A stretch of DNA of 34,738 bases, taken from Emiliania huxleyi CCMP1516. Taxonomy: Eukaryota. The stretch's first letter is position 1, and each line of letters opens with the position of its first letter. The translations under genes were made by a program, and so were the position numbers. Below are positions 1 to 34,738 of this stretch, one piece after another. Under the pieces are notes generated by a model. The model saw only the letters and a list, made by a program, of their open reading frames with translations. It was not told where the DNA came from and did not search any database. The DNA lies in the NCBI RefSeq assembly GCF_000372725.1, contig NW_005201791.1, positions 179,788 to 214,525 on the forward strand. The letters are read 5' to 3'.

Positions 1-16237: not shown

Positions 16238-17598
16238 TTAGTGCAAGGCCGCCTCCACCACCCACAGCTTATAGGACCATTCCGCACACGTTTCGCCATG
16301 ACTGGCGGCACAATCCGACGCAGGCGTGTCATCGGCGGACGTAAAGTAGATCCGCAGCCGATGAGGGTCGAGCAGGTTCCCATCGCCAGCCTTGACGAAG
16401 GACGGATTGTGGTGGCGTTTCAAACCGGTGTGGATGGCGTTGTGTGGCATGCTCAGTTCAACTCCATAGGCGGCGGCGAGCCGCGCTGGATAGGCCTCGT
16501 CCTCATAGATGACTCCAACTTGGCGCCAAGGTTCCGACTGATCCAGCAACCCACGACGCGAGATGCTGAGGATCTGTGCTGCCCCACTTACCCGAGAATT
16601 CAAGGGGAAAGGATACAAGTCGGTCAGCATGTAGACCATGTCGCGGTGCGCATCGTACGTGACGTCGACGTTGGACAGCAAATTCACCGGGCGGCCAAAT
16701 AGGTCTGTGATGCCCTGCTTGCTCAGCTCACGGAGTTGTGGCAGATGAGGCTCGCCGTTGTCATCAAAATGCAGCGGGCTGAAGTGAACATTCCACCGGG
16801 TGTAAACACCCTCGCTGTCACCATAGGTGTGGAACAACCACGTCCCGTTCGTGCCAAACGTGGCGATGGAGGGCTGCCCGATACCGTATTCAAATGGGCG
16901 CGGCTGCGGCTTATTCACCGTCGGGGAGAATCTGAGGAACTTGTGCTGTAGAGGCGTTAATGTCTCTGTGTTGCGCAGCCCATCGAAGTAGACAACATGT
17001 ATTTCGTTGGCCTCAGATTCGTCCAGGCACGTGCGATTCGGTGGTGCAGTCGCATTCAGCCCATCGACAAGGTACCGTATGCAGTTGAACCTCTCAACAG
17101 GCATCGACGTGTGGAACATGATATTGTTGAACGTCTGCCGTCTATACGTTATCGTCCGTGCGAGGACGGCGGGCTCGCACGCATTCCAGTAATAGTTGTG
17201 CTGCCACGGCCAGTCACCGAGGTCACCCCACCACACGCCAAACTGGCCCGGGTAGCGAACACCCGGATACATAGCCACCGTCGTCAAGGCCTCTTGGTCC
17301 TCCCGCCGGTTGATGTAGTAGACCCAGTCGCTGAACGTCCAAGGTATATGGTTGTGACACGTGAAGATATGATCCACGCCGTCGCCATTGTTGAGCACCG
17401 TCGGCGAGTGCACGAATCTGTGGTTGCCGTGCACTTTCTTTGCGTCATACACCAACATCAGGCTATCACGACGCCAACGCAGCTGCACCACCCTGGCGTC
17501 CGGCCGGTGTGGCGGTGGCGGCGGCGGCGTTGAGGGAGGCGGCGGCGACGGCGGCGATGACGGCGGTGGAATGACTAGTAGTGGCGCTGGCGGCGGCA

Positions 17599-17645
<47 letters not shown>

Positions 17646-19191
17646 CGTGGCTGGCAGAGGAGCGCATCAATCGCTTCTTGCGCTCTCATCCGGTCCGTGA
17701 GCTCGACATAGCTCTGGTTGCTTCGCCGCCCCGGCAACCACTCATTCTTGCCGCTCTTTGGGTCGATCGAGTTGACGCCGTCGCACTGCGTGCACTCGCT
17801 CAAGCCCACGCCCTCGCGGCTGACTCCGCGCACCGCTAGGAGGGCGGCTAGCGGGTCGTAGCTGGAGCGGCCTCCCGGGCCCCACCCCCAGCCCGCCCGG
17901 TCGCGAAAGTCCATCAGGGCGTGCCTAGAGTCCACTCCGTAAGGCCGCGTCACCTGTGTCGCTGGTCGCGTGGGCGCGTGGAACTACTTTGCTCGCTACG
18001 AGGAGGGCGTGCCGGCACGGGTTGGCCGGCGCTGCGCACAGCTCCATCACCGCGCCAGTCCGCACCACGTCCCCGTCGCGGAACCCGAGGTAGATGGTAC
18101 GGACGGACGGCGGCACGTTTGCTGCGACGAAAGAGGACGCGGCTGCGGCGGTCGCCCTGGAGACGGCGTCCGCGCCGTTGAAACAGCCGCACGCATTGCA
18201 CTCGGCGAAGCGAGGCCCGCTCGTCGGGTAGTCTCCCGCCATGATTGAGAGGAGAGCCACCTTTTCGGCCACCAAAGCGTAGCCTACAGGGGAGGCTCTC
18301 AGAGACAGTAACGAGCACTTCTCCACGTGTTAGGCCGCTGCTTGATGAGGGAGAGGGGCCGTCCAAGGGGCTATGCGCGTCGGGGCCCGAGCGAAGCAAG
18401 AGCTCCAGATTCGTCAGCAGACCGACAGACGCGATTGTGACTGAACGCGGCGGCGAGGCGGCGAGCACGCGCCGGTACACGTCGACGGCGTCCGGCACCT
18501 GTGAGGCGTTCCGGATCGGCGAAGGGAAGGCTTTCAGGACACTGTCGACAAACGTGAGCGGAGGCTCTCCCGCCAGCGTCAGCCCAGACCCCTTGTACGC
18601 GCCAATCGGTATGTGGTCGCGGCCGTAGAAGTGGTTCACCACAGAGATGACGCCTGCTCCTGCGGGCGGCGCGCTGTCCTGCACAACTGCGAGCAGCTCC
18701 ACCTCGCCGTTGTCCGCCAGCGCATGGAGGGCGCACAAGGCAACGACGTCGTCGACGTCGCGGCAAGCGCCACACCCCATGTCGGTGTCAAGGATGAGCC
18801 TCACGGCCGGCGGCGAAGTTGGTGGTTGCAGCCATGGCGGTGCTGGCGGCACTGACAATACTGACGGGTGTGCCGGCACCCAAGAACTTGTCGTCGACGC
18901 TTCCGGCTTCATTCGGCAGACGACTGCGCCCGGTAACGGGACGGTCCTTTGGATGGCTTCGCTGTGAAGCTCGCATTTACTGTACTGGCCCCGGCCACCC
19001 AGGCGGGAGTATTCGTAGGCGAGGCATTCTGACCCGGCCTGGATGCACAGCACCGAACAACGCTCCTCGCTCAGATCCCAGTGCTCCTGCATCAGGCTGC
19101 TGTTGCCTGCGGCACAGGCTCCCATGCCGTGGTTGTGTCCCGGACGCCTCCAGTAGCCGAGCGCATTCGCCAACAACAACAACAAACCCAT
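16238..19191 (-). CDS. Secreted multidomain protein: signal peptide, PAN/Apple-like domain, nucleoside hydrolase domain, poly-Pro linker, putative five-bladed beta-propeller glycosidase-like domain (~929 aa)
   Basis: Exons 19191-18360, 18283-18013, 17924-16238 total 2790 nt in frame, with two GC-AG introns. MGLLLLLANALG leader; CxxxC...CLAYEY...CELH PAN pattern; LILDTDMG...DVDDVVAL, VTIASVGLLTNL, IMAG and RSSYDPL of IU-type nucleoside hydrolases. The C-terminal repeats FVHSPTVL, ACEPAVL, YGIGQPS, HHNPSF resemble propeller blades (less certain). Confidence 0.82.
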
Positions 19192-20538
19192 CGTGATTTT
19201 AGGCGCCTTCGTTGACCAGGGGCACCTGCGAGGCGCGAGAGGCGCAGCGGAGGGTGGCAGCGGCGTGTTTGGCAATGCTGGCTGCGGCAAAGGCGGCGCC
19301 GCTGGTGGCCCGCTGCAACGGACTCGGGGCGCCGTGGGAACGCGCCGTGGGGGTGTGCGTGCGTGTGGGGAGAGGGCGGTGAAGAGAGCCTGCCTCGCGC
19401 AAGGGCAGCAGAGAGAGAAGAGCTTGCGAGGTTGTGTGGGTCGGGTCGGGTGGGGTGCGGTGTTCTCTGTTCTCGAGGTGGATATCCTTTGGCCGCGTTG
19501 GGTAGCGAGGATTGGTGTAACCCGAGCCACGGAGGCGTGTTTTCTGGCGGCCGACCGTCAGTGCACGGAGTTGCCACTTCTCCGACTGCCCCGGCTAGTT
19601 CCCGAGGTCGTCGGGTGTGACCCCTTCGTCCCCCGAGACCTAGCGCGGGTGGGTTGGAGGGGGCTCGCCCCGTTCCTCCCCATCGGGCCGCGTGAGCGGC
19701 CTCGCCTCGCAGATTCGTTTTTCGCGCCTGGGTCAGGCGCGCGGGGCATCCCCCGGGTCGCTCGACCAGCGATCCGAAGAGTGGCCGCTATGCGAGGGAA
19801 AGAGCGGGGCCCACGGGGTACGCCTCCGTCCGGCCCCCTCCGAGGGGGGAAGGGAATTGTGGGGTCCCCACGGGCGCCTCAGTTCGGCCCTCCCGAGGGG
19901 GGGGAGGGGAGCAAGGGGGTGGGGGGATCGGGGCGGGGGGGGAGGGGTCTCGGGTTTCGTGTGGCTAATACTTGCCTTTCGGAGAGGGGCCTCAGTGCAG
20001 GCGATCCAGGGCAAGCCGGCTCAGCCCGACGTCTTCCCCTCCTCCCCTCGAGGCAGCGAGTGGCAGCGAGAGGAGGTATCGAGCGCCTATGCTCTGATGG
20101 TGTGCGCGGATGGTGGCAGGCTCGGGCGCGTGGGCGGGCGGGCGGGCGGGCGGGCGGGCAGGCGGACGAGCGGGCGGGTGGGTTGGCGTGGACGGAGCAC
20201 AACAGCAGGGGGGGGGAGGGGGGGGGGGGGGGGCATCAGTTAACAGCGTACTAAGTCGAGAGCAACAGCAGCAGCGCCCCAAACGAGGCAGGCCAGCAGC
20301 AGCAGCGGCCTCGCCTCCTGCGGTGTCTAACTCTTGCAGTCTATCTAGGCGGCCGCGAGGTTAATATACCAAATAATGGTGTCAAAACACCGGGGGGTGG
20401 TCGGTGCGCAGGCACCTGAGGGGCTTAGCGCCGAGCGCGCAGCCGGCTCGACGTCAGTCCCTCCACAACACACCGCGCTCCACTTGACATCACCTTGACT
20501 CTCTCTCGACTAAGCACTGCCTCCCACTCTCCCTCTCT

Positions 20539-21180
20539 TCACTTCTCTCGACTGAGCTCATCGTCGCGCTGGTTTGCTCCCATTTGGGTTTTCCTCCCTG
20601 CCCTTTTCCGCCTCCTCCGCTTCGCCGCCGGAGGGGCACTGCTGCTCGCCTCGTCGCCTTCCGCCATCACGGTCGGCGCCTCGTCGTCGAGCGCCTCCCC
20701 TCGCTCGCGCCGCCCGAGGACCGTCTCGCCTTCTGGAGCACTGCTGCTCGCCTCGCCTCCTGCCGCCGTCGCGGCTGGCGCCTCGTCGTCGAGCGCCTCC
20801 CCTCGTGCCGCCGGGCTGATCGTGTTGGACCCCGTCTCCGCCTCGTCGACGGCGTCGCAAATGCTCATCTCGTCGTCGTCGTCGCCGACTGGGTCGCATC
20901 GTGGGCTGTCGCCAGCGGTTGGGAGGTCCGCCTCCCCCTCGAGCTGCCTCTCCATTTCTAAGTCGTCGCTGGTCGGCGCTGCCTCTTCGTCTGCTCGTAG
21001 CGCCTCCTCTCTTGCACTCGTCCGTTTCCGCTTTCTCCTCTGCTGGCGCCCGAGGTCATCTGTTCGGTCGCTCGCCCCTACCCCCTCCTCGCCCCCTCCG
21101 CTCTCTCGCCGCTCCCGCTCCTCGCTGGCCTCCGCCTCCTCCTCTCCGCGCAGCCTCCTCTCAATCGTCTGGCCTGCCAT
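20539..21180 (-). other. Low-complexity acidic/basic ORF with an internal duplication, probably TE-derived or a disordered protein fragment
   Basis: 213-aa ORF from ATG; RGEALDDEAP...EASSSAP occurs twice; NLS-like KRRRRKR; no recognisable domain. Confidence 0.35.
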
Positions 21181-21730
21181 TCCGAGCGCATTCTTCCTCG
21201 CCGCCTCCTCTGCGGCGTGACCGTGCAGTACGTCCAGGCGTAGATCTTAGCTAACGAAACACACGCTAGCTAAGGACAGGGTCGGACTGTGTGCTAGTCC
21301 GAGACCTACGGCCCCAGGGAAGAGAACCCTGGTGCACCTGTTCGCGGGGTTCCGCCCCACTAAGCAGGGCAACCTCTCTCGAGGCGGCTAGACTCTATCT
21401 CAAGCTCTCGCCCACCCGTGTCGAGTCGTTACACGTCCCCACGTCTCATGCTAGCCGAGCCACCCGGCCGAGCCCAAGGCTATCCATTCGAGACGGACCT
21501 GCCCCGAGACGGCTTCGGTGTGGTGGTGTGGTGTGGTGTGGTGTGGTGTGTGTGGGAGACTAACGCGGGCTTCTTGACCGGGAAAGGTCGAGCCGGAGAG
21601 AGTAGAGCTGCGCCTACGACAGCACGCCGAGGCGTGAGTGTCGCAACGACAACGTGATAGGTTGCCGACACACTCTCACGCGTCCACGGCGCTCGGACTG
21701 GAGCCGGGCGGCGACGAGAGCGAGCGGGCT

Positions 21731-21902
21731 GTGTATCTTTGAAGTGAAGTTACGCGGTCCGTGAAGATACACCACTTCGACCTGGAACCCGTGTATCTTC
21801 GTATGAAGATACATCGCTTCGGCGCGGAACCCGCATAAGTAAATCTCGGTGTATCTTCGGTGTATCTTCCGTCCGTCTAGATACACGGAGGAGTGTATCT
21901 TC
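21731..21902. repeat. Cluster of direct and inverted GTGTATCTT motifs (transposon subterminal or MITE-like)
   Basis: Forward copies near 21731, 21791, 21849, 21860, 21893; reverse (AGATACA) copies near 21764, 21805, 21879. Confidence 0.65.
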
Positions 21903-21997
21903 TCTCGTGACACGAACCTCCCTCCAGGGAACCTCCCAAAGGGGGGGGCGTGCCGGTCCTTGGCCCAGAGGCAGATACCTTACTACTCAAGCACGCG

Positions 21998-23704
21998 TCA
22001 AACCCCCTGCCACTCACGAATCTGCCGGCGCAGCGTGTGGTTGGGGGCGAGGAAGCTGTGCACGAGCGCCTCGCCCGTCATCGGGCTCGTCGACTTGGTC
22101 GCGAGCCAGCGCTCGATTGCCGACCGCTCGTACGAATGCCCGTCCGCCGCCATCACCGGGTCACTCATGAGCTCGGTCGTGATCGGGCAGATGAAGTCGG
22201 CCGGCGGCTCCTCCTCCCTCGGAGCCGGCGCCTCTGCAGCCGAGGACGGCCCTTGCGCCTCCGCCGCCCGCCTCCCCTCCTCCAGCCTCGCGCTCTCCTC
22301 GAGCGCCGCCGCAAGCTCCGCCTCCTCCGTCGCCGCCACCGCCTCCTCCTCCGCCTCCTCTGCCGGCGCCTCGGGCTCTTGCGACGGCCCAGCGCCTCCC
22401 CCGCCGCCCTGCTTCTTCTTCTTGCCCCTCTTCTTGGCCGTCTTCTTCTCCTCGGCGCGCTTCTCCGCCTCTGCCTCTGACAGCAGCGCCGCCGCAGCCT
22501 CCTCGGCCGCCCTCTCGGCCTCCACCCTCTCTGCCGCCGCCCTCTCGGCCACTGCCCTCTCCACCCTCGCCTCAATCTCTGCTCTCTTCGCCTCCCTCGC
22601 CGCCGCCACAAGTGCGCGCTCGCACTCGCCGTGGCCCTCCTCCTTGGCCAGCTGCAGCGCCGTCTCGCCGCTCGCAGCAGTGCGCGCCGCTGTGTCTGCG
22701 CCCGCCCGCAGCAGGCAGAGCACGACGGCGGAGTGGCCTTCCAGGCACGCAACGTGCAGGGGTGTGAAGCCGTCCTCCGCGGCTCGGTCGACCGCCGCGC
22801 TGGCGCCGAGGAGCAGCCGAACGCACTCGAGCTGGCCCTGCTGGCTCGCGATGTACAGCGGCGTGGCGCCGTCCTCCTTGGCTTGGTTGACCGCCGCACC
22901 CGCTTCGAGGAGCAGCCGGGCGACGTCGAGGTGGCCCTTCTGGCACGCGATGAACAGCGGCGTGGCGCCGTCCGCCTTGGCTTGGTTGATCGCCGCGCTG
23001 GCCTCGAGAAGCAGCTGGGCGCACTCGAGGTGGCCCTTCTCGCACGCGATGAACAGCGGCGTGGCATCGTTGATGTTGGCCTGGTTAACCGCCGCGCCAG
23101 CAGCGAGAAGCAGCCGGACGATCACGAGGTGACGCTCCTGGCACGCGACGTACAGCGGCGTGAAGCCGTCAGCGTCTGCTTGGTTCACCGCAGCGCCAGC
23201 GGCGAGCAACAGACGGACGCAGTCGATCTGGCCATCCAGGCTCGCAACGCTCAGCGGCGTGGTGCCGTCATTCTCGGCTTGGTTGACCGCCGCGCTGCCC
23301 TCGAGAAGCAGCTGGGCGCACTCGAGCTGGCCCTCCTGGCACGCGATGGACAGCGGCGTGGCGCCGTTGACGTCGGCTTGGTCGGCGTCAGCGTTGGCGC
23401 CGAGGAGCAGCCCGGCGCACTCGAGCTGGCCCTCTTGGCACGCGACGAACAGCGCGGAGCAGCCACGGCCCGTCGTCGCCGCCACGCTCGCGCCGCTCTC
23501 GAGCAGCAGCCGCACCGCGTCGGCCTGCCCGTGCCGAGCGGCGATAATCAGCAGCGTAAAGTGGTCCTCGGCCTCGAGCCGCGCGTCGAGCAGGGCCGTG
23601 AGCGCCCGACCACGCGTCCACCCGGCGAGGAGGGCGCGCAGCAAGGTCAAATCGCCCCGGCGCAGGTCGGCGATCAAGGTCGGGCTGATGGCGTTCATGT
23701 GCAT
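21998..23704 (-). CDS. Ankyrin-repeat U-box E3 ubiquitin ligase, intronless
   Basis: Nine full plus one partial 33-aa ankyrin repeats (G.TPL.IAC..G.LE...LLL), an Ala/Glu coiled coil, a Lys-rich patch, and a C-terminal U-box PADFICPITTELMSDPVMAADGHSYERSAIERWL...SPMTGE.L....LAPNHTLRRQI. Start taken at ATG 23704 (23698 is an alternative) because the upstream frame runs through a simple repeat. Confidence 0.93.
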   Translation of the reverse strand: MHMNAISPTLIADLRRGDLTLLRALLAGWTRGRALTALLDARLEAEDHFTLLIIAARHGQADAVRLLLESGASVAATTGRGCSALFVACQEGQLECAGLLLGANADADQADVNGATPLSIACQEGQLECAQLLLEGSAAVNQAENDGTTPLSVASLDGQIDCVRLLLAAGAAVNQADADGFTPLYVACQERHLVIVRLLLAAGAAVNQANINDATPLFIACEKGHLECAQLLLEASAAINQAKADGATPLFIACQKGHLDVARLLLEAGAAVNQAKEDGATPLYIASQQGQLECVRLLLGASAAVDRAAEDGFTPLHVACLEGHSAVVLCLLRAGADTAARTAASGETALQLAKEEGHGECERALVAAAREAKRAEIEARVERAVAERAAAERVEAERAAEEAAAALLSEAEAEKRAEEKKTAKKRGKKKKQGGGGGAGPSQEPEAPAEEAEEEAVAATEEAELAAALEESARLEEGRRAAEAQGPSSAAEAPAPREEEPPADFICPITTELMSDPVMAADGHSYERSAIERWLATKSTSPMTGEALVHSFLAPNHTLRRQIREWQGV

Positions 23705-23753
23705 GCCTCGGTGGCGCGGGGCTCGGGAGTTCACAGCCTTGTTATCGGCCCAG

Positions 23754-23856
23754 AGGGGTGGTTGAGGGGTTGAGGGGTTGAGGGGTTGAGGCCCCCCCTC
23801 CACCATCTGGTTGGCGGTTGAGACCCCCCGTCAACCCTTTAGTTGAGGGTTGAGGC
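23754..23856. repeat. (GGTTGAGG)-type 7-mer tandem and inverted repeats
   Basis: ggttgaggggttgaggggttgaggggttgagg plus scattered direct and inverted copies between the divergent U-box and kinase genes. Confidence 0.7.
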
Positions 23857-24029
23857 CTCCGGGGCCTATTCAAAGGCTGGCGCGTGATCACAAGATACAC
23901 TGGAACAACCCTGCCGCCAAATCCCAAAAATCGCTTCGCCTGCGGCGCGCTCTTGCGCCCCTCATACCTCGAGCGCAATCCATAAGTAGGAGACGCTCAC
24001 TGTCGCCATTCAGGCGCCTGATCTTTCAG

Positions 24030-24989
24030 CAAAGCGATGGCCTACCAGGCTCAGTGCCCATCCCGCCGGACGCAGCGCCAGTGTCGGAGGGGCTGATTCG
24101 CTATGAAGAGATCAAGTTCGGGAAGCAGCTCGGCGAGGGCAGCTTCGGCATGGTCTACCAGGCCGTGTGGAAGCACGACGACGTCGCCGTCAAAAAGATC
24201 AAGGACAAGCTGCTCCGTAAGAATGCCGAGGCCGCAAAGGTCGAGTTCATCAAGGAGCTCAAGCTGCTGCGCTCGCTCACAAATCGTCACGTGGTGCGCT
24301 TCTGCCAAGCGAAGACTTTATACGCCACGCGCAACATACGCACTCCTCTCGTACTCCTCTCGTTGTCTCCGCCCGATGCGCCGCCCGCGCTCTCATCATC
24401 CGGCTCACTCTCTGATGGAGCAGGTGCAGTGCTTTGGCGGTCACGCGTCCGGAAATCACTTCTTCATCGTCACTGAGCTCATGGAGCGCGGCTCCCTCGC
24501 GGACTGCCTCGACAAGCACGCAGACGAGTTTGCGTGGGCACGCCTCGGAAAGAAGGTGCTGCTTGGCGCCGCCAAGGGCCTGCTTCACATCCACAGCTGC
24601 GATATGGTGCACTTTGACATCAAGCCGCTCAACGTGCTCATCAACGAACACAACACGGCAAAGCTCGCCGACGTGGGTCTGGCCAAGAGGCTCACGACAA
24701 CTGTCACCAAGCCCGGCGGGTGGACGCCCGCATATGCCGCGCCGGAGATCCTCAACCGCGAGGGCGCCAACCAGAAGAGCGACATTTTCTCGTTCGGGCT
24801 GATGATATGGCAGGTTTATACGCAGCTCAACAGCCAAGTCTCGGCGACAAATGCGACGCCGACCCGCGCTGGCCGGTGGCGGGGATCCTCACGGGCGCCG
24901 GCACCACACACGGTGGTGCGCTTGCGAAGGAAATGGGCCGCCGCCCTAGCGCAGTGCAGATGAAGGAGGAGCTTGAGCACCAACTTTAG
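24030..24989 (+). pseudogene. TKL-group protein kinase, 5'-truncated with a frameshift (pseudogene or sequence error)
   Basis: LGEGSFGMVY, VAVKK, E of helix C, one intron 24294-24423, IVTELMERGSL, HFDIKPLN, DVG, YAAPE, SDIFSFG. The C-terminus homologous to the 33368-33556 paralog (WPVA.LL.GAG..H.GALA...RRP) is reached only through a frameshift at about 24829. No in-frame ATG precedes the domain. Confidence 0.7.
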
Positions 24990-25315
24990 CGTGTAGGGGG
25001 GCGTGCGGCTGATATCCGGGCATGCTTCTAGGCGTGAATCGCGTCGCGTGCATGGTCGCGTGGGTGGTTTTTGATATCGCCTCGTAAGCCTGGTAAGGTA
25101 AGGTTGCTATTGCTCAAAATCTCAGGCAGGCAAGACCTATACCGGCAGAGAAAAGGAAGGGCGGTCCGGCGCGGGACAAGGGCGGCGAATGGGCAGCAGC
25201 GGACGCGTCTCGCGGCCCCGCGATGGCAGTGGCCGTACCTGCGGGCGGGAGGGCGCAGGCGGTGCTGCCCGGCGAAGCCGCGTTTTGCGGCGCGCGAGGG
25301 CGTAGCCCCGAGACG

Positions 25316-25730
25316 CTGCACACGTCGGGCGTCGGGACGAGCCTCTTCATGGCGCCCGAGGTGCGCGCCCAGTCGAGCGCGCGCAGAGGGCCGCCGACGG
25401 TGGGCTACGACGAGCGGTGCGACACCTTCTCGTACGGGATGCTGCTCTGGTCCCTCATGCACGAGGTGGCCGTCCCGCCCTCCTCCGCCTCCGCGTCGCG
25501 GCCGCGCGTGAGCTTGCCGCCGACCGCGCCGTCTACTCGGGCCTGATCACCCGCTGCTGGCAGCAAGACCCGGCGATGCGGCCGAGCATGCAGGAGGTGG
25601 CCGCCGAGACGATCTCCCTCACGCAGCGCTCCAGCAAGCTACGCGCTGCCCGCGTCCGACGCCCGCGCGCCGGCACCACACATGGCGGGCCGGCCGTCGG
25701 GCGAGACCGTGCACGTAGGCCCGGTCAACA
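25316..25730 (+). pseudogene. Protein kinase C-lobe remnant
   Basis: TSGVGTSLFMAPEV...YDERCDTFSYGMLLW, then after a frameshift LITRCWQQDPAMRPSMQEV, then AGTTHGG...RRP resembling the neighbouring kinase tail. No N-lobe or catalytic loop is visible. Confidence 0.65.
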
Positions 25731-25900
25731 GCTGCTCAAACAAGCTCGACGGCGAGCCCGCGTCGGAGCAGGAAGGAGACGTTGGATTCGTTGTGTCCGG
25801 AGGACTCCTGGAGTGTGTACGTTGATTTACGGCTCATGTTGGTGTAACCCGATTCGCACCTGCGTGTTTAGAGTGACTACAACGAACGAAGCCCGGCCCT

Positions 25901-26174
25901 GTTTTCTTTTTTTGAGAGCGCCTTCGTTGTTAATAGTACAAACCCAATGGTCCTCTGCGAGCGGTCCTTCGTTGCAGTCGCACACACGCACACGCCACAC
26001 CGCACCGCGCGCCCGCCCACCGCCCCGCCCAGGCGGGAAAGAGATGAGGGGATGGGACAGCAAAGGAGGAACCCCAAACACGTATGGGAGGGTTCAGTAA
26101 TGCGCCACGCTGCCCGGCGTCTCTCACTTTCCGGGACAGCCCCGCCCTTGTGAGGCAGGAAAGTGACGGCTACC
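25901..26174 (-). mobile_element. ~280-bp retroposon 3' end with poly(A), copy 2
   Basis: The reverse complement matches 4689-4940 and ends ttaacaacgaaggcgctctcaaaaaaagaaaac. Confidence 0.78.
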
Positions 26175-26842
26175 CCGTACGCCCAGTTCTAGGTTCTACT
26201 CCCCTGGGTCATAAGGTACGTCACTTTGTTTGTAACTCAGAAACTAGTTCCTGGCCAAATGGCTCCCGCTGGCTATATCTTTTATGAGCTTAGCCTTCGA
26301 TGTTATGAAACAACGCAAGGCGGACATGGCATATCGCTCTCGGGCCCACAGACATCCCGCACACTCGCCGCACACCCGCCGCCCCCGCGCGCGCCCCGCC
26401 CCGGCCGGGAGAAAGGGGAGTGACAGTTTGGGACGGCAACAGAACGAGTATGTTGAGTCCTGGCTCAACAACGCAGATAAAGGACTTGGGTGGTCCGGCC
26501 CACAAGTCGGGCTCATGCGCCCCGACTGACCGATCTACCGCACTGATCACTTCCGCCCCCTCGCTCCCAACCCATCCACCTCGCCTCGGGCCGCGCCGCG
26601 CGATCTCGGGCGATCTCGCGCGATCTCGGGCGATCTCGGAGCTCCACGCCACGCCTCTCCACCCCGCCCCACCTCACCCACCGCCGCGCCGCGCTATCTC
26701 GGGCGATCTCGGAGCGTCGCTCGCGCGGCGTCACACCTGCTCAAAAAGGAAGGAGGTTGGAGGCAGGAGGTCACGCCCCATCCAGAGCGCCGTCGTCGCC
26801 GGGTTTTTGGCCCCCGGGTCGTCGCCCGACGGTTGCTGCGCG

Positions 26843-27069
26843 CACATCCTGAGCGAAGTTCCCTAGTCACCCGCGGCCGGACTCCATCCGGCACGCGTCG
26901 CTGGGCGCTCAGAGCCGCGTCGGCGATGACGGTCACACAGGAGCGACACACAGAACCACAAGACAAGACACTCAGCCAAACTGACTGCCACACATCCTGA
27001 GCGAAGTTCCCTAGTCACCCGCGGCCGGACTCCATCCGGCACGCGTCGCTGGGCGCTCAGAGCCGCGTC
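26843..27069. repeat. Two identical 79-bp direct repeats, each a long imperfect hairpin
   Basis: 26843-26921 and 26991-27069, separated by 69 bp. Nested stems CTGAGCG/CGCTCAG, CCTAG/CTGGG, CGCG/CGCG, GCCGGA/TCCGGC. Confidence 0.85.
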
Positions 27070-27232
27070 CCCTGCTCGCCACCCCGACGCCCAAGGCGCC
27101 CGAGTGAACGACAGGCGGCACGCGAAGACTGATATTTGTTCTGTTTTTTTATTTGTCAGGCATTTGAGACGCTCTGTCAGTCTCTCAGTCCGAGCCGGCC
27201 GCGACTCGCGATCGCGCGGTTCGCCCACGAGA

Positions 27233-28559
27233 ATGCCCTGCAACGACATCCTACCAGGCGCCGAGAATGCGCGTTGTCCGCCACGCCGAGGCGGTAAGGA
27301 CGTCCGGCGGGCGCGCTCGGCGCTGGTCCTCTACACCGAGGCCTCGCGGGAGCGGCTGCGGGCGGCCAACCCGCATGCCAAGTACGCCGAAGTGACTCGC
27401 CTCGCGTCCGCCGAGTGGAAGGCGCTGGGCCTGAGCGCCCGGGCCGACTGGGAAAAGGTGGGTCTCCAGCCCGGCTGGCGCACGGGCCATGCCAGCGCAC
27501 ACTGCGCCGCACCCAGCCCTCGGCGGAACCCCCCGCGCAGGCGGCGGTGGACGACAAGCTGCGGTTCGAGCGCGAGAGGGCGGCGGCGGACGCCGCGGCC
27601 GGCGGCGCGGCCGGCGGCGCGGCCGGCGGCGCGGCCGGCAGCGCTGCTGCAGGCGGGCCGGTGACCGGATTAGCCAGCAGCATTCTGAGCGGGCAGTTGC
27701 CAGTCGGGCCGGGCTCGCCGATGCTGCGGAGCGCCGGCGGCGGCGCTGGGCTGCAGGCGCCGTCGTCGGGCGCGCGCCGAACCCAGCGGCGCATCGTGGT
27801 GAGCAGCAGCGACGACGACTCGAGCGACGAGGAGGATGCCGCCGCCGGTCGGGAGCCCGGCGGGAGCGAGGGTGCGCATATGCACACACTTATACACATA
27901 CGCATATGTCTATGCGCACCATTCTCCCCTCTCCCTTCTGCCCTCTCCCCTTTCTCCTCTCCCTGCCGCGTCCACTTCACCACCCCCACCACCCCCGCTG
28001 ACACGAGCGCGGCGCATGCGGCATGGCCACGGCAACGTGTGCAGCACGTGCAGCACATGCGGCATGGCCGCGGCAAAGTGTGCAGCACATGCGGCATGGC
28101 CGCGGCAAAGTGTGCGGCACATGCGGGACCCGACCACGGCGCCCACGTCCACGTCCAACGCCCGGCAGGCGCCGAGGAGGCCTCCCCGCCGGCCGCCGCG
28201 CTCGCGCCGCGGGGCGGGGATGACTGGAGGGTGGTGGGAAAGGAGGAGGAGGAGGAGAAGGCGCCGCCGCAGGAGGAGGAGAGTGCCGTCGACGACCTCG
28301 CGCGCCTCGTCGCTGCGGCAGGGCTGGGCGACGCGCCGGCGGCACAGGGGCAAGAGGGCGCCGCTGCGGCACAGGGGCAAGAGGGGCTCGAGGCGGCCGA
28401 AGAGCAAGAGGGGCTTCCCGCGGCGGCGGCGGCGCGGGCGTGCAGGATGATCGGCACGCGCTCACCGGCCCGGGCCCGCAAGCTGGCGCAGCAGGCGCCA
28501 CCACCGTCACCACCTCTACCACCGACCCCCCCCCCCCCCCACACACCACCACCACCACA
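27233..28559 (+). CDS. HMG-box protein 5' exons, running into a gap; possibly the N-terminus of the downstream kinase
   Basis: RRARSALVLYTEASRERLRAANPHAKYAEVTRLASAEWKALGLSARADWEK|AAVDDKLRFERE is a complete HMG box across intron 27458-27540. Low-complexity exons follow. ATG 27233 is tentative. Confidence 0.8.
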
Positions 28560-30162
28560 NNNNNNNNNNNNNNNNNNNNNNNNNNNNNNNNNNNNNNNNN
28601 NNNNNNNNNNNNNNNNNNNNNNNNNNNNNNNNNNNNNNNNNNNNNNNNNNNNNNNNNNNNNNNNNNNNNNNNNNNNNNNNNNNNNNNNNNNNNNNNNNNN
28701 NNNNNNNNNNNNNNNNNNNNNNNNNNNNNNNNNNNNNNNNNNNNNNNNNNNNNNNNNNNNNNNNNNNNNNNNNNNNNNNNNNNNNNNNNNNNNNNNNNNN
28801 NNNNNNNNNNNNNNNNNNNNNNNNNNNNNNNNNNNNNNNNNNNNNNNNNNNNNNNNNNNNNNNNNNNNNNNNNNNNNNNNNNNNNNNNNNNNNNNNNNNN
28901 NNNNNNNNNNNNNNNNNNNNNNNNNNNNNNNNNNNNNNNNNNNNNNNNNNNNNNNNNNNNNNNNNNNNNNNNNNNNNNNNNNNNNNNNNNNNNNNNNNNN
29001 NNNNNNNNNNNNNNNNNNNNNNNNNNNNNNNNNNNNNNNNNNNNNNNNNNNNNNNNNNNNNNNNNNNNNNNNNNNNNNNNNNNNNNNNNNNNNNNNNNNN
29101 NNNNNNNNNNNNNNNNNNNNNNNNNNNNNNNNNNNNNNNNNNNNNNNNNNNNNNNNNNNNNNNNNNNNNNNNNNNNNNNNNNNNNNNNNNNNNNNNNNNN
29201 NNNNNNNNNNNNNNNNNNNNNNNNNNNNNNNNNNNNNNNNNNNNNNNNNNNNNNNNNNNNNNNNNNNNNNNNNNNNNNNNNNNNNNNNNNNNNNNNNNNN
29301 NNNNNNNNNNNNNNNNNNNNNNNNNNNNNNNNNNNNNNNNNNNNNNNNNNNNNNNNNNNNNNNGGCCGGGGGGGGGAGGGGGGGGAAGGAGGAACCTCTT
29401 CCCAAGAGCGCCACTCTTGGAGCGCCGCCACCACCACCCAGAGCGCTGCAAGCAGCGCCGGGCAATGACGGCTTACCGCCCACCAGTTGCCCCCTCTTGA
29501 GAGGAGACGGGCCGTCTCAGGCCGCCTCTCGACCTTGTCCTCTCGACCCCTTCCTCTCGACCCCTTCCTCTCGACCCCTTCCTCTCGACCCCTTCCGGGC
29601 GACCCCTTCCTCTCGACCCCTTCCTCTCGACCCTTTCCTCGAGACCCCTTCCTCTCGACCCCTTCCTCTCGACCCCTCCTCNNNNNNNNNNNNNNNNNNN
29701 NNNNNNNNNNNNNNNNNNNNNNNNNNNNNNNNNNNNNNNNNNNNNNNNNNNNNNNNNNNNNNNNNNNNNNNNNNNNNNNNNNNNNNNNNNNNNNNNNNNN
29801 NNNNNNNNNNNNNNNNNNNNNNNNNNNNNNNNNNNNNNNNNNNNNNNNNNNNNNNNNNNNNNNNNNNNNNNNNNNNNNNNNNNNNNNNNNNNNNNNNNNN
29901 NNNNNNNNNNNNNNNNNNNNNNNNNNNNNNNNNNNNNNNNNNNNNNNNNNNNNNNNNNNNNNNNNNNNNNNNNNNNNNNNNNNNNNNNNNNNNNNNNNNN
30001 NNNNNNNNNNNNNNNNNNNNNNNNNNNNNNNNNNNNNNNNNNNNNNNNNNNNNNNNNNNNNNNNNNNNNNNNNNNNNNNNNNNNNNNNNNNNNNNNNNNN
30101 NNNNNNNNNNNNNNNNNNNNNNNNNNNNNNNNNNNNNNNNNNNNNNNGAGGTGTGGGCCTAG

Positions 30163-31963
30163 GCGGGTTTGGCGTCGTGTAAGCGGCGGAGTGGAGCCAC
30201 GGAGCCGTCGCCGTCAAGCGGATCAGGCCCTCTCCTCTGCCACCCACAGCCCACGCACCGGGCCCTCTCCTCTCCCCTGGGGTGCCCCCCCCCCCTCCGC
30301 TGCCCTAGCCACCCACTGCCCACCCGCCCCTCTCCTCCCCCAGCCACTGCCCCCCCCTCCGCTGCCCCCGCCTCCCGCTGCCCCCCCCTCCCGCTGCCCC
30401 CCCCACCCACTGCCCACCCACCCGCTGCCCACGAGGCGAGATCACGGTCGAGATCGAGATCACGGTCGAGATCGAGATCACGGTCGAGATGACGGCCGAG
30501 GGTTGTCTGCGGCTGTAGTCCGGAGCTGGTCGACTCGCACGGTGACGAGGCGCGAGCCGAGTTCCGGCGCGCGAGAGATGGCTCGAGATTCCTCGAGATT
30601 CCCCGAGATTCCTCGAGATTCCTCGAGATTTCTCGAGTTCCGGCGCGCGAGCTCGAGCTGCGAGATATGGGGGAGATATGGGGGAGATATGGGAGACGGG
30701 AGTTCCGGCGCGCGAGAGATGGCCCGAGATTCCCCGAGATTGCTCGAGCTGCTCTCCGGTACTCTCGGGAGTATCTCGGGGCCACCTCGCTGTCATCTCG
30801 CTGCCATCTCGCTGTCATCTCGCTGCCATCTCGCTGTCATCTCGCTGCCATCTCGCTGCCGAGGTCTCTAGACACGAGCTCGAGCTACCGCACCACCCAA
30901 GGACCTGAACCCACACCGGGTTCGAGACTCTGGAGGTATGGTACGCGCAGGCACGAGCTAGAGTTGCTCTGCTCCCTGCGGCACCGGCACATCGTCCAGT
31001 GCTACGGCGGCGACGCGGCGCGCGAGCTCTTCATCGTGACCGAGCTGATGGAGCGAGATCCGCGCGAGATCACCCCGAGATTGTCCGAGATCAGGCGCGC
31101 GAGCTCTTCATCGTGACGGAGCTGATGGAGCGAGATCCGCGCGAGATCACCCCGAGATTGTCCGAGATCAGGCGCGCGAGCTCTTCATCGTGACCGAGCT
31201 GATGGAGCGAGATCCGCGCGAGATCACCCCGAGATTGTCCGAGATCAGGCGCGCGAGCTCTTCATCGTGACCGAGCTGATGGAGCGAGGGTCGCTTGAGG
31301 ACTGCCTGCGCGCACACCCCGCCGAGTTCCGGCGCGCGAGAGATGGCCCGAGAGATGGCCCGAGAGATGGGGGAGAGATGGGAGATGTGAGTTCCGGCGC
31401 GCGAGAGATGGCCCGAGATTGCCCGAGATTGCCCGAGATTGCCGAGTTTTGGTGGCAGCGGCTACCACACCATCAAGAACCCTGAACCCACACTGGATTC
31501 GACACTCTCGGGGTATGGTACTAGGTGGGAGCGGCTCGGCCGGCGCGTCCTCCTCGACACAGCAAAGGGGCTCCTCTACTTGCACGGCCGCGGGCTCGTC
31601 CATTTTGACGTCAAGCCACTCAACATCCTCGTCTCGGCGCGCACTCTATCTCCCCACATCTCCCGTATCTCCCCCTCATCTCCCCATATCTCGCAGCCGC
31701 TCGACGTCCTCGTCTCGCACTCCTAGACACGGAACATCTCCCCACATCTCCCGTATCTCCCCCCCTATCTCCCCATACCTCCCATATCTCCCCTGCACTC
31801 CTGTGTCCCAACCCACACTCGAGCGGACCCATACTCCGCTGTACTCGGCAGTGCTCCGCTGTATGCACGGTATTCGCCCCCCTCGTATCCACGCGGTGCT
31901 CTGTATACACTGCACAGCACTGTCCTCCCGCCCCCGAGGCTGGGCACACACCCAACACTCACA

Positions 31964-32013
<50 letters not shown>

Positions 32014-32074
32014 CCCTCCCTCCCTCCCTCCCTCCCTCTCTCTCTCTCTCTCGCACACACACACACACGCGCAC

Positions 32075-32117
<43 letters not shown>

Positions 32118-33556
32118 NNNNNNNNNNNNNNNNNNNNNNNNNNNNNNNNNNNNNNNNNNNNNNNNNNNNNNNNNNNNNNNNNNNNNNNNNNNNNNNNNNN
32201 NNNNNNNNNNNNNNNNNNNNNNNNNNNNNNNNNNNNNNNNNNNNNNNNNNNNNNNNNNNNNNNNNNNNNNNNNNNNNNNNNNNNNNNNNNNNNNNNNNNN
32301 NNNNNNNNNNNNNNNNNNNNNNNNNNNNNNNNNNNNNNNNNNNNNNNNNNNNNNNNNNNNNNNNNNNNNNNNNNNNNNNNNNNNNNNNNNNNNNNNNNNN
32401 NNNNNNNNNNNNNNNNNNNNNNNNNNNNNNNNNNNNNNNNNNNNNNNNNNNNNNNNNNNNNNNNNNNNNNNNNNNNNNNNNNNNNNNNNNNNNNNNNNNN
32501 NNNNNNNNNNNNNNNNNNNNNNNNNNNNNNNNNNNNNNNNNNNNNNNNNNNNNNNNNNNNNNNNNNNNNNNNNNNNNNNNNNNNNNNNNNNNNNNNNNNN
32601 NNNNNNNNNNNNNNNNNNNNNNNNNNNNNNNNNNNNNNNNNNNNNNNNNNNNNNNNNNNNNNNNNNNNNNNNNNNNNNNNNNNNNNNNNNNNNNNNNNNN
32701 NNNNNNNNNNNNNNNNNNNNNNNNNNNNNNNNNNNNNNNNNNNNNNNNNNNNNNNNNNNNNNNNNNNNNNNNNNNNNNNNNNNNNNNNNNNNNNNNNNNN
32801 NNNNNNNNNNNNNNNNNNNNNNNNNNNNNNNNNNNNNNNNNNNNNNNNNNNNNNNNNNNNNNTGTGGAGAAGGGTACCTTACCCTTACCTTAGGCGCACA
32901 ACGTGGCGAAGCTCTCCGATGTGGGGCTCACCAAGAAGCTCAACAACACGCTCACGCGGCCGGGTGTTTGACGCCCGCCCACGCCGCCCCCGAGATTACC
33001 CGAGATTACCCGAGATTACCCGAGATTAGGCGGCTGGACGCCCGCCTACGCCGCCCCCGAGATTCTGGCGCGGCAGGGCGCCAACGAGACGTCCGACATC
33101 TACTCGTTCGGCCTCGTCGTGTGGCAGGAGCAGCCACTCCCCCGCACCGCCCACAGCACCTGAACCCACACTGGGTTCGGTACGCTGGAGGTAGGGTGGC
33201 AGCGGCACACACTCGCCCGGAAAGGAGTAGGCTAGCGCAGTCGTGTGTGTGTGTCATGAGGGGAGCGTCCACCCGTGTCGCTCCGCTGGCGGTGGCGACA
33301 CGCCCGCTTCACCTCCTTGCCCCGCGGCTGCACACGATCATCCGTTCACCGCGGCTCTCTTCGGCAGGTGTATACGCACCGAGTGCCATCGCCCTTCGAG
33401 CCCTGCCGGGTGGCGGCCAGCTGGCCCGTCGCGCCGCTGCTCGTCGGCGCGGGGCGCGAGCACGAAGGGGCGCTCGCGCTGGACAAGGAGAGGCGGCCGA
33501 GCGGCGTCCATCTCAAGGACGAGCTCGACGCTCTCGCCGCGGGCGGCGGGCCTTGA
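30163..33556 (+). CDS. TKL-group protein kinase domain, paralog of 24030-24989, split by many introns; one in-frame TAA near a gap
   Basis: Exons 30163-30226, 30519-30566, 30951-31017, 31249-31331, 31525-31636, 32894-32963, 33030-33127, 33368-33556 give GGFGVV*AAEWSHGAVAVKRI...EFRHELELL...IVTELMERGSL...HFDVKPLNILV...LSDVGL...GGWTPAYAAPE...SDIYSFG...RRPS. TAA at 30180-30182 replaces the expected Tyr and lies about 30 nt from a gap edge. Confidence 0.8.
30886..30943 (+). mobile_element. ~58-bp hairpin/MITE-like intronic element (also at 31463-31520 and about 33138-33198)
   Basis: tacc.cacc...cctgaacccacac.gg.ttcg...ggtatggta: imperfect terminal inverted repeats and an inner GAACCC/GGGTTC stem, found in three different introns. 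Confidence 0.65.
31018..31248 (+). repeat. Three near-identical 77-bp units, each a complete GC...AG intron module
   Basis: Units start at 31018, 31095 and 31172; the true exon starts at 31249 with the same first 40 nt. Confidence 0.9.
32863..32893 (+). mobile_element. SINE-like (CCTTA)n-tailed element, 3' end of intronic copy 4 (rest in gap)
   Basis: tgtggagaagggtaccttacccttaccttag; the TAG is the acceptor for exon 32894. Confidence 0.7.
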
Positions 33557-33672
33557 TGCCATGGAGCTCTGTATCGGCGAGATCTCGCGGATGCCAGAAT
33601 CGGGGCGTTTCGCTTCAGTGGAGGGCCGTGTTCGCTCGTCCTCGTGTAAGGGTGTTTAAACGTTAACTCGCG

Positions 33673-33804
33673 AAGGTAAGGTAAGGTAAACTTCTCCACA
33701 CACACGAGGTGGTGGGGCAAGGGGGGGCAACCCTCGCGTCTCCACGTCTGACGACAGGAGCCCCACGGCATTCAAAGTGCAAGGCCCAGTGCGCGTGGGT
33801 GAGC

Positions 33805-33808
<4 letters not shown>
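33673..33808 (-). mobile_element. SINE-like (CCTTA)n-tailed element, intergenic copy 5
   Basis: Reverse complement: caccgctcacccacgcgcactgggccttgcactttgaatgccg...gttgcccccccttgccccaccacctcgtgtgtgtggagaagtttaccttaccttacctt, preceded by a (CA)n run. Confidence 0.85.

Positions 33809-33893
<85 letters not shown>
33807..33893. repeat. (TG)n microsatellite
   Basis: Pure TG run abutting the head of the SINE-like element. Confidence 0.95.
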
Positions 33894-33894
<1 letters not shown>

Positions 33895-34594
33895 TCACGT
33901 CACTGCATCCTCCGCCGGTTCCTCCCGTCGCCTCTTCTTTGTTCGAATGTTTTTCAATCCATCCTTCACGAAGCCCTCCCATGTAGCTAGCGTTCTTGGC
34001 GAATGTCTCGAAATGGCCAGCAGGCGCTGTCTGCTCGCGGTCTGTGCGGGCCGCTCGTCCTCCTCGCCCTTCTTTCGTCCTCCCGTCCCTCCCCTCCACC
34101 ATGGCCTTCTCGGCACTTCTTTCTCCATCCGCCTCGCCCTGCCTTTTCGCATCGTGCCGTTCGCCCTCCATTCGGTGACCTCCATGGCTGTCCGCCCCTT
34201 TTTGGGTGGCGCTCTCGATACGGTTGCGTCAACCTCGCTGTGAGGACCTCTGAGGCAGCTTGGCCCGTCGCCACAGGGCGTAGCTATGGGCGCCCACACT
34301 CCTCCAAAATCAAGCAAGCACAGCGCCCCCAACAGCGGCGGGGAATCTGTTGGCAAAATGACACGCAACGCACAGACGACCGTCTCGAAATGTTCTTGTT
34401 AGCTTTATGGTTATGTTAGTTGTTGTATGCTATAAAGTGACGAAGAACCCCCTTCTTGTGAAGTGCTCCAGGAAGGTCCTCCTGCTGGCTGCTGGTTCGA
34501 ACTCCGTTTGTTGCATCCGTCGATTCCCATTCCTCGTTCGTGCTGTCGTGGGGGCGTGTTGAGTATATGAGCGACCCACCTCGAGGGTTGCTCC

Positions 34595-34671
34595 CGACTC
34601 TGGCCTTTTCTGGGTCACCTCGCCTCCTGGTGCGAGTGGCTGCCAGTTCGACTCTGGGGAGGATCGAACCA
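34595..34671 (+). other. tRNA-like sequence (pseudo-tRNA or SINE head)
   Basis: 77 nt foldable as a cloverleaf: cgactct/aggatcg, ggcc/ggtc, ctcgc/gcgag with an 8-nt loop, ccag-TTCGACT-ctgg, ending ACCA. It has several non-canonical positions. Confidence 0.3.
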
Positions 34672-34695
34672 TCACCGCCCCCCCCCCCCCCTCTA

Positions 34696-34737
<42 letters not shown>

Positions 34738-34738
34738 T

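What the first reader, a model, noticed from the sequence alone, without database searches (positions are those of the whole stretch)
24030..33556. Internal natural experiment: two paralogous kinase domains with one versus eight introns and no shared positions
Seen: the kinases at 24030-24989 and 30163-33556 are collinear (IVTELMERGSL, HFDxKPLN, PGGWTPAYAAPEIL, same odd tail). The first has one intron (RHV|VQC) that is absent from the second. The second has eight at other sites, most with duplication and filler hallmarks. Inference: rapid intron gain after duplication, with the first gene showing the empty-site state. A processed retrocopy is less likely because the first gene does have an intron, though later gain after retroposition is possible.
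Basis: partly seen in the sequence, partly recalled or inferred. Interest (0 to 1): 0.72.

Follow-up and report, generated by a model that had tools for sequence, protein, structure and literature searches.

The report
Algal kinase gene still gaining introns
In the bloom-forming alga Emiliania huxleyi, one kinase domain carries eight introns; seven are missing from its closest relatives and so were likely gained recently, one of them is absent from some copies of the same gene and likely arose by a short duplication, while the neighbouring one-intron kinase is an old relative and likely a dead fragment rather than a clean control.

Summary
The 1-versus-8 intron contrast is real: no positions are shared, and RNA or a cDNA-derived protein supports the junctions. 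It is not a clean natural experiment. Gene A (24046-24989) is a 5'-truncated, frameshifted copy (dN/dS about 0.9) of an EDR1-type kinase. Gene B is the kinase half of an HMG-box kinase starting at 27233. They are 57% identical, saturated at four-fold sites, and split before B split from its orthologues in other lineages (AU p=0.0001). B's orthologues give the real test: 7 of 8 introns are absent there, so likely gained on the E. huxleyi branch. The eighth (WQ|VY) is shared and older. The strongest result lies inside B. Intron 3 (31018-31248) is three copies of 40 bp of exon plus 37 bp of 10-bp-repeat filler, and it is absent from two other DNA copies of B that keep the flanking introns. The likely mechanism is local duplication that supplies a GC donor, with repeat DNA supplying the AG. 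Recent intron gain in this species is already listed (introners); I found no report of this route or polymorphism.

The parts
24046..24293 (+). Gene A exon 1 (kinase N-lobe). Homology to the intact orthologue starts at 24046; the EDR1-peptidase-like N-terminus is missing
24294..24423 (+). Gene A intron (130 bp, GT-AG, phase 0, RHV|VQC); also in L001, absent in A-clade L012 and P0076; splicing not checked in RNA
24424..24989 (+). Gene A exon 2, with a 2-bp insertion near 24827 that shifts the family-specific tail out of frame
27233..28559 (+). Predicted N-terminal half of gene B (HMG box, low-complexity linker) with two predicted introns, 27458-27540 and 27872-28168; linked to the kinase across two N gaps by homology to P0074/P0142
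30148..30162 (+). 3' end of B intron 0 (acceptor only; donor in gap 29682-30147)
   Evidence: (X10 record 8 leaves the window sequence at 30162)
30163..30226 (+). B kinase exon 1; TAA at 30180-30182 (TAC in run X8)
30227..30518 (+). B intron 1 (292 bp, GC-AG)
30519..30566 (+). B kinase exon 2
30567..30950 (+). B intron 2 (384 bp, GC-AG): EFRR(E) duplicates, 10-11-bp repeats, about 60-bp dispersed element at the 3' end
30951..31017 (+). B kinase exon 3
31018..31248 (+). B intron 3 (231 bp, GC-AG) = 3 x (40 bp exon copy + 37 bp repeat filler ending in AG); absent from DNA copies L035 and X4
31249..31331 (+). B kinase exon 4
31332..31524 (+). B intron 4 (193 bp, GC-AG); donor region identical over 26 nt to that of intron 2; same 60-bp element at the 3' end
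31525..31636 (+). B kinase exon 5 (HFDVKPLN)
31637..32893 (+). B intron 5 (GC-AG; 745 N; 533 bp in L035); exon copy, repeats, dispersed element of about 110-140 bp at the 3' end
32894..32963 (+). B kinase exon 6
32964..33029 (+). B intron 6 (66 bp, GT-AG): 28-bp copy of the next exon running into the 10-bp repeat
33030..33127 (+). B kinase exon 7
33128..33367 (+). B intron 7 (240 bp, GA-AG, WQ|VY); position shared with orthologues, so older
33368..33556 (+). B last exon, family-specific tail and stop

Best explanation
Gene B carries eight kinase-domain introns, seven of which are absent from its orthologues and so were likely gained on the Emiliania branch, likely by short local duplications of exon sequence joined with repeat DNA; gene A is an old paralogue and likely a dead fragment. 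Shown: intron 3 is three units of 40 bp of exon plus 37 bp of CCCGAGAT-type filler, and it is missing from other DNA copies of B. The empty site has no AG, so the donor (GC) comes from the upstream exon copy and the acceptor from the filler. Inferred: a break or slippage is repaired by copying nearby sequence, the genome's common 10-11-bp repeat joins at a microhomology (exon CGAG or CCCGAGATT), and a spliceosome that accepts GC donors removes the insert without changing the protein. Older introns then grow by further duplications and small dispersed elements. Intron 4's 5' part was likely copied from intron 2, about 765 bp upstream.
For: Orthologue read-through: P0074, P0142 and P0075 at sites 0-4; P0134/P0083 and L016 at sites 5-6; L030 at sites 3-4. 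Each is shown to be unspliced DNA by breaking at its own intron. The B clade has support 95/86, and A+B monophyly is rejected. Intron 3 is absent in L035 with introns 2 and 4 retained. It is also absent in an X4 contig of depth 71 that starts 8 nt inside intron 2 and ends 22 nt inside intron 4. The four exon copies differ at 1 site among themselves but at 2 of 40 from L035. Exon copies in introns 3-6 beat all 300 shuffles. A 26-nt junction string is identical at the donors of introns 2 and 4, with 0 expected by chance. B is under purifying selection (1 nonsynonymous, 6 synonymous against L035); A is not (12 and 4). GC donors are 56% and GA 4% of curated junctions in this species (PMC4028052, passages).
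Against: The direct repeats of intron 3 allow exact loss by recombination, so an empty copy could be a reversion; an assembler could also collapse the array in L035. X4 also holds a minor contig (depth 16.6) with an exon-filler-exon piece that I could not place. The RNA joint over intron 3 could come from intron-less alleles. Introns 1 and 7 show no duplication signal and intron 2 only a marginal one. EFRW, the change at the intron 4 site, also occurs in a Prymnesium parvum paralogue, so it is not a sure scar. Seven gains in B against one in A is not significant (two-sided binomial p about 0.07, by hand). No repair pathway was tested.
Confidence: 0.7

Rival explanations
1. Introner-type elements made the B introns; the exon copies and 10-bp repeats are later decoration or long target-site duplications.
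For: E. huxleyi CCMP1516 is listed with 653 introners in 5 families of mean length 37-70 bp (PMC9860276 supplement rows); the intron 3 filler is 37 bp. A 60-bp element sits in introns 2, 4 and 7 (3 matches, 0.13 expected), with summed depth near 11,900 against about 70 on exons in X4 (not a copy number). A second element ends intron 5 and recurs four times elsewhere in the window.
Against: Introns 3 and 6 contain neither element. A 40-bp duplication is far longer than the 3-9-bp TSDs quoted for introners. The B introns are not copies of one another over their length. In intron 7 the element lies inside an older intron.
Confidence: 0.2
2. The ancestor was intron-rich, and A and the relatives lost their introns (for example through a cDNA); empty copies of intron 3 are recent losses.
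For: Intron 7 is shared beyond B, so loss in the A clade is plausible there. Intron 3's direct repeats make exact excision easy.
Against: It needs independent loss of the same seven introns in the A clade, in two B-orthologue lineages and in the outer clades, each of which has its own unshared introns. Near-identical exon copies in introns 3 and 6 cannot be old.
Confidence: 0.07
3. The repeats and several 'introns' are artefacts of a gappy assembly.
For: There are three N gaps within gene B, an inverted duplicate elsewhere in the window, and a TAA near a contig end.
Against: An independent contig (L035) has introns 2 (in part), 4, 5, 6 and 7 at 93-99% identity. Exon-filler sequence of intron 3 is seen in X7 and X8. 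RNA joints match the predicted lengths.
Confidence: 0.03

Closest known systems
[quoted passage not shown]
   Same: A duplicated exonic segment supplies a splice site, and splicing leaves the protein unchanged.
   Different: The classic model duplicates AGGT to give both sites. Here the empty site is GCG|GCG, the donor is GC from the exon copy, and the AG comes from inserted repeat filler.
Segregating new introns of Daphnia pulex, attributed to staggered double-strand-break repair (PMC4202315, passages)
   Same: Presence/absence within a species, direct repeats, stepwise lengthening of young introns.
   Different: GC-rich genome, GC-AG splicing, filler made of a genome-wide 10-11-bp repeat, and one intron apparently copied from another in the same gene.
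Introners (PMC9860276, passages and supplement rows)
   Same: Recent gain in E. huxleyi is already listed there; short dispersed elements sit next to acceptors in introns 2, 4 and 5.
   Different: B introns are composites, not whole-intron copies; no terminal inverted repeats were looked for; introns 3 and 6 lack the elements.
EDR1/CTR1-type (Raf-like) kinases, Pfam PF14381 + PF07714
   Same: The intact orthologue of A (L001) has both domains above Pfam's cut-off.
   Different: The window's A lacks the EDR1 domain. B has an HMG box instead. The family has HFD for HRD and DVG for DFG, and a private C-terminal tail.

Membership tests
Recent duplicate pair usable as an internal control | Paralogues young enough that silent sites are unsaturated | tested here: not met
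   21 of 65 four-fold sites identical (32%) against 39% at saturation
Recent duplicate pair usable as an internal control | A and B are each other's closest relatives | tested here: not met
   p-AU 0.00013 with 22 rows; p 0.059 in an earlier 19-row tree without the close B orthologues
Recent duplicate pair usable as an internal control | A is empty at every site because it never had the intron | tested here: inconclusive
   Consistent for sites 0-6; site 7 is filled in B orthologues and P0128, so loss in A or parallel gain
Tandem genomic duplication intron | Intron holds a tandem copy of the flanking exon | tested here: met
   Introns 3 (40 bp, exact) and 6 (28 bp); weaker in 4 and 5
Tandem genomic duplication intron | Both splice sites come from a duplicated AG|GT-like motif | tested here: not met
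   Intron 3 empty site has no AG; the acceptor lies in the filler
Tandem genomic duplication intron | Insert is spliced out of RNA | tested here: inconclusive
   Met for introns 1, 2, 4-7. For intron 3 the joint is seen, but intron-less alleles give the same joint
Segregating intron gain | Filled and empty copies in DNA of the same species or species complex | tested here: met
   Empty in L035 and X4; exon-filler sequence in the window, X7 and X8
Segregating intron gain | Empty state ancestral | tested here: met
   Outgroup orthologues P0074, P0142, P0075 and L030 are empty; reversion in single strains not excluded
Introner | Whole intron repeated at unrelated sites | tested here: not met
   Only parts recur; tested within the window and fetched loci only, no genome held
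Introner | Match to the published E. huxleyi introner families | not testable with these tools
   Two motif searches of the stored, cut supplement found nothing
Processed retrocopy (gene A) | All parental introns lost | tested here: not met
   A keeps the intron of its intact orthologue L001: a DNA-level fragment
EDR1/CTR1-type kinase | PF14381 domain before the kinase | tested here: not met
   Met in L001; no EDR1-like exon found in the window by tblastn

The most novel reading that the evidence does not exclude
E. huxleyi runs an ongoing, transposon-independent intron factory: its 10-11-bp repeat seeds at exon microhomologies during local duplication, donates the acceptor, and with GC donors makes instantly spliceable introns. 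These introns segregate among strains, and can be copied from one site of a gene to another. Many such presence/absence introns would then exist genome-wide and could be timed in population data.
Probability: 0.35. Interest if true: 0.78.

Novelty: new variant of a known kind. Interest (0 to 1): 0.5.

Why it matters
How new spliceosomal introns arise is an open question with few caught-in-the-act cases. A gene with a filled and an empty form of the same intron, and with the source of each splice site readable from the sequence, makes the duplication-plus-filler route testable in a cultured alga with many sequenced strains. The paralogue contrast by itself is ordinary: old paralogues often share no introns. 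A practical point: the annotated model EMIHUDRAFT_54443 fuses dead gene A to an unrelated kinase fragment.

Tried and rejected
No whole genome is held for this window, so genome-wide counts of the elements and a search for an intact A copy in this strain were not possible. The 1.84-billion-protein search returned no result. The genome paper (doi 10.1038/nature12221) is not held; that it describes 10-11-bp repeats in introns is my recall only, and a search for it found 0 papers. Runs X11 and X13 gave no exon joints: no conclusion. A's expression and splicing were not tested; both read-laying runs went to B. Trees with long outgroups were poorly resolved, and the AU test there did not reject A+B monophyly. 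Rejected: an acceptor at 24029 as A's true 5' end (L001 has contiguous exon there, and identity simply stops at 24046); L013 as sharing B intron 0 (P0139 indicates a deletion in that contig); alternative GT/GC donors for intron 7 (out of frame by inspection; P0066 supports GA). Three look-ups of earlier findings returned nothing.

Full report
Source. The best protein hit of gene A is EMIHUDRAFT_54443 of Emiliania huxleyi CCMP1516 at 99% identity, so the window is from that assembly. No whole genome was held.

Observation. Gene A has one 130-bp GT-AG intron at RHV|VQC. The gene B kinase has seven complete introns plus an acceptor whose donor is in a gap. The proteins align at 136 of 238 residues and share no intron position. 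Of 16 runs listed I laid eight. In the first four, X10 (poly-A RNA) and X1 show joints skipping 292, 384, 231 and 193 bases as predicted; X11 and X13 show none. A transcriptome-derived protein (P0066) matches the model across introns 4-7, which supports the GA donor of intron 7. GC and GA donors are normal here: 56% and 4% of 241 curated junctions (PMC4028052, passages read).

What A is. A metagenome contig (L001) holds an intact orthologue with an EDR1/CTR1/ARMC3 peptidase-like domain, the kinase and the same intron. The window matches it only from 24046 to 25021 (97%). The window copy has no N-terminus, a 2-bp insertion before the tail, and 12 nonsynonymous against 4 synonymous changes (ratio 0.9). 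It is most likely a decaying DNA-level fragment, not a retrocopy, since it keeps the intron. The annotated model splices it onto an unrelated kinase fragment near 25500.

What B is. Proteins P0074 and P0142 join an HMG box to this kinase and align with window 27287-28554 as well as with the kinase exons. B is therefore predicted to start at 27233, with two more introns, across two assembly gaps. Against an independent copy (L035) B shows 1 nonsynonymous and 6 synonymous changes. The TAA at 30180 reads TAC in run X8; it is an error near a contig end or a strain allele.

Age of the pair. Four-fold sites are saturated (32% identical, 39% expected). In a 22-row tree (near-duplicates and distant kinases left out) A falls with L001, L012, P0076 and P0136 (97/93). 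B falls with L035, P0074+P0134, P0142, P0075, L016 and L030 (95/86). The two clades are sisters (96/93), and forcing E. huxleyi A+B together is rejected (p-AU 0.00013). An earlier 19-row tree without the close B orthologues did not reject it (p 0.059). The pair is old and cannot by itself show speed.

Intron map. Of 66 loci fetched, 18 are close family members by my reading. B orthologues that break at their own introns, and so are unspliced DNA, read through B sites 0-4 (P0074, P0142, P0075), sites 3-4 (L030) and sites 5-6 (P0134/P0083, L016). Site 7 (WQ|VY) is filled in L016 and P0134 and in P0128 outside A+B. It is older, and A either lost it or others gained it in parallel at CAG|GT. A's intron is absent from L012, which has its own intron elsewhere. 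Other relatives carry none or one intron in the kinase, each at a private site; some of those with none may be transcripts. So seven gains fall on the B branch (0.21 changes per site) and one on the A branch (0.22). That contrast is suggestive only (binomial p about 0.07, by hand), and the B gains are not independent.

An intron caught young. Intron 3 is three 77-bp units: 40 bp identical to the start of exon 4, plus 37 bp of CCCGAGAT-type filler ending in AG. Left unspliced it gives a stop in the second unit (read). L035 lacks it while keeping introns 2, 4, 5, 6 and 7 at 93-99% identity. In 1 of 4 further runs (X4) a contig of depth 71 skips exactly 231 bases while including 8 bases of intron 2 and 22 of intron 4, so it is unspliced, DNA-like sequence. 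X7 and X8 hold exon-filler pieces, and X7, X2 and X8 break inside the repeated exon segment. The four copies differ at one site among themselves and at two from L035, which favours a duplication younger than the split of these alleles. Against this reading: collapse by recombination or by an assembler is possible, X4 has an unplaced minor exon-filler contig (depth 16.6), and RNA joints cannot tell splicing from an empty allele.

Mechanism. Shown: exon copies in introns 3, 4, 5 and 6 exceed all 300 shuffles; intron 2 is marginal; introns 1, 7 and A's show none. In introns 3 and 6 the exon copy runs into the repeat where the exon itself reads CGAG or CCCGAGATT. The donors of introns 2 and 4 share 26 identical bases, 11 of them exonic, found nowhere else in the window, and about 110 further bases align. 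Orthologues read EFAW where B reads EFRW, though a P. parvum paralogue also has EFRW. A 60-bp element lies in introns 2, 4 and 7, and another ends intron 5 and recurs in the window. Inferred: templated repair or slippage duplicates a short exon stretch, repeat DNA supplies the acceptor, GC-tolerant splicing removes it, and later events lengthen it. No repair enzyme was tested. Confidence 0.7; the introner route 0.2.

Known context. Tandem genomic duplication, break repair and intron transfer are established routes, and higher gain in paralogues has been reported (PMC3443670, passages; PMC3265369 and PMC4974935, abstracts). Daphnia has segregating new introns with direct repeats (PMC4202315, passages). 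E. huxleyi CCMP1516 is listed with 653 introners in five families (PMC9860276, supplement rows; the file was cut when stored, and family sequences were not found, so they may bear on the introner question). PMC12130899 does not mention the genus (term search). Nine searches (listings seen) showed no report of this route or of intron polymorphism in this species; the genome paper itself was not held.

Verdict. Observation confirmed; interpretation partly supported. The paralogue contrast is a weak design, but orthologues and alleles of B support recent gain, with one intron likely still segregating. New variant of a known kind; interest 0.5.

Noticed in passing
window 25300-25650: Fragment of an unrelated kinase C-lobe with a frameshift; the annotated model EMIHUDRAFT_54443 splices gene A onto it, a likely annotation artefact.
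   Followed up: partly
window 21998-23698 (-): Intronless ankyrin-repeat + U-box gene of about 560 aa, head-to-head with the truncated gene A.
   Followed up: partly
L016, L030, L062: B orthologue from a lineage with (TA)n-rich introns; its introns hold several degenerate tandem copies of acceptor plus exon, a similar duplication habit at different sites.
   Followed up: partly
P0003-P0143: The kinase family swaps N-terminal modules freely: EDR1 peptidase-like, ankyrin, HMG box, and by eye a ubiquitin-like domain. Motifs HFD and DVG replace HRD and DFG.
   Followed up: no
window 1-2500 and 6440-12500: Two other intron-rich genes (by eye a HEN1-like methyltransferase and an AzgA-like permease; names recalled, not tested) show the same exon-copy-plus-repeat introns, e.g. 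1324-1350/1399-1425 and 11947-11975/12019-12047.
   Followed up: no
window 14607-14995 vs 7960-8314: Inverted 88%-identical copy of a permease exon region between gaps; second allele or misplaced contig.
   Followed up: no
window 1518-1655, 10714-10828, 12095-12160, 33673-33886 (-): Dispersed element of about 110-140 bp, ending near an acceptor in several introns; introner-like.
   Followed up: partly
window 3575-4262 vs 5105-5801; 4689-4939 vs 25924-26174: Intergenic repeats of about 700 bp (92%, direct) and 250 bp (94%, inverted), likely mobile-element remains.
   Followed up: no

What the first reader, a model, noticed from the sequence alone, without database searches (positions are those of the whole stretch)
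32964..33065. The 10-mer filler starts in register with the end of the duplicated exon sequence, like telomerase-type primer extension
Seen: the exon reads ...gccgcccccgagattCTG and its intronic copy reads ...gccgcccccgagatt followed by (acccgagatt)x3 and AG, so the repeat continues from an exon-encoded match to itself. Likewise at about 31057 the copy ends ...ggagcgag and continues atccgcgcgagatc, and at 8926 ...gagctac continues atctccccacatctcc. Filler units across the window (CTCGGGCCAT, CCCCATATCT, CCCGAGATTG, ATCTCGCTGC, CGATCTCGGG) share an ATCTC/GAGAT core, a ~10-bp period and occur on both strands. Inference: a templated polymerase may add these units to a broken 3' end annealed by microhomology. 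Slippage plus selection for a helical-period motif is the alternative.
Basis: inference. Interest (0 to 1): 0.7.

Follow-up and report, generated by a model that had tools for sequence, protein, structure and literature searches.

The report
Repeat-filled duplications that make new introns
In this coccolithophore alga, a 66-base intron consists of a copy of the next exon's start plus three copies of a 10-base repeat, dozens of similar inserts meet their target with short in-register matches at both ends, and the repeats were likely copied in from an outside template, possibly an RNA, while a staggered DNA break was repaired.

Summary
Observation confirmed and generalised. 32964-33029 is a GT..AG intron of a kinase gene, spliced in RNA of two studies. 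It is a 30/35 copy of the downstream exon start plus (ACCCGAGATT)x3 and AG; an in-window paralog lacks it. The genome is Emiliania huxleyi-like. In 66 such events from the window and metagenome loci, duplications are 14-41 bp. In-register microhomology averages 1.95 nt at one junction and 1.85 at the other, against 0.71 by chance. Only this site reaches 9 nt, so slippage from an exon-encoded unit fails as a general cause: the filler is imported. One end prefers the entry word GGCGAG, which internal units lack. A telomere-repeat filler has the same build. Against a simple telomerase model: both ends match, young fillers mix units, many filler families exist, and no template or reverse transcriptase was found. 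Best reading: templated extension at a staggered break (RNA template about 0.45, DNA arrays about 0.35). The scan noted similar duplication-plus-filler introns before in other protists, including a haptophyte. New variant of break-repair intron gain.

The parts
32964..33029 (+). 66-nt GT..AG spliceosomal intron in a protein kinase gene
   Evidence: RNA contigs of X11 and X15 (two studies) skip exactly 66 nt, GT..AG; no such joint is listed for DNA runs X4 and X8. The spliced frame is open and the unspliced one has a stop.
32964..32997 (+). Intronic copy of the downstream exon start (left copy of the duplication); supplies the GT donor
   Evidence: 30 of 35 positions identical to 33030-33064
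32989..32997 (+). 9-nt in-register overlap between the end of the copy and the repeat phase
   Evidence: chance 5.5e-4 per junction
32998..33029 (+). Filler: three 10-mer units plus AG, which supplies the acceptor
   Evidence: this unit is the commonest of the family, 93 of 216 full units
33030..33064 (+). Original target (right copy), coding GGWTPAYAAPEI of the kinase
32894..32963 (+). Upstream kinase exon
   Evidence: covered by RNA contigs up to the joint; aligns to the paralog
31017..31288 (+). Same gene: 41-bp duplication plus 36-bp filler, amplified to three 77-bp units; 5-nt overlap at 31053-31057; splicing not tested
31315..31450 (+). Same gene: nested fillers; 26 nt shared with 30556 and 11 nt with the exon at 31016, a hint of local DNA templating
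8905..9003 (+). 22-bp duplication (8905-8926, 8982-9003) around an ATCTCCCCAT-type filler; overlaps of 2 and 3 nt; splicing not tested
2096..2189 (+). 22-bp duplication around a 10-mer filler; removable as a GC..AG intron; splicing not tested
24424..24816 (+). Paralogous kinase exon with no intron at the matching positions (comparison only)
   Evidence: Pfam Pkinase 1e-26; alignment; 99% to an E. huxleyi protein

Best explanation
The intron is an exon-start duplication with a family repeat between the two copies, likely left when two staggered nicks opened the DNA and a polymerase extended one 3' overhang on an outside template, probably a short RNA read by a reverse transcriptase. Shown: duplication of 14-41 bp, filler from a shared family and not from the target, 1-6 nt overlaps at both junctions, a preferred entry word at one end, and exact splicing in 4 of 4 inserts tested. 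Inferred: nicks about 25 bp apart give 3' overhangs. One end anneals by 2-4 nt, is extended by about 35-50 nt, rejoins the other end by a second short match, and fill-in duplicates the target. Inferred: in coding DNA the survivors are mostly inserts with AG|GY in the duplication or a filler-supplied AG, and these become introns. Least certain: that the template is RNA with a defined boundary.
For: Overlap means 1.95 (n=58) and 1.85 (n=48) against 0.71; counting the unscored events as zero still gives 1.71 and 1.35 over all 66. 79 of 190 arrays have an exact duplication of 12 nt or more across them, against 0.3 in shuffled flanks. The entry reads GGC|GAG in 18 of 34 events against a 16% background, p about 1e-6, while internal units read CCC in 201 of 267 and GGC in 3. 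After removing 4 possible splice donors it is 14 of 30, p about 1e-4. Copying from genomic arrays would favour CCC entries. A second family with GGG internal units (57 of 71) starts with C before the core in 8 of 16 arrays. A roughly 40-nt filler family has one nearly fixed end and one variable end in 14 listed copies. L045 holds a telomere-repeat filler and a 10-mer filler between three copies of one target. Splicing. AGGY lies in 27 of 66 duplications against a control mean of 14.6.
Against: Overlap is equal at both ends, and the left-right difference in word choice is borderline (Fisher p=0.056). 13 of 29 fillers with a perfect duplication mix unit types. Several unrelated filler families share the build, so each would need its own template. 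No shared unique sequence adjoins the arrays, and none of 64 long ORFs scanned (of 132 found) is a reverse transcriptase. The filler at 31321 shares 26 nt with a site 765 bp upstream, as local DNA templating would give. The entry word could be a nicking preference instead. No empty-site allele was listed in three DNA runs, so gain rests on the footprint and on one paralog.
Confidence: 0.48

Rival explanations
1. Same staggered break, but the 3' end copies DNA: it invades one of the genome's many existing repeat arrays (polymerase-theta-like or abortive gap repair) and returns by microhomology, so filler families spread by templating each other.
For: Equal overlap at both junctions; mixed units in 13 of 29 young fillers; many families; local shared pieces at 30556, 31321 and 31016; very deep repeat cover in DNA runs shows abundant donors. 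Needs no new enzyme.
Against: Donor arrays offer CCC-preceded cores about 67 times more often than GGC-preceded ones (201 vs 3), yet entries are GGC 18 vs CCC 2. It needs an added nicking preference to explain this.
Confidence: 0.33
2. Fillers are short non-autonomous mobile elements (introner-like or tail-only retroposons) inserted whole by an element-encoded nuclease that leaves a long target duplication.
For: Family-level similarity, and one roughly 40-nt family with a nearly fixed acceptor-bearing end. 4 of 66 fillers run from GCGAG to GAGATTAG like a complete mini-intron. About 5% of classified introners are non-LTR (PMC12130899).
Against: Duplication lengths vary continuously from 14 to 41 bp, against 3-9 bp for known introners. 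Ends fall at many phases. No element body was found.
Confidence: 0.11
3. A plain tandem duplication makes the intron, and slippage later expands an exon-encoded near-match, with selection for a helical-period motif.
For: At this one site the exon holds 9 of 10 letters of the unit. Later amplification does occur: three 77-bp copies at 31017.
Against: Only 1 of 58 left and 0 of 48 right junctions hold 9 or more nt. The filler unit equals the family's commonest unit, not the exon's 10-mer. 31 of 66 events have identical copies yet already carry a full filler.
Confidence: 0.04

Closest known systems
Daphnia pulex new introns from repair of staggered double-strand breaks (PMC4202315, passages read)
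   Same: An insertion flanked by a direct repeat of exon sequence becomes an intron; nested secondary events occur.
   Different: Repeats there are 4-12 bp and the introns AT-rich and mostly of unknown source. Here 14-41 bp, with family-specific periodic fillers in register with the target.
Interstitial telomeric sequences inserted at breaks in primates and rodents (PMC2246262, passages read)
   Same: Short tandem repeats in register with the break; 2 nt or more in 49-55% of rodent loci, against 36 of 58 here. Some carry nucleotides from beyond the template.
   Different: There the telomere repeat only, duplication in 4.6-16% of loci, and no introns described in the passages read. Here many non-telomeric units and a long duplication in at least 79 of 190 arrays.
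Introners (PMC9860276; PMC12130899; bioRxiv 10.1101/2020.10.14.339549; passages read)
   Same: Families of similar introns that take splice sites from the target duplication, the insert, or both.
   Different: Fixed short duplications (3-9 bp), often with inverted termini. The 2022 survey removed low-complexity families by design, and none of the three main texts names Emiliania.
Tandem duplications from fill-in at breaks with complementary 3' overhangs (PMC8355091, abstract and outline only)
   Same: Gives a route from a 3'-overhang break to a duplication.
   Different: The abstract describes no imported repeat between the copies; mammalian cells.
Intron gain by tandem duplication of an AG|GT segment (recalled; named in an earlier scan note)
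   Same: AG|GY inside the duplication gives both splice sites, as in L017.
   Different: Here a foreign filler separates the copies and in 8 of 66 events supplies a GAGATTAG end.

Membership tests
Telomerase-type repeat insertion at breaks | Nucleotides at the break in register with the repeat, above chance | tested here: met
Telomerase-type repeat insertion at breaks | Inserted unit is the organism's telomere repeat | tested here: inconclusive
   The 10-mers are not TTAGGG; one TTAGGG filler was found in L045. That TTAGGG is this alga's telomere repeat is recalled; the search found no paper.
Telomerase-type repeat insertion at breaks | Uniform units, with entry phase matching internal units, as from one reiterated template | tested here: not met
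   13 of 29 young fillers mixed; entry GGC vs internal CCC
Telomerase-type repeat insertion at breaks | A template RNA with about 1.5 units and its reverse transcriptase | not testable with these tools
   no genome held; runs were contigs only
Non-LTR retroposon insertion (target-primed reverse transcription) | Target duplication of variable length | tested here: met
   14-41 bp, median 25
Non-LTR retroposon insertion (target-primed reverse transcription) | One fixed end and one variably truncated end | tested here: inconclusive
   left end biased (p 1.6e-7), right end not (p 0.07), difference p 0.056; nearly fixed end in a second family
Non-LTR retroposon insertion (target-primed reverse transcription) | Longer copies with a shared element body or RT gene | tested here: not met
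   none in flanks of the arrays or in 64 ORFs; the sample is only about 0.3 Mb
Introners | Many sequence-similar introns at unrelated sites | tested here: met
   four shown spliced
Introners | Fixed short target duplication (3-9 bp) or none | tested here: not met
Introners | Terminal inverted repeats or other transposon termini | not tested
   no formal test; the fillers are tandem arrays by eye
Staggered-break intron gain (Daphnia type) | Direct repeat of adjacent exon at the opposite intron end | tested here: met
   longer than 4-12 bp
Staggered-break intron gain (Daphnia type) | Presence/absence alleles showing recent gain | tested here: inconclusive
   no empty-site joint listed for 4 introns in three DNA runs; contigs drop rare alleles

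The most novel reading that the evidence does not exclude
Coccolithophores run a dedicated repeat-writing system: a reverse transcriptase with a set of small RNA templates (the telomere RNA being one) adds 35-50 nt of repeat to staggered breaks genome-wide. This has created a large share of the alga's introns and its 10-11-bp intronic repeats, an intron factory that needs no transposon and that introner screens miss because they discard low-complexity families.
Probability: 0.25. Interest if true: 0.9.

Novelty: new variant of a known kind. Interest (0 to 1): 0.7.

Why it matters
The source of most new intron sequence is still unknown (PMC4202315). Here both the site footprint and the imported sequence are legible in dozens of events, in a cultured alga with public genomes, so the mechanism is directly testable. 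It would also explain the short-period repeats that fill this alga's introns as insertion scars rather than microsatellites. It suggests that introner surveys undercount intron gain because they filter such families out.

Tried and rejected
Own genome: none held, so statistics rest on the window plus 121 metagenome loci. Pattern scans of viral contigs and prokaryote genomes found nothing. Of 79 deduplicated candidates, 13 were dropped by hand because the 'duplication' was itself repeat-like or overlapped another event. 18 low-GC or unlike loci were left out of the array counts, and a similar set. Rejected: donor-site selection as the whole cause of the entry word. Rejected: the same preference at the other nick, 8 of 66 against 8.2%. 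Repeat addition at both broken ends: no clean head-to-head filler among duplications of 17 nt or more (one search lists two, one palindromic and one nested). No link between duplication and filler length (rho -0.20, p 0.15, n=50). A strict exact-removal test passed 41 of 66 events and missed the finding's own spliced intron, so it undercounts. ORF 2577-3659 (-) looked to me like a retroelement fragment but had no Pfam match. The idea that duplication length reflects nucleosome linker length is recalled and untested; that paper was not held. The 2013 Emiliania genome paper was not held; that it reports 10-11-bp intronic repeats is recalled. Searches listed no paper describing this build in Emiliania; I saw listings only, and the library lacks most subscription papers. 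The introner papers' supplements were not read and could list this species.

Full report
Setting. The window is GC-rich eukaryotic DNA. A kinase exon at 24424-24816 is 99% identical to an Emiliania huxleyi protein and matches Pfam Pkinase, so the source is E. huxleyi or a very close relative. No whole genome is held.

The site. 32964-33029 is a 66-nt intron. RNA contigs from two studies (X11, X15) skip it exactly, GT..AG, and no such joint is listed for two DNA runs. Spliced, the frame reads through the kinase stretch GGWTPAYAAPEI; unspliced it meets a stop. The intron is a 34-nt copy of the first 35 nt of the next exon (30 of 35 identical; GC in the exon, GT in the copy), three 10-mer units and AG. 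The in-window paralog runs through this position without an intron. That fits a gain, though one paralog cannot exclude a loss. Overlaps in register are 9 nt here, 5 nt at 31057 and 2 nt at 8926. Nine or more arises by chance in 5.5e-4 of simulated junctions; 2 or more in 17%.

A larger sample. A scan of metagenome contigs for the 10-mer array gave 121 loci, 275 kb. Only L017 was checked against runs that hold the window, and they cover it; for the rest, shared repeat families suggest the same species group. A script found 86 duplication-plus-filler candidates of this family, 79 after deduplication. I dropped 13 whose duplication was itself repeat-like or overlapped another event, leaving 66: 61 from 49 loci and 5 from the window. 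Duplications are 14-41 bp (median 25) and fillers 26-190 nt (median 46); 31 of 66 have identical copies. Of 190 arrays with full flanks, 79 have an exact duplication of 12 nt or more across them, against a mean of 0.3 with shuffled flanks.

With arrays turned to read GAGAT, the left junction could be scored in 58 events and the right in 48. Mean overlap is 1.95 and 1.85 nt, against 0.71 for random cut and phase. None of 100,000 null sets reached the left mean (p 1e-5 for the right), and none of 5,000 permutations reached either. Counting unscored events as zero gives 1.71 and 1.35. The excess holds in events with identical copies (1.59 and 2.14). Only the finding's site reaches 9 nt. The target almost never holds a unit, so slippage cannot seed these arrays and the filler is imported.

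Which end primes. The ends do differ in register. Left overlaps of 2 nt or more contain CG in 27 of 36 events against 32% expected (p 1.6e-7); right overlaps in 12 of 25 (p 0.07); the direct comparison gives p 0.056. Where the left junction falls at the first core, the target supplies GGC before GAG in 18 of 34 events, against a 16% background, while internal units read CCC in 201 of 267 and GGC in 3. Removing 4 possible GC donors leaves 14 of 30 (p about 1e-4). RNA places the donor at the start of the duplication in two L017 introns, so the word is not simply a selected donor. In the family with GGG internal units, the first core is preceded by C in 8 of 16 arrays. Inference: a template boundary or a nicking preference sets this end. 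Copying from random genomic arrays predicts CCC entries.

Splicing. Three inserts in L017 (70, 86 and 69 nt) are each removed exactly in one RNA contig, and the last also in a second study; no empty-site joint is listed for DNA runs X2 and X4. AGGY lies in 27 of 66 duplications on the GAGAT strand, against a control mean of 14.6 (maximum 27 in 2,000). This fits selection for inserts that can be spliced.

Other fillers. The same long duplication surrounds several unrelated fillers: 11-mer arrays, AT-rich fillers and a roughly 40-nt element, so the 10-mer is one family of several. In L045 one 28-bp target occurs three times, separated by a 10-mer filler and by a TTAGGG array. This is the best support for the telomerase analogy, but it is a single case and telomeric DNA could also be the template. 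Against a single reiterated template: 13 of 29 fillers with identical copies mix units, and the filler at 31321 shares 26 nt with 30556 and 11 nt with the exon at 31016. No shared element body adjoins the arrays, and no reverse transcriptase is among 64 of 132 long ORFs scanned.

Mechanism. Shown: duplication, imported filler, overlaps at both ends, entry bias, splicing. Inferred: a break with 3' overhangs about 25 nt long, extension of one end on an outside template, rejoining by a second short match, and fill-in. Fill-in at such breaks is known to give duplications (PMC8355091, abstract). I put this general route at about 0.8; within it, an RNA template with a defined boundary at about 0.45-0.48 overall and DNA arrays at about 0.33.

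Comparison. It works like Daphnia staggered-break intron gain (repeats 4-12 bp; passages) combined with in-register repeat insertion as at mammalian interstitial telomeric sites (passages). It fails membership of classical introners on duplication length and of plain telomerase addition on unit uniformity. Eight searches (listings only) showed no description of this build in Emiliania. A Phaeocystis paper notes only high simple-repeat content (passages). The 2013 genome paper could not be read. Earlier scan notes report similar inserts in other protists, including a haptophyte and telomere-repeat fillers; they are unchecked leads and gave me the Daphnia and dinoflagellate references.

Verdict. 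Real, general in the sample, and a new variant of break-repair intron gain with an unidentified template. Interest 0.7.

Noticed in passing
window 33128-33367: The next intron of the same kinase (240 nt) is skipped in both RNA runs; the only placement ending in AG starts with GA, a non-canonical donor.
   Followed up: partly
L045:2030-2320: Three nested events at one site: two 10-mer fillers in opposite orientations and a TTAGGG array, each between copies of 27-28 bp targets.
   Followed up: partly
L013, L015, L018, L027, L034, L041, L043, L049, L058, L105; related pieces at window 893-916 and 1062-1088: A roughly 40-nt filler family (about 1.4 copies of a 28-mer with an internal inverted repeat) with one nearly fixed end that reads as an acceptor; the best candidate for a discrete template.
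   Followed up: partly
L030:395-990 (also L036, L037): A lower-GC organism carries long arrays of the same 10-mer, next to 9-mer GGG-containing arrays and a short TTAGGG run. Loci L005, L028 and L031 show it in yet another repeat context.
   Followed up: no
window 1257-1425, 1647-1723, 2234-2317, 11489-11581, 11947-12047: More duplications around non-GAGAT fillers, in genes that look like a HEN1-type methyltransferase and a nucleobase permease (names recalled from motifs, not tested).
   Followed up: partly
L049:1200 vs L083: Two versions of one site; L049 carries an extra nested insert inside the filler, so secondary events differ between samples.
   Followed up: no
window 2577-3659 (-) and repeats near 3590-4300 and 5120-5790: An ORF fragment and a long direct repeat that look like a mobile-element remnant; no Pfam match.
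   Followed up: partly
window 7980-8280 and 14700-14980: An inverted near-copy of one gene segment, including its 10-mer filler.
   Followed up: no
window 21998-23830 (-) and 17950-19557 (-): An ankyrin-repeat U-box ORF and a nucleoside-hydrolase ORF, both long open frames without such introns.
   Followed up: no
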